DNA of 64,000 nt. Source: Nitrosopumilus sp. Lineage in GTDB: Archaea; Thermoproteota; Nitrososphaeria; Nitrososphaerales; Nitrosopumilaceae. The notes beneath the pieces are model-generated. The model was not told the origin of the DNA. It saw nothing but the letters and a program-made list of their open reading frames with translations, and made no database searches. This document shows, piece after piece, positions 1 through 64,000 of the stretch; position 1 is the first letter of the stretch; each line of letters begins with the position of its first letter. The position numbers were made by a program, and so were the translations under genes. Location of the stretch: positions 1,792,001 through 1,856,000 of the forward strand of contig OZ244732.1 in assembly GCA_965219345.1 (NCBI GenBank). The letters are read 5' to 3'.

Positions 1-215
1 ATAGGCAATGAATCAGCTACTTCTTGACAGGTTTTTTCATCAAGTCCTTTCAGAGCAGCAACACGAGTTCTAAGTCCTTCTTCCCAGTTAATTTTTCCTT
101 GAATTCCTTGTTTAGTGATTGCCCAAATCTCATCTTCTTTGTTGAGTTTTTCTGAAAGAAGTGGAAGATATTCTTCATCATACAAAACACCTTCAACATC
201 AAAAATCACTAGCAA
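1..215 (-). CDS. serB: Phosphoserine phosphatase-like HAD hydrolase (5' part; runs off window)
   Basis: Manual translation from TTG at 215: MLVIFDVEGVLYDEEYLPLLSEKLNKEDEIWAITKQGIQGKINWEEGLRTRVAALKGL; HAD motif I-like N-terminus and SerB-like cap helix. Confidence 0.75.
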   Translation of the reverse strand, partial: MLVIFDVEGVLYDEEYLPLLSEKLNKEDEIWAITKQGIQGKINWEEGLRTRVAALKGLDEKTCQEVADSLP

Positions 216-318
216 TTGGTTTCTAATTTGCAAAAAAATTTCTAATTATATTAAAGTTTGAACTTTTTTAATATATAAAAAACGCTAGTAATAAATCCCC
301 CAAAGTTAGGAATTTAGT

Positions 319-603
319 ATGGCTGAACTAGAACACAAATACGAAGTAGATATCAAATCAACAGAAAAAAGACAAAAACTTCCAGATAATGTAAAAGAAG
401 AACTAAAAGCATCAGGAATGATGGATGAGAAAGGGAAATTAAAGCTTAAAGGAGTTAGCCCAAAAATGCTTAAAAGAATGAAACTAGAATTTGTGGATTG
501 TCCAGTTTTAAAAGAAGATATTCAATTCATCCAATGTTTTGTGTGTCCAAACTTCCAAAGCAGAGTTATGGGTAAAGTGCTTTGCAAGGGCGACCCTCTA
601 TAA
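319..603 (+). CDS. Hypothetical protein with C-terminal Cys cluster (possible Zn binding)
   Basis: 94-aa ORF with host-like composition; DCP...CFVC...LCK. Confidence 0.7.
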   Translation: MAELEHKYEVDIKSTEKRQKLPDNVKEELKASGMMDEKGKLKLKGVSPKMLKRMKLEFVDCPVLKEDIQFIQCFVCPNFQSRVMGKVLCKGDPL

Positions 604-662
604 CGCAAACAGAACTAAAATATCAAAATTCTCACGAAAAGCTCATTAGTTAAATTAATTCT

Positions 663-2120
663 TTGAATTCTAGTTTGAGTAAAGAAGACATAGGAATTAC
701 AGTTTCAAAAAAAGATGATTTCAGTGAATGGTACACACAGATAGTCCTAAAAGCTAAACTTGCCGATTATGCCCCAGTTAAGGGACTTATTGTCCTTAGA
801 CCAGATGGATATTCTATTTGGGAATCATTACAAAATACATTTGACAAAAAATTTGCAAATAATGGAATCAGAAATGGATTTTTACCCATACTAATTCCAG
901 AATCACTATTAGGAAAAGAGCAAAAACATTTTGCAGGATTCAATCCAGAAGTATTTTGGGTAACTCATTCAGGGGATAGTGAAGTTGGGGATAGGCTCGC
1001 ATTGAGACCAACATCTGAAACATTAGCATACACAATGTATTCCAAATGGATTCAAAGTTGGAGAGATTTACCATTAAAGATGAATTTTTGGAATTCAGCA
1101 CTGAGAGCAGAGATTAAAGGAACAAAACCATTTCTCAGAACATCGGAATTTTTGTGGCAAGAAGGTCATACAGTCCATGCAACACAAGAAGAAGCAGAAG
1201 AAGAAGTGAAAAAAATTCTAGAGATTTATAAAAATACTGTTGAGGAAGAATTAGCAATTCCAGTAACAACAGGAATGAAAAGCGAGAAAGAAAAGTTTGT
1301 AGGTGCAGTATACACAACTACTATGGAATCCATAATGTCCGATGGAAAGGCACTACAAATGGGCACTTCACATTTTCTAGGACAGAATTTTTCAAAACCA
1401 TTTGAAGTTAAATTTGCAGACAAAGACAATGTTGAACATTTTGCATGGCAAACTTCGTGGGGGGTCTCTTGGAGGCTGATTGGAGCAATGATTATGACTC
1501 ATGGTGATGATCAAGGTCTAGTTTTACCACCAAAGATTGCACCGATTCAAGTAGTGATTGTTCCAATATACAAAAATGACGAAGGAAAAGATAAGGTATT
1601 ACCAAAAGTAGAAGAGATTAGAAAAAGTCTAGAGTCAAAAGAGATTAGAGTTCATGTTGATGACAGAAGTGAGCTAACTCCGGGATACAAATTCAATGAT
1701 TGGGAACTAAAAGGAGTTCCCATTCGAGTGGAGATAGGTCCTAAAGACATAGAGAACCAAAGTGTCGTAATAGCAAAAAGATACAATCGTGAAAAGTCAA
1801 GTTTAGGGTTTACTGAAATTGAAAAAATTCCTACAGTCTTAGATGAAATCCAAGATGAGATGCTAAAGACTGCCAGAGAACAAGCCAAAGAAAACACTAT
1901 AGACATTTCAGATTATACAGACTTTAAATCAAAGATTGAGAAGGGAGGTTTCTTTAGTGCTCCCTGGTGCGGAAAAGTAGAATGTGAAGAGAAGATCAAA
2001 GAAGAAACAGGAGCAGACATTCGAGTTATTCCATTTGATGGTGCAGATGCTTCTTCAGGAAAATGTATCTATTGTTCTAATCAGAGCGAGTCTAGGGTAA
2101 TTTTTGCCCGAGGATATTGA
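663..2120 (+). CDS. proS: Proline--tRNA ligase (archaeal/eukaryotic type); start may be TTG at 675
   Basis: DDFSEWY, RPTSET, FLRTSEFLWQEGHT, QTSWGVSWRLIGA, C-terminal ARGY. Confidence 0.97.
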   Translation: MNSSLSKEDIGITVSKKDDFSEWYTQIVLKAKLADYAPVKGLIVLRPDGYSIWESLQNTFDKKFANNGIRNGFLPILIPESLLGKEQKHFAGFNPEVFWVTHSGDSEVGDRLALRPTSETLAYTMYSKWIQSWRDLPLKMNFWNSALRAEIKGTKPFLRTSEFLWQEGHTVHATQEEAEEEVKKILEIYKNTVEEELAIPVTTGMKSEKEKFVGAVYTTTMESIMSDGKALQMGTSHFLGQNFSKPFEVKFADKDNVEHFAWQTSWGVSWRLIGAMIMTHGDDQGLVLPPKIAPIQVVIVPIYKNDEGKDKVLPKVEEIRKSLESKEIRVHVDDRSELTPGYKFNDWELKGVPIRVEIGPKDIENQSVVIAKRYNREKSSLGFTEIEKIPTVLDEIQDEMLKTAREQAKENTIDISDYTDFKSKIEKGGFFSAPWCGKVECEEKIKEETGADIRVIPFDGADASSGKCIYCSNQSESRVIFARGY

Positions 2121-2208
2121 AATAATTTCAGAAAAAATGATACCTTAATGATACTTTAATTGAGGTATCACTTTTGGAATAAAGTATAAAGTAGAATCAT
2201 TCTTTGGA

Positions 2209-3519
2209 TTGCTAATGGCAACCGTTTCAGCTCAAAAATCATCAAAATCTCTCCTAGAAATATTTAACATAGTCAGAGAACAGACACTAGAACTAGTCCA
2301 AACATTAGAAAAAGATGATTTTGTGATCCAAACCGCATTCTACACGAGCCCACCAAAGTGGCACATTGGCCATGTAAGCTGGCTCTACGAAGTTGTGATG
2401 AGCAAAACTAATCCAAATTACCAATTTTACTCCAAGGAATTTTCTGAATATCTAAACTCTTACTATCAACAATTTGGTACACCACATGACAAAGGAGAAC
2501 GCGGAATAGCCTCACGGCCAACAGTTGATCAAATTTTTGAATATTTTGAAACAATAAACACTAGAGTTAGGGATTTTATCAATTCTGGAATAGATGAAGA
2601 AGCCAAGTACCTCTTAACAATGGCATTTCATCACGAATGTCAACATCAAGAGCTCTTGACATGTGATCTACAACATCTTTTAACTGATGTGTATAAACCT
2701 GTTAAGAAGATTGCAAGACCTCAAGCTTCTCAAGTTGAACAAAAATCAGTTTCAATCAAAGGTGGATTATATCCCATGGGATATAATGGAACAGACTACT
2801 CTTATGATATAGAACTACCAGAACACAAAGTATTTCTGAATGATTACAAGATTGATGCTTATCCAATTACAAATGGACAGTATCTAAAATTCATTGAAGA
2901 TGGCGGTTATGAAAATTTCAAGTTCTGGTTGTCAGACGGATGGGAAAAAGTCAAACAAAATAATTGGAAGGCACCAATGTATTGGACTAAAGAAGATCAA
3001 TGGTATGTTCAAGATTTTATGGGAAAACGAGAGATAAATCCAAATGAACCAGTTTGTCACGTTAGCTTTTACGAAGCAGCAGCATACTCCAAATGGGCAG
3101 ATAAGAGACTCCCAACAGAAGCTGAATGGGAGAAAGCTTGTTGTTGGAATGAGCAAAAACAAACAAAGACAATATTCCCATGGGGAGATGATGAACCAAA
3201 GGAAGATCAAGCTAATCTGCTAGAATCCCATCTATGGGCACAAACAGAAATTGGTTCATATCCAGATGGAATGAGTTCTGCAGGATGTCAACAGATGATT
3301 GGGGATGTGTGGGAATGGACATCATCAGAATTTACTGGATATCCCGGATTCAAGACAGGATTTGATGAATATAATGACAAATGGTTTACAAACCAAAAAG
3401 TCTTGAGAGGAGGCTCGTTTGGAACTCCAAAGATGTCAATCAGAGGAAGTTACAGAAATTTCTTCAGACTAGATGAGAGATGGTTATTCTCAGGCTTTAG
3501 ATGTGCAGAAGATATCTAA
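2209..3519 (+). CDS. egtB: Ergothioneine biosynthesis sulfoxide synthase EgtB (DinB + FGE-sulfatase domains)
   Basis: SPPKWHIGH, HHECQHQE metal site, RLPTEAEWEKA, GDVWEWT, YRNFF; lies next to egtD. Confidence 0.88.
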   Translation: MLMATVSAQKSSKSLLEIFNIVREQTLELVQTLEKDDFVIQTAFYTSPPKWHIGHVSWLYEVVMSKTNPNYQFYSKEFSEYLNSYYQQFGTPHDKGERGIASRPTVDQIFEYFETINTRVRDFINSGIDEEAKYLLTMAFHHECQHQELLTCDLQHLLTDVYKPVKKIARPQASQVEQKSVSIKGGLYPMGYNGTDYSYDIELPEHKVFLNDYKIDAYPITNGQYLKFIEDGGYENFKFWLSDGWEKVKQNNWKAPMYWTKEDQWYVQDFMGKREINPNEPVCHVSFYEAAAYSKWADKRLPTEAEWEKACCWNEQKQTKTIFPWGDDEPKEDQANLLESHLWAQTEIGSYPDGMSSAGCQQMIGDVWEWTSSEFTGYPGFKTGFDEYNDKWFTNQKVLRGGSFGTPKMSIRGSYRNFFRLDERWLFSGFRCAEDI

Positions 3520-4538
3520 TTTTTTGACGCCAAAGTTAGTGAAAAGTGCTTGTTATCATCTAACCATGTTTGTTTAATTTGAAATCCCGTACTATCAAGC
3601 AGTTCACTAATTTGAGATAATTTGAATTTGTGTGAATGCTCGGTATGGATTAACTCATCTTTTTCTAAATTCAGTAAAAGATTAGATTTTGATACTATTA
3701 CTGATTGATTTACAAGAGATTTTAGATACATCTCAATTCTTTGCTCCTCGTCATTGTAAATTGCATGATGTGAAAAGTTTTTCAAAGAAAAATCAGCATC
3801 AAGTTCGTCATTAATTCTGGAAATAACATTCAGATTAAATTCTGCGGTTACACCTTGTGAGTCATTATATGCAGATTCCAAAATCTGTTTGTCTTTTACT
3901 AAGTCCAATCCAATCAAAAAGAGATCACCAGACTTCATTGTAGAATTTATTTTCTGTAAAAATTTGTAACCATCACTTGGAGAAAAATTACCAAAACTAG
4001 AACCCAAAAAGATTATCAAATTTTTCTTACCATCAAAATTCTTAAGAAATTGTAAACCGCCTTCATAAGTATCAATTAATCCGGTGATACGCAATCCATC
4101 ATGGCCTTTTAGTAATTGTTCAGAGCTTTCTGTGAGAATCTCAGAGATATCTATTGGAAAATACTCTATAGTATCTTGTAATTTTGATAAAATATCAAGA
4201 ATCAGCCTAGTTTTTACAGATGTGCCACTTCCAAGTTCAACTAATCGAAAGCTTTCATCAAGGTAAGAAGGCAATTCATCTTGTAGTTTTTTTAGTATAG
4301 AAATCTCAGTCCTAGTGGGATAATATTCAGGTAAAGAGCAAATTTTTTCAAACAAATCTGAGCCTTTTTTATCATAGAAGAACTTTGGAGGGATAGATTT
4401 AGAATCCTTATTCAAGCTAGAAGATACTTCTTCGGCAAATGTTTTCTCAATTTTTGTAGCATGTGGTTTAAAGTATTGAAGTTTAGGCGATACTACGTAT
4501 TTTTTGTAATCAAGATTTTTTTGAATTGTGTTGCTCAA
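3516..4538 (-). CDS. egtD: L-histidine N-alpha-methyltransferase EgtD
   Basis: PPKFFYDKKGSDLFEKICSLPEYYPTRTE, LVELGSG, FLGSSFGNF, AYNDSQGVTAEFNLN, IHTEHSHKF. Confidence 0.93.
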   Translation of the reverse strand: MSNTIQKNLDYKKYVVSPKLQYFKPHATKIEKTFAEEVSSSLNKDSKSIPPKFFYDKKGSDLFEKICSLPEYYPTRTEISILKKLQDELPSYLDESFRLVELGSGTSVKTRLILDILSKLQDTIEYFPIDISEILTESSEQLLKGHDGLRITGLIDTYEGGLQFLKNFDGKKNLIIFLGSSFGNFSPSDGYKFLQKINSTMKSGDLFLIGLDLVKDKQILESAYNDSQGVTAEFNLNVISRINDELDADFSLKNFSHHAIYNDEEQRIEMYLKSLVNQSVIVSKSNLLLNLEKDELIHTEHSHKFKLSQISELLDSTGFQIKQTWLDDNKHFSLTLASKN

Positions 4539-4634
4539 GTCTTAAGATCGTTTATACTTGACATAAATGCGTTATCCCAAATTTTTACGCACAAATCATA
4601 TTTCTTGATATACTTCTTTGTTCAATAATATCTA

Positions 4635-5600
4635 GTGAATGAAATACTCAAAGTAGAACGTTTGAAAAAACACTTTTCAAAAAAAGGATTGTTTGGTTCA
4701 AAATCCACCACAGTCAGACCAGCAGATGATGTTTCATTTTCTCTTGAAAAAGGTGAAGTTTTTGTTTTAGCTGGAGAATCAGGTTCTGGAAAATCAACTA
4801 TTGCAAAACTGATTCTAAAATCAATTGATGCAGATTCTGGAAAAATTTTTTTTGAAGATCAAGAGATCAATAACGAACAAAAGAATTTAAAAAAAATCAG
4901 AATGAGCTGTCAAATGATTCACCAAGATCCCTATGACTCTATCAATCCAAGAATGAGGATTGAGAATATTGTTTCTGAACCTCTTGAAATACATAACATC
5001 GGAAATAAAGATGAAAGATTCAAAAGGGTGATTGAAGTTTTGCGCGAAGTAAAATTAGAACCTGCTGAGGAAATAGCGAAGAGGTATCCGCACATGTTAT
5101 CCGGAGGGCAAAGACAAAGAGCGGTATTGGCAAGAGCATTGTCACTAAAGCCTAAACTAATCATAGCAGATGAACCAGTTTCAATGTTAGATGTATCAAT
5201 TAGGGCAGAGATGCTTGAGTTAATGCAGGAATTGCAAAAAAAATACAGTATTTCTTTCATCTATATCACTCATGACTTGGCAACAGCGAGATATTTTGGC
5301 CAAAGAATAGGAATTTTGTATCTTGGTAAAATTGTAGAGATGGGACCAATTAACAAAGTTCTGGGTAATCCAAAACATCCATACACACAAGCACTAATTG
5401 ATGCAATTTCAGAGCCAGATCCTGAAAATCTTCACAGAGAAAAGAAAATTAGAATAAATGAACCATCTGATGTTGATGTTTACCAGGGATGCAGATTTAG
5501 AGCAAGATGTCCCTATGTGATTGAAAAATGTAAAGATGAACCTAATTTAGAAAGTGATGATGATGAGCATTATGCTGCATGTTTTGTAAAATTAGACTAG
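4635..5600 (+). CDS. Oligopeptide/dipeptide ABC transporter ATP-binding protein
   Basis: Walker A GESGSGKST, LSGGQRQR signature, ADEPVSMLD, C-terminal GCRFRARCP. Confidence 0.93.
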   Translation: MNEILKVERLKKHFSKKGLFGSKSTTVRPADDVSFSLEKGEVFVLAGESGSGKSTIAKLILKSIDADSGKIFFEDQEINNEQKNLKKIRMSCQMIHQDPYDSINPRMRIENIVSEPLEIHNIGNKDERFKRVIEVLREVKLEPAEEIAKRYPHMLSGGQRQRAVLARALSLKPKLIIADEPVSMLDVSIRAEMLELMQELQKKYSISFIYITHDLATARYFGQRIGILYLGKIVEMGPINKVLGNPKHPYTQALIDAISEPDPENLHREKKIRINEPSDVDVYQGCRFRARCPYVIEKCKDEPNLESDDDEHYAACFVKLD

Positions 5601-8600
5601 GAAGTTCTGACAGATGGCATTCGCTTATCTTTGTAAGTAACAACATGGGAAACGCCATTCTTTGGGAAAACACCATAGATCAGTTTTGCTTTTTGTACAA
5701 CAGAGTCCTTTAGAGACACCAAAATGAATTGGCTTTCTTTAGATCGTTCTTCTAAGATCTTTGCAAGTTTTTCAGAGTTTGGTGCATCAAGGTGTGCATC
5801 AATCTCATCAAACAAGTAAAATGGGGAAGGTTTTAGTTTTTGAAGTGCAAGTACAAACACAATTGCAGCTAATGTCTTTTCACCGCCACTAATTGATGTA
5901 GATTCTCTTTTTGGTTTATTTTGGAATTGAATTAGATAAGAAATTCCAGAATTAAAAATATCATCTTCGTTTTGTAATTCTAACCAAGCATTTCCATTAG
6001 TCATTTTATTAAATATTAAACGAATTTCTTTATCGACAGTATCAAATGCATCCAAGAATGTTTGTCGTTTTTCTTTGTTAACGCCTTCAAGGAATTTTAT
6101 AATTGCATTTTTTTCTTCCTCAAGAGAATTCTTTCTTGTGGACATTGAACGATAACCATAAGAGACTTCAAGATACATTTGAGGTGCCTTTGCGTTTAGT
6201 GAATTAAGTGAAGTTAATTCAGCATTGAGCCCCTGAACAATAGGTTCAACATCAAAGGCATCCATGTCTTTATCAAAGCTAAAAGTAGAAATAATTTGCT
6301 TTAATTTTAATTCGTTTTCTTTCAAATCATCTAAATCATGATTCAATGAATCAGACTGACGTTCCAATGTACTGATTTGTTTTGTTATCTCAGTTTTCTT
6401 ATCATATAAAATTTTTAGTTTGTCATCATATTCTTTGAGTTCCCCAATAGACGAACCAGAAGTGGCAATAAGATTTTGTTCTTTTTCTCTTAATTTTTCA
6501 AGAACTTGTTTTTTTGGTTCTTTTTGTTTTTCTAATTCTTGGATCTTTGTTTCCAATTCTTGGCGTTCTAAATTCAAAGAATGTTCTTCCTCATAAAGTT
6601 GATTAGATTGAGACTTTTCTTGACTAGCTTGAGTTTCTAGTACTGTTAGCTGAGAAGATTTGTCACGAAACTCATTCATTATTGTTGTGAATAGTTTCTC
6701 AACTTCTGCTTTCTTTACGTTAATTCTAGATAACTCATTTGCAATACGATCTTGTTCTCCACCAGCGTAGTTTTTCTCTACAATTGAGATACGTTCATTC
6801 AATGATTCAATGTGAGATTCGTTTGTAATTATTTCTGATTCAACATGTGTATTTCTTGAAGTTAATTCAGAATTTCTTTTTGTTCGCTGTTCTTGTAGAT
6901 TCATTACAGAAACAATGTTTGATTTCAAATTAGAGTAATTCTCATTTGTTGTAGATAGAGACTTTTCTGAAATGGAAAGTTTCTCTTTATGTGATTCAAT
7001 TGAATCTTCTAATTTTTTCAAAGAATGTTTTTTCTGTAGTAGATAATTTTTAATCAAGCTTATGGATTGGAACAAACCATCAATGTCGCTACTCATTGAA
7101 ATTAGTTTTGTAAGTTTTGAAACCTTTGAATTAATATCAATTACAACAGTGCCACCTCTTGCCGCAAAATATTCACCATCTATGGTAACCGCTTTGTATC
7201 CTAATTTTGATACATTATAGGCAGATTCTCGATTTTCTGTAAGTACGACATTTCCAAATAGGAATGTTTTGAGCGTAGAATAGGCGGGATCGCAGGTTAC
7301 ATAATCAGCTAGAACCCCCATGACCCCAGATTCTTTTGGTATAGTTAGCTTGAATTTTGGAATGGCATCAAGTGGTATAATCTTTAGTTTTGGAAGTTTC
7401 TTAACTCTAGCAGCTTCTGCAATTCCAATTAGAGTTGCAAAGTCTTGAACAACAATTGCCTTGATCCAATCAGAGCTCACAGCTAAAACAGAACGTTCGT
7501 ATTGTTTGTCCCATGAAATCATTTCATATACTAAACCTTTAATGCCAAGTTTGTCAGAATCTTCTTTTAATTTTGCAACAGTGTAATCTTCATGCATGAA
7601 TCCTTTCACTGTTTTGATTTTAGATTTGGCAGTAATTGCGGCTTTAGTTGATTTTTCTAATATTGAGTCCCATTCTTCCATGTCATTGTTTAACTTTGAT
7701 TTTTTTGTTTGTAATTTTATAATTTTAGATTTCAATTCAGTAATAGTCACATCATCACGTTTCATCATTGATTCAAACTTAGATTTAGATGCAGATAAAT
7801 TCACCATACCATGTACTAATCCATCAAATTTTCTAGAATTTCTTTTAATTTGATTTTTTAAGTATTCTTTTTCTTGTTGAGCTTTTGAAAGTTTGAGTTT
7901 AGTATCATTTAGTTCACCAGTAAGAATTTGAATTTTGTTATCAATTTCAGATTTTTTAGCTGCAATATCTGACTGTGCTGTTAGAACTTTTTCATATTCA
8001 GAGTCAACAATTACTACATCATTATTGATTTTATTCTTTTTGAGATTTGTCTCTTCTATTGATTCTTTTATTTTTAGGATTTGAGTGTCAACATCGATTA
8101 TAGAATTTTTGATGTCTTCTAGCTCAGTTTTGATTTTTGGACTTCTGTTATCAATTTGTTCTATTCTTTTTGTGGATACTGAGATTATGCTATTATCAGC
8201 TTCATATTGTTCAAATGCTGAGCTTATTTCTGTCTCAAGTAATGCTTTTTCTTGATTGAAGTTATCAGCTTCTTTCATTAACTTGGATTTTTTACTCTCC
8301 AAAACATCAATCTCATCTTTCATGACAGTTTTTTGACCATCTAATTCTGTGATTTCAGTAGTCATAGTGTGCAAAGTGGATTCTTTTGAAGTTTTTTGGC
8401 TTAAAACCACCTTCATTTCATTGGCAGCAGCTAGTGCATTATACCGATTTAGTTCACGCTCTAGAAAATCATGACGTAATTGTTGATTTCTTTCTTCTTC
8501 GAGTTCATCAATTCTTTTTTTGATTTCACCCATTTTTGCAGTTGCAACTTCAAATCTTCTATCAGCATCATCTAGCTGTTTTAGAGCCTCTGTCTTTTTT

Positions 8601-9121
8601 TCATCAAAGTAAGATAACCCAATTAAATCCTCAATTGTTTCTCTTTTTTCTTCGGATGTAAATTCAGAAATTCTAGTTACGGTTCCTTGTTGAATTGCAT
8701 TAAGTTGACCTAAACCCGCATTTGCCATGTCAAGTAAATCAAGAACTTGACTTCGAGTTGTTTTCTTTTTGTTGAGATAGTATATGCTTTCACCATGTTC
8801 ATTCATTTCTCTTGTAATCACAACAAGATCAGAGTCAACCGGGATTTTTCTGTCCGAATTATCAAAGTGTACAGTAGATCTTGTCAGTTTGGGTCCACGA
8901 CGACTTCCCTCAACATCATGAATTAATGATCGTAATTTGTCAGCCCTCAATGTTTTTGGTTTATTTTCACCCATTGCAAACTGAATGGCATCTAAGATGT
9001 TACTTTTTCCTGAACCATTTGGGCCGGAGATGGATACAAGACCAGGTTCAAACGGAACTATGGTATTCTTAAATCCAAAAGATTTGAAGCCAAAGATCTC
9101 AACTTTTTTAACATGAACCAA
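5597..9121 (-). CDS. smc: Chromosome segregation protein SMC
   Basis: GPNGSGKSNILD, long coiled coils with central hinge, SGGEKT and LFDEIDAHLD. Confidence 0.96.
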   Translation of the reverse strand: MVHVKKVEIFGFKSFGFKNTIVPFEPGLVSISGPNGSGKSNILDAIQFAMGENKPKTLRADKLRSLIHDVEGSRRGPKLTRSTVHFDNSDRKIPVDSDLVVITREMNEHGESIYYLNKKKTTRSQVLDLLDMANAGLGQLNAIQQGTVTRISEFTSEEKRETIEDLIGLSYFDEKKTEALKQLDDADRRFEVATAKMGEIKKRIDELEEERNQQLRHDFLERELNRYNALAAANEMKVVLSQKTSKESTLHTMTTEITELDGQKTVMKDEIDVLESKKSKLMKEADNFNQEKALLETEISSAFEQYEADNSIISVSTKRIEQIDNRSPKIKTELEDIKNSIIDVDTQILKIKESIEETNLKKNKINNDVVIVDSEYEKVLTAQSDIAAKKSEIDNKIQILTGELNDTKLKLSKAQQEKEYLKNQIKRNSRKFDGLVHGMVNLSASKSKFESMMKRDDVTITELKSKIIKLQTKKSKLNNDMEEWDSILEKSTKAAITAKSKIKTVKGFMHEDYTVAKLKEDSDKLGIKGLVYEMISWDKQYERSVLAVSSDWIKAIVVQDFATLIGIAEAARVKKLPKLKIIPLDAIPKFKLTIPKESGVMGVLADYVTCDPAYSTLKTFLFGNVVLTENRESAYNVSKLGYKAVTIDGEYFAARGGTVVIDINSKVSKLTKLISMSSDIDGLFQSISLIKNYLLQKKHSLKKLEDSIESHKEKLSISEKSLSTTNENYSNLKSNIVSVMNLQEQRTKRNSELTSRNTHVESEIITNESHIESLNERISIVEKNYAGGEQDRIANELSRINVKKAEVEKLFTTIMNEFRDKSSQLTVLETQASQEKSQSNQLYEEEHSLNLERQELETKIQELEKQKEPKKQVLEKLREKEQNLIATSGSSIGELKEYDDKLKILYDKKTEITKQISTLERQSDSLNHDLDDLKENELKLKQIISTFSFDKDMDAFDVEPIVQGLNAELTSLNSLNAKAPQMYLEVSYGYRSMSTRKNSLEEEKNAIIKFLEGVNKEKRQTFLDAFDTVDKEIRLIFNKMTNGNAWLELQNEDDIFNSGISYLIQFQNKPKRESTSISGGEKTLAAIVFVLALQKLKPSPFYLFDEIDAHLDAPNSEKLAKILEERSKESQFILVSLKDSVVQKAKLIYGVFPKNGVSHVVTYKDKRMPSVRTS

Positions 9122-9300
9122 TAGCGATCTTTTCTTAATCTGTAGGATAATCGGTGATTAACAAGTTTAGTTGACATAATTGCATAATTTTTCTTGTTTT
9201 ATTATGAAATTTTTCGTAGTGGGTGTAATGATGAAACACTAGAAAATAAAGAGTCTAAAATTGTGCCTACCTATAATTATGAAGTAGTTATTGTAAATTC

Positions 9301-10034
9301 ATGGTAAAATTAGGACTATTCAAACTATCTCATACAGCACAAATCAAAAGGGAATTTCTAGAGTTTCAGCAATGTTAAAAAAATTGGGCAAAAAAGAGAC
9401 GGAAATAGTATGCTTGCCTGAACAATGGTTGAAGAACAATGAAATTTCAGATTTTGATTCAGAGTTTTTAGACTTTAAGAAAATTGCAAAAGATTTCTCT
9501 ATGACAATAATTCCTGGAGCGTTTTATGAAATCACAGATAGAAAACCATCAATATCGCGCCCATAATTGGTCCAGAAGGGGAGTTCATAGGAAGACAGGA
9601 AAAAATACACCCATTTGATTATGAAAGAGATGTTGTAAAGCCTGGAAGAGAAGCCAAAATTTCCAATACTGCCTGTAAATTTGGAGTAGTGATTTATTAC
9701 GATCTAGTATTTCCAAAAGTTGCAAACACTCTAGTGAAAAAAGGAGCCCAGGCGTTGTTATCTCCAAGCAGGATTGTAAGAAGAGGAATAGAACATGGCA
9801 GTTGTATGTTCAGGTAAGAGCACTAGAAAATGGGACTCCCATTCTTGCTGCAAATGTAGAAAACCACAGATTTGGGGGAACAGCATGTCGTAGATTTAAC
9901 TGAAAATAACAAAGTTGTTACCGCAAAAATCACTAAACTAAACGGAGAGAGTGAAGTTACAAGAGAGTTCATGCTTGACAAATATGAAAAAAAGTAGAAA
10001 AATCAGATTTTCAGATTCAAATAAGTTTCAATGA
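9301..10034 (+). pseudogene. Carbon-nitrogen hydrolase (nitrilase superfamily) pseudogene
   Basis: Fragments MVKLGL / IVCLPEQW / GRQEKIHPF / GVVIYYDLVFP / QVRALEN / FGG are spread over several frames (about 5 indels); catalytic ICYD reads IYYD. Confidence 0.85.
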
Positions 10035-11129
10035 TTATTCACCAGCAACAAATTTTTCACATGCAGCTTTTGCTTGAACATCAGAAGTTTGTTCTATTGG
10101 ATGTTTCATCAAATATGCGCTTGCCGGTTTGATTGGTCCACCAACCCCTCTATCAAGAGCAATTTTTGCCAATCTAATTGCATCAATTACAATTCCTGCA
10201 GAATTTGCTTTATCATCAACTTCTAAGCGAACTTCCATATTGTAAGGGATGTTTGCCCATTGACGACCTTCGATTCTCATAAACATGAGTTTAGTATTAC
10301 CCAAAAACGGAATGAAATCAGAAGGGCCAACATAAATTTGATCATCATCTAGTCGTTCAGCAAGTTGGCTTTGAACACTTTCTGTTTTAGAAATTCTCTT
10401 CGAGGCAAGTCTATCTTGTTCTTTCATATTTAGAAAATCAGTATTTCCTCCAACATTGATTTGGTATGTTTTTTCAATTTTGGTTCCTCTGTCACTGCAT
10501 AGTTTAGCTAATGTTCTATGAACTATGGTTGCACCAACTTGACCTTTGATATCATCACCAATGCAAGGGATATTTTTTTCTTCAAATTTTTTCGCCCATT
10601 TTTCATCTGAGGCAATAAATGATGGTATACAATTTACAAAGGCAGTGTTAGTATCAAGACAGATTTGAGCCCAAAACTCAGTTACCTTATCAGAACCAAC
10701 AGGCAAATAAGACACAATGATTTCAACACCAGTGTCTTTGAGTACTTGTTTTACATCTTCAGCAATCTGTTCAGTAGTTTTAGAACTTTGAATTGGTTTA
10801 ATTCTGTTTTCCACCCATATTCCAACTCCATCTAATACAGGACTTTCATAGACATTAGCATCTGTTTTTGGCATTTCATCTTTTGGAATCCAGTCAACCA
10901 TGTTTGGGTACTCATAAATCGCTTCATTGAGTGGTTTTCCAACTTTGTTTTCACCTACATCAAATCCACATACAAAATCAATGTCGTGAATTCCATATCC
11001 AGCTAATTTATCATGAATAATTCCAGTAACCTCTTGAGAGGGATTTATTCGATAGTATTCAATTCCTTCAATTAATCCGGAAAAACAATTCCCAATACCC
11101 ACTAAACCAACTTTAATTCTACCTGCCAT
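10035..11129 (-). CDS. ino1: myo-inositol-1-phosphate synthase
   Basis: GLVGIGNC, YLPVGS, IGDDIKGQVGAT, NVGGNTDFLN, DDKANSAG. Confidence 0.93.
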   Translation of the reverse strand: MAGRIKVGLVGIGNCFSGLIEGIEYYRINPSQEVTGIIHDKLAGYGIHDIDFVCGFDVGENKVGKPLNEAIYEYPNMVDWIPKDEMPKTDANVYESPVLDGVGIWVENRIKPIQSSKTTEQIAEDVKQVLKDTGVEIIVSYLPVGSDKVTEFWAQICLDTNTAFVNCIPSFIASDEKWAKKFEEKNIPCIGDDIKGQVGATIVHRTLAKLCSDRGTKIEKTYQINVGGNTDFLNMKEQDRLASKRISKTESVQSQLAERLDDDQIYVGPSDFIPFLGNTKLMFMRIEGRQWANIPYNMEVRLEVDDKANSAGIVIDAIRLAKIALDRGVGGPIKPASAYLMKHPIEQTSDVQAKAACEKFVAGE

Positions 11130-11210
11130 TCAAAAAGTGTGTCATTGGGCCGGTTAAAAGTTTTCTCAGAAAAATAATAAAATAATTTCATTTAAGACAG
11201 GAATTTATAC

Positions 11211-12173
11211 TTGCTTTCAACGAGTAAAAAGATGATAGAGTCAGGTCGTCCAGTCAAAGATATTGAGATTGATTCAAATTCATCTATTGAAAAAATATTT
11301 GAAGAAATATCTCAGTCGGGAGGGTTTGAATCAGTAAATCTATCAGACGGATTAGAAATTTTAACAGAGATGATTTCAGATGAACAATGTCTCGGATTTA
11401 TCTCGTTTGTAGCAGCTGTAATGTCAACAGGGTTAAGAGGGATTGTCAAAGATATGATCAAAAACAAGTGGTTTGATGTAGCCATAACAACATGTGGGGC
11501 ATTAGATCATGATATTGCAAGACATTTCTCACATTACAAAGAAGGTTCTTTTACAATGGATGACAAAGAGTTGGCAGACCAAAACATTCACAGATTAGGT
11601 AACGTACTTGTGCCTATGGAAAGCTATGGACCAATCATTGAAGAAAAGATGCAAGAATTTTTGGAAGAAGAGTATCAAAATGGAACAAGAGAGATGACAA
11701 CTGCAGAAATATGCAAAATGATTGGAAAGCATTTAGGGGAAGATTCATTTCTTTTTTGGGCATACAAAAATGATGTTAGTGTAGTAGTTCCAGGAATTGT
11801 GGATGGTGCGGTAGGAAGTCAAATTTGGCTCTTCACACAGAAACATAATGATTTCAAACTAAACATAATAGGAGATGCAGAACTACTTTCAGGATTAATT
11901 TTCAAAGCTAAAAAATCCGGAGCATTTATGATTGGAGGAGGAATTTCAAAACATCACACATTATGGTGGAATCAATACAGAGAAGGATTGGATTATGCAT
12001 TTTACATTACAACTGCACAAGAGTTTGACGGAAGTCTTAGTGGTGCATTAGTAAAAGAAGCAATTTCTTGGGGAAAAGTAACACAAAAGGCAAAGCAGAC
12101 AACACTCCATGCAGAAGTAACAACAGTATTACCATTCATCTATTCAGCACTTATTTCAAAATTAAAAAAATAA
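11211..12173 (+). CDS. dys: Deoxyhypusine synthase (start possibly ATG 11232)
   Basis: STGLRG, IHRLGNVLVP, GGGISKHH, FDGSLSGA..KEAISWGK. Confidence 0.94.
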   Translation: MLSTSKKMIESGRPVKDIEIDSNSSIEKIFEEISQSGGFESVNLSDGLEILTEMISDEQCLGFISFVAAVMSTGLRGIVKDMIKNKWFDVAITTCGALDHDIARHFSHYKEGSFTMDDKELADQNIHRLGNVLVPMESYGPIIEEKMQEFLEEEYQNGTREMTTAEICKMIGKHLGEDSFLFWAYKNDVSVVVPGIVDGAVGSQIWLFTQKHNDFKLNIIGDAELLSGLIFKAKKSGAFMIGGGISKHHTLWWNQYREGLDYAFYITTAQEFDGSLSGALVKEAISWGKVTQKAKQTTLHAEVTTVLPFIYSALISKLKK

Positions 12174-12222
12174 ATTTAAAATTAACCAAAAATTATTATT
12201 CTATTAATACAAAAATTATTCA

Positions 12223-12936
12223 ATGTTTCCTAGAATTAGAATTAGAGAATTAAAACCATTCAATTTAGAAGGCGGGTATCTTATTGATGGTTTTCCGTCA
12301 GTTGGGTTTACTAGTGCAATTGCATCTGAATCAATGATACACACATCAAAATTTGAGTTGGCAGGAGTCATTGATTCGGATATTTTTCCACCAATCAGTG
12401 TCATCAAAGATGGAAAACCAAATTATCCAACAAGAATTTTTGTTAACGAAGATTTGAAAGTTGGAATGTTTTTGTCATATCTTACTCTTGATCGGTCGTT
12501 GCATCGAACTCTAGCTAAAACAATGTTAAAGTGGGCAAAGAAACACAAAATTGAATTAATTGTCAGTAGTGTTGCAATCAAATCATCAGATGGTGATGAA
12601 AAGATGATGGCTATTGGGAGTACAGATTCTGCTAGAGTAAAAGTGAAAGAGGCAGGTTTGAAAGTTTTAGAACATGGAACTGTACCAGGAATTCCTGGAA
12701 TTTTGTTAAATGAAGGAAGTATGACAGGTCAAGACGTTATTGTTATAATTTTTCACACAGATGGAAAAGGTCCAGATTTTAAATCAAGTGCACAGCTTTG
12801 TATGGCAATGTCTCAATTAATTCCCGGAGCATCATGCGATATTCCATCATTACAGCAAGAGGCTGAAAAAGCTGAAGTAGTAATAAAAGAAGCAGAAGAA
12901 GAATCAAGACATCTTAAAGATTCCATGTATAGATAG
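12223..12936 (+). CDS. Proteasome assembly chaperone (PAC2) family protein
   Basis: LIDGFPSVGFTSAIA N-terminus, GIPGILL, GPDFKSSA. Confidence 0.85.
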   Translation: MFPRIRIRELKPFNLEGGYLIDGFPSVGFTSAIASESMIHTSKFELAGVIDSDIFPPISVIKDGKPNYPTRIFVNEDLKVGMFLSYLTLDRSLHRTLAKTMLKWAKKHKIELIVSSVAIKSSDGDEKMMAIGSTDSARVKVKEAGLKVLEHGTVPGIPGILLNEGSMTGQDVIVIIFHTDGKGPDFKSSAQLCMAMSQLIPGASCDIPSLQQEAEKAEVVIKEAEEESRHLKDSMYR

Positions 12937-12989
12937 AATTTTTCAATTATGTTTATTTCATAACTGAAAACAAGTAATGTCAGAAAACA

Positions 12990-13610
12990 ATGGTTGAGAT
13001 CCTTGAATTTGCAGTAATAGTAATAGTAATTTCAGCATCAGGAGTCATGGCACCTGGGCCTCTTTTTGCAGCAACTGTATCGTACGGGTTAAGAGAAAGC
13101 ACAAGAGCAGGTGTTAAGATAGCAATTGGTCATACAATTGTTGAATTACCATTAATAATTTTGTTAGGAATAGGGGTTTTTTCTTTAGAATCGTTTCCAG
13201 AATTTAGGACTATAATTTCAATTTTCGGAGCAATCACACTTTTCGTATTTGCAACAATACAGATTAGGACAATATTTAGAAAAAAAGAACTTGTTTTATC
13301 TAATTCAAAACATGGTCCGCTAATTACAGGAATTGCATTAAGTGCATTAAATCCATTTTTCATAATTTGGTGGCTAGCCATTGGATTCAGATTAATTTCA
13401 GATGCAATGTTAATGTGGTCTTTTGCAGGCATACTAATTGTATTTGTATTACACATTTGGATGGATTTTGCATGGTTAGGAACAGTTTCATTTCTAGCAT
13501 CAAAAAGTTCAAAAATTCTTTCCAACAAAAATTACAAGATAGTGATGATAGGATTAAGTTTAATGTTAATTTATTTTGGAATAACGTTTTTGGTAGACAT
13601 ATTGCCTTAA
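12990..13610 (+). CDS. LysE family translocator
   Basis: SGVMAPGPLF, GHTIVE, LNPFFIIWW; multiple TM helices. Confidence 0.88.
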   Translation: MVEILEFAVIVIVISASGVMAPGPLFAATVSYGLRESTRAGVKIAIGHTIVELPLIILLGIGVFSLESFPEFRTIISIFGAITLFVFATIQIRTIFRKKELVLSNSKHGPLITGIALSALNPFFIIWWLAIGFRLISDAMLMWSFAGILIVFVLHIWMDFAWLGTVSFLASKSSKILSNKNYKIVMIGLSLMLIYFGITFLVDILP

Positions 13611-13846
13611 CCGCAATCTAAAATTTCTATTTGTGGTTCACAATCGTCATTAAATAAATCAATTTTTTCAACTACAGTTTCACAGAATTCAGGTTCAAGA
13701 GATTTCTCATATGAAGTAATTTCATTTAAAATTATCATATGTTGAGTTCCACAAGAATAACCAATTAAATTAATTGAAATTCCAATAATTGAAATTCCGA
13801 TTATAATTAAAATTAAATTTTTCAAATTAGTCTTTTGTAATGTCAA
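13607..13846 (-). CDS. Small membrane-anchored hypothetical protein with Cys residues
   Basis: N-terminal TM helix, then CG..C..C..CG; start overlaps the end of the Alba ORF. Confidence 0.55.
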
Positions 13847-15128
13847 TTTCCATTATAGAAACATTACGCTGTTTTCCATCTTGAGAAGTAAGGGAGTCAG
13901 ACGAAATTCTTACATCACTAACAAAATAACCAACTGAATCCATTCTTTTAACAATCATTTGAGATACATCAACTGCTTGCGTGATTCTTTTTCCTCTAGC
14001 CTTGATAGTGACAGTGTGTCTTGTTGATAATTGAGTTAAGGTTGCAGAAACATAAGTCATAATTGGTTTAGTACCAACAAAAATTGTATCTCGTTCTTCT
14101 GATTTTTGGGGGGAGTCTGAAGTTTCGCTAGAAGGTATTTCATGTTCTGGTTCAGGTGTTGGTTCTGGTTCAGGTGTTGGTTCTGGTTCTGGTGTTGGTT
14201 CTGGTTCAGGTGTTGGTTCTGGTTCAGGTGTTGGTTCTGGTTCAGGTGTTGGTTCTGGTTCAGGTGTTGGTTCTGGTTCAGGTGTTGGTTCTGGTTCAGG
14301 TGTTGGTTCTGGTTCAGGTGTTGGTTCTGGTTCAGGTGTTGGTTCTGGTTCAGGTGTTGGTTCTGGTTCAGGTGTTGGTTCTGGTTCAGGTGTTGGTTCT
14401 GGTTCAGGTGTTGGTTCTGGTTCTGGTTCAGGTGTTGGTTCTGGTTCAGGTGTTGGTTCTGGTTCTGGTGTTGGTTCTGGTTCAGGTGTTGGTTCTGGTT
14501 CAGGTGTTGGTTCTGGTTCAGGTGTTGGTTCTGGTTCAGGTGTTGGTTCTGGTTCAGGTGTTGGTTCTGGTTCAGGTGTTGGTTCTGGTTCAGGTGTTGG
14601 TTCTGGTTCAGGTGTTGGTTCTGGTTCAGGTGTTGGTTCTGGTTCAGGTGTTGGTTCTGGTTCAGGTGTTGGTTCTGGTTCAGGTGTTGGTTCTGGTTCA
14701 GGTGTTGGTTCTGGTTCAGGTGTTGGTTCTGGTTCAGGTGTTGGTTCTGGTTCTGGTTCAGGTGTTGGTTCTGGTTCAGGTGTTGGTTCTGGTTCAGGTG
14801 TTGGTTCTGGTTCAGGTGTTGGTTCTGGTTCAGGTGTTGGTTCTGGTTCAGGTGTTGGTTCTGGTTCAGGTGTTGGTTCTGGTTCAGGTGTTGGTTCTGG
14901 TTCAGGTGTTGGTTCTGGTTCAGGTGTTGGTTCTGGTTCAGGTGTTGGTTCTGGTTCAGGTGTTGGTTCTGGTTCAGGTGTTGGTTCTGGTTCAGGTGTT
15001 GGTTCTGGTTCAGGTGTTGGTTCTGGTTCAGGTGTTGGTTCTGGTTCAGGTTGTTCTTGAGGTTTAGTTCGAGAATCAAATTCTGATAAAATATCTTCTG
15101 CGTCTTTTGATTTTTTAGAGTCACTCAA
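13827..15128 (-). CDS. Alba-family DNA/RNA-binding protein with long N-terminal (PEPEPT)n extension
   Basis: C-terminal ~90 aa [13 protein letters not shown]...[17 protein letters not shown]...RNVSIMEI is an Alba domain. Confidence 0.88.
14144..15050. repeat. 18-bp tandem repeat (GGTTCTGGTTCAGGTGTT), ~50 units, in-frame PEPEPT
   Basis: Directly visible; a few variant units (CAG>CTG; extra GGTTCT at ~14415 and ~14745). Confidence 0.98.
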
Positions 15129-15169
15129 TTTTAGATTCCTTTTATAACAAAATCTTCTTTTGCTTTTAT

Positions 15170-15418
15170 TTAATTTTTAAGGTTTTGTCCTTTGATATAC
15201 TCTTCAAATAATTTTTCAAGTTCTTCATCATTATCACATATTCTAATTTGCTCGACTAGATCCTCTTGTTCGATCTCATAACAATTTAAGATATCTCGGG
15301 AATCTTTGAAAATCAAAAATGCCTTGTTCTTAAATATACAATGATATAGTTTTTCTTTTTCCATTTTCTCAGGTTTTAAATTAACACCATTTTCATCTGC
15401 TGAAACAGGATAAACCAC
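15170..15418 (-). CDS. Hypothetical protein
   Basis: 82-aa ORF co-oriented with and upstream of Alba; host-like composition. Confidence 0.65.
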
Positions 15419-15490
15419 AAAAACAATGGAACTGTTCAGTATTTAGATTAATACACAATATAGTAATAATCAAAAGAGCTAAGAACAGTA

Positions 15491-16585
15491 TTGGAAACAA
15501 AAGTAGTTTTTCACATAGATTTTGATTATTTTTATGCTCAATGCGAAGAGATAAGATCCCCTGAACTAAGATCAAAACCAGTATGTGTTTGTGTCTTTTC
15601 GGATAGGGGTGGAGACAGTGGTGCTATTGCCACAGCTAACTATACTGCAAGAAAATATGGAGCCAAGTCAGGAATACCCATAATCTTTGCAAAAAAAATA
15701 CTTGAGGAGAGAAAAGATGCAGTGTTCTTACCAATAGATTTCGACTACTATTTCGAAATATCTGAAAAGGCTATGAAGATAATGGAAGATAATGCAGATG
15801 TTTTTGAATATGTAGGAAAAGATGAAGCATATTTGGATGTAACAAAAAAAGTTGAAGCTAATTTTGAAAAAGCAAGTCATCTTGCACAACAAATTAAAAA
15901 TTCAATTAGAGACAAGACAAAACTTAGCTGTTCTGTAGGGATCTCACCAAACAAGTTAATTTCAAAAATAGCATCAGATTTTCAAAAACCAAATGGTCTT
16001 ACAATTGTGTCTCCAGATAAAGTTGATGAATTTTTGGAACCATTAAAAATTAGATCAATACCAGGAATTGGAAAAAAGACTGAGAAAAGATTTTCAGAAA
16101 TGAATCTAGAAACAATTCAAGATTTAAAAAAATTAGATATTTTTACTTTAAACAAAGAATTTGGGAGAAAGAGTGGAACTTACATCTATAATGCAGTCAG
16201 AGGGATAGACAATGAACCAGTTAAGGAAAGAGAAGCTAGAACACAATACAGTAAAATCGTAACTTTGAAAAAAGATTCAAAAGAGTATCAATTTCTATCT
16301 GAAAATCTAATAAAATTATGCAAGGAAGTACATGATGTTGTTATGAAAAATAATATTATGTTCAAATCAATTGGAATACATTTTGTTCAGTCAGATTTAT
16401 CAAGCAAGTCAAAATCAAGAATGTTAAGAAATCCAACTTCAAATCTTAAAGAACTAGAAAAAAATGCTGATCAATTACTAAAAGAAGCCCTAGAAAACCA
16501 AGCAATCACAATTAGAAGACTAGGGGTCAAAGTTTCCGAACTTTCAGAAGTTCAAGGGCAAAGCGACATTACAAACTATTTCTAG
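15491..16585 (+). CDS. dinB: DNA polymerase IV (Y-family, DinB/Dbh)
   Basis: FHIDFDYFYAQCE, ATANYTARKYG, GKDEAYLD, SKIASDFQKPNG, IPGIGKKT. Confidence 0.95.
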   Translation: METKVVFHIDFDYFYAQCEEIRSPELRSKPVCVCVFSDRGGDSGAIATANYTARKYGAKSGIPIIFAKKILEERKDAVFLPIDFDYYFEISEKAMKIMEDNADVFEYVGKDEAYLDVTKKVEANFEKASHLAQQIKNSIRDKTKLSCSVGISPNKLISKIASDFQKPNGLTIVSPDKVDEFLEPLKIRSIPGIGKKTEKRFSEMNLETIQDLKKLDIFTLNKEFGRKSGTYIYNAVRGIDNEPVKEREARTQYSKIVTLKKDSKEYQFLSENLIKLCKEVHDVVMKNNIMFKSIGIHFVQSDLSSKSKSRMLRNPTSNLKELEKNADQLLKEALENQAITIRRLGVKVSELSEVQGQSDITNYF

Positions 16586-17540
16586 GCGGGGCTTTTCCTG
16601 TAGATTCCAACTTCTTTAGACGTCTAGATTCTATCATTATTACAACTAGGATAAATGCAAAGAGCCACGGCAAAAACATAATTTCGCCTGCAATTTTGTG
16701 AAATTCTTCCCATGCCACAGGATCCGTAGTAACTTTTAGGGCATACCAAGATAACGAAAAAATTCTGATTAAATTTACAATAATTGTGCCAATAATTCCT
16801 AAAACAAAATACACAGCTTTTCTGTTTCTAGGAATATTCATCTTTAACATGAATGCACCAATTACCAAAGAGAAGATGATAATGCTGTGAACTCCTGCAG
16901 ATGGCCAAAATACTTGAAGTGCCATTGAACCATGTTCACCTCGTAAGAACATCACGTTATCTCTAGCTACTGCAGTTCCAAGATCAAGTATGGTAATTAA
17001 CCATACATTTGCCTGTACAAAATAAGGAACAACGTATTGTAATGGACCAAGAGTGTCATATGGGAAAAATGCATCAAGTGAAAGAATTATTGCAGTTCCA
17101 GATAGAAAGATGGGTCCTGCAGGAGCAATTCTAATCCACCGCTTCCCAAAGAAGATATGCAATGCAACAATGGCAAAAATTGCCATCACAACAAAGTCCC
17201 ACATCCACATCCATGAATAAATTAATTGTACATCAAATTGTTCTGCAGATTCTATAATGTAATCTCTTAACCCATATTCTAATGAAATTAGATACAAGAT
17301 AGTAACGAGTGCCATAGGAATTACTGCAAACAGTCGTTTTTTTGAAATGACAATTTTAAGACCAATGAGCTCAGCCACTAGAAAAACAACTGCAAAAAGA
17401 TAACCTCCTCTTCCTTCATTCCAACTAAAAGATATAGAATCTGGAAATGCAATCATTGCAAAAAGAATTGGACTGGAAATAATCAAAATTCCAAATATAA
17501 GATTCCAATTCCACATCATGTTTAACCTAAAAAATGGCAA
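16569..17540 (-). CDS. artG: Thaumarchaeosortase (exosortase/archaeosortase family, Ser at the usual catalytic Cys)
   Basis: Multi-TM; FWPSAGVHS, NLIRI and EEFHKIAGE match the exosortase C/R/H motif positions with Ser for Cys. Confidence 0.8.
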   Translation of the reverse strand: MPFFRLNMMWNWNLIFGILIISSPILFAMIAFPDSISFSWNEGRGGYLFAVVFLVAELIGLKIVISKKRLFAVIPMALVTILYLISLEYGLRDYIIESAEQFDVQLIYSWMWMWDFVVMAIFAIVALHIFFGKRWIRIAPAGPIFLSGTAIILSLDAFFPYDTLGPLQYVVPYFVQANVWLITILDLGTAVARDNVMFLRGEHGSMALQVFWPSAGVHSIIIFSLVIGAFMLKMNIPRNRKAVYFVLGIIGTIIVNLIRIFSLSWYALKVTTDPVAWEEFHKIAGEIMFLPWLFAFILVVIMIESRRLKKLESTGKAPPRNSL

Positions 17541-17763
17541 ATAAATATCTCAACTTTACAAGGTCTAAAAATTCTTTAGTTCATCATAGAAATTGAGAAA
17601 AAGATGTTAATCCTCTATATCTTCTATTTCATCAGCTTCTGGATCTCGTTTATGAGGTCTAATTGGAACATAAATGAATGTCACAATAATTATTCAAACG
17701 ACTCAGAGATACATTCCAAGGTTACAAAAATTTGTCTAATTAGTAATTTCTAATACATCAAGG

Positions 17764-18243
17764 TCAATGATTGAGATTACATTCAACTTTAAGGGATTTG
17801 ACAGTTGTAAAATACGTAACAGTCAGAATTACAATAGCTATTATTCTAATTGGGATCTCATAATTGGTTAGAAACGCAGTAGCAGTAGCCCCAACAGAAC
17901 CAAATGTGGAGATTACTGCAAACCCAACGGGTCCACAGCTGCATACACCGGAAGCAGCACCAATAATTGAACCAAAAATTCCACCTCCCATTTTTTGTTT
18001 TGAACTTTTGAGGATATTTATCCTAAAAATGTTCATTGGGATAACCAATGCAGATGACGCCGAAAGTATTACAATTAGGATAAAGCCAAATTCACTTCCA
18101 GAAGGAAGATGAGCAACAACATAAGGTTCTAAGAAAATATATTCGGATAATATCAATAAACCAACTAACATCGATACAAAAATTACAGATGATAAGAGAA
18201 CATATTTGGAATTAGAGTATACGAGTTTAGTTGTTTGTACCAT
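17764..18243 (-). CDS. Membrane protein with CxC motif
   Basis: About 4 TM helices, GVCSCGP; abuts the DsbA-family gene. Confidence 0.7.
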   Translation of the reverse strand: MVQTTKLVYSNSKYVLLSSVIFVSMLVGLLILSEYIFLEPYVVAHLPSGSEFGFILIVILSASSALVIPMNIFRINILKSSKQKMGGGIFGSIIGAASGVCSCGPVGFAVISTFGSVGATATAFLTNYEIPIRIIAIVILTVTYFTTVKSLKVECNLNH

Positions 18244-18903
18244 TTAGATCATAGGATCCAATATTTGTTTAAAGACAGAGAAGGGTTGTGCTCCGCCAAT
18301 TTGTTGTTGTCCATTAGGGCCAACAATGAAGAATCCAGGAGTTCCTTTTACACCATTTTCTCTTGCTTGTTGTATGTTATACTGTACACGTTTAGAATAT
18401 TTTCCAGAATCAAGACAACTTTCAAACAGTTCCATATCAAGTTCTAAGCTATCTGCAAAAGCTTTGAGTCTTTCAGAATTTGCCCATCCATTATCTACAT
18501 GTTCTTGAAAATTGTATAGGACGTCGTGGTATTCCCAATACATTCCTTGGTCTTCAGCACAATATGATGCTTGAGCTGCCCTCGGAGAATCTTTTCCCAA
18601 GAATGCCAAATCAACAAATACTAGATTTGCTTTTCCAGTATCAATATAATCTAGGACTATTGCGGATTTTGTATTATGAAACCATGCATAACATTGTTCA
18701 CATTGATAATCACCAAATTCAACAATAGTAATTGTGGCAGATGGATCACCTAAAATTGGCGAGCCCATAGCCGTAGAAATAGTACCATGGGTTCGGCCCA
18801 TATCAAGATTTACAGTTTCAGATGAAGGTAATGAGTATGATGCAGCTATTCCAACAACAATTGCTGCAACAATGACGCCTATAATTACACCATTCTTATT
18901 CAT
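18244..18903 (-). CDS. DsbA-family thiol:disulfide oxidoreductase, membrane anchored
   Basis: EFGDYQCEQC, AAQASYCAEDQG..WEYHD, GVKGTPGFF. Confidence 0.92.
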   Translation of the reverse strand: MNKNGVIIGVIVAAIVVGIAASYSLPSSETVNLDMGRTHGTISTAMGSPILGDPSATITIVEFGDYQCEQCYAWFHNTKSAIVLDYIDTGKANLVFVDLAFLGKDSPRAAQASYCAEDQGMYWEYHDVLYNFQEHVDNGWANSERLKAFADSLELDMELFESCLDSGKYSKRVQYNIQQARENGVKGTPGFFIVGPNGQQQIGGAQPFSVFKQILDPMI

Positions 18904-18934
18904 AATCTAAAACAGTAAAAATGGCTAAAAAAAC

Positions 18935-19132
18935 TTATTCCAAATTTCTGGACGATTTTCGTTTAAAAATATTTACAAATTTTGAGATAACAGTATCAAT
19001 TGGACACACCTCGCAAGCAACATTTGATGAATGTCGGTCAAAATGCTTTTCAAATTTTTCTCGTGATTCAAAAATTAAATCACATCTAGTACAATAAACC
19101 TTGGTTACATTATGTTTTGATGCTCTTTTCAT
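18935..19132 (-). CDS. Small C2H2 zinc-finger protein
   Basis: CTRCDLIF...KHFDRH plus CEVCP. Confidence 0.7.
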   Translation of the reverse strand: MKRASKHNVTKVYCTRCDLIFESREKFEKHFDRHSSNVACEVCPIDTVISKFVNIFKRKSSRNLE

Positions 19133-19219
19133 AATTAACTTCTGCGATTAGTGCTTATAAAGATCCTGTATAGTTATAGAAATATCAAAAATTAAAAGAA
19201 ACACAATTTTTAAACAGAT

Positions 19220-19588
19220 TTAAAGATAATGTATTCGCATGTGGACATTAAGTTCAACTTCATATCTTGTTACAAATCCACAATGTGTACATGAAAACAT
19301 ATCAGATTGAGGTGCGGTATCTCTCTCTATGGTTTTACCAGAGATTGATTTAATACTTATAATTTCATTATTGGCGATTACAGCAAAATTGTTACCTTCT
19401 CCAATTGAATCTAAAAATTCTTTAATTGAAGTGATAACTGTATTAGTATCAATAACTTCATCATCGTCTAAAGTAGATAGAGTAAATTGATGATGCTTTA
19501 GAGTTGGAATAGCGGCAGCTTGATCCGAAACATAAACAAGTAATTCATTTTTTATTGATAAAACATCCTTGCAATCAATTGTAAGCAT
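19220..19588 (-). CDS. Protein with C-terminal C2H2 zinc finger
   Basis: FSCTHCGF...VHMRIH. Confidence 0.75.
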   Translation of the reverse strand: MLTIDCKDVLSIKNELLVYVSDQAAAIPTLKHHQFTLSTLDDDEVIDTNTVITSIKEFLDSIGEGNNFAVIANNEIISIKSISGKTIERDTAPQSDMFSCTHCGFVTRYEVELNVHMRIHYL

Positions 19589-19660
19589 GAAATTTCAGGG
19601 TCAAATCAGTATTTTAGTTTAACAATGATTATTATGGTTTGACATAGTAAAATTTACTAG

Positions 19661-20047
19661 ATGGCAATTTCAGAAACATTTGGAATTGAGAAAGGTCAGG
19701 GGGAAGAAGTCATTACATGGCTAAATGGGCAAGCAAAATCTCAAGGTACAAAACTGGAAGCAAGACTATATGGTTATGATATTTCCACTAAAAATTTTGG
19801 AGATTTTGAAATGTTTTCATGGATAGGAGATGTGCAAATTGCAAGAAAGTTGATCATCAAAGCAAGTAAACGATTCAGGATAAAAATTATTGAAGGAGGA
19901 TACAAACCAAAAGAAAAAGTGTTTAGAATGAGGAAATTTGATTATGCAAAAGTCAAAAGAGGGGATAAAACAATAGGGCAGTTAGAATTCGTAGTATCAA
20001 GACTAGGAAATAATCAATGGGAAGTTCAAAATGAAGAACGCCATTAA
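19661..20047 (+). CDS. Hypothetical protein
   Basis: 128-aa ORF, host-like composition, first of a co-oriented cluster. Confidence 0.7.
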   Translation: MAISETFGIEKGQGEEVITWLNGQAKSQGTKLEARLYGYDISTKNFGDFEMFSWIGDVQIARKLIIKASKRFRIKIIEGGYKPKEKVFRMRKFDYAKVKRGDKTIGQLEFVVSRLGNNQWEVQNEERH

Positions 20048-20059
20048 ACTTACAATTGT

Positions 20060-20953
20060 ATGGAACAAGAAAAGATGAAAAAAATAGGAATTATTGGACT
20101 TGGAATATTAGGAAATGCAGTTGCCTTACATTTACTTAATTCAGGTTTTGAAGTGACAGTTTACAATAGAACAGAAGAAAAAACAATACAAGTAAGAGAA
20201 AAAGGAGCAAAAGTTGTAACATCACCAAAAGAGGTTGCAAAGAATTCAGAATTAATCATTATAGTAGTAAAAGATGCAACAGCAGTGAAAGAAATTTCAT
20301 TTGGAAAAGACGGAATCATAGAAGGAAAATATGAGAAATTAATTGTTGCAGATATGAGTACTATCGATCCATCAGAATCTAAAAATATTTCAAAAAAATT
20401 TCATGAACATAATATCAATAAATTAGATATTCCTGTAATGGGTGGGCCAAATGTTGCCATCACAGGAAATTTGGTCATGATGGTATCAGGAAACAAAGAA
20501 AGTTTTGATTATTGTAAAAATGTCTTTGAAAAAATTGCAAACAAAGTATTTTTTCTAGGAGAAAGTGGTGTAGCCCACTCTATTAAACTAGCCATGAATC
20601 TACAAATAACTATGCTTGCACTAGCGTTATCTGAAGGAATTACTCTTGTCAAAAAGGCAGATGTAGATCCAAAAATTTTTCTTGAAGTTTTAAACTCCAC
20701 ATATTTCAAAACTGGAATGAGTGAAAAAAAGGCATTCAAGATGATTGATGGGAACTATGAAACTACATTCACACTTAGTAATCTAAAAAAAGACATTAAC
20801 ACAATAACAAGTGCTGCAAAATCATTAGGAATTGAACTTCCAATGGTCAAAAAAGCAGAACAAGTGTATGAAAAGGCCGTAAAAGAGGGATTTGGGAAAA
20901 TAGACTATACAGGAATTATCGAATACATCAAAAAAATTAATGATCTCAAATAA
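20060..20953 (+). CDS. NAD(P)-dependent oxidoreductase, 3-hydroxyisobutyrate dehydrogenase/6PGD family
   Basis: IGIIGLGILG, VYNRT, DMSTIDP, DIPVMGG, KLAMN, KKDI. Confidence 0.9.
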   Translation: MEQEKMKKIGIIGLGILGNAVALHLLNSGFEVTVYNRTEEKTIQVREKGAKVVTSPKEVAKNSELIIIVVKDATAVKEISFGKDGIIEGKYEKLIVADMSTIDPSESKNISKKFHEHNINKLDIPVMGGPNVAITGNLVMMVSGNKESFDYCKNVFEKIANKVFFLGESGVAHSIKLAMNLQITMLALALSEGITLVKKADVDPKIFLEVLNSTYFKTGMSEKKAFKMIDGNYETTFTLSNLKKDINTITSAAKSLGIELPMVKKAEQVYEKAVKEGFGKIDYTGIIEYIKKINDLK

Positions 20954-21014
20954 AATCAAAATTACGAATGGATCTAAACAAAAATTCTATAAGTTATGAC
21001 AATAACACAATTTT

Positions 21015-21776
21015 ATGCGATTAAAGGATAAAGTTGTAATTGTCACAGGAGCATCAAGTGATATAGGCAAAGGAATTGTAAAGAGGTTTGTAGAAGAAGG
21101 TGCCAAAGTTGTTCTAGTTGCAAGAAATCTAGAAGGATTAGAAAAAACTAGAAAAGAAGTAGGAAATGATGAGCCTACTACATCAATTACCTGTGATTTG
21201 AAGGATGAATTACAAGTGTTACAAGCTGTAAATCAAATTATGGATACATATGGCAAAATTGATATTTTGGTGAACAGTGCAGGAGCAATTAATGATCCGG
21301 TACATTTTCACGATATGAGGGATTCAGAAATTAAAAAACTCATTGACATAAACTTGTTAGGTGTATTTCACATGACAAAGGCAGTGCTTTCAAAAATGTC
21401 AGATGTCAAAAGTGGGTCAATTGTAAACATTGGTTCCATTTCAAGTGAAAGGGCAATTCCAAGAGTTCATTTGGCTGTATATTCTGCCACTAAGGCGGCA
21501 ATTTCGATGTTTACAAAATCAATTGCTATAGAATATGCAAGAAGACATATCAGATGCAATTGTGTTAATCCAGGGATTATCAATTCAGGAATGATAAAGC
21601 CATATCTTGATGATCCTCAAGCAAGAAAAGTTCTAGAGGAAAGATTACCACTCGCCAGAATAGGAGAACCAGTAGATGTTGCAAATGCAGCACTCTATTT
21701 AGCTTCAGATGAGGCAAGTTGGGTTACAGGAATTATTCTGAATGTTGATGGCGGTAAAACAGCTTCAGAAGGATAA
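21015..21776 (+). CDS. Short-chain dehydrogenase/reductase (FabG-like)
   Basis: [28 protein letters not shown]. Confidence 0.92.
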
Positions 21777-22346
21777 TCATTTCTGAAGTAATGTTTTTGC
21801 AAGTAATTGTGATACTCGTATAGGTTCTGGAACAGAACCATGTAATGTTAATTTATTCAGAAGATGTTTTACATCTACTAAAGTACAACCCTCTTTTCTA
21901 ACAAAAACATCATAAGAAGTGTTTAAAGAAATTTTTTCGCGTTTATCTAATTTTTGGTATGCAGAAATTTTTGATTCAAACGAATTTGGAAAATGATTCT
22001 TGATAGCATCTTCAATCCCTTCAGATGCATTGTATGATATTCCAATTATCGGAATTCTTAGAGAATCGTATAATTTTTTAATGTTTATGATATTATACAT
22101 AGATACTATCAAACCAGAAATCAAAACATAACTAATATCAGGTCTTTGAAGTTCATCATACATCTCCAATATTGTGTCAGTGGCATCATCCCCTTCTAAG
22201 GTAGCACTTCCAAAGACAAACCCATCGATCACAAAATCTCGTCGCATTACAATTCCAGCAAAGATAGATTTTGAAGAATTTTGTTTGAAGCTTTCAGCAA
22301 TTGCGAGTCCACGTAACCCCTTTTTCTCAAGATGAAGAGATCTCAT
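21777..22346 (-). CDS. DUF99-family (endonuclease V-like fold) protein
   Basis: GLAIAESF...GIVMRRD, GDDATD, VPEPIRVSQLLA. Confidence 0.82.
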   Translation of the reverse strand: MRSLHLEKKGLRGLAIAESFKQNSSKSIFAGIVMRRDFVIDGFVFGSATLEGDDATDTILEMYDELQRPDISYVLISGLIVSMYNIINIKKLYDSLRIPIIGISYNASEGIEDAIKNHFPNSFESKISAYQKLDKREKISLNTSYDVFVRKEGCTLVDVKHLLNKLTLHGSVPEPIRVSQLLAKTLLQK

Positions 22347-22452
22347 GATTCTTTCTCCTCAGATATACACGATAACTTAGTCCAGTAACTATCATAATAA
22401 TTCCAGTTACCACTGACCACATTACAAGAGATGAGATTGCAGATTCATCCAC
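22327..22452 (-). CDS. Small single-TM protein (41 aa, below ORF-track cutoff)
   Basis: Manual translation MDESAISSLVMWSVVTGIIMIVTGLSYRVYLRGKNHEISSS*; overlaps the DUF99 start. Confidence 0.5.
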   Translation of the reverse strand: MDESAISSLVMWSVVTGIIMIVTGLSYRVYLRRKNHEISSS

Positions 22453-22558
22453 AATGAATTATGAATTCCTAAACATCTAAAGTTTCGGTTAACTAGGAAT
22501 AAATAATTTTCATGACAAAATCTGAAACATCTAAATAGATTTAATACGGACTGAATTC

Positions 22559-22768
22559 ATGCCTGAATTCATATGTCCTGATTGTGGAAAACGACTATTT
22601 CATGAAAATGAAACTACATTAGACATAGAAAAAACAGTTCATTCAAAATTCTGTAGAAAGGAAGAGGGGGAAACTCACAGTTTTATGCACAGAGACCCTG
22701 CACATATGCAAACTTTTGATTCAGAAAGAAAAAATGATACAGCAGGCGCTGCTATTTTGAAAAAATAG
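22559..22768 (+). CDS. Small zinc-finger-like protein
   Basis: FICPDCGK...HSKFC. Confidence 0.65.
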   Translation: MPEFICPDCGKRLFHENETTLDIEKTVHSKFCRKEEGETHSFMHRDPAHMQTFDSERKNDTAGAAILKK

Positions 22769-22819
22769 TTCCTACAACACACCTCAAAATTATATTCTAG
22801 GTAGGATGATTCAAGTTAA

Positions 22820-24034
22820 TTGTCGGAAGAATGTCATTATGATTTAGTAGTTGTAGGCGGGGGTCCAGCAGGATCATCTGCAGCGATGGTAGCGGCAAAA
22901 AATGGAATCAAAGTTGCATTGCTTGAAAAAGAAAGTTCTATTGCAGAGACAGTTAGAACTAGTGGAGTAACATGGATTCAAAGTATCAAAGAATTTGGAA
23001 TTCCAGAGGATTGTTTTAATCCAATTAGAAATTTTTCATTTTGTTCACCAAATAATGAAATTACTATCAATGACTCAGTCCCCAGAGCGGCAGTTTTAGA
23101 TGTAAGAAAAACATACAGATGGTTAGCACATGAAGCAGAAAAAGCTGGTGCAGATATTTTTCTTAAAATTAATGTCAATCAGGTAATAAAAAATGACAAA
23201 GGAGACATCGTAGGGGTAAGTGGAGTTGGACCCAATGGAAAAATAACATTTCATTCCAAAGTAGTAATTGACGCAAGTGGATTTCCTTCAACAGTTTGTA
23301 AAGCAATGGGTTTTGTAACTCAATGGGAAAGATTTGGTGCAGGAGCTGAATATGAAGCAAAAGTGGGGAATGTAGATTCTGAAACATGGTGGTTAATGGT
23401 AGGAAAACAATATTCGCCAGCAGGATATGCGTGGATTTTTCCTTTAGGAAACAATATTGTAAGAATTGGAGTAGGCATAGGTAAACCAGAATCAAATGTT
23501 GACCCAACACAAAGACTAGAAGAACTAATGAAAAAACAACTGGGTCCGATTAAAAAACTAGGAAAAATAACACCATTAGAATTTCATTATGGACTAATCC
23601 CAAATGACGGATTATCAAGAAAAACAGTCTTTAACAATTTGATACTTGTTGGAGATTCAGCTGGACAGGCAAATCCTCTTGTTTTAGAAGGAATTAGATA
23701 CGCAATAAAATTTGGGAGAGTAGCAGGAAAGGTATCATCAGACGCCATTAAATCTGGAAAGACAGATGAGACTGTACTTTATTCATACGAAAAAAATTGG
23801 AGAAATGAGATTGAGTCAAAAATCAAATCTGCAGGAAAAGTCCAGGACAGATGGATTGGTCTATCAGATGAGGAATGGGACAAAGAATTAGATATTATCA
23901 AAGAATTAAAAGCTGAAGAATTTCTTGATTTCATAAAAGCTGATTTTGGGTTATCTAATATGGTTAAATTAGCAACACATCATCCAAAACTTGCTGTAAG
24001 ACAACTCTTCAATTTAGTTAAAGGAAAAAACTAA
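22820..24034 (+). CDS. FAD-dependent oxidoreductase, geranylgeranyl reductase family
   Basis: VGGGPAGS, IDASG, PAGYAWIFP, LVGDSAGQANPL..EGI. Confidence 0.88.
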   Translation: MSEECHYDLVVVGGGPAGSSAAMVAAKNGIKVALLEKESSIAETVRTSGVTWIQSIKEFGIPEDCFNPIRNFSFCSPNNEITINDSVPRAAVLDVRKTYRWLAHEAEKAGADIFLKINVNQVIKNDKGDIVGVSGVGPNGKITFHSKVVIDASGFPSTVCKAMGFVTQWERFGAGAEYEAKVGNVDSETWWLMVGKQYSPAGYAWIFPLGNNIVRIGVGIGKPESNVDPTQRLEELMKKQLGPIKKLGKITPLEFHYGLIPNDGLSRKTVFNNLILVGDSAGQANPLVLEGIRYAIKFGRVAGKVSSDAIKSGKTDETVLYSYEKNWRNEIESKIKSAGKVQDRWIGLSDEEWDKELDIIKELKAEEFLDFIKADFGLSNMVKLATHHPKLAVRQLFNLVKGKN

Positions 24035-26992
24035 TTATCTTACATTAAAAAAGTCAGTTACTATCATATCATGATACTGTAACTGAGCAACATAAACTCC
24101 AGAATCAAATGGTTTTGACAATACTTCAGTAAATAATCCTGAAGAATTATCTTTTAGTGCAATCTCTTCAATCAGAGTACCTCTTTGATCATATACATCA
24201 ACAAAAAGATCCTCTCTAAACGCGATAGTCTTTTGAACGGCACCAGATACTATCAATTTATCATTGTCATAACTTGCTTCAATCACTGCAACACGTGATC
24301 TTATAGGAAGATATCTTTCAATAATTGTTTTGAGTTCATTTAGATCATCATCTACATTTTCAGCATTCCTGTTACTAAAACTAGACTTGATTTCATTAAT
24401 TACGGAAACAAATCTAGGATTTTCATAAAAATTCTCCCCGCCGAATTCTTTTGCAAATGACTTTAATTCCTCAAATTCGCGTGCTAGATCAACCATGTTC
24501 AAATCAGATTGGCCGTATTCATAATCAAACTTCTCTTCAATATGAACAATCTGAGTGGCCTTTGAATTTTGATATTGTAACATCACAACATAAAGGCCAG
24601 GATCTGTTGGTGCAGCCCACTGGGTGTAAAAGTTGCCCTGTTTAGTATCAGTGAATTCCAAACTACTATGAGCACTGCCATCCATATTGTAAACAGTGAC
24701 ATGCAGATTTTTTCTCTTTTCAAATATTGGTTTGTCAGTAGCTCCTTTGATGATCCAAATGTCTTTTTCAGTATCAAATGAGATATCATAGATAATTTTA
24801 GGATTATGAAGAACCAAATATTCACTAAGATAATCTCCAATCTCCAAAATCTTAGATTCCGCATCAACAAAATTTGTTATCTCAATTAACTCATAGGCAT
24901 CGTCCATCATCATATTATAGCCATCAACGTGTGCAGAGAATTCGCTATTATAGAAAGTAGAAACTGTATTTGAGAATGCATCTAGTTTTTCACGGAATTC
25001 AATACGTTTGATTTCATCTACACTGTATCCTACATCAGAACCATGTGGATTATCAGCATATGCTTTAGAAACAAGAGTCCATTCACTAAACAGGTCACGG
25101 ACTTGAGCGTCGGCTTGATCAAGATCATTTTTGATTACTAGATCTCTCACATCATCAATTTTTTCATTAATTGTCTCAGTAAATTCAATATAATTTGGTA
25201 AAAAGCGATTCTTAGTCAGACTTAGTTCAACAAGATTTTCAAGTGATTTTGCTCTCTGTAAAACATCACTAGCACGAACTTTGAATGCATCTTTGTTATA
25301 AGAATCCAAATCTGTTTTAATTTGAGGAGCTTTTTCACTGACCCATGTTAACAAAACCTCAATTCTATCAATTCTAGTAATTGAGGGATTTCCAGATTCC
25401 ATTTGTTTAGCAGTATCTAAAATTTTTAAAGCATTATCAATTAAAAACAGATTTTCATAGTCTGCTTGAAGTTCAGCCTTCTCTTTCATGGTTTTATATT
25501 GAAATTCCAAAATGAACAAAGGATTTCGTTTCTCTCGTAGTTCAGTTATTGATTGATCAAACATTGAAATAGTTTCTAAAATCTCGCCCACTGATTCTGC
25601 ATTTCCAACTCTTTCCAAAAGCAATTTCCATTCATCTACAAGGGCAGAACCAGCACCGCTTGTCTGTGAAATCTGAATACTTTTACTAATTCGTGATGAG
25701 ATCTCTATAATCTGAGTCATTTGATGAATTTCAGATTCAGATTCCAAAATATCCTCAACTGAAGTTGCAAATACCAAATCAGATTCTAATTTGCTCCAAT
25801 CAGGCATTATCAAATTTGCAAGGTCGCTATTTTCTTGAGAATTAGAAGAAACAAATCTATCAACTGTATCTAGCTGTCGCAAAAGTATTGCTGCTTTATG
25901 TAATTCCGATACAGAAGTCTTTGATGCAATTAATTCCGAAATAGATTCTTTTCCCTCTAATGAAGGCTTGATAGTTTCCCAATTATTTTGAACAAGTCTG
26001 TAAAGATCACTTTGCTTTCGTGACACAACATCAAGATATCTCGATTTTGTAAGAATATCAATGAGTTCAGTGATTTCGTCAGAGTAAATTGGAGCCGTGC
26101 CTCTAGCAAAGATAAAGCCAATTTCATTTTTTACAGACTTGCTCATTATCGTATCAGATTTTTTCATCAAGTTTAGTAATGTTTCTTCTAATTCATCAAA
26201 AGTTGGCGCTCTTGTACTAGTTATTTTTTCAGGATTAGCATTTCTAATATCAACAAAGACATCAGTTAACAAATCAATAGCTTTTACTTTGTCACCAATT
26301 TCATAATAAAATACTGCTGCAAAAATTGTTCTGTCGATAGACTTTGCAACATCAAAAGATATCTCATCTTCATTTAATAATTGCTCTACAGAGTCTAATG
26401 ATGAAGATACTGCAGGTCTGATTAATGGTTCTATTTCAATAATCAAATCATCTATAAAGAATTCATCCCACAAATCAACATAAACAGATTCCAACTCAGA
26501 CAAATTAGCAGAAGTTTGATTTGATATTGGAGATGAAATGCCAAATATTTCACTAATTAACGATGCATGATCTGATACCAAGTTTTGTGCTAAAGAAATC
26601 TTTTGGCTATTATTTTGTTCAGCAAAAAAATCAGAAGAAACATTGAAGGCAGTAGATTTTGAATAATTGCCATAGAATAATTTAATTTCATATTCACCAG
26701 AAATCCCACAAATTCTACCTTTTAATGGGATTATATCTGTGATAAAAACACCATTTGGTAATGGCATGAGTTGTTGGATTTGACACAGATCACCAAGAGG
26801 ATTAATTATTTGCATTATCAGAAAAGAATCATCTGAGATGTTTGCAACTTGGCCATAAATGAATAGAGGTGCACCATGGTCATAATTACCAAAATTTTCA
26901 ATAATTATGATCCTATCTGGACTTTGAGCAGAAGCATATACTGGCATTAAAAGAATGACAATCATGCTTAAAACAACAGGAATTTGTCTCAC
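24035..26992 (-). CDS. Large secreted/surface hypothetical protein
   Basis: Signal peptide ending VYASAQ; beta-rich modules at both ends and a helical core. Confidence 0.8.
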   Translation of the reverse strand: MRQIPVVLSMIVILLMPVYASAQSPDRIIIIENFGNYDHGAPLFIYGQVANISDDSFLIMQIINPLGDLCQIQQLMPLPNGVFITDIIPLKGRICGISGEYEIKLFYGNYSKSTAFNVSSDFFAEQNNSQKISLAQNLVSDHASLISEIFGISSPISNQTSANLSELESVYVDLWDEFFIDDLIIEIEPLIRPAVSSSLDSVEQLLNEDEISFDVAKSIDRTIFAAVFYYEIGDKVKAIDLLTDVFVDIRNANPEKITSTRAPTFDELEETLLNLMKKSDTIMSKSVKNEIGFIFARGTAPIYSDEITELIDILTKSRYLDVVSRKQSDLYRLVQNNWETIKPSLEGKESISELIASKTSVSELHKAAILLRQLDTVDRFVSSNSQENSDLANLIMPDWSKLESDLVFATSVEDILESESEIHQMTQIIEISSRISKSIQISQTSGAGSALVDEWKLLLERVGNAESVGEILETISMFDQSITELREKRNPLFILEFQYKTMKEKAELQADYENLFLIDNALKILDTAKQMESGNPSITRIDRIEVLLTWVSEKAPQIKTDLDSYNKDAFKVRASDVLQRAKSLENLVELSLTKNRFLPNYIEFTETINEKIDDVRDLVIKNDLDQADAQVRDLFSEWTLVSKAYADNPHGSDVGYSVDEIKRIEFREKLDAFSNTVSTFYNSEFSAHVDGYNMMMDDAYELIEITNFVDAESKILEIGDYLSEYLVLHNPKIIYDISFDTEKDIWIIKGATDKPIFEKRKNLHVTVYNMDGSAHSSLEFTDTKQGNFYTQWAAPTDPGLYVVMLQYQNSKATQIVHIEEKFDYEYGQSDLNMVDLAREFEELKSFAKEFGGENFYENPRFVSVINEIKSSFSNRNAENVDDDLNELKTIIERYLPIRSRVAVIEASYDNDKLIVSGAVQKTIAFREDLFVDVYDQRGTLIEEIALKDNSSGLFTEVLSKPFDSGVYVAQLQYHDMIVTDFFNVR

Positions 26993-27100
26993 AAATATCC
27001 AAATCGATGCTCATCTTACTTAAAAGATAGGCAGCTATACTACGAATATTTTTGATTTGAAAAAATCAAGGTTATAATGGAAATATAAAAATAAAAAATC

Positions 27101-27730
27101 ATGGATGGGGTTAAAAAAACGTTTGACAAATGGGCTGAAAATGGCAGGGCAGAATTAATGGAGAAAGAGCATGGGAATAATGTCTCGAAATTTTTGCAAA
27201 CGATATCATTTGATAAAGCATTTACATTTCTTGATGTTGGATGTGGTAATGGGTGGGTAGTAAGAAAAATTGCAAAAGAAAATAATTGCAAAAAATCTAT
27301 GGGGATTGATATTAGTAAGAAGATGATTACTCAAGCTAAAAAGAAAAAGGAAGATAACAAAGAAGAGTTTTTTCATACAGATGTTGAATCTTGGAATTAT
27401 AAAGGAAAGTTTAATTTCATTTTCTCAATGGAATCACTTTACTATGTAGACTCGATTGAAATGACACTTGATAAAATCTACAAATTATTGAAGCCTAATG
27501 GACAATTTTTCTGTGGAACAGATTTTTACTCAGACAACATTGCAACCGCAAGATGGGCAAACATTATGAAAATACAGATGCATCTTCATTCAAAAAAAGA
27601 ATGGAAAAAGTTTTTTCAAAATGCAGGGTTTGTAGTAAAAACAAAACACATCAAAGACATGAAAAACAAAAAGAAGTGGAAAAGAGATTTTGGGACTTTA
27701 TTCATAATAGGCACAAAACCTGAAAAGTAA
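27101..27730 (+). CDS. Class I SAM-dependent methyltransferase
   Basis: FLDVGCGNG, GIDIS, FSMESLYY, LKPNG. Confidence 0.9.
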   Translation: MDGVKKTFDKWAENGRAELMEKEHGNNVSKFLQTISFDKAFTFLDVGCGNGWVVRKIAKENNCKKSMGIDISKKMITQAKKKKEDNKEEFFHTDVESWNYKGKFNFIFSMESLYYVDSIEMTLDKIYKLLKPNGQFFCGTDFYSDNIATARWANIMKIQMHLHSKKEWKKFFQNAGFVVKTKHIKDMKNKKKWKRDFGTLFIIGTKPEK

Positions 27731-27761
27731 AACTCAAATGCAATAAAGGAATGTTATTTTC

Positions 27762-28044
27762 ATGTGAGCTGGAGCACGACACGCTGCTACGGCAGAGGAA
27801 ACTCCTCCCTCCATGCAGGAAATGTGATCCGGAGATGGATAATCAGAGATGATTGGCAACGGAACAGAAAAAAATCCAATATGGCGCACAATGATGGCAA
27901 AACCTGAGATTTCCATAAAAGGAATGAAAAAGCCGACCCACATGGAGCAAGGCCAAACAGAACTCAAGGTTCCTGTACTAAGTTCAGGTAGGCTGCAAAG
28001 CGAAATATCGTGAAAACAGAAGGAGGGTTACTCCCAGCACACAT
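27762..28044 (+). ncRNA. rnpB: RNase P RNA
   Basis: GAGGAAACTCCTCCC near the 5' end and AACAGAAGGAGGGTTA near the 3' end (P4 pairing); terminal ATGTG..GCTGGAG / CTCCCAGC..CACAT P1 helix. Confidence 0.9.
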
Positions 28045-28086
28045 AATTTTTTTTAAAAATTAAAAATTAGATTGTAATTAAATGTC

Positions 28087-29544
28087 TTAGGACAATTGTC
28101 CTACAGCTTCTTTACATACGTCGGTTGAACATTTGCAATCTGCACTGCATATACAAGCGCCTTGCATTGCACAGTCACATGCATAATCAGGATCACCACT
28201 ATCTGCTTCGCATCCACAGGCTTGATCTGTCATGGTAGAGGGTACTGTTTGCGGTGTAGGACTCTGTTGCTGAGTTTCTTCATAAACACTTCTGGTTTGT
28301 TGATAACTGGAATCATCTTTTAATTGTGCCTCACCTCTATTGGTTTGATAACCGCCAGATGATGCGCTGGTTTGATAACCTACTAATCTATTAGGATCAA
28401 TTCCCTGTTGACCTTGTGCTTCCTTTTTGAGCGATCTGTTACTGAAAATAAAAAATCCAATTCCTGCAACAGCTGCAAGTCCTGCCATACCATAAACTAT
28501 CATTATTGGAAAGCCGCCAGTTGAAGTTGTTGCATATCCTTCTGGTGGAGTTGGAGTTATACCTGCAATTTCAAGTCCTTCTAATCTGTCCAATGCACCA
28601 AAACCAATTGCTGCCAAGTTACCTGCATCAGCTGATTGTACACTTCTAACAACATAATTTTCGTCAGACACTATTTCAGCTTCAAGGATTTTTTCAATTT
28701 GAATTCCTTCTCTGAGGCTACTTTCACCCATAGTCCAGCTAGAGATAACAAATCCTTGAATGCTTTGATCCAGCCCGAATGTTTCCGCATCTGAAGTAAT
28801 TCCTGTTGGATCAAACAAAAAGTGCCAGTTAGTCATTGGTTGCTCTAAAATAAAGTCTGCATTAATGAGAGGTTTGTTAAGAATATCTTCTGCTTCAGTT
28901 CCAACAAGGAACGTATAGACATCAGGTTCTTGGTCTTTAAGTAGGTTTAATGGAATATTGATATCTAGACCATCAATTACAACTTCACCATCAGCAGAGA
29001 GTCCCCTCCAACCCAAATCAATCAAAGTTCTCTGAGAATCTTTTGTAATTACATAATTAGTTAATGTTCCTTCCAAGAGTACTTTGTAATCAATAGATGT
29101 GTTGATGTTTCTTGCTTTAAGGTGAAAATCATAAGTGATATTCAAGTCTGAGACTCTTGCTTGGCTCCCATCAGAAATAATTTTTTCATTAAGTTTAGCT
29201 AGAAGTTCTTGAACCCCAGGATTTGATAAATCAGCAGTGCCAGACACAGTCCATGTTTTCCCACGTAATTCATCAAATAGGTTTCCGCCATTTGGATATT
29301 CGATAAATATAGTTTTTAGATAACTCATTTTAAATGGGGATGAGTCATTATTGGGATTAATTCTAGCATCTAATTGTGCAGCCCATGCAGGAGCACTTGT
29401 ACCTACTAGAATAAGACCTGCCAGCATAATTGTTAAAATTATGATCCTAGACACGAGAAAAATCATGCCCATTAAAGTAATAAACTTATCCAAAATAATG
29501 ATCGCAATTTTTTGAAAAAGTAATATTGAGTGATGCAAGAACAC
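28087..29544 (-). CDS. Membrane-anchored surface protein with C-terminal Cys-rich (metallothionein-like) tail; true start probably downstream (~29467)
   Basis: Signal peptide ending APAWA, TM helix near the C-terminus, Gln-rich linker, then 9 Cys in four CxC pairs plus one. Confidence 0.78.
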   Translation of the reverse strand: MFLHHSILLFQKIAIIILDKFITLMGMIFLVSRIIILTIMLAGLILVGTSAPAWAAQLDARINPNNDSSPFKMSYLKTIFIEYPNGGNLFDELRGKTWTVSGTADLSNPGVQELLAKLNEKIISDGSQARVSDLNITYDFHLKARNINTSIDYKVLLEGTLTNYVITKDSQRTLIDLGWRGLSADGEVVIDGLDINIPLNLLKDQEPDVYTFLVGTEAEDILNKPLINADFILEQPMTNWHFLFDPTGITSDAETFGLDQSIQGFVISSWTMGESSLREGIQIEKILEAEIVSDENYVVRSVQSADAGNLAAIGFGALDRLEGLEIAGITPTPPEGYATTSTGGFPIMIVYGMAGLAAVAGIGFFIFSNRSLKKEAQGQQGIDPNRLVGYQTSASSGGYQTNRGEAQLKDDSSYQQTRSVYEETQQQSPTPQTVPSTMTDQACGCEADSGDPDYACDCAMQGACICSADCKCSTDVCKEAVGQLS

Positions 29545-29567
29545 TTTGCAGTTTTAGGAGAAATGGC

Positions 29568-30488
29568 ATGATTACGATTTTAGCAGGTGGGACAGGTTCA
29601 GTTAAGCTAGTCAGAGGATTGGTCTCTCAAGAACCCAAAGTCAATGTAATCAGCAACGTTGGAGATAATTATTGGCTTTATGGGCTCTATGTATGCCCGG
29701 ACATAGATACAATTGTTTATGGCTTGTCAGATTTACTTGATCAAGAAAAAGGTTGGGGGATTAAAAAAGATACATTCAACTTTTTGCGTCAAATGGAAGT
29801 TTTTGGAGAACCAACCTGGTTTAGAATAGGAGACAGAGATGCTGCAACACATTTGATTAGAACAAACATGCTAAAGAATGGGAAAAATTTAAGCGATATT
29901 ACAAAATGGATGTGTGAGAAATTTGCAGTTGCTGCAAATATCATACCAGTTACAGATAACACTATCGAGACAAGAATAACTACAGATAAGGGAGAATTAC
30001 ATTTGCAAGAATATTGGGTTAAGCATAGGGGAAAAGACACCATTACAGGAATTCAATATATTGGGGCAGAGAAATCTCGTCCAAATCCCGAAGCTGTGAA
30101 TGCAATACATGATGCAGACATGGTAATTTTAGCCCCAGGAAATCCACTTACATCAATTGGGCCAATGCTTCAGATTAAAGGAATCAGAAAAGAGTTATCA
30201 AAGATAAAGAAAAAAGTTGTAGCAGTTAGTCCATTAATTGGAGATAATGCAATTAGTGGGCCCGCTGCAAAATACATGCAAGCAGCAGGGATAGAATCAA
30301 ACGCATATGGATTAGCAAAAATGTATTCGGATGTTTGTTCAAACATCATTGTAGATAGCAAAGATAGAATGCTGATAAAGAAAATTCAGAGTTTAGATAT
30401 GAAAGTTTTTGAAACAAAAATTACTATGAAAAATAAATTAGCTGAAGATGCATTAGCAAATTTCATCTTAAAGCAAGTACACGTATAA
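29568..30488 (+). CDS. cofD: 2-phospho-L-lactate transferase CofD (F420 biosynthesis)
   Basis: ITILAGGTGSVK, NVGDN, CPDIDT, IGDRDAATH, LQEYWV, GPAAKYM. Confidence 0.95.
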   Translation: MITILAGGTGSVKLVRGLVSQEPKVNVISNVGDNYWLYGLYVCPDIDTIVYGLSDLLDQEKGWGIKKDTFNFLRQMEVFGEPTWFRIGDRDAATHLIRTNMLKNGKNLSDITKWMCEKFAVAANIIPVTDNTIETRITTDKGELHLQEYWVKHRGKDTITGIQYIGAEKSRPNPEAVNAIHDADMVILAPGNPLTSIGPMLQIKGIRKELSKIKKKVVAVSPLIGDNAISGPAAKYMQAAGIESNAYGLAKMYSDVCSNIIVDSKDRMLIKKIQSLDMKVFETKITMKNKLAEDALANFILKQVHV

Positions 30489-30489
30489 C

Positions 30490-31128
30490 TTGAAAATAGC
30501 TGCAATTGTTCCTGTAAAGACTTTCTCTAATGCAAAGACACGTTTAGATTTATCTCCAAATCAAATAGAAGACTTGTGCCAAGTAATGTTAGAAGAAATT
30601 CTATATACAATATCAATATCTCCACAAATTGAAAAATCAATCTTAGTAACAAAAGAGGAAAAAGCAATTGAGATTGGAAAAAAATTTAACACAATTACCA
30701 TAATTGATGAAAAAGAAGAAAGTGTTAACAGTGCAGTTGCGCTTGCAGATAAGTATCTTTTAGAGAATAATTTTGATGCTTCGATCGTGTTTCCTCAGGA
30801 CATCCCATACATCAAAACCCAGGATATTGACTTTGTGTTGAACTACAAGACGCCACCAAATTTTGCAATAGTTGTGCCATCAAGGAGGTTTGATGGAACG
30901 AATGCGCTTGTAAGGATGCCCATAGATCTAATGGAAACGCATTATGACGAGGACAGTTACAAAATTCATATGAATACTGCCAAAGGACACACACGAAATG
31001 TAGCAATGGTTTTCGTAAAAAGAATTATGTGGGATGTAGACAATACGGAAGATCTAGAATTTCTCTTAGAACAAAATGAAAAGCCCATGATTGCAGAAAA
31101 AATCAAAAAAATTTTAGGCGTGAATTAA
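30490..31128 (+). CDS. cofC: 2-phospho-L-lactate guanylyltransferase CofC
   Basis: AIVPVKTFSNAKTRL, QDIP, DGTNAL, DVDNTEDL; follows cofD. Confidence 0.93.
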   Translation: MKIAAIVPVKTFSNAKTRLDLSPNQIEDLCQVMLEEILYTISISPQIEKSILVTKEEKAIEIGKKFNTITIIDEKEESVNSAVALADKYLLENNFDASIVFPQDIPYIKTQDIDFVLNYKTPPNFAIVVPSRRFDGTNALVRMPIDLMETHYDEDSYKIHMNTAKGHTRNVAMVFVKRIMWDVDNTEDLEFLLEQNEKPMIAEKIKKILGVN

Positions 31129-31201
31129 TGGAATATATCAAAAAATAGCATAATCGGCGCGCGGTCATATGAAATGATCGACACTTAAGAATACGTGACA
31201 T

Positions 31202-31330
31202 GGTTCTGGTAAATTCTGGTGATCTGCACCATAAATCATCAGATATAGTTCTTCTCCGAACTGCTCTTTGAAACCCTGGGATAACCAGTACCTAGTAACT
31301 TTCTTGAGATTATCTATCACAACCCTGCTG
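31202..31330 (-). mobile_element. Partial MITE-like element, copy C (inverted; single 36-bp unit)
   Basis: Reverse complement matches the right parts of the copies at 32737-32974 and 34829-35061; begins with TIR GGTTCTGGTAAATTCTGGTGATC. Confidence 0.8.
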
Positions 31331-31495
31331 TGATAACCCCCTTTGAGCCATCACATAAACTTGGCACAAAACTGCAAAGTGCAATTCAGAGAAGATCCAT
31401 ATTTCACTCAGATCACTGGAATTTGCCAGATCCTCCTAAAATTGAACACCCATTTTGATCGCTATTCTTTTATCCAGCTATGTAATCGTAGATTA

Positions 31496-32725
31496 TTGAA
31501 TTTTAGCAATAAACTGACAATTCCAGTCATTGTGGTTGCAGCATTGGTTCTGTTGGGGCTGGCAGCTTTGTCCATGACGAATTCTGGCAACATGACAGAA
31601 TATGCTGCAATTCCCAAAGACATTGTCACGGGCAACAACGACTTTGCAGTAGACTTTTACGGACAGGTATCGGGCAACGATGACAACATCTTCTTCTCAC
31701 CTACAAGCATGTACATAGCATTCTCCATGCTGTACGAGGGAGCGCGTGAAAATACGGCACGGCAGATTCAGCAGGTCTTCGGATTTGATCCCAACGAGGC
31801 CCTGCGTCACAACGCAACTGCGCACATAATGGCATCTGTCAATCAGGACGACCCGCATGTAACGCTTAACCTGGCAAATGCCATCTGGATTGCCAACTGG
31901 TTTGCCCCGTACGACTCATACACTGACATAATACGCAAGACGTATCTTGCCAAGGCCGAACGCGTCGGTTTTCCGGGCGATGGTGTAGATAAGATAAACG
32001 CGTGGGCATCTGAGAAAACGCACGGCAAGATAAAGAGGGTGTTAGCACCTAATGATGTAAGTGGCCTTACTGCGATGGTTCTGGCAAACGCCATATACTT
32101 CAAGGGAACTTGGGTGACGCAGTTCTCGGTAGAGGATACGCGCGAGTCGGACTTTTGGACAAGCAGTAACAGCATCAGGACTGACTTTATGAACATGCGT
32201 GGAACATTCAACTACACCGAAGGCGACGGCGTGCAGATCCTAAAGATGCCCTACAAGGGCGACAGGCTCTCCATGCTGGTGGTTCTTCCCTCGGAGAGGG
32301 ATGGCATAAGGGAGCTACAGAAGACGCTTTCATCAGAACTCATGCAGAAATGGCAACAGGGCCTAACGGAAAAGGAGGTGATAGTGTCGATTCCAAAGTT
32401 TGAGATGAATACACATTATGAGATTGGTGATTCTTTGTGGCATCTTGGAATGACAGATGTCTTTAAAGCAGAAACAGCAGACCTCTCAGGTATTGCAGAC
32501 GTATCAGCGAGAAACTTGTATGTCTCAAAGGCGATTCAGGACGCATACGTAAAGGTAAACGAGGAGGGAACAGAGGCCGCAGCTGTGACTACCATAGTGA
32601 TTCTGGCAGATAGCCTGCCACCCCCACCACCAAGATTTATCGCAGATCATCCATTCATCTTTGTCATACAGGACGATGAGAGCGGCATCATCCTGTTCAT
32701 GGGACGGGTGTCAGACCCGTCATAG
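31496..32725 (+). CDS. Secreted/membrane-anchored serpin, copy 1 (ORF track start 31343; TTG 31496 preferred)
   Basis: NIFFSPTS, NAIYFKGTW, IPKF, hinge EEGTEAAA, FIADHPF, LFMGRV; hydrophobic signal follows 31496; TTTTAT ~25 bp upstream. Confidence 0.95.
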   Translation: MNFSNKLTIPVIVVAALVLLGLAALSMTNSGNMTEYAAIPKDIVTGNNDFAVDFYGQVSGNDDNIFFSPTSMYIAFSMLYEGARENTARQIQQVFGFDPNEALRHNATAHIMASVNQDDPHVTLNLANAIWIANWFAPYDSYTDIIRKTYLAKAERVGFPGDGVDKINAWASEKTHGKIKRVLAPNDVSGLTAMVLANAIYFKGTWVTQFSVEDTRESDFWTSSNSIRTDFMNMRGTFNYTEGDGVQILKMPYKGDRLSMLVVLPSERDGIRELQKTLSSELMQKWQQGLTEKEVIVSIPKFEMNTHYEIGDSLWHLGMTDVFKAETADLSGIADVSARNLYVSKAIQDAYVKVNEEGTEAAAVTTIVILADSLPPPPPRFIADHPFIFVIQDDESGIILFMGRVSDPS

Positions 32726-32736
32726 ACGAGCCCATC

Positions 32737-32974
32737 GGTTCTGGTGAAAAACGGTGATCAGGACCACCAGAATTTAACAGCAGAGTTGTGATGGATAATT
32801 TCGAGAAAGTTACCAGGTACTGGTTATTCCAGGGTTTCAAAGAGCGGTTCGGAGAATAACTATGTCTGATGATTTATGGTGCCAAGGTGCAAGAACAACT
32901 GTGGCAGCAGGACTGTTCGGAGAAGAACTATGTCTGATGATTTATGGTGCAGATCACCAGAATTTATCAGAATC
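32737..32974 (+). mobile_element. MITE-like element, copy A (~238 bp) with 36-bp repeat/32-bp insert/36-bp repeat
   Basis: Ends GGTTCTGGTGAAAAACGGTGATC ... GATCACCAGAATTTATCAGAATC; no credible gene; homologous to copies B and C. Confidence 0.8.
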
Positions 32975-33248
32975 CTGATGCATGTATCGCATACGCAGAA
33001 CCACCGGCAGTGCTACGGTCCTCATTTTCATTGCAGTGGCTTCAATTATGATACTTCTGTACTCAAACGGCAATGCGGTACATGCATATGAAGATACAAG
33101 GATTACCTAGATCCACAAAAATGGCGGCCTGTCAATCACAGACTGAACAGATTGAATGGTACAAAGCCAATGGAGTAGTAGAGAATATGCACCACAATCC
33201 AAATTGTGCATGTACTTACACGAGCCACTAACTAATGGATGGGCCCGC

Positions 33249-34580
33249 CTATGACGGGTCTGACACCCTTCCCATGAACAGGATGATGCCGCTCTCATCG
33301 TCCTGTATGATAAAGATGAATGGATGGTCGGCGATAAATCTTGGTGGTGGGGGTGGCAGACTATCTTCCATAACCACTATGGTAGTCACAGCTGCGGCCT
33401 CTGTTCCCTCCTCGTTTACCTTTACGTATGCGTCCTGAGATGCCTTGTCAACGTACAGATTTCTGTCCGGTTCCACCTTTGCTATGCCAGTCAGGTTGGC
33501 ACCGCGTGGTTTAAAGGCGTCTTCCATACCCATGGCAATGAGTAACTCATTCAGTTTATAATTTACACGGGTCTCAAACTTTGGAACCGAGACTGTGACT
33601 TCCTGGTTTCTCAGGCCTGCCATCCATCGCTCTATCTGCCCTGCTGATAGAGTCTCTTCAAGCTGCCGTATCCCGTCTGCGTCGTGCGGCAGCAGGATCA
33701 GCATCGAGAGTCGGCCCCCGTCGTACGGCATCCTGAGCACCTGGACACCATCCATGCTGGAATAGTCAAACATGTTATGCACGTTCATAAAGTCTGTGCT
33801 TGTACTCTCAGCACCGTTACCGTAAAAGTCAGATTTCTTTGTGTCCTCTGCAGGAAACTGCGTCAGCCACGTTCCCTTGAAGTATATGGCGCTGTTGATC
33901 ACCATTGCGGTGTCCTTGTTGACATCTTTTTTTATGATTACTTTGTCAATCTTGCCCTGAGTGTTCTCTGATGCCCATTTGTTTATCCTCTTTATGCCGT
34001 CATTCTTATCCAGAAAATCTACCTTTTCCGCACTTGCAAGGTATGTGTTGCGTATTATGTCAGTGTATGAGTCGTACGGGGCAAACCAGTCGGCAATCCA
34101 GATGGCATTTGCCAGGTTAAGCGTTGCATGCGGGTCGTCCTGATTGACAGATGCCATTATGTGCGCAGTTGCGTTGTGACGCAGGGCCTCGTTGGGATCA
34201 AATCCGAAGACCTGCTGAATCTGCCGTGCCGTATTTTCACGCGCTCCCTCGTACAGCATGGAGAATGCCATGTACATGCTTGTAGGTGAGAAGAAGATGT
34301 TGTTGTCGTTGTCTGATATCTGCCTGTAAAAGTCTACTGCAAAGTCGTTGTTGCCCGTGACAATGTCTTTGGGAATTGCAGCATGTTCTGTCATGTTGCC
34401 AGAATTTGTCTTGATGTCTGAAACTGAAACAGCGGGGTCGTATAGAGTTGCCGCAGGCTCAGTCTGCGGGCTGTCAGTTGCAGAGTACGGCATGACCACC
34501 ATGGACAAAGCTGCCAGCCCCAACAGAACCAATGCTGCAACCACAATGGCTGGAATTGTCAGTTTATTGCTAAAATTCAA
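33249..34580 (-). CDS. Secreted/membrane-anchored serpin, copy 2 (ORF track start 34733; TTG 34580 preferred)
   Basis: Same serpin motifs as copy 1; extra 30-aa Pro/Ser/Thr-rich linker after the signal; RCL EEGTEAAAVTTIVVMEDS. Confidence 0.95.
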   Translation of the reverse strand: MNFSNKLTIPAIVVAALVLLGLAALSMVVMPYSATDSPQTEPAATLYDPAVSVSDIKTNSGNMTEHAAIPKDIVTGNNDFAVDFYRQISDNDNNIFFSPTSMYMAFSMLYEGARENTARQIQQVFGFDPNEALRHNATAHIMASVNQDDPHATLNLANAIWIADWFAPYDSYTDIIRNTYLASAEKVDFLDKNDGIKRINKWASENTQGKIDKVIIKKDVNKDTAMVINSAIYFKGTWLTQFPAEDTKKSDFYGNGAESTSTDFMNVHNMFDYSSMDGVQVLRMPYDGGRLSMLILLPHDADGIRQLEETLSAGQIERWMAGLRNQEVTVSVPKFETRVNYKLNELLIAMGMEDAFKPRGANLTGIAKVEPDRNLYVDKASQDAYVKVNEEGTEAAAVTTIVVMEDSLPPPPPRFIADHPFIFIIQDDESGIILFMGRVSDPS

Positions 34581-34828
34581 TAATCTACGATTACATAGCC
34601 GGATAAAAGAATAGCGATCAAAATGAGTGTTCAATTTTAGGAGGATCTGGCAAATTCTGGTGATCTGAGTGAAATATGGATCTTCTCTGAATTGCACTTT
34701 GCAGTTTTGTGCCAAGTTTATGTGATGGCTCAAAGGGAGTTATCACAGCAGGCCCTGCTGTTAAATTCTGGTGATCTCGCCCAATCTTCTGCCAAATCCC
34801 AATCCCGTTAGACAGTTGCACAGTCAGG

Positions 34829-35061
34829 GGTTCCGGTAAAAAATGGTGATCAGGACCGCCAGAATTTAACAGCAGGGTTGTGATGGATATTTCGAGAAAG
34901 TTACAGGTACTGGTTATCCCAGGATTTCAAAGAGCGGTTCGGGGAAGAACCATGTCTGATGATTTATTTTCTGAACGTTGGTATGATGCGGTTGCAGTAA
35001 ACTTTGGAGAAGAACCATGTCTGATGATTTATGGTATAAATCACCAGAATTTGCCGGAACC
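34829..35061 (+). mobile_element. MITE-like element, copy B (~233 bp) with repeat/29-bp insert/repeat
   Basis: Ends GGTTCCGGTAAAAAATGGTGATC ... ATCACCAGAATTTGCCGGAACC; body homologous to copy A. Confidence 0.8.
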
Positions 35062-35082
35062 GTATTTATGAATAAGAAATAA

Positions 35083-35410
35083 TTGCCTTCATTATTGAAT
35101 GACAAGCAGATCAGTTTAGAAATTCTACTTGATTGTCATAAGGCATCAAGAAATCAAACAACGGTTCCACGCCAAAAAGAGAATGAAAAATTAAAAGACA
35201 TGGATCAGAAAGATTATCATTTTAACTGTATGTGCCTAAAGGAGCATGATTTATTGCATGGCACTATTACCGCACACGGCCTGGTACCATTTGTGCAATT
35301 AGTGGAACAACCGGAACTGGAATGGATATTGTAGAGTCCTTTATTGATGAGTGCATAGAAAAAACCAAAGATAAGATTACTGGCAAAGCTGTTCATATTC
35401 AGATAAGATT
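35083..35410 (+). pseudogene. Probable frameshifted remnant of a small winged-helix-like protein
   Basis: ORF 35083-35334 continues, after a frame change near 35298, as ISGTTGTGMDIVESFIDECIEK in the 35322 frame; the end is uncertain. Confidence 0.35.
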
Positions 35411-35601
35411 CCCGACTTGCCAATATCCGGACTTCAAACTGAGTTGTGTCAACAAGTTGGGAATTACTATCGTCTCTAATTTCATAAAATGCCTATCTCC
35501 ATACGTGACACCGGACCCCGAATGTAACGGCACTGAAAACCCCAAGATGTACAGCGCAACACTAACCCCAAATGTCCCGGGTTTAGGACGCAAAAACGAC
35601 A

Positions 35602-35838
35602 TCACATGCCATACTTGAATGGCCTGGCCAGCCTGTACCGGCCGTCATTGGACCTTACAAAGTAGACTGGCTTTTTCTGCGGATTGCCCCTTCGGTATCT
35701 GGAAGGATACCTTGATGCGGCACTTGCAGAAATGCGGCACGCCTTTACCAGGTCATTTGGATAAAACGGCTCTTTTAGCTTCCTTGATTTTACCGCCCTG
35801 ACTATCTTGGCATATGTTGGGTGTGGGTTTTTTCTCAT
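35602..35838 (-). CDS. Small basic hypothetical protein (possible DNA-binding)
   Basis: 78-aa Lys/Arg-rich ORF with ATG start at the edge of the serpin island. Confidence 0.55.
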   Translation of the reverse strand: MRKNPHPTYAKIVRAVKSRKLKEPFYPNDLVKACRISASAASRYPSRYRRGNPQKKPVYFVRSNDGRYRLARPFKYGM

Positions 35839-36036
35839 GTCAAAGAATGGGTTTCTGCCTGTTTTTTAGTTTTTGTTTTAGTGTTTTGTTAACTCATCAG
35901 TCTCATCAAAAGTACTGACAGTTAACATGGAGAAGATACGCCCACAAAGTTACCAGTCCCAAATGATCAACAGACTTATAAGTAATGAATTAGAAAATGT
36001 TAAATATTATCATAAAAGGTTTTGGTGAATATAAGA

Positions 36037-36945
36037 ATGGTTAAGACAGTAAATGTGAAGGATAAATGCCCTAGATGTGGACAGGGTTCTTTAGTTACGG
36101 ATGCCAATACTGGTGAAAATTTTTGTGGAAAATGTGGATTTGTAATTACAGATAAAGTAGAAGAGTCTGGTCCTGAGTGGAGATCATTTTCAAATGAGGG
36201 TGAAAACAAAAGCAGAGCAGGAGTTCCAACTTCACTTGCAATGCATGATATGGGATTAGCAACTGTCATCAATCCTCAAAATAGAGACGCAACTGGAAAA
36301 CCACTTACTGCTTCTATGAAGAGTACTATTGAGAGATTAAGAACATGGGATAGCAGAAGCCAAGTTCACGAACCTGTAGATAGAAACTTTAGACAAGCAT
36401 TTAGTGAATTGGATAGATTAAAAGATAAGCTTGCAGTAGGGGACGCAGTTATTGAAAAAGCAGCTTATATTTATAGAAAAGCACTTGAAAAGGGACTTGT
36501 CAGAGGACGTTCTATTTCAGCATTGATTGCATCAGCACTATATGCAGCATGTAGAGATACAGAAACTCCTAGAACGTTAAAAGATATCGGACAGGCAAGT
36601 AATATTAAAAGAAAAGACATTGCTAGATGTTATCGTCTGTTATTAAGAGAATTGAATTTGAAAATGCCAGTGGTTGATCCAGTAAAATGTATTTCACGAA
36701 TTGCAAGTAAAGCTGGATTATCTGAAAAAACTAAAAGAAAAGCAACAAAAATTTTGCAGACGGCTGAAGAACTCAAAATTTCTGCAGGAAAAGATCCAAT
36801 GGGATTAGCAGCTGCTGCACTTTATGTTGCATGTGTAACAAATGGTGAAAATAAAACACAGCGAGATGTGGCTGAAGCAGCAGGAGTAACTGAGGTTACA
36901 ATCAGAAATAGATACAAAGGCTTGAAAGTAGCCTTAGATCTCTAA
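36037..36945 (+). CDS. tfb: Transcription initiation factor IIB
   Basis: CPRC..CGKC Zn ribbon, GPEWRSF, RGRS, GKDPMGLAAA, VTEVTIRNRYK. Confidence 0.97.
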   Translation: MVKTVNVKDKCPRCGQGSLVTDANTGENFCGKCGFVITDKVEESGPEWRSFSNEGENKSRAGVPTSLAMHDMGLATVINPQNRDATGKPLTASMKSTIERLRTWDSRSQVHEPVDRNFRQAFSELDRLKDKLAVGDAVIEKAAYIYRKALEKGLVRGRSISALIASALYAACRDTETPRTLKDIGQASNIKRKDIARCYRLLLRELNLKMPVVDPVKCISRIASKAGLSEKTKRKATKILQTAEELKISAGKDPMGLAAAALYVACVTNGENKTQRDVAEAAGVTEVTIRNRYKGLKVALDL

Positions 36946-37923
36946 ATCAGATACTTTTTTAGAATAAAATCTACTAACTAACAATATACAAATTGACAGA
37001 GAACCGGTAACCAAGAACAATAGTTCTAATGATGACATTAATGAATGAGAAAATGCATCCTCAATTGAAATTAAATTTAACTGAGAAATAAAACTTGCAT
37101 ATGAAAATATGAAATAATTTGTAGCCCAATGAATCAAAAGAGAAGCTACAAAACCATATCTGAGATATACCCATCCTAAAATAATTCCACTTGCTGCAGC
37201 TTGAACAAATTTACCTTCACTCCAAGGCTCACCTAAAGCAATATGTGCAAATCCAAAAACAACCCCAACAAAAACAATCAAGAAAATTGCTTTTTTAGAA
37301 TTATGAATATCTAAAGAACCTGGATTCCATAAACATTTGATAAAATATGTTATGGAAGATTTGTGAGAATAAAAAACAAATAATGGAACCCCAATTAAGA
37401 TTAAACGGAATCCAAATTCTTCTATCAATGGAGCAAGACTTACATAAAAAAATTGGATAAGATCATTATCAGCAATTGGAGGAATAGTCACAATATCAAA
37501 TTGCTCTTGAATGAAATTAATTAATATAGAAATTAAAACCAAAATAGAAAACCACTTTATTATACTAATCAGATAGTTTGAATTAGTGCCATATTTTCCA
37601 AAAGATATTATCGATGAAAGGGATTTCAAAAATCCATGTTTTGGTCCCAATATTGCAATTACAAAGATTATAAGATAAAAAGTCCACAAAATAACAAACA
37701 CATCACCAATGCTTACATCAATTGGAGCTTGATACATTCCCGTTCCAATAAAAAGTTCTAAATGAGTAAGAGGGTACTCATAATTAATGTCACCTCCAAT
37801 TTCACTTTCAAAAACAACAAAAATTCCAATTGGAAATGAAACAAGAAGCAAACCAAAAATTACAGATAACAATGCTGTGAAAGGAACTCCAAGAGCTTGA
37901 GGAATTTTATTTGAATTTTGCAA
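36934..37923 (-). CDS. CPBP (CAAX/Abi) family intramembrane metalloprotease
   Basis: APLIEEFGFR, FGFAH, IHWATN. Confidence 0.88.
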   Translation of the reverse strand: MQNSNKIPQALGVPFTALLSVIFGLLLVSFPIGIFVVFESEIGGDINYEYPLTHLELFIGTGMYQAPIDVSIGDVFVILWTFYLIIFVIAILGPKHGFLKSLSSIISFGKYGTNSNYLISIIKWFSILVLISILINFIQEQFDIVTIPPIADNDLIQFFYVSLAPLIEEFGFRLILIGVPLFVFYSHKSSITYFIKCLWNPGSLDIHNSKKAIFLIVFVGVVFGFAHIALGEPWSEGKFVQAAASGIILGWVYLRYGFVASLLIHWATNYFIFSYASFISQLNLISIEDAFSHSLMSSLELLFLVTGSLSICILLVSRFYSKKVSDLEI

Positions 37924-37929
37924 TTTGTT

Positions 37930-38238
37930 CTAATGTAGTTCTATACTATCTTCAGAAAATCCTAATCCAACCAAAGTATCTTTGATAGTATCTCTATGAT
38001 CACCTTGTAAGAAAATATATCCTTCTTTTGCAGTTCCGCCACAAGCATATTTATTTTTGAGATCTCTAGCAACGGATTCCAAATTATTTAGTTTCGGATC
38101 TAACCCTTCTATCATAGTACCCTTTTTTCTAAATCGTCTGGTTTCTAATCGAATTATAATTTTTGTACTATCTTTGGCAAGCTCACCACAAGCACACAAG
38201 TCATCTGGAAGACCACATGTATTACAAATTACTGCCAT
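37930..38238 (-). CDS. Translation initiation factor aIF-1 (SUI1 family)
   Basis: CNTCGLPDDLCAC, LKNKYACGGT, LQGDHR. Confidence 0.93.
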   Translation of the reverse strand: MAVICNTCGLPDDLCACGELAKDSTKIIIRLETRRFRKKGTMIEGLDPKLNNLESVARDLKNKYACGGTAKEGYIFLQGDHRDTIKDTLVGLGFSEDSIELH

Positions 38239-38342
38239 TCGTTCGAAATCAATTCAATTCTACGCACTATTAAGCCTTGTTTGGATGGTAGTTAGAAATT
38301 GAAAATAATCAAATTTTTTAGATAGAAAATTAAAGAAAGAAA

Positions 38343-38675
38343 GTGTCAAAAGACCTCACAAAAAAAGCTGCTGAGATGTTGCTAAAAGGTGCAACATTAC
38401 TTAGTGAACATTGCCCATATTGTAAGGGGGTGAGAGTCATGAAAGATGGACATGCATTATGTGTCAGTTGTGGGCGTGAACCTGAAAAAAAAGAGATTCT
38501 GAAAGAAAAACCCATACAAAGCACAAGATCACATTTGGAAGAAACTCTGGAAAAAAAGCTTGAATCCATATCAAAAGACCTTGAACAAGAAAATAACCAT
38601 GAAAAACAACAAGAGATTCTAAAATCGATCAATCTGTTATTGGAAACCATTGCAAAAATAAAGAATAGACAATAA
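38343..38675 (+). CDS. Autoantigen p27 (SSSCA1)-like Zn-ribbon protein
   Basis: AAEMLLKGATLLSEHCPYC...CVSC. Confidence 0.85.
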   Translation: MSKDLTKKAAEMLLKGATLLSEHCPYCKGVRVMKDGHALCVSCGREPEKKEILKEKPIQSTRSHLEETLEKKLESISKDLEQENNHEKQQEILKSINLLLETIAKIKNRQ

Positions 38676-38710
38676 GGTTTTTATGTTAAAATTTGGATTT
38701 CTGAATTGTT

Positions 38711-38875
38711 ATGAGCAGTAAGAAGGCAGCACCACTTCCAGCATCAAGTGGTGGCCTCATGAGATTCTTTGAGGATGAAACAAAGGGATTCAGAATAGAT
38801 CCAAAAATTGTAGTATCAATTCCTATCAGTTTAATTGTAGTTTCATGGTTGATTGATATATTTCTAGCCCCGTGA
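38711..38875 (+). CDS. Preprotein translocase subunit Sec61beta (54 aa)
   Basis: Manual translation MSSKKAAPLPASSGGLMRFFEDETKGFRIDPKIVV...; GGLMRFF and C-terminal TM are typical. Confidence 0.9.
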   Translation: MSSKKAAPLPASSGGLMRFFEDETKGFRIDPKIVVSIPISLIVVSWLIDIFLAP

Positions 38876-38882
38876 AAAGATA

Positions 38883-40622
38883 ATGGAAGAAACTCCAGAT
38901 GATGTTTCAAATATACACAATAGGTTTTCTCTTACTCTGATTAATCCATCCTCACATTATTTTTCCTTAGTTGCCTCATTAATTGTTGCGGCAGTGATTA
39001 CAGTTATAACGTATTTGTGGTATCTTAGTTCTGAAGATTTCTGGTTTAGAATTCCTCTTGTGATAATGGTTTTAGCAATCACACAATTATTAGACACTAG
39101 ATTTACAAAAAAGAAAGAATATTCTAAAGCGCTTCATGTGTCACTTTTTGCAAACTTGTTATGGGTAGCAACTCTGCTTATGGGATTATTAGCAAGTTTT
39201 GTCTTATCAAAAGAAGTATCATTATTTTTTGTAACATTTGGAATATTTTTGTTCGCAAGTATAAGAATCGGTATTTTTACAACTACTCTAGGACTTAGCA
39301 TCAAAAAGGCTTGGGCAATTTGTTTTGTACAGCCACTTGCAATGTTTCTAATATTAATTCCACAAGATATGTGGATTCCAATGCTTACAAACCCAATGTC
39401 ATTAGGATATGGAACAGCATTTTTGATCATTGCTAGTGTTTGGTCTGCATTAACAGATAAAGCTGGAAAACCAGGAATGAAAAGTACACATAAAACAATT
39501 CAAGCATATTTGGCTTCACAAAAAAATGACTTTACTGATGCAGAGGAGTTAATGGAGCAAAGATCAAGTAAGACAAAAGTGTCAACATCTCAAATCAGAC
39601 TGATATCATCTAATGGAAATACAGAATTTAGAATGGTTTTGCCAGAAATCCATCCGGGACCATATCACCCAGTAGGAGGCAGCAACATACCTTATCTCAT
39701 TTACAAAAATTTCAATTCATCAGCAATGGTATTACATAGTATCTCAGACCATGCACTAAACCTACCCTCAAAAAATGAAGTTGAGAATTATCTAAAAAAT
39801 CTAGAAAATAGTCAAATCCAAGAAGAGGGACTTGTTTGTACAGAACCCGTAATAGTTCAAATAAACAAAGCTAGGGTAACGGGGTTACTATTTGGAAAAA
39901 ATCCAGTATTATTTTTATCATTATCACCACATGGAATGGAAGACATCCCAAGTTACATGAAAACAGAAATTGAACAGTATGCAAAAAATCGAGGTTACAT
40001 AAGGACAATGATTATCGATAGTCACAATGCAATGGGTTCTGAAATTTCAAAAGAAGACGGGGAAGACATGCTAAAAGCAACAAAGTCTTGTTTAGATTCA
40101 CTAATAACAAAAGAAAATTATCCGATTGAATTCGGGTATGCAAATTCTGATAACATGGATGTTTGGACTGAAGATTTAGGAATGGGAGGTCTTGGAATAA
40201 TATGTCTAAAAATAAATAATAAAAAATACTTCATAGGTTGGGCCGATGCTAATAATATGGAAAATGGGGTAAGAGAAAAGATTGTAGAAAATTTTGCCAA
40301 AACAAACTATAATCTTTTAGAGATTTGTACATCTGATACCCATTATGCCCCAGTCAAAGCTAGAAACAGGAATGGGTATTATCAATTAGGTTTGATTACA
40401 GGTTCTGAAAAATTATCAAAATGGTTTTTGGGCATTGCCAAAAATGCTGAGCAAAAAACAACATCTGCAAAGTATGAAATTTTGGAAAACCAAACAGATG
40501 TAAAAATCATGGGGCAGGGAATATTTGAGGACTATTCGAGAGCACTTGACAACTCTTTGAAAATATCAAAAGTATTCATGATTGGTAGTGTCTGTCTTTT
40601 CATAACTAGTTTGTTTGTATAG
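38883..40622 (+). CDS. DUF2070-family membrane protein
   Basis: N-terminal TM bundle; IHPGP, IDSHN, DANNM, TSDTH motifs. Confidence 0.85.
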   Translation: MEETPDDVSNIHNRFSLTLINPSSHYFSLVASLIVAAVITVITYLWYLSSEDFWFRIPLVIMVLAITQLLDTRFTKKKEYSKALHVSLFANLLWVATLLMGLLASFVLSKEVSLFFVTFGIFLFASIRIGIFTTTLGLSIKKAWAICFVQPLAMFLILIPQDMWIPMLTNPMSLGYGTAFLIIASVWSALTDKAGKPGMKSTHKTIQAYLASQKNDFTDAEELMEQRSSKTKVSTSQIRLISSNGNTEFRMVLPEIHPGPYHPVGGSNIPYLIYKNFNSSAMVLHSISDHALNLPSKNEVENYLKNLENSQIQEEGLVCTEPVIVQINKARVTGLLFGKNPVLFLSLSPHGMEDIPSYMKTEIEQYAKNRGYIRTMIIDSHNAMGSEISKEDGEDMLKATKSCLDSLITKENYPIEFGYANSDNMDVWTEDLGMGGLGIICLKINNKKYFIGWADANNMENGVREKIVENFAKTNYNLLEICTSDTHYAPVKARNRNGYYQLGLITGSEKLSKWFLGIAKNAEQKTTSAKYEILENQTDVKIMGQGIFEDYSRALDNSLKISKVFMIGSVCLFITSLFV

Positions 40623-40625
40623 TCT
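40599..40625. repeat. 27-bp direct repeat, left copy (TTCATAACTAGTTTGTTTGTATAGTCT)
   Basis: Identical to 41690-41716. Confidence 0.95.
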
Positions 40626-40651
40626 AAAATTTTTGAATATATTTGCCATTT

Positions 40652-41496
40652 TTATCTCTTTTTTGTGGTACTAATTAGATTAAAAGAACCTAAAATTTGT
40701 TCCGTTTTTTTATCTATAAAATCAATATCTTCCTGAGTAAGATAATCTACATACCCCCGGCCTTTCCCTTTCTGGTCTTGAATGAATTACTATCATTTAC
40801 ATCAACTGGTTTTAAGAGATCTGTTTTGAACTCATTACTCTTTTCCATTCTGTGCATGTTATCAAAACTGGAAAATTCAATTGCTTGTGATATTTTTATT
40901 TCATCAAGACCTATACCTAAGAAGCAAAGAAGTTTTTCAAACTCTTTATGCTGATTTTTATGAAAATCATTGTAATTCAAAAGGTAAAAGTCATCAAAAT
41001 TTTGCTTTTCATCAAACCAATATTTGTAAAAGTGAAGAAATGTTTCTAGCCCACCAATATCACTATGGATGTATTCAGAAATGGAGCCCTTAAAATTTGG
41101 ATGACCACCTTGACTCGCCCTTTTTGTTTTCTGGAAATATGCAGAAACCATAGTATCTTTTGGATCACGAAAAAGTAAAACTATTTTTTTTCCGTAAAAC
41201 CTTTTCTTCTCTTTTGAAAGATCTTGAACTGTACACCATATAGGCTTGATAAAATCATGGGTGAAAATTATTTTTGGAGCGTTAGGATGTAAGGTTAGAA
41301 AATTGAAGTTAGTTGGATCTAATAGTAAATTATAATACAGTTGGCAATATCTCATTAGCAGAACTCTAAACCAAGTCCTACCTGTCTTTGCAAATGACGT
41401 GAAAATAACATCACTTTGTTTCAATGCAAGATTATCAAGATAGTATTTTCCGCTTTCAGTCTTTTTCAGAATTTTTTTAATGAATGACTTGCTCAA
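40652..41496 (-). CDS. PAPS-dependent sulfotransferase, frameshifted near the 3' end (as sequenced, stops at 40747)
   Basis: TSFAKTGRTW (5'-PSB), FRDPKDTMVSAY (3'-PB), SFDNM, RKGKAGG; adding one G to the G5 run continues GYVDYLTQEDIDFI to TAA at 40652. Confidence 0.85.
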
Positions 41497-41689
41497 TATT
41501 TCTCACCTTTTGCTGTCTATTCATCAAAAATTCTTTTTTAATCATCTTTAATACAATTCCTGAGACTTACCATTATACAAATGCTTTATTCACGTCCCTA
41601 TTTAGAAAAATAAAACTACATTTTTCTTTCAAGTTTTTCTAAATTTACATTGGGCTTTTACACCACTTAATGCTTGCTTTAATCCCATC

Positions 41690-41716
41690 TTCATAACTAG
41701 TTTGTTTGTATAGTCT
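41690..41716. repeat. 27-bp direct repeat, right copy
   Basis: Identical to 40599-40625. Confidence 0.95.
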
Positions 41717-42350
41717 TCATCTGATCAATGTTCCCATAAAATTCATCAATAAATGAAGAAAATTGGAAAATAGGAACTATGGGTACGCTTTGAATAAAAT
41801 CTACTTTATCTTGATATAGTGTAACAATTACAGGTACAGCGATTGCCCCCCGAGTTTTTTCAACGTAGTGTTTTGTTCTTTCAATCTGTTTTTTGACAAC
41901 AGTTGTTAATGATGAAACGCTGTAACGCTTCCAATGCTTACAATCAATTAAAATTGCAATACCCAATCGAATACCAATAATATCAATTTCCATTCTAGGT
42001 TTGGTCAAAATCATGTTCTTGATTACTGCAAAATCTTTTGAAGCCAAAATTGCTGCAGTCAAACCTTCAAAATCTTTCCAATCTAATGCAACCGAAATTT
42101 CATCGATAGGAAATCCGTTTTCAAGTAATGCAGCAGCAATTTTTAATTTATCACCATCTTCAAAATAATATGAATTATCTTGTTTTGTTCCAATATTGTT
42201 TTTTGTGAATTCATCTAAAATTATTTCAGAGTCTATAACATTCAGTTTTGTAACAGCAGAAAAATCTTCAACTGAAATTCCGCCTGAAATAATTCCTTGT
42301 AACCCAATAATCATTTTAGGATGAATTTTCAACTCCATATTTTGATTCAT
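41697..42350 (-). CDS. Restriction endonuclease-like (Mrr/NERD-type PD-(D/E)xK) protein
   Basis: LDWKDFEGL, EIDIIG...LIDCKHW. Confidence 0.75.
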   Translation of the reverse strand: MNQNMELKIHPKMIIGLQGIISGGISVEDFSAVTKLNVIDSEIILDEFTKNNIGTKQDNSYYFEDGDKLKIAAALLENGFPIDEISVALDWKDFEGLTAAILASKDFAVIKNMILTKPRMEIDIIGIRLGIAILIDCKHWKRYSVSSLTTVVKKQIERTKHYVEKTRGAIAVPVIVTLYQDKVDFIQSVPIVPIFQFSSFIDEFYGNIDQMKTIQTN

Positions 42351-42431
42351 ACGGGCGATATAGGTTTTATGAGCTAATAACTTCAGAGTGTTATGATATA
42401 GATTTTATTACAAGCATTTTAAATTAGGATT

Positions 42432-44888
42432 ATGAAAAAATTGCTAGTTCTCATACTAGCTCTTTCAATTGTAACTATAATGTATAATGAGTCATTTGCA
42501 GAAAAAAGCACATTTTTTGATTCAGTGAAATTCATTCAGTATCTAGATGAAAATACAGCATTAGAAGAAGTACGAAATGGAAATCTAGATGTTTACTATT
42601 ACACAATTTCATCAGACAGATTAGAAAATTATAAGGCAAGAGAGGGGTTACAGGTTTTTGATTCTACAGGAGGGTCATATAGTATTCTAGTTAATCCTGC
42701 AGAATCTGAAGAATTCAATCCATTTTCAAGCAGAGATATCAGATTTGCTCTAAATTATTTGATAGATAGAAAGTTAATTGTAAATGAGTTGATGGGCGGA
42801 TACGGATCTCCAATCATTTCTTACTATAGCCCATCAGACCCAGAATATCTTACAGTTATCGAACAGCTAGAGGCATTTAATTTCAAATATAATCCTGTCC
42901 TTGCAGAAGAAATCATCTCCAGAGTACTAAAAGAAAAAGGAGCTGTCAAAATTGATGATAAATGGCATATTGATGCAAGCCCAATAGAAATTACAATTTT
43001 CATTAGAAGTGATGATACTGTTAGAAAATCAATAGGTGAGATTTTGGCAGCTGAATTACAAAAAATTGGATTTACAATCAAGAAGGATTTTGGAGATCTT
43101 AACAAAGCATTTGTTGTCGTATATGGTTCAAATCCTTCTGATTTGAAGTGGAGTTTATACACTGAAGGTTGGGGACGTTCTGCATTTGTAAGATATGATT
43201 CTGTAGGACTAGGACAAATGTATTCTCCATGGTTTTCAACCATGCCAGGATTTAATGATCCATCATACTGGAATTACAAAAATGATAGAATAGATGCACT
43301 AACTCAGAAAATATACACGGGAGGTTTTGAGTCATCAGAAAAAAGATCACAGTTAATTCAAGAGGCAGTTGTTGAAGGAGTCAATGAATCTGTTAGAATT
43401 TTTTTGGCAAGTAAAATTGATCAATATGTCGCAAATGAAAAAGTTGAGGGGATAGTTAATGACTTTGGCGCAGGAGTTCCAAGTAGATTTACTCCCATTA
43501 ATGCTCAAAGTAATAACGATGAGTTTGTAATCGGCGTAAAGCAAATCTATCAAGGCGCATGGAATCCAGTCATGGGGCTGACCGATAGTTATAGTAGACA
43601 TATTTGGGGAATAATTTCAGATCCTGGAACATTCAAGCATCCTTTTACAGGAGAAACATTCCCTATTAGAGCAGAATGGCAAGTTGAAACTGCAGGACCA
43701 GATGAGAAACTAACTGTTCCTCCAGAGGCAATAATTTGGAATCCTTATTTTCAAAAATGGGACAGTATTACTGCAGGTACACTTGCAACAAGTAAAGTAA
43801 CATTTGATTTTAAATTCAGTAACTGGCATAATGGACAAAAGATGGATATCAATGATATTCTACATTCACTATATTTCACAATAGAATGGGGAACTCAAAC
43901 TGATGAGAATGATAGAACTTTTGACACAGAATTTACTCCAAGAACTTCGCAAATCATTCAAGCAATCATTGGAGTGAATCCAATTGATGATGATACAATT
44001 GAAGTTTACGTGGATTATTGGCATTTTGATGAGGGGGAAATAGCGGATTGGGCAGTACTGTGGAATTCAATGCCATGGGAAATTTCATCTGCGATGGAGA
44101 AAGCAGTCACAGATGGAAAAGTGTCATTTTCGAGATCTGGTGCTACAAGTAAAAATGTAAACTGGTTATCACTGATTATTCCAACAGATGCAAATCTTAT
44201 CAAAGAGTATTTGCAAGAATTCAAAGATTCCAACTACATTCCCGAATCATTAAAAGAAAATTATCAGAATTCTCAATACTTTCAAAACAGATATGATTCT
44301 TCAATAAAATGGATTGAAGCGAACAATCATGCAGTGATTAGTAATGGTCCATTTTATCTAAAATCATATTCACCAGAATCACGAACAATTTCAGTCAGTG
44401 CATTCAATGATGATTCATACCCATTTAAGATTGGAGAATGGGCAGAATTTGAAAAAGCTGAGTTCCCAACCATCAAGAACATAGAAATGAAAAATATCAT
44501 TCAAAGGGGAGAAGAATTGGAAATTGGAGTAGAAGCTGAACACTCAGATTCAATTCTATACTTTTTGATTAATAGTGAAGGAAGGGTGATATCATCAGAG
44601 ACGCTCAAAATTGATGCAAATAGTAATACCATTACTGTGCCATCAGAGAATACGAAAGATTTCGGAATAGGGGCAAACAATGTCAAGATATTTGCAATTT
44701 CAAATTCTGTGCTAAAACCAGATTTTTATGAATCAAGTTTTCTTGTGACAGATGCCAAAGCAGAATTACCAACTAGTTTGTCTACCAACATAGAATTTAC
44801 TGAAGACAAATCAGAGTATTGGATTTGGATAATACTAATACCGTTCTTGATTGGTATAGGGATTTATCTTAAGAAGAGACATCTATAG
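42432..44888 (+). CDS. ABC transporter substrate-binding protein (family 5-like), membrane anchored
   Basis: Signal peptide, NPFSSRDIRFALNYLIDR, ISNGPFYL, C-terminal TM with basic tail. Confidence 0.85.
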   Translation: MKKLLVLILALSIVTIMYNESFAEKSTFFDSVKFIQYLDENTALEEVRNGNLDVYYYTISSDRLENYKAREGLQVFDSTGGSYSILVNPAESEEFNPFSSRDIRFALNYLIDRKLIVNELMGGYGSPIISYYSPSDPEYLTVIEQLEAFNFKYNPVLAEEIISRVLKEKGAVKIDDKWHIDASPIEITIFIRSDDTVRKSIGEILAAELQKIGFTIKKDFGDLNKAFVVVYGSNPSDLKWSLYTEGWGRSAFVRYDSVGLGQMYSPWFSTMPGFNDPSYWNYKNDRIDALTQKIYTGGFESSEKRSQLIQEAVVEGVNESVRIFLASKIDQYVANEKVEGIVNDFGAGVPSRFTPINAQSNNDEFVIGVKQIYQGAWNPVMGLTDSYSRHIWGIISDPGTFKHPFTGETFPIRAEWQVETAGPDEKLTVPPEAIIWNPYFQKWDSITAGTLATSKVTFDFKFSNWHNGQKMDINDILHSLYFTIEWGTQTDENDRTFDTEFTPRTSQIIQAIIGVNPIDDDTIEVYVDYWHFDEGEIADWAVLWNSMPWEISSAMEKAVTDGKVSFSRSGATSKNVNWLSLIIPTDANLIKEYLQEFKDSNYIPESLKENYQNSQYFQNRYDSSIKWIEANNHAVISNGPFYLKSYSPESRTISVSAFNDDSYPFKIGEWAEFEKAEFPTIKNIEMKNIIQRGEELEIGVEAEHSDSILYFLINSEGRVISSETLKIDANSNTITVPSENTKDFGIGANNVKIFAISNSVLKPDFYESSFLVTDAKAELPTSLSTNIEFTEDKSEYWIWIILIPFLIGIGIYLKKRHL

Positions 44889-45383
44889 TAATCCAAAATC
44901 TTTTAAAATTGATTCTATTTGATCTTCACTTTCAAGTTTTGAATATTCATCCAAGAGATTTTGATTAAGTTCGTAGAAAGTATGTCCCCATTTGAATTTA
45001 TCAAGTAATTCTAGACCTTGTTCTTTGAAACCTAAAATAAATAATGAAGCAGATAATGCTTCTGCAGTTGTCAGTTTGTTAGGTTTTGTATAATTCACAG
45101 GATTTCCTGCAAGTAATGGTGGAAGTTTTCGTTTAATGCCATTAAATTTTTTAGAAAATATTTGATCTGTCCGATTCCAGGAGCAATCAATTCCAACAAT
45201 AGAGTTAATTAAAAATTTATCTTTAGGCAGCAGGATCTTTTCAGAAAAAGGATCTAAAACTAATCCTTTTTTACCAATCTTTTTGATGTTTTGAGCAAGG
45301 CCAAATTTCACCATCTTTGCGGCTGTACACTTTTTTGGATCATCTTGAAAAAACATTAAAACTTGTAACTTCATGTCACTCAA
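44883..45383 (-). CDS. tsr3: 16S rRNA aminocarboxypropyltransferase Tsr3 (DUF367)
   Basis: DDPKKCTA, IDCSW, RKLPPLLAGNPVNY, LTTAEA, FKWGHTF. Confidence 0.9.
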   Translation of the reverse strand: MSDMKLQVLMFFQDDPKKCTAAKMVKFGLAQNIKKIGKKGLVLDPFSEKILLPKDKFLINSIVGIDCSWNRTDQIFSKKFNGIKRKLPPLLAGNPVNYTKPNKLTTAEALSASLFILGFKEQGLELLDKFKWGHTFYELNQNLLDEYSKLESEDQIESILKDFGLL

Positions 45384-45408
45384 GTATGAAATGAATGATA
45401 TTTTGAAT

Positions 45409-48400
45409 TTACTCTAGAGTTTTGTATGTGACTTTATAATAGAATCGTGAAACTTGATCATCCTTGATGACTTCAATGTTCCAATTTGCGTCAGGCAAAA
45501 ATTCTGTGGAGGATTCAGGTAGAATGCTGAATTTTTCTAGGCGTACATCTGGACCGCTATATCTAACATTAAGGCTAATTCCATCAACTTCAACAACATC
45601 ATAGATTTGGCCTTGTTTTCTTGTAGATTCTTTAACTAAACAATCAACATCAGGGCCAATAATACATGTACCAGTTGCAGATGATATCTTAAGATTAACA
45701 TTTGATTCATCTGTCCTTGAAGTTGTCAACAAAGAACCAGAAAGAACTCTAGGGGCAATACTTGAATTATCAGCAATTTTTTCCTCAGCGAATATAGAAA
45801 TTATTTTTTCAGAGATTCGGTTTTCTTTTTCAATCACAGTATTCAATTTTAGAGTTTGAGGTTTTTCAATTACATCAAATTGGATTCGCTTTATCTCAAA
45901 TCCAGCATCAACGGTTACTTCATACGACCCAACAGCAGATACAGAATTAGGAATTACAAATTCATGAGTAAATGAAACAGAAGGACTTGGAAGGATTGAA
46001 GTTACAGGACCAGCATGTATTCCACAGCTATAATTAGTACATGTAATCTCAGTGTCTGCTTTTTGAATAATACTTACGTCAAATTTTTCAAGATAGGTTG
46101 GGTTGTTTGGGATTCCACTAATTATTACTGTGTCACCAGTATGATATTCTGATTTATCCGTAAAAACTAAAAGAGTCAATGGATCATCAGGATTAAAAAC
46201 AAGATCATTAGCTACACCAAATGTTGCTTCAGCACTAGTAGTGGTGTAAAGTGCTTTTACAGTATAGGTTCCTTCAGTAAAAATTGTAAGAGGTAATTCA
46301 AAGATACTTGAGAACTCACCACCATGGTTTGGATAAACAGAAGATTCATGAATTTGGGCATATGGGAAAGTACCATCAAGCACTCTGATATGTACTCTTT
46401 CTGGAACAACCAATCCTTGATCACCTTGTTCACGTTGGATAAGATTTCCAATTACTTTTAATTTTTCACCAGCCTTGTACAATGGCTTTTCTGTAGTTAC
46501 AATGAGAGGTGTTTTTGAAAGGGAGTCATTTTCAGGATCTAAAGAAACTTTGAAGAGAAGATCCATATCAAGGGAGTCAGCTGTAATCTTAATTTTGTAA
46601 ATTCCAAAGTTTGATTTTGTTACATCTCTTCCATCATCAGTTTTAATGATTTTTTCAATTAAAGGAGTAGTCCAGGACCATGAGATACGTTGGTCATCAA
46701 TAATAGTGCCAGAATGTATCATAGTTCCATCAGACTTTGTCAACAAAATATCAAGATGTCTCGCACCAGTAGAAGGAAGTAATCCAGTTAGAAGTACAGT
46801 TTCACCAGGACCGTACACTTCCTTATCAAGTGAAACATACTCATTCAAATCAGGATCAAAGACTGTAAAAGTTTTTGTTGCAGTCTCATCCAAATATTGG
46901 GCCTTTACAACATAGTTTCCATCGGCAAAGATATTTTTAGCAACATCGATTTGAACTGAATATTTTCCTGAAGTTTCAGGAATTGCTGTATAGCCAAGGG
47001 CAACATCAAAGCTGCCAGTTGATAACGATTGTTCTTTTGACCAGCCGGAAATTTCTAGAGGGGCACCATCTTCATGATTAATGGAAAGTTTTACAAAAGC
47101 TCCAGTTTCATAATTTGTATTTGAAAATGGATCTTTGATAAATCCACTAATGGCCATTACATCATCAATTTCATAAATTTCTTTATCAGAAAGGATTGTC
47201 AATGGTTCATCAGAAGCAACAAATTCATCAGGGTTAGTAACTACATGAATAATTTTAGTTGCAGAACCAACATTCTTTGAGACACTAATTTTGTAATCAC
47301 CTAATCTAATCTCATCGTTTGGAAGTGTGAAAGAGTAACTAAAAGAGCTATCCCCCATAACTGTTAATTCTGCTTGTATTTTAAATCCAGATGCACTTCC
47401 AGAAGATGAAGTTACAACTGCAGATTGTTTCGTATCTATAATCTCCAAGTTTAATGAATTAACCCAAACTTGGTTAACTCTACCAGTAATTTTTACTTCT
47501 TCGCCTAGACCATAAGCCTCTTTATCAGTCCAAAGTGAAATTGGTACGGATTCTTTAAAGTCCTCGACTACGTCGAAAGTTGTTAAAGCAGCTTTATCAA
47601 AATATTCAGCAACAATCTCATAAGTTCCATAGTTAGGTTTTACAGTTGTAAGGAAAACACTAGTTGTAAATTCGCCGTTAGTTGGAAAGAGAGTTCCGGT
47701 ATAGATTATTTGGTTCTGGGAATCTTTGACAGAAAATTTCATTCCCTGAAATGGAATTATTTCTGTGGCAACACCAGTTATCGAAACTTGTTGTCCTGGA
47801 AGGTATTGAGTTTCATCAGTGGCGATACTAAATGAACCAGCTTCTTTTGTTTCTTGTTCAACTATTTCAGTACCTACTGAGAAATTTGTGTTTGTTGTAG
47901 ATCCAGCATAGTTAACAGATACATCAAAAGTTCCTTCTTCGATTCCAAGAACTTGATGTAAACTAACTGTTGTCTCATAATTTAGATTTAGATCAGGATA
48001 CAGAGATACGATGTCGTAAAAGTTACCGCCAGAGATAGTAACTGTAATTGGTTCAGGTTTAAACTCTGGTTTTACAGGAGTAGATACTTCTGAAACACTT
48101 CCTGCAATAATTGCTACATCACCAAATAGATAAGAAGATTTGTCTGATGAAACTGTTACAGTAATTTCTTTGGATTCTTGCATTTCGATTAGTTTTCCAT
48201 TTGATAGCCCCGCCGTAGATTGCGCAAATTTCCAATCATCAGAACTATCCGAGTCATAACCATCATAGATTCTCTGCCATGATGTAATGTCACTTTGAAT
48301 ATCAGAAATTAAAGGAGTTTTATCAATAACAATTCCATTTTCATCTCTGAGTTCAACAGATTCACCATTATCTGTAAACCAAACTTTTGCATAAGGATAT

Positions 48401-48678
48401 GTTAAGAATTCTCCTGACTTAATTATTGTACCAGAAGAGATGGTCATTGTTTTTTTAAGAACAGTTGTAGATGCAATTTCCCAACCACCTAAATCAATAT
48501 CAGAATCAGTAGGATTGTAAAGTTCAACCCATTCAGATATAGTTGCCGCATCATTTCCAAGGGGGTTAGTGTCTACCTCATTAATTACAACATTTTCAGG
48601 ATTTGCCTGAGCGTATGCAGGAACTATAACTCCTACAAGTAAGAACATAGAAAATACAATTGACAGGTTCCGATTCAT
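45409..48678 (-). CDS. Secreted lamin-tail-domain protein with repeated Ig-like beta modules
   Basis: Signal peptide; VVINEV..EWVELYNPT..DLGGW (LTD); repeated TDKxxYxxGDxVxIxG modules. Confidence 0.85.
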   Translation of the reverse strand: MNRNLSIVFSMFLLVGVIVPAYAQANPENVVINEVDTNPLGNDAATISEWVELYNPTDSDIDLGGWEIASTTVLKKTMTISSGTIIKSGEFLTYPYAKVWFTDNGESVELRDENGIVIDKTPLISDIQSDITSWQRIYDGYDSDSSDDWKFAQSTAGLSNGKLIEMQESKEITVTVSSDKSSYLFGDVAIIAGSVSEVSTPVKPEFKPEPITVTISGGNFYDIVSLYPDLNLNYETTVSLHQVLGIEEGTFDVSVNYAGSTTNTNFSVGTEIVEQETKEAGSFSIATDETQYLPGQQVSITGVATEIIPFQGMKFSVKDSQNQIIYTGTLFPTNGEFTTSVFLTTVKPNYGTYEIVAEYFDKAALTTFDVVEDFKESVPISLWTDKEAYGLGEEVKITGRVNQVWVNSLNLEIIDTKQSAVVTSSSGSASGFKIQAELTVMGDSSFSYSFTLPNDEIRLGDYKISVSKNVGSATKIIHVVTNPDEFVASDEPLTILSDKEIYEIDDVMAISGFIKDPFSNTNYETGAFVKLSINHEDGAPLEISGWSKEQSLSTGSFDVALGYTAIPETSGKYSVQIDVAKNIFADGNYVVKAQYLDETATKTFTVFDPDLNEYVSLDKEVYGPGETVLLTGLLPSTGARHLDILLTKSDGTMIHSGTIIDDQRISWSWTTPLIEKIIKTDDGRDVTKSNFGIYKIKITADSLDMDLLFKVSLDPENDSLSKTPLIVTTEKPLYKAGEKLKVIGNLIQREQGDQGLVVPERVHIRVLDGTFPYAQIHESSVYPNHGGEFSSIFELPLTIFTEGTYTVKALYTTTSAEATFGVANDLVFNPDDPLTLLVFTDKSEYHTGDTVIISGIPNNPTYLEKFDVSIIQKADTEITCTNYSCGIHAGPVTSILPSPSVSFTHEFVIPNSVSAVGSYEVTVDAGFEIKRIQFDVIEKPQTLKLNTVIEKENRISEKIISIFAEEKIADNSSIAPRVLSGSLLTTSRTDESNVNLKISSATGTCIIGPDVDCLVKESTRKQGQIYDVVEVDGISLNVRYSGPDVRLEKFSILPESSTEFLPDANWNIEVIKDDQVSRFYYKVTYKTLE

Positions 48679-49084
48679 TACTGTTTCCTGATTTGTTTGG
48701 CTAAAGGACTCATTTTAGAATGAAATTGAGGAAAAGTTGAGCTTATTGTTAAAGTTGACCTCAAAAATCTAACTTTATGGGCATTTTTTATGCGTAAAAT
48801 AGGTGTTTTTTGCCTTATATGAGATCCGTAGGAATAATTCTTGAATATTCAAGTTTTTAATTCTTTTTTTGATTTCATTCATTTCTATAAATGTAGATTC
48901 TATTCTTTTTTCAATGTCCTCAAAATCTTTTTTGTTAATTTGTTTTTTCAATTATAACTTGCCGAACTGTGGGAATCACATCACATAAAAATCACATGTG
49001 TTGTTGGAACAGGTTTTTAGATATATCCTATTTAATTATAGTCTCTATATCCTATTTTTCTCTTCCAAAGGAAGAAAATAAATC

Positions 49085-49304
49085 TTAGATATTTTTAATT
49101 TTTTCCAAAACGACGTTAAAATCAAAGGGTTTTGGAATAAAAGTAGAAGCACCAGCTGCAAGGCAATCATCAACCATCTTCTTGCTGTCAGCTGCACTCA
49201 ACATGATTATCTTGGCATTTGGATCGGTTTCTTTGATTTCTTTGAGAGCTGTCAAACCATCTTTCTTTGGCATTGTCAAATCTAGTAACAAAACGTCAGG
49301 CTTG
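49085..49304 (-). pseudogene. C-terminal half of a CheY-like response regulator receiver, 5'-truncated
   Basis: KPDVLLLDLTMPKKDG..IIMLSA..FIPKPF; the upstream part of ORF 49085-49465 is not receiver-like. Confidence 0.8.
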
Positions 49305-49465
49305 AGGGAAGTAGACTTTATGCGTAATCGCACTTCCAAATTTTTCGAAAGATTTAGATCCGCCTTGATCGCCGCCACATGCAATGGAGTCCCCCGAACA
49401 GAGCCTCCACGCATTCTGCACGAACAATTACGTGCTGGAAAATATGGTGAAACAAAAAAAATCAT

Positions 49466-50509
49466 TGTAGTATATGAAAAGTCGGTCCGCTAGTCATCTG
49501 TGTCCCTCTCCATCCATTGCGGGTCGCTTTTCCTGATCGTATCGGTAGCCGTCTTGTCCGAGAACGCCATAAGTGGCGTCTGGTAGTTGTCTATGTCAAG
49601 GGAGAAGTGCAGCCTCTCCCCGTTGTAGTATTCCATGTACGCAGACAGGCTCTCGTAGTGCCACAGCTCGTCCTCGACTGTCCTGTGGAACCGCTCCAGT
49701 TTCCCGTTGGTCTGCGGGTGGTGCGGCCTGGAGTTTATCAGCTCGATTCCGCGGTCCAACAGCTCTGCCTCAAAGGCAGTCGGCTTCCACGATTTCGCGG
49801 GCGGCACCTTGCGGCGGCCTCCCCGGCCCACAAAGCACGAGCCATTGTCAGAGAGTATGGTCGCAGGCGTGCCAAAGCACCCTATTGCCTTCCTGAGAAC
49901 AGCCACGGCGTTCTCAGACGTGGCCTGTGTGAATACCTGCGAGGCCACTATGCACCTTGAGGCGTCGTCCAGGTATGTGACCAGCTGCAGGCCCCTGAAC
50001 CTGGGCTCCTTCATCTCGTGCCAGTCGACGTGCCACATGGCGTTGGAATACCTGCGCTCATAGCGTACCCATTTCCGCTTCCTGGATTTTGCAGCAGAGT
50101 GCACCACTGAACCGTTCTTGCTCAATATCCGGTATACTGTCTGGTAGCTTATATCATGGCTCTTCCTGAGGCTCCTAGCCGTGCGCACCACCCCGACTGG
50201 CCTTCTCCCGTGCTCCTCCGTCACCAGCCGCATCTGGGCCGCAGTCGCAAAGGCGCGGGGCCTGCCCATCCTTGCGCGCGTGGTTCCGGTCCCGAGGAAC
50301 CTTGCCCACAGCCTCCTCACGTGCCTTGCAGTGATGCCGAGGTCAGCTGCCACCTTGGACGGTGCCGCCCCGTTTTTGCGCTGCCTTACTAGGTAGCGCC
50401 TGGATTCATCCGTAAGTCTCTTTACCATGGGCTTTCGTGATCGGTACAGCCTAAAATAGTCAGATACCGTCCTCTTGATCCTGCGCGGACCTACTTTCCG
50501 TACAATTGA
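49466..50509 (-). mobile_element. IS481-family insertion sequence (1044 bp) with 16-bp flanking direct repeats
   Basis: Imperfect 25-bp TIRs (TGTAGTATATGAAAAGTCGGTCCGC / GCGGACCTACTTTCCGTACAATTGA); AAACAAAAAAAATCAT at 49450-49465 and 50510-50525; high GC. Confidence 0.88.
49490..50428 (-). CDS. IS481-family DDE transposase (ATG 50428 preferred over 50515)
   Basis: N-terminal HTH; WHVDW, LDDASR, LSDNGSCF, HPQTNGKLERFHRT. Confidence 0.92.
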   Translation of the reverse strand: MVKRLTDESRRYLVRQRKNGAAPSKVAADLGITARHVRRLWARFLGTGTTRARMGRPRAFATAAQMRLVTEEHGRRPVGVVRTARSLRKSHDISYQTVYRILSKNGSVVHSAAKSRKRKWVRYERRYSNAMWHVDWHEMKEPRFRGLQLVTYLDDASRCIVASQVFTQATSENAVAVLRKAIGCFGTPATILSDNGSCFVGRGGRRKVPPAKSWKPTAFEAELLDRGIELINSRPHHPQTNGKLERFHRTVEDELWHYESLSAYMEYYNGERLHFSLDIDNYQTPLMAFSDKTATDTIRKSDPQWMERDTDD

Positions 50510-50639
50510 AAACAAAAAAAATCATCGAAAAAATATTGTATTTGATAAAATGATCCTAATTCACAGGTAAATGCGTCCAATAGTATGGGATGTCACTATT
50601 ACCAATTTTGGTCTGACCTGATATCAAGAAGACATGAAC

Positions 50640-50748
50640 AGTGCCAGGAGGATAATGCGAAGGCTGGGCACGTCTGCCAAGACGGGTCCACATAAACAGG
50701 GCCAGGGCGGACCAAATCAGAAAGTGGCAGCGCAACGCAAAGAGGCGC
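50640..50748 (+). mobile_element. IS630-family transposase remnant
   Basis: Homologous to 55036-55151 (GCCAGGAGGATAATGCG..GTCCACATAAACAGGGC..AACGCAAAGAGGCGC). Confidence 0.75.
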
Positions 50749-50769
50749 AATCTCAATCCTAACACGGGG

Positions 50770-51996
50770 TTAGAATGAACTGTTGATAGTCTCATTCCAC
50801 AATGAAAATCGTTCATAAAGGTTAAGATAAGCTCGAGTTTGATCTTTTTGAGTAGCGTCTTGATTCGCAGCCATTAATTTCTTAAGAAATCGTGCGGTTC
50901 CATGTAAATTTATTTCTTCGACTTCCTCAATCCTGTTCAAAAGAAAATGCTTGCCTGTTAATTCCAGTTTTCCATCCGTATTATTTTCATCCCTTAAAAT
51001 ATCACAGTACTGGCAGGTACATCGTTCTAATTCTAACTCATTCTCAATTTCATCCATTCGTGTAAATGGTACCTTTGAGTACAGATGTGTCTGGTAGAAT
51101 CTAATGATAGATCCGCCACCTCCAATAGCAAACGGATTTTTGTGTTCTCCGTAACAAATTGAATGTGAGGTCCCAGCCATGCCTTTGTCTTCAAGTAACA
51201 GTGAAAACAAACCGCCATACATGTTGTAAATTGGTTTTTTATGATCTGCTAACTTTCCAATAAACTCTTGAAAATAGGACAGATCTTGCAGTTTGGCCGA
51301 GTTCTCATCCATATCTGCACACCATACCATGTATCCGTCCACACCATCAATATCATATTCTGCCACCATCTCGTCAATATCTTTTGCGTGTGGAAGCATC
51401 TCTCTGTCCATCATTATCGCCGCAAAAATCTTTTCGTTCGAATTCTTGTTTTCTACTGCTAACTTGACTGAGTTAATGTTAACCGGACGCCAGTCTCTGC
51501 GGCTTGCATTTACGAAAAAATACGGTGGAATAATCCATTTCGGTTTCAAATCTAAAGTATTCCGGCCTTGTTCCTCGTCAAACTCCTCAAATTCATTAAT
51601 TTCATCATAAGTTTCTCGAATTCTTGTTCTTTGATAATTTGTGACGTTTTCAACGAGCTCTTTTAGATTGTTTGTTGACTGTATGTTCTCATCAACAAGT
51701 AAATTTGGCAACAGCTCAAAATCATTAGGATCATTCATCATACCATCCAAACCATAGATCCCCATAAGCTTGGAAAACCATCGTTTTTCAACAATATGTT
51801 CAACATTTAGACCAAATACATATGTATGAGGATCAATGACATAGGGTCTTTCTAGTTTCGCAAGCATTGATGTGGTTCTTTTTGTCAGGCCTTCCAAGAC
51901 ATTGGCTGGTACTATAACATCATAATTCCCTAAATCGCTATCTTCCAACCATGTCATCTCTCTGCCGATGTTGACACGTATCATCAGTTCGGTCAA
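50770..51996 (-). CDS. Hypothetical protein, probable TIM-barrel with C-terminal CxCxxC...H Zn site (TGT-like / T4 beta-like)
   Basis: YVIDPHTY, IIPPYFF, CTCQYC..KHFL; TTG at 51996 has AGGAGGT upstream and overlaps the upstream stop. Confidence 0.7.
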   Translation of the reverse strand: MTELMIRVNIGREMTWLEDSDLGNYDVIVPANVLEGLTKRTTSMLAKLERPYVIDPHTYVFGLNVEHIVEKRWFSKLMGIYGLDGMMNDPNDFELLPNLLVDENIQSTNNLKELVENVTNYQRTRIRETYDEINEFEEFDEEQGRNTLDLKPKWIIPPYFFVNASRRDWRPVNINSVKLAVENKNSNEKIFAAIMMDREMLPHAKDIDEMVAEYDIDGVDGYMVWCADMDENSAKLQDLSYFQEFIGKLADHKKPIYNMYGGLFSLLLEDKGMAGTSHSICYGEHKNPFAIGGGGSIIRFYQTHLYSKVPFTRMDEIENELELERCTCQYCDILRDENNTDGKLELTGKHFLLNRIEEVEEINLHGTARFLKKLMAANQDATQKDQTRAYLNLYERFSLWNETINSSF

Positions 51997-52412
51997 GTAG
52001 TGATACCTCCTTTTGACTTGCATTTGTTTTTTGCATAAATCCTGCATCTAGGAATAACCTTCCTTGATCTCTTAGCCTTTGTTATTACTTCACATGAGCC
52101 GTTCACTTTCAGTATTCCTATACCTAAATTTTTAAAGATGTATGTGTCTACATTTGGAACTGTCTTGTGCCATAGTGCTACATATGAATAGTCAGATACA
52201 TACAGGTTAGAATATGCCTGTTGTAGTGCTTTTCTCCAGTTGCTGACTTTTACCTCGATCGAAACCAGTTTCCTGTTTTGGAATGTAACCATGTCTATCT
52301 TTTTTCTGCTTGTGGCCCAATCACCGATTGGGATTTCATAATAGAATGTTTTTTTGGCAAAAAGACCTGTATTCTCAATTGTAGGATACATATCTTTTTC
52401 TTTAACAGTCAT
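51993..52412 (-). CDS. PD-(D/E)xK nuclease-like protein (sce7726/MmcB-like)
   Basis: YEIP...IDMV...SIEVKVSNWRKALQQAY...DYSYVAL...GIGIL. Confidence 0.72.
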   Translation of the reverse strand: MTVKEKDMYPTIENTGLFAKKTFYYEIPIGDWATSRKKIDMVTFQNRKLVSIEVKVSNWRKALQQAYSNLYVSDYSYVALWHKTVPNVDTYIFKNLGIGILKVNGSCEVITKAKRSRKVIPRCRIYAKNKCKSKGGITT

Positions 52413-52963
52413 GACAGACCATCCTTGAGTTCTGCTATTTGTTCCCTAAATGAATCATTAATACAAACAAACTTTTTGAGAAAAAAGATGAGAAATACTC
52501 CCAATGTTGCACAAATACCCGAGCATAAGACTGCCATATGCAGTATACTTACTCCAAACGTGTTGTAAGCTGAATTTATAAACAATTCATTTGTCGCAAT
52601 ATAGGCCATGATCACAGCTGCAAGGCAAGAAGATGTGAGCAGCGATAATTCCAACATCATGATGATGGATACACCCATTTCACTAACTTTGTTAAATTTG
52701 AATATATGTTTACGGTACTGGGATAATTTTTGTATGACTTCTGGCGTGTTAAAAAATTCTCTGGGTTTGTATTTTCCTCTCTTACTGCCAAATATTTCTT
52801 CTAAGATAGGATCTAAGGTGTGTTGCTTCAAATATTCATATGCACTTGCAGTGTATGCATCAAGCTTGTCTTGTTTGCTATCCCGTATTCTAAACAAAGT
52901 AATTGCTAGTCCTGCAAATATTGAAAATAATGCTAGAAGAGGTATTATTTCATTTAAAAGCAT
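52409..52963 (-). CDS. Membrane protein (~3 TM helices)
   Basis: N-terminal TM plus two C-terminal hydrophobic helices; start and stop overlap both neighbours. Confidence 0.72.
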   Translation of the reverse strand: MLLNEIIPLLALFSIFAGLAITLFRIRDSKQDKLDAYTASAYEYLKQHTLDPILEEIFGSKRGKYKPREFFNTPEVIQKLSQYRKHIFKFNKVSEMGVSIIMMLELSLLTSSCLAAVIMAYIATNELFINSAYNTFGVSILHMAVLCSGICATLGVFLIFFLKKFVCINDSFREQIAELKDGLS

Positions 52964-53415
52964 TATTGTTCTAATACTTTGCCCAGTATTTCTGAGTTTA
53001 CAGTAAAGTCCGGATATGTTATGTAGACGTACTTGAGAAGAACATTCAGTTCCTTTTTGCCATATGTTTCTTTGACATCAGATATACGTTTTATCATATC
53101 TGCACTAACTCTTTCAAATGTTTTCTTCTCAAGAAATCTCACTCCTTTGTCTGTGATCTCATATTTTTTTTGATCTCCTTCCTTTACCATTCCAACTGAT
53201 TTTAAAAAATCCAACTCGTCATAAATTTCCATTGACAGAGGGCCGAATCTATCGGGCCCAAAATCAAACTTTATTTCTACATTCTCGGATTTATCCAAAA
53301 CTTTTTTCTGTGTTAAAAAAACTAATTTTTCAAATCTAGTTATCCCCTCAATCGGATATCTGTTGTCCCCATTAAGCAAAAGAAGAATTAAATCTGATTT
53401 TTTCATAGATGCCAT
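52963..53415 (-). CDS. Panacea/SocA (DUF4065, YwgA-like) antitoxin-like protein
   Basis: LILLLL..IEGITRFEKLVFL..FDFGPDRFGPLSMEIYDEL..YEITDKG..LLKYVYITYP. Confidence 0.75.
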   Translation of the reverse strand: MASMKKSDLILLLLNGDNRYPIEGITRFEKLVFLTQKKVLDKSENVEIKFDFGPDRFGPLSMEIYDELDFLKSVGMVKEGDQKKYEITDKGVRFLEKKTFERVSADMIKRISDVKETYGKKELNVLLKYVYITYPDFTVNSEILGKVLEQ

Positions 53416-53558
53416 GATTAATTCATAGATATTATAGCGGGGAATAAATAATTATTGCTGCTTTTTTTGATGGCAACTGCTTAATTCCTAGTCTGTTGCA
53501 CAACCTCCACACCCATGGCTTGGTGACACCTTACAGTGCAGGTTCACGCCGTGCTACA

Positions 53559-54607
53559 TCAGGCCCATCCTCCCTTTGACGTAATCATGTTGTACGTGGC
53601 GACCTTGAGCATGATCTCGTGGATCATGTTCTCCCGCTTTGCTGCCATCACATACTCGCCAAATATCCTCTTAAAGGCAGAAAACACGATCTCCACTATC
53701 CAGCGCCTTCCGTATCTCACCCTACTCTTCCACTTTTTCTGGTTCTCCTCTTTCTGTTTGCTTGTAAGCGTTCCCACGGGCTGACAGGCGACCCTCCAAG
53801 CTGATCCCGCACTGCCAGCCCCCACGCATCGCCGGATCCCTTGCCGCGTGCAGTGGAGTTGATCCCAAGCCGGATGAGTGGCGTGATGCCGCGGTTCTTA
53901 CACTCCTTGTGGATATTTCGTGATGCATATGCACCGTCCCCCAGGATCGAGATGCCTTTGGGGACGGCGGCCGCCTCGGCATCTGCACCTTTGGCTGCAT
54001 CCTGTTGTCCTGATCCTGCCGTACCAAGCTCCGCCTGGTTCAGCTTGCTGTTGTTGCTGTGTCCTGATCCTGCCGTACTAAGCGCCTGGTTCAGCAGGGG
54101 GACAAACGTCTTGGAATCCCCCACAGAGCCGTCTGTGATCTTCAGCGAGAGGATCAGCCCCGTGTCGGTGTCTGCCAGCGCGTGCATCTTGATAAACCCG
54201 CGCCTGACCTTCCACTTTTTATTTATCCACTCCCTCCTGTTGGCCACCTTGATGCCTGTTGTATCGACTGCATAGAACATATGCCTGGTGCCGTCCCTTG
54301 CAGTAACGGCAACCATGCTGCCCATGACCTGGACGCTGAGATCACGAATTCTCCTGAACATGGTGGCGTGATCCGGTATTGGAACGCCGGGCATCATCTC
54401 TGATACCATGCCCCGCAGCTGCCTGTAGGGTATCTGCGCCATGGATCTTATGATGGCAATTGATACAAACAGGGACTCTGCGTATAGGAACGGCGCCCCG
54501 TTCTTGCGGCAGTTTGCAGATTTCAGCTCTTGCTCCCACCCTGGATCCTGGTGCATGGCAAGCATCCTACCACGCTCCACGTACTTTGCGTTGTCTGTAG
54601 ATGCCAC
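53559..54607 (-). pseudogene. IS5-family (IS903/ISH1-like) transposase, frameshifted near 53780
   Basis: IPDHATMFRR, AVDTTGIK, KMHALAD, LGDGAY in ORF 53717-54679; YGRRWIVEIVFSAFKR in ORF 53559-53825. Confidence 0.85.
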
Positions 54608-54690
54608 TGTGTATACTGACGAGCAAAAGTTCATGAGATCAAACATGTTAGACGGCAACACATTTTGATCACGTCCCACTACGCATTACA

Positions 54691-55201
54691 ATGCCCGCAG
54701 TAAAATCCAAAGACCTGAAGAAGGCGTACAAGAAGGAAAGGGATCCCAGGGTCAAGATCAGGATGGCCGCAGTAAACATGGTGTACATGAACGGCAGAAG
54801 CGTTCGGGAGGCTGCAGACGACCTGATGCAGTGCCCCAACTAGGTCTCCTTCTGGGTGGAACGCTTCCGGGAGGACGGCATCGACACCCTCCGGGATCTT
54901 CCCAGGAGCGGCAGGCCACCGAAGGTCAGGCTCGAAGACATTGAAGAGACAATATCCGGGGCAGGCAACATCATTACTCCCCCGCAGCTGAGGGAACGTG
55001 TCCGCAAGATGCACGGCATAACATACCACATCACAAGCGCCAGGAGGATAATGCGCAGGCTGGACATGTCTGCCAAGACGCAAGGCGCGTCCACATAAAC
55101 AGGGCAGGGACAGACGAGATCAGAAGGTGGCAGCACAACGCAAAGAGGCGCGCATATCGCGCCTGGAATCGAGGGGTTTTGCCGTCGTAGTCTTTGACGA
55201 G
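54691..55201 (+). pseudogene. IS630 transposase, 5' part (nonsense TAG at 54841, later frameshifts, cut at the FDES motif)
   Basis: MPAVKSKDLKKAYKKERDPRVKIRM..WVERF..LRDLPRSGRPPK; ends VVVFDE at the insertion site. Confidence 0.85.
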
Positions 55202-55304
55202 GATTCTGTAACGTTATCGTTACCTGAAATACGGATCTTCTCCAGATTGAAAAATTTACATGAAAATTACAAGTTCTAAAACAAAGATTCCTAAAATGAT
55301 GATA

Positions 55305-56468
55305 TTATTGGTATTGGCTCAAAGAGGCATTTTGAATGATAGTCTTCCATTTGTTAGAGCCATCTACAAGAATACCCGCACATTCAGCTGGTGTTTTCTT
55401 GTCAATCCCGCCATGTTTCTTCGAGAAATTATAGAATGTCTGGAATCCTACAAATAACGGACTAGACATTTTTTTGATTCCCCTGTATGCAACTTCACGG
55501 TCTCTAATTGTTCCATTCAATCTTTCCATTCTATTGTTATTTTTGTCGCCTTTCATGTGGATATGGCGGATATGTTCAGTTTCTTTCCACAAAAAGTTTT
55601 TTGCCTTGTAATTGTCCTTCCAAGCCTCATGAAAGTTAGCTGCACCATCAGAGATTAATGTAGTTGGTATCTTATCTGCAATCATCATGGCTTCTCTGAA
55701 CATAGGTCTTACATTTTCCGTACCCTTTGTGTTTGCCACATACTGGGTAATCATAAATCTGGTCTCATGATCTAGCATTGAATATTGTAATTTTTGAACA
55801 CCGCTAATTTTCATAAAGATTTCATCTGTTCTCCAAGTTTCAGAAACTCTTGGTACAATCCCCTTTACGTAATTACTGGTCATTTTGGAATATTTTTCAA
55901 TCCATCTGTATATTGTCATGTGAGATACCTTGATGTCTTCCTGCTCAAAACAGTCTGCAATATCCCTGACTGACATTCCTGAAAAATACATCTGCAAGGC
56001 TCTAGTGATAAGAACATCTTTTGATCTCATTTTCTCAAAGCCAAGATTCAAAGTAAATATTTTATTGCAATCTTTGCATCTGTACTGCTGGACATCTCCT
56101 TTCTTGTTTTTTCTAATTCCTTTTTTGATTAATCTGCCAGAATCACAGAACTTGCAAACTTTGATTAATGATCTTTCAATTATACGGAATGGTTGTTTTT
56201 CTCCATTATTGTTTCTGATTAAATCCAAAACTATCTTGATATGCTTGCAGTCTGATTTTCTTGTGGTATGATCTGAACAATCACATACCAACCCACTGTC
56301 AGTCTTGAATACGATATAATGAATCTGTGGAATACTTTGTGATCTTACGCTAAATTTTTCAGAACTTAACTGCACTGCACAGTTTGGTAATTCCATCATC
56401 TGTGCTACTCTTTGTGTTCTTGCGTTCATATCAATATAATATTGATAACATAATATAACTATTATCAA
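55305..56468 (-). CDS. IS6-family-like DDE transposase with N-terminal SWIM finger and Zn ribbon (start probably ATG ~56429)
   Basis: CDC..CKH (SWIM), CKFC..YRCKDC, HTH, WRTDE, LISDGA, NNNRMERLNGTIRDRE; ORF intact. Confidence 0.88.
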   Translation of the reverse strand: MIIVILCYQYYIDMNARTQRVAQMMELPNCAVQLSSEKFSVRSQSIPQIHYIVFKTDSGLVCDCSDHTTRKSDCKHIKIVLDLIRNNNGEKQPFRIIERSLIKVCKFCDSGRLIKKGIRKNKKGDVQQYRCKDCNKIFTLNLGFEKMRSKDVLITRALQMYFSGMSVRDIADCFEQEDIKVSHMTIYRWIEKYSKMTSNYVKGIVPRVSETWRTDEIFMKISGVQKLQYSMLDHETRFMITQYVANTKGTENVRPMFREAMMIADKIPTTLISDGAANFHEAWKDNYKAKNFLWKETEHIRHIHMKGDKNNNRMERLNGTIRDREVAYRGIKKMSSPLFVGFQTFYNFSKKHGGIDKKTPAECAGILVDGSNKWKTIIQNASLSQYQ

Positions 56469-56515
56469 TAGAATATGGATAACAAACTAATAAATAACAA
56501 TAAAAAATTGATACT

Positions 56516-56722
56516 GTGATGGGGTCGCAGGTTATACGTAGAGTTCGTAATAAAGAGTATCTTTACTATGTTTATTATGATGATAAAGAGAGAAAAGAGT
56601 TCTATTGTGGAGTTGTAGGAGATTCCAAGGCAGAACAGAAAGCAAGAGAAAGTGAGATTAAGGAATTACAGTTACAAAAAGAACGAATTATTGTTAAAAT
56701 TAAAGAATTGAAAAGTAAATAA
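56516..56722 (+). CDS. Small beta-rich/coiled-coil protein divergent from the transposase
   Basis: RRVRNKEYLYYVYYDDKERKEFYCG followed by a coiled coil; resembles small archaeal MGE DNA-binding domains. Confidence 0.6.
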   Translation: MMGSQVIRRVRNKEYLYYVYYDDKERKEFYCGVVGDSKAEQKARESEIKELQLQKERIIVKIKELKSK

Positions 56723-56806
56723 ACTTGGATAGTGACTGTTCATAAAAAAATGATGAGTATGAATTATATTACTGTGAATCCATTTCAGTGTTTTGTAGAT
56801 ATAGTA

Positions 56807-56941
56807 GACTTTACAAAGACTTTACAAAGACTTTACAAAGACTTTACAAAGACTTTACAAAGACTTTACAAAGACTTTACAAAGACTTTACAAAGACTTT
56901 ACAAAGACTTTACAAAGACTTTACAAAGACTTTACAAAGAC
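56807..56941. repeat. 11-bp tandem repeat (GACTTTACAAA) x12 + GAC
   Basis: Perfect array ending 32 bp before the R-M start codon. Confidence 0.98.
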
Positions 56942-56973
56942 GATAGCTATCAACATCATAAAGGTGCTACCAT

Positions 56974-59694
56974 TTGGTAGCACCAGAAGCACTATCTCAA
57001 GATGAGATTAATGTAAATGCTATTGAATTTTCTAAAAGGTGGAAGGATGAAAAAAATGAAAAATCAGAGGCACAGACATTCATAAACGACTTCTTTCAAG
57101 TTTTTGGTTTAGATAGAAAGTCAGTTGCAAAGCTAGAAGCACACCCTGATGGCTCTGGCGGTTTTATGGACTGTTTTTGGCAAGGCAAGTTTATGATCGA
57201 GATGAAAAGTCTTGGAGAAAACCTTGACAAGGCAATGGATCAGGCTCTTGATTACTATCTACAACTGAAAAAAGATCAAGAACCGAGATACATCCTCGTA
57301 TGTGATTTCGAGCATTGGTATTTACGGGATAAAAAAGAAAATACAGACCATTTCTTTATACTGCCTGAGCTAGTCGAAAATATCGGACTGTTTGGATTCA
57401 TGACAAACAGATCCAAGCTGATACGTGCAGATCCTGTAAACTTGTATGCCTCAGAAATTTTAGGCAAAATCTTTGACATGCTAAAAGCATCAGGCTATGG
57501 CACTCACCATGCGGAGTATTTTTTGACAAGATTGGTATTTTGTCTGTTTGCAGACGATACTGGCATATTTGGAGATCGTGGAAAGTTTCAATCATACATT
57601 AAAAATTCCACCCAAGAGGATGGGTCTGATCTGGGCAGGTATCTGGCATACTTATTCGGCGTATTAAATCAAGAAAGAGAATCACGCTCAAAAACAATGG
57701 ACCCTAAAACTAGGTCTTTTCCCTACATCAATGGTGCATTATTTGAAAAACCAATCGAATTTCCAGACTTTAGTGCCAAGATGAGAGAGTTGCTAATCCA
57801 TGCGGGGGCATATGACTGGTCCAAAGTGTCCCCTGCAATCTTTGGCAACATGTTTCAGACGGTCATGAACCAGGATGCCCGTCGTGAGATGGGTGCACAT
57901 TATACATCAGAGGAAAACATTCTCAAGGTGATTAGACCACTGTTCCTGGACAAGCTAAATGATGAATATGATGAAATAAACAAAATATCAGATGACACCA
58001 AAAAAGACAGGTTCGTAGAGTTTCAAAACAAGCTAGCCAGCCTAAAGTTTTTAGATCCTGCATGTGGCTCTGGAAATTTTTTAGTTGTTGCATACCGTGA
58101 AATTAGAAGACTGGAACACCGTGTCATAATGAAGATATATGGATATGATGGAAAAAGAACAGACACAGACCAACTATCAAAGGTTGATGTAGACCAGTTT
58201 TATGGCATTGAAATTATAGAGTTCTCATCACGCATTGCAGAGACCTCACTTTGGATGATGGATCATATCATGAATGTCGAATTATCCAACAGATATGGAT
58301 ATAGATTCAGACGTATCCCAATCAACAAGAAACCAACCATCGTATACAGGGATGCGTTGGAGTTTGACTGGAACGAACTACTTCCAAGCTCAGAATGTTC
58401 ATACATCTTGGGAAATCCGCCGTATGGTGGTTCGAAGATTATGAAGCGTGAGCAGAGGGAGCAGATCAAAAAAAATGCATGCATTGGAAAAACTGGTGGC
58501 ACACTGGATTATGTTACTGGTTGGTTCTTCAAGGCGGTTAGATACATCAAAGGCAGTACTATCATAGGATTTGTGGCCACAAACAGCATATCACAGGGGG
58601 AGCAGGTAGGTCAGTTATGGCCAGCTTTGACCAAGGAGATAGAAATCATATTTGCACACGAGTCATTCAAATGGGGATCAGAAGCAAAGGGAAAGGCAAA
58701 TGTTCACGTAATAATATTAGGATTAGTAAAAAAAACAAAAGCCGACGGGCTTACTAAGAGATTATTTTATTATGAAAACGGAGAAGTTTTCGAGAGTAAT
58801 CCCAAGTACATATCACCATATGTGTGTAGTACAGAAAAGCTGGATATTATAGTGCATAAATCACCAAAATCATTAAACAATTTGCCTGAGATGATAATGG
58901 GTTCCAAACCTATTGATGATGGCAACTACATATTCAAACAAGAAGAAGGAGAAGAATTTTTGAAAAAGGAGCCAAACGCAAAGAAATTCATGAAGGAATA
59001 CATCAGTGCCAAAGATTTCATACACGGTAAAAAAAGATGGATTCTGGCACTACATGAAATAGAGCCGTCTGAATTAAAGAATCTACCTGAAATAAAAAAA
59101 CGTGTGAGGATGGTAAAGGAATTTAGATTAAAAAGCAAGGATGGTGGGACAAGACAACTTGCAGATACCCCAACAATATATCATCTTAATGTAATTCCCA
59201 AAAAACGGTTTTTGGTAATACCCCGTGTAAGCTCAGAAGAACGAGACTATATTCCTATTGGATACATAACACCACCTGCAATACCTAGTGATGCTACAAT
59301 GATTATCCAAAATGCCGGTCTTGGATTATTTGGACTACTAACATCAAAAATGCACATGGTGTGGTTAAAATCAATCGGTGGCAAATTGGAAACTAGATTA
59401 AGATATTCATCAGGAGTGGTATACAACACGTTTCCCGTTCCAGATGCTGACATAAAGGTATTGAGAGAATTTGCACAGGAAATACTTGATGCCCGTAAGA
59501 ATCATTCTGATTCAACTTTGGCCGACCTTTATAATCCAGACACAATGCCAGTTGATCTGACAAAGGCACACCAAAAGTTGGACAATGAGGTAGAAAAACT
59601 GTACCGAAAAGAACCATTCAGATCAGATGATGAAAGGCTGGAGTTTCTCTTGAATGAATACCAAAAAATGACATCAAAACAAACTACTCTCTAA
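56974..59694 (+). CDS. MmeI-like type IIL fused restriction endonuclease/N6-adenine methyltransferase
   Basis: EKSEAQTF, MDCFW..IEMKS (nuclease), FPYINGALF, GAHYTSEENI, FLDPACGSGNFL, GNPPY, C-terminal YNTFP and TLADLY. Confidence 0.93.
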   Translation: MVAPEALSQDEINVNAIEFSKRWKDEKNEKSEAQTFINDFFQVFGLDRKSVAKLEAHPDGSGGFMDCFWQGKFMIEMKSLGENLDKAMDQALDYYLQLKKDQEPRYILVCDFEHWYLRDKKENTDHFFILPELVENIGLFGFMTNRSKLIRADPVNLYASEILGKIFDMLKASGYGTHHAEYFLTRLVFCLFADDTGIFGDRGKFQSYIKNSTQEDGSDLGRYLAYLFGVLNQERESRSKTMDPKTRSFPYINGALFEKPIEFPDFSAKMRELLIHAGAYDWSKVSPAIFGNMFQTVMNQDARREMGAHYTSEENILKVIRPLFLDKLNDEYDEINKISDDTKKDRFVEFQNKLASLKFLDPACGSGNFLVVAYREIRRLEHRVIMKIYGYDGKRTDTDQLSKVDVDQFYGIEIIEFSSRIAETSLWMMDHIMNVELSNRYGYRFRRIPINKKPTIVYRDALEFDWNELLPSSECSYILGNPPYGGSKIMKREQREQIKKNACIGKTGGTLDYVTGWFFKAVRYIKGSTIIGFVATNSISQGEQVGQLWPALTKEIEIIFAHESFKWGSEAKGKANVHVIILGLVKKTKADGLTKRLFYYENGEVFESNPKYISPYVCSTEKLDIIVHKSPKSLNNLPEMIMGSKPIDDGNYIFKQEEGEEFLKKEPNAKKFMKEYISAKDFIHGKKRWILALHEIEPSELKNLPEIKKRVRMVKEFRLKSKDGGTRQLADTPTIYHLNVIPKKRFLVIPRVSSEERDYIPIGYITPPAIPSDATMIIQNAGLGLFGLLTSKMHMVWLKSIGGKLETRLRYSSGVVYNTFPVPDADIKVLREFAQEILDARKNHSDSTLADLYNPDTMPVDLTKAHQKLDNEVEKLYRKEPFRSDDERLEFLLNEYQKMTSKQTTL

Positions 59695-59779
59695 TGGGGC
59701 ATCTATCAGGCATTAACCGTTCTGAATCAGGAGAAGATCCATATTTCAGGTAACGATAACGTTACAGAATCTTGACGAG

Positions 59780-60275
59780 TCTATATTTATAGACGACCCG
59801 GCATCGGGGACAGTACTGGTCGCCAAAAGGCCAACCCATAGTCACCACATACAAGGGCCGGCACGGCAGGGTCGTGGCGTACGGTTCCATCGCGACTGAC
59901 GGCAGGCAGTCCATCAGGACGTACGAAAAATTTGACAAGGAGACGGTGCTACGGTACCTGAAGGAGCTTGTAGGACATTTCGGAAAGGTTGCCATAATAA
60001 TGGACAACGCGCCGCAGCACAAGGCAAAGACGGTGAGCGAGTTCCCAAAGGCCAACAAGAACGTCAAGGCAGTATGGCTTCCAACCGCAACACCGGAGCT
60101 CAGCGTCATGGAGGAGTACTGGCACCAGTCAAAGCGCGACGTGCTGGTGTCAGAGTATTATGGAACAATAGGGCAGATGCGCCGCGCAATGTCAGAGTAT
60201 TTCAGGACGGCGCGGCCGTGGCTTGACGCAATGAAGTTCATCTGCAGAAAGTCATTTGATCTCAAGAACTTTTGA
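59780..60275 (+). pseudogene. IS630 transposase, 3' part (DDE)
   Basis: Resumes SIFIDD after the TSD; IMDNAPQH, LPTATPELSVMEEYW. Confidence 0.85.

Positions 60276-64000: not shown

Follow-up and report, generated by a model that had tools for sequence, protein, structure and literature searches.

Serpins of sponge-associated ammonia-oxidising archaea were already published for Ca. Nitrosospongia ianthellae and Cenarchaeum symbiosum, and a role against host or self proteases was proposed for them (PMC6790972, PMC7848895). They belong to the same protein family and lineage as the two serpins described here, S1 and S2, and are likewise predicted to be extracellular and multicopy, whereas they often lie beside S08A subtilases and S1 and S2 do not. 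The accessible parts of the two reports give copy numbers and gene context, and no loop or P1 analysis was found in them. A search for literature on the P1 residue of these archaeal serpins, judged by titles and the beginnings of abstracts, found no treatment of it; the supplementary serpin tree of PMC6790972 may bear on it. The closest natural solved structure is chloropin of Chlorobium limicola (8gxv, E 8e-70), which shares the hinge and the spacing of 17 residues to the P1-Ser bond. In contrast to S1 and S2, the P1 residue of chloropin is Arg, the protein inhibits thrombin and KLK7 (PMC10090351, accessible text) and the P' side is devoid of poly-proline; its 375-residue chain aligns from residue 7, and the anchor was not seen.

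CrmA and Serp-2 of the poxviruses resemble S1 and S2 in P1 Asp, aliphatic P4 and small P2. Both are viral proteins of intracellular location that lack a signal peptide, act as cross-class caspase inhibitors and have a shorter loop, and their kinship with S1 and S2 is limited to the serpin fold. Human SERPINB9 (PI-9), which is intracellular, and tick Iripin-4 (7zbf, one of the PDB sequence matches, E 8.8e-52) share with S1, S2 and the third paralog S3 an acidic canonical P1 in an otherwise inhibitory loop. These are animal proteins with P1 Glu that target the acid-specific serine protease granzyme B, which Iripin-4 inhibits weakly, and a poly-proline P' side is not described in the accessible parts of PMC11222584 and PMC10167670. 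Tk-serpin and Pnserpin are archaeal inhibitory serpins as well, from a different archaeal phylum.

Serpin genes of the window and their predicted export

The window was a stretch of 64,000 nucleotides of Nitrosopumilus sp. (contig OZ244732.1, positions 1,792,001 to 1,856,000), and was found to contain two convergent serpin genes with the following features, numbered within the window. The reactive-centre loop is abbreviated RCL.

31200..35900: GC-rich island with both serpins and two small unassigned ORFs
31324..31945: 5' block common to the paralogs, with 93-100% identity to S2 along most of the block, including ~170 nt upstream of the start
31496..32725, + strand: serpin S1, 409 aa from TTG 31496, frame open from 31343; signal/anchor without linker; RCL ILAD-S
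31514..31573, + strand: hydrophobic signal/anchor of S1 (Kyte-Doolittle), LTIPVIVVAALVLLGLAALS
31946..32533: divergent middle of S1 versus S2 and S3, 48-68% nucleotide identity, pS 0.69
32561..32614, + strand: RCL of S1 from P17 Glu (codon 32561-32563) to P1' Ser; P1 Asp GAT 32609-32611
32618-32632, + strand: poly-Pro P' side of the S1 loop
32726..33248: spacer between convergent S1 and S2, with copies of a dispersed repeat of ~130-150 nt
33249..34580, - strand: serpin S2, 443 aa from TTG 34580, frame open to 34733; signal/anchor and linker; RCL VMED-S
33360..33413, - strand: RCL of S2 from P17 Glu (codon ending at 33413) to P1' Ser; P1 Asp 33363-33365 (ATC on the + strand)

S3 is located elsewhere in the genome and has the loop VIAE-S. 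Both genes in the window are intact. In the profile search with PF00079, S1 and S2 each covered model positions 2-370 of 370, with E values of about 7.5e-113 and about 1.1e-116 and scores of 377.9 and 390.5 bits, respectively, at a cut-off of 27. The AlphaFold2 model of S1 had a mean pLDDT of 86.1 and a pTM of 0.83, and low confidence was restricted to residues 1-35 and 362-375, the latter corresponding to P11 to P3'. The best Foldseek matches of the model were antithrombin, PAI-2, SERPINB1 and chloropin, with query-normalised TM values of 0.78-0.84. The model thus predicts a serpin fold of the native type with an exposed, low-confidence reactive-centre loop, for which the best Foldseek matches are inhibitory serpins. 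The archaeal origin of the genes, as claimed in the initial annotation, was borne out by the presence of amoA in the genome carrying S1, S2 and S3, and by the nearest named relatives, which were Nitrosopumilus and Cenarchaeum MAGs.

The start of S1 at TTG 31496 is a probable one, chosen from the N-termini of the homologs, and was set downstream of 31410 because in S3 and metagenome contigs the upstream frame is disrupted by a 2-nt indel. The long ORF that precedes the hydrophobic segment is probably non-coding, since S3 and the metagenome contigs have a 2-nt deletion there. The contigs came from four sequencing runs, in which the upstream 2-nt deletion variant was seen again, together with one extra loop variant; the short metagenome contigs ended at the paralog boundaries and at the hinge.

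The signal/anchor helices previously proposed for the two proteins correspond to a real hydrophobic N-terminal segment in both genes. In S1 the mean Kyte-Doolittle value was 3.14 in the best 15-aa window, and a comparable segment was present in 115 of 120 homologs and in all of S1, S2 and S3. The anchor is followed by a 30-aa Ser/Thr/Pro-rich linker in S2 and S3, and S1 has none. As the signal/anchor segment is present, the serpin domain should face outward, and S1 and S2 should be exported, surface-facing serpins.

Reactive-centre loop and position of P1

The trapping mechanism of serpins depends on a hinge-to-P1 distance of 17. The loop of S1 was found to be EEGTEAAAVTTIV-ILAD-S and that of S2 EEGTEAAAVTTIV-VMED-S. 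The hinge E-E-G-T-E-A-A-A-V is identical in the two proteins and fits the inhibitory consensus (P17 Glu, P15 Gly, P14 Thr/Ser and small P12-P9), so the inhibitory small-residue hinges of the initial annotation were confirmed in both genes. The residues P17 E, P15 G, P14 T, P13 E, P12 A and P10 A were invariant in 123 of 123 clade members, and P16, P11 and P9 varied. Counting 17 residues from the hinge Glu landed on exactly the codons given earlier for P1 Asp in ILAD-S and VMED-S.

The register was compared with two structures. In the HMMER alignment with conserpin (6ee5), which carries a grafted antitrypsin loop, the D-S pair falls on the Met-Ser of P1-P1'. The P1 Arg of chloropin, confirmed by mass spectrometry according to the accessible text of PMC10090351, is the 17th residue counted from the hinge Glu, the same count as for the Asp of S1 and S2. 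The register check agreed with the antitrypsin graft and with the chloropin count, whereas the HMMER gap placement against 8gxv sets the Ala of S1, not the Asp, on the chloropin P1 Arg, and the register could therefore be off by one.

This shift bears on an alternative that we consider unlikely, in which cleavage takes place at a bond other than D/E-S. The neighbouring hypervariable residue would then be the true P1 (Ala, Glu and Ala in the paralogs), or several bonds would be used, as is reportedly the case in the loop of the bacterial serpin miropin; the proteins would inhibit a broad range of enzymes of the elastase, chymotrypsin or subtilisin type, and the conserved acidic-Ser-polyPro motif would be structural. 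The nominal P3 and P2 were the most variable loop positions (3.70 and 3.57 bits, against 3.06 for P1), and P1-like residues (R, F, Y, M and I) occur at nominal P2, which makes the 16th residue a possible true P1. Of the 52 acidic-P1 loops, 7 had Arg at nominal P2, and of the 27 P1-Thr loops, 10 had Phe or Tyr there; the acidic residue stood at P1' rather than P1 in 16 of 123 loops. Against this, the hinge-to-P1 distance of 17 residues equals that of the mapped P1 of chloropin, Lys was found at the same position in 6 of 58 loops of related non-archaeal serpins, and P1 is acidic in all three paralogs while P2 alternates between Ala and Glu. The comparison of homologous loops thus supports the placement of D/E at the canonical P1, the 17th residue from the hinge Glu.

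Acidic P1 among relatives and the candidate target proteases

An acidic P1 was found in 42 of the 137 serpin loops from 69 genomes of the same archaeal family (Glu in 29 and Asp in 13), and these loops were distributed over 10 of 16 genera. Among the 123 nearest homologs, 52 contained an acidic P1 (Glu in 39, Asp in 13), followed by P1' Ser in 46 of the 52. Acidic P1 was scattered over the homolog tree, where well-supported branches require no fewer than 16 state changes and the whole tree a minimum of 25. In the other prokaryotic serpins fetched, acidic P1 was present in 1 of 58. The earlier statement that P1 Asp is rare in serpins therefore held outside the family and did not hold within it; by this count of loops acidic P1 is common there, and S1 and S2 are unexceptional. 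On the register adopted here, no other loop type is as common in this archaeal serpin clade as an acidic P1 with Ser and poly-proline after it.

Caspases are cytosolic and have a strong preference for Asp, and the loop of CrmA is LVAD and shorter than the standard. S1 and S2 had been proposed as CrmA-like, cross-class inhibitors of such host Asp-specific cysteine proteases, blocking host apoptosis or immunity. Canonical P1 Asp in two copies, aliphatic P4, small P1' and the resemblance of ILAD to LVAD agree with the proposal, as do the LivH/M-type permeases found in the genome, which are typical of sponge symbionts (PMC6790972, accessible text), and the reported enrichment of serpins in sponge symbionts (PMC7848895, accessible text). 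The caspase idea nevertheless fits poorly, because the proteins carry an export signal/anchor, Glu exceeds Asp at P1 by about 2:1 in the clade (29 against 13, with Glu also in S3), and Glu is outside the nine residues that most often occupy P3 in the 52 acidic-P1 loops and together cover 49 of them. With the signal/anchor, the serpin should be located on the outside of the archaeal cell, from where a route into the host cytosol is not evident, and the loop is of the standard 17-residue length. The word 'caspase' and the word 'reactive' each occur 0 times in the accessible text of PMC6790972, and the accessible text of PMC7848895 is silent on both. Of the traits of a CrmA-type inhibitor, P1 Asp was present in S1 and S2, whereas a cytosolic location without an export signal was not found. 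A caspase target is thus unsupported, and we consider it very improbable. Symbiont status of this archaeon is what we infer; LivH/M permeases are present, yet, within the archaeal family, 80 of 348 genomes contained serpins, and they represented 16 of 25 genera.

As acidic P1-Ser-polyPro is the commonest loop type in the clade, the likeliest target would be an extracellular serine protease for which Glu or Asp is an acceptable P1 residue. S1, S2 and S3 may accordingly be exported suicide inhibitors of such an enzyme, a reading that we infer from sequence as regards scissile bond, inhibition and target, and for which our judgement is evenly balanced. The N-terminal signal/anchor would leave the serpin domain on the outer side of the membrane, carried in S2 and S3 by the 30-residue Ser/Thr/Pro-rich tether. 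The target protease would cut the exposed loop on the C-terminal side of the acidic P1 (Asp, Asp and Glu, respectively) and before the Ser and the rigid poly-proline, and the cut loop would insert into sheet A and trap the enzyme by the ordinary suicide-substrate mechanism of serpins. The candidate target may be glutamyl-endopeptidase-like, granzyme-B-like or an acid-tolerant subtilase, and its source may be the host, other microbes nearby or the archaea themselves. A Glu/Asp-specific protease was not found in the archaeon's own genome, in which four S8 ORFs and a single HtrA-like protease were detected. The S8 and HtrA-like ORFs were all at least ~60 kb from any serpin. In the three S8s with a readable motif, the oxyanion Asn was followed by Asp, Ser and Asp, and acidic P1 preference is therefore not suggested for them.

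The serpins may instead regulate the archaeon's own secreted S8 subtilases, or shield the cell surface from them, a role already suggested for the serpins of ammonia oxidisers living in sponges, with acidic P1 being tolerated or preferred; we regard this as rather unlikely. Tk-serpin and Pnserpin of hyperthermophilic archaea inhibit endogenous subtilisin-like proteases (PMC8233489, accessible text), and serpin-subtilase co-localisation is likewise described in the accessible text of PMC6790972. In 10 related genomes, an S8 catalytic-domain match was found within 6 kb of 13 of 45 serpin genes, and one named MAG record contained a 1222-aa S8 protease with a P-domain between two Asp-P1 serpins (VGGD-S and VMRD-S). 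By P1 type, S8 adjacency was found for 7 of 16 acidic, 5 of 25 other and 1 of 4 unread serpins, and its association with acidic P1 was not significant (Fisher p = 0.16). In the own genome the distance to the nearest S8 is ~60 kb for S3 and ~400 kb for S1 and S2, and the serpin-adjacent S8 type has no close ortholog there, the best match being 36% over the catalytic core. Some serpin-adjacent S8s contained Arg directly after the oxyanion Asn, a column that equals position 156 of subtilisin BPN' by column count of the alignment and presumably has a role in charge specificity. A charge complementarity between S8 and serpin was examined in 11 readable serpin-adjacent S8 genes (2 more regions had no readable motif) and was set aside as evidence: R, S, Y, Q, E or F followed the oxyanion Asn with no consistent tie to the P1 of the neighbouring serpin.

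Divergence of the paralogs on the GC-rich island

The island is flanked by repeats. Its GC content was mostly 44-51%, down to 36-39% near 34.8-35.4 kb, and that of the genome was 36.0%. The initial annotation had described the 200 bp surrounding the loop as near-identical between the copies. This was true of the loop-side block of S1 at 32534-32713, with 90-97% identity between the paralogs, and was not true of the upstream 590 bp (31946-32533), with just 48-68%. The 5' and 3' ends of the paralogs look homogenised between copies.

The residues P4-P2 do differ between the copies, being ILA in S1, VME in S2 and VIA in S3, and an acidic P1 (Asp, Asp and Glu) was kept in all three despite these changes. 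Of the 19 substitutions between S2 and S3 in the real coding region, 3 fall in the codons of P3, P2 and P1, each of them nonsynonymous; pN was 0.26 for P5-P1 and 0.011 over the gene as a whole. Nonsynonymous changes cluster in P4-P1, in agreement with the earlier view that diversification is focused on the specificity residues.

A further version of the preferred reading, an extracellular Glu/Asp-accepting serine protease as the target, takes this divergence into account, and we hold it doubtful. The acidic-P1/Ser/poly-proline loop would define a lineage-specific class of surface serpins directed against Glu/Asp-specific proteases of the animal host or of co-resident microbes and diversified in an arms race. 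Serpin cassettes on GC-rich, repeat-flanked islands would duplicate, gene conversion would homogenise their ends, and selection would re-diversify P4-P1 only. Insect serpins possess alternative reactive-loop exons, of which this would be a prokaryotic counterpart.

Serpins have repeatedly been singled out as adaptations of ammonia-oxidising archaea to sponge life, and are one of few such gene families. About one third of the family's loops present a predicted Glu/Asp bait followed by Ser and poly-proline, which gives a concrete specificity hypothesis and a short list of enzymes. If the loops serve the archaeon's own subtilases, they would constitute a self-protection module for extracellular protein digestion. 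If the acid specificity is confirmed, these would be the first archaeal serpins of this kind, and would suggest that the host or its microbiome has a so far unrecognised protease activity specific for Glu/Asp.

Serpin genes and their reactive-centre loops

The window's genome (1.91 Mb, 2 contigs, 99.5% complete) was found to contain exactly three serpin matches, of which S1 and S2 are convergent neighbours in the window and S3 lies elsewhere (C1:1483891-1484991, locus L001).

31343-32725, + strand: S1 ORF, 460 aa
33249-34733, - strand: S2 ORF, 494 aa
L001 1222-2607: S3 ORF

Full-length matches to the Pfam serpin profile, covering positions 2-370 of 370, were obtained for S1 (E 7.5e-113) and S2 (E 1.1e-116). 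The two proteins were 71% identical, and S2 contained a 30-residue insertion immediately behind its N-terminal hydrophobic stretch. Among named genomes, the closest serpin relatives were found in Nitrosopumilus and Cenarchaeum MAGs (52-59% identity) and archaeal AmoA is encoded in the genome; the label "archaeal ammonia oxidiser" is therefore sound.

The long ORFs of S1 and S2 open at TTG codons far upstream. Translation of this upstream part is unlikely, because a 2-nt deletion was present there in S3 and in metagenome contigs. Translation most plausibly begins at in-frame TTG codons at 31496 (S1) and 34580 (S2); the product then opens with M-NFSNK and a hydrophobic segment of 20 residues, in agreement with the N-termini of the homologs (M-(K/R)-rich, then hydrophobic). 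An N-terminal 15-residue stretch with a mean Kyte-Doolittle value of at least 1.8 was found in 115 of 120 homologs, and that of S1 reached 3.14. From this hydrophobic segment, the window serpins are predicted to be exported. A putative cleavage site at A-L-S|M would fit the -3/-1 rule, the alternative being a retained anchor.

The hinge of both S1 and S2 was E-E-G-T-E-A-A-A-V-T-T-I-V, followed by ILAD-S in S1 and VMED-S in S2, and then by L-P-P-P-P-P-R-F in both. Taken as the 17th position when the hinge Glu is numbered 1, P1 (the predicted bait residue) was Asp in S1 and S2, and the same count gave VIAE-S in S3; P1 was acidic (Glu or Asp) in all three copies. The initial annotation had described two secreted serpins with P1 Asp, and this was confirmed: the window serpins are real and intact, with predicted export and an acidic canonical P1. 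Its P1 codon positions were exact (GAT 32609-32611 in S1; ATC on the + strand, 33363-33365, in S2).

In the HMMER alignment to conserpin (6ee5), which carries a grafted antitrypsin loop, the Asp-Ser pair of the window loops fell on the Met-Ser of that loop. In chloropin (8gxv), the closest natural solved relative, the P1 Arg reported as confirmed by mass spectrometry (PMC10090351) likewise occupies position 17 of the count from the hinge Glu, with Ser next to it. The register of the S1 and S2 loops may nevertheless be off by one residue, because the HMMER gap placement against chloropin displaces the window loop by one and puts Ala on the chloropin Arg. A scissile bond shifted from the canonical P1-P1' is a serious rival to cleavage after the acidic residue. 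The AlphaFold2 model of S1 (45 aligned sequences) had a mean pLDDT of 86.1 and a pTM of 0.83, and confidence was low at residues 1-35 (anchor and linker) and 362-375 (P11 to P3') only; its best Foldseek matches were inhibitory serpins (TM ~0.8).

Metagenome short-read contigs (run X1) break at the serpin hinge (window 32577-32589). One of them continues past the hinge with a co-occurring variant loop, translated as TTINMFQE-SMP, with Glu again at the canonical P1.

Paralog divergence and genomic setting

S1 and S2 form a mosaic of similar ends and a divergent middle. Identity was mostly 93-100% at 31324-31945 (a block taking in ~170 nt upstream of the start), 48-68% at 31946-32533 and 90-97% at 32534-32713, with synonymous divergence rising from 0.11-0.12 in the end blocks to 0.69 in the middle. 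The pattern fits two old paralog lineages with recently homogenised ends, probably through gene conversion, and agrees with the tree, where S1 grouped with a relative other than S2 and S3. Over the long ORF, 20 substitutions and a single 2-nt indel separated S2 from S3. The real coding region held 19 of these substitutions, three of them in the consecutive P3, P2 and P1 codons, all nonsynonymous. The pN was 0.26 for P5-P1 and 0.011 for the whole gene; for a region fixed in advance 0.13 loop hits are expected (Poisson probability ~3e-4, on small numbers). The earlier proposal of diversification centred on the specificity residues is supported locally, but it overlooked the 590-bp divergent middle.

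S1 and S2 have CofD/CofC on one side and a TFB gene on the other, and the neighbourhood is otherwise ordinary housekeeping context.

31200-35900: GC-rich island with the two serpins and two small ORFs of unassigned function
31202-31331, 32737-32977, 34829-35061: dispersed repeat of ~130-150 nt, bounding and interrupting the island
G000:C1 (window's genome) near 907k, 914k, 919k, 951k, 1483k, 1502k: other copies of the repeat
L001 2947-4023, - strand: IS110-family transposase (PF01548, PF02371), directly downstream of S3
49490-50515: rve-type integrase
35322-35618 (+ strand) and L001 325-660 (- strand): small ORF without Pfam match, recurring beside serpin loci
2209-4538: FGE-sulfatase/DinB_2 gene and adjacent histidine-specific methyltransferase gene
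13827-15128, - strand: 433-aa ORF, long acidic repetitive region, then Alba domain
45409-48678, - strand: MG2 (alpha-2-macroglobulin type) and lamin-tail domain protein, 1089 aa

The GC content of the island was mostly 44-51%, with a drop to 36-39% near 34.8-35.4 kb; the genome as a whole has 36.0%. In a second genome of the genus that is likewise low in GC (loci L008 and L017), serpin GC was 0.49-0.51 and that of the flanks 0.32-0.35. The repeat has a partly palindromic arrangement. It flanks all the serpin genes, S3 included, and is found at about ten other genomic sites; it is a candidate MITE-like element. The GC contrast, its recurrence in the second genome, the repeats and the IS110-family transposase beside S3 suggest that the serpin islands are mobile or were laterally acquired from higher-GC relatives.

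The small-ORF copy near S3 (L001 325-660) showed a fourfold tandem PECNGTEN expansion. The 1089-aa protein may be another protease-related surface protein, and the pair at 2209-4538 resembles EgtB/EgtD of ergothioneine synthesis. ORFs overlapping 13827-15128 on both strands are typical of a low-complexity repeat.

Acidic P1 residues across the family

Among genomes at least 80% complete, serpins were found in 80 of the 348 genomes and 16 of the 25 genera of the window's archaeal family, which shows that they occur in many more genomes than the available text of PMC6790972 and PMC7848895 listed. For the loop survey, 120 of ~179 family matches were fetched (the listed near-full-length matches outside the window's own genus and 60 within it) and joined by 30 further loci; the hinge was unreadable in 11 loci, and identical loops of one genome were counted once. 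The survey yielded 137 readable loops from 69 genomes; P1 was acidic in 42 of them (Glu 29, Asp 13), spread over 29 genomes and 10 of the 16 genera. Of the 58 serpins of other prokaryotes returned in the search, 1 had an acidic P1, 6 had Lys and 26 had Thr. The family is thus strongly enriched in loops with an acidic P1, which are its commonest type, and the usual residue is Glu, not Asp. The 120 nearest database homologs had Glu (38), Thr (27), Asp (11), Val (9), Ser (7) and others (28) at the canonical P1.

In a FastTree phylogeny of 123 rows, with the loop masked before tree building, acidic P1 was found in 52 rows spread through most subclades. At least 16 state changes were forced by well-supported branches, with a minimum of 25 over the whole tree. 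These 52 loops contained mostly Val/Ile at P5 (42) and P4 (36), Ser at P1' in 46 and Pro at P3' in 29; Glu was absent from the nine residues seen most often at P3, and these nine make up 49 of the 52. A caspase target, as proposed from the P1 Asp, ranks last in likelihood among the readings weighed.

Candidate targets and meaning

Expanded, secreted serpins have been reported in sponge-associated ammonia oxidisers, with self- or host-protease targets proposed (PMC6790972, PMC7848895). The words 'reactive' and 'caspase' were both absent from the available text of PMC6790972. Our best guess for the target is an extracellular Glu/Asp-accepting serine protease.

The archaea's own subtilases are a serious rival. 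PMC6790972 reported co-localisation of serpins with subtilases, and we reproduced it in 10 related genomes, where an S8 catalytic-domain match lay within 6 kb of 13 of 45 serpin genes; this keeps the own-subtilase hypothesis alive for the family. In one named MAG, an S8 protease of 1222 aa that carries a proprotein-convertase P-domain was flanked by two Asp-P1 serpins. The hypothesis is weaker for the window's genome, where none of the four S8 ORFs and one HtrA-like protease lies near a serpin and the P-domain type has no close ortholog. An S8 match lay near 7 of the 16 serpins with an acidic P1 (one a duplicate locus), 5 of the 25 with another P1 and 1 of the 4 whose P1 was unread; adjacency and acidic P1 were not significantly associated in the 10 genomes (p = 0.16). 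In a comparison of charge at the S1 rim of the subtilases, the residue following the oxyanion Asn was R, S, Y, Q, E or F in 11 serpin-adjacent S8 genes, with no consistent relation to the P1 of the neighbouring serpin, and D, S and D in three S8s of the window's genome.

Serpin-S8 subtilase-serpin modules were repeated several times in a related genome (L038 453-7155; G236:C2 5069-14949, 2055226-2061520), including near both contig ends in inverted order; their S8 genes encode 1200-1800 aa with a P-domain and Ig-like repeats.

LivH/M-type permeases, described as symbiont-typical in PMC6790972, were present in the window's genome and give a weak hint of a host-associated lifestyle. The serpin gene family itself is already known and reported, whereas the loop variant is new, and the acidic-P1 loop makes the target question of these serpins directly testable.
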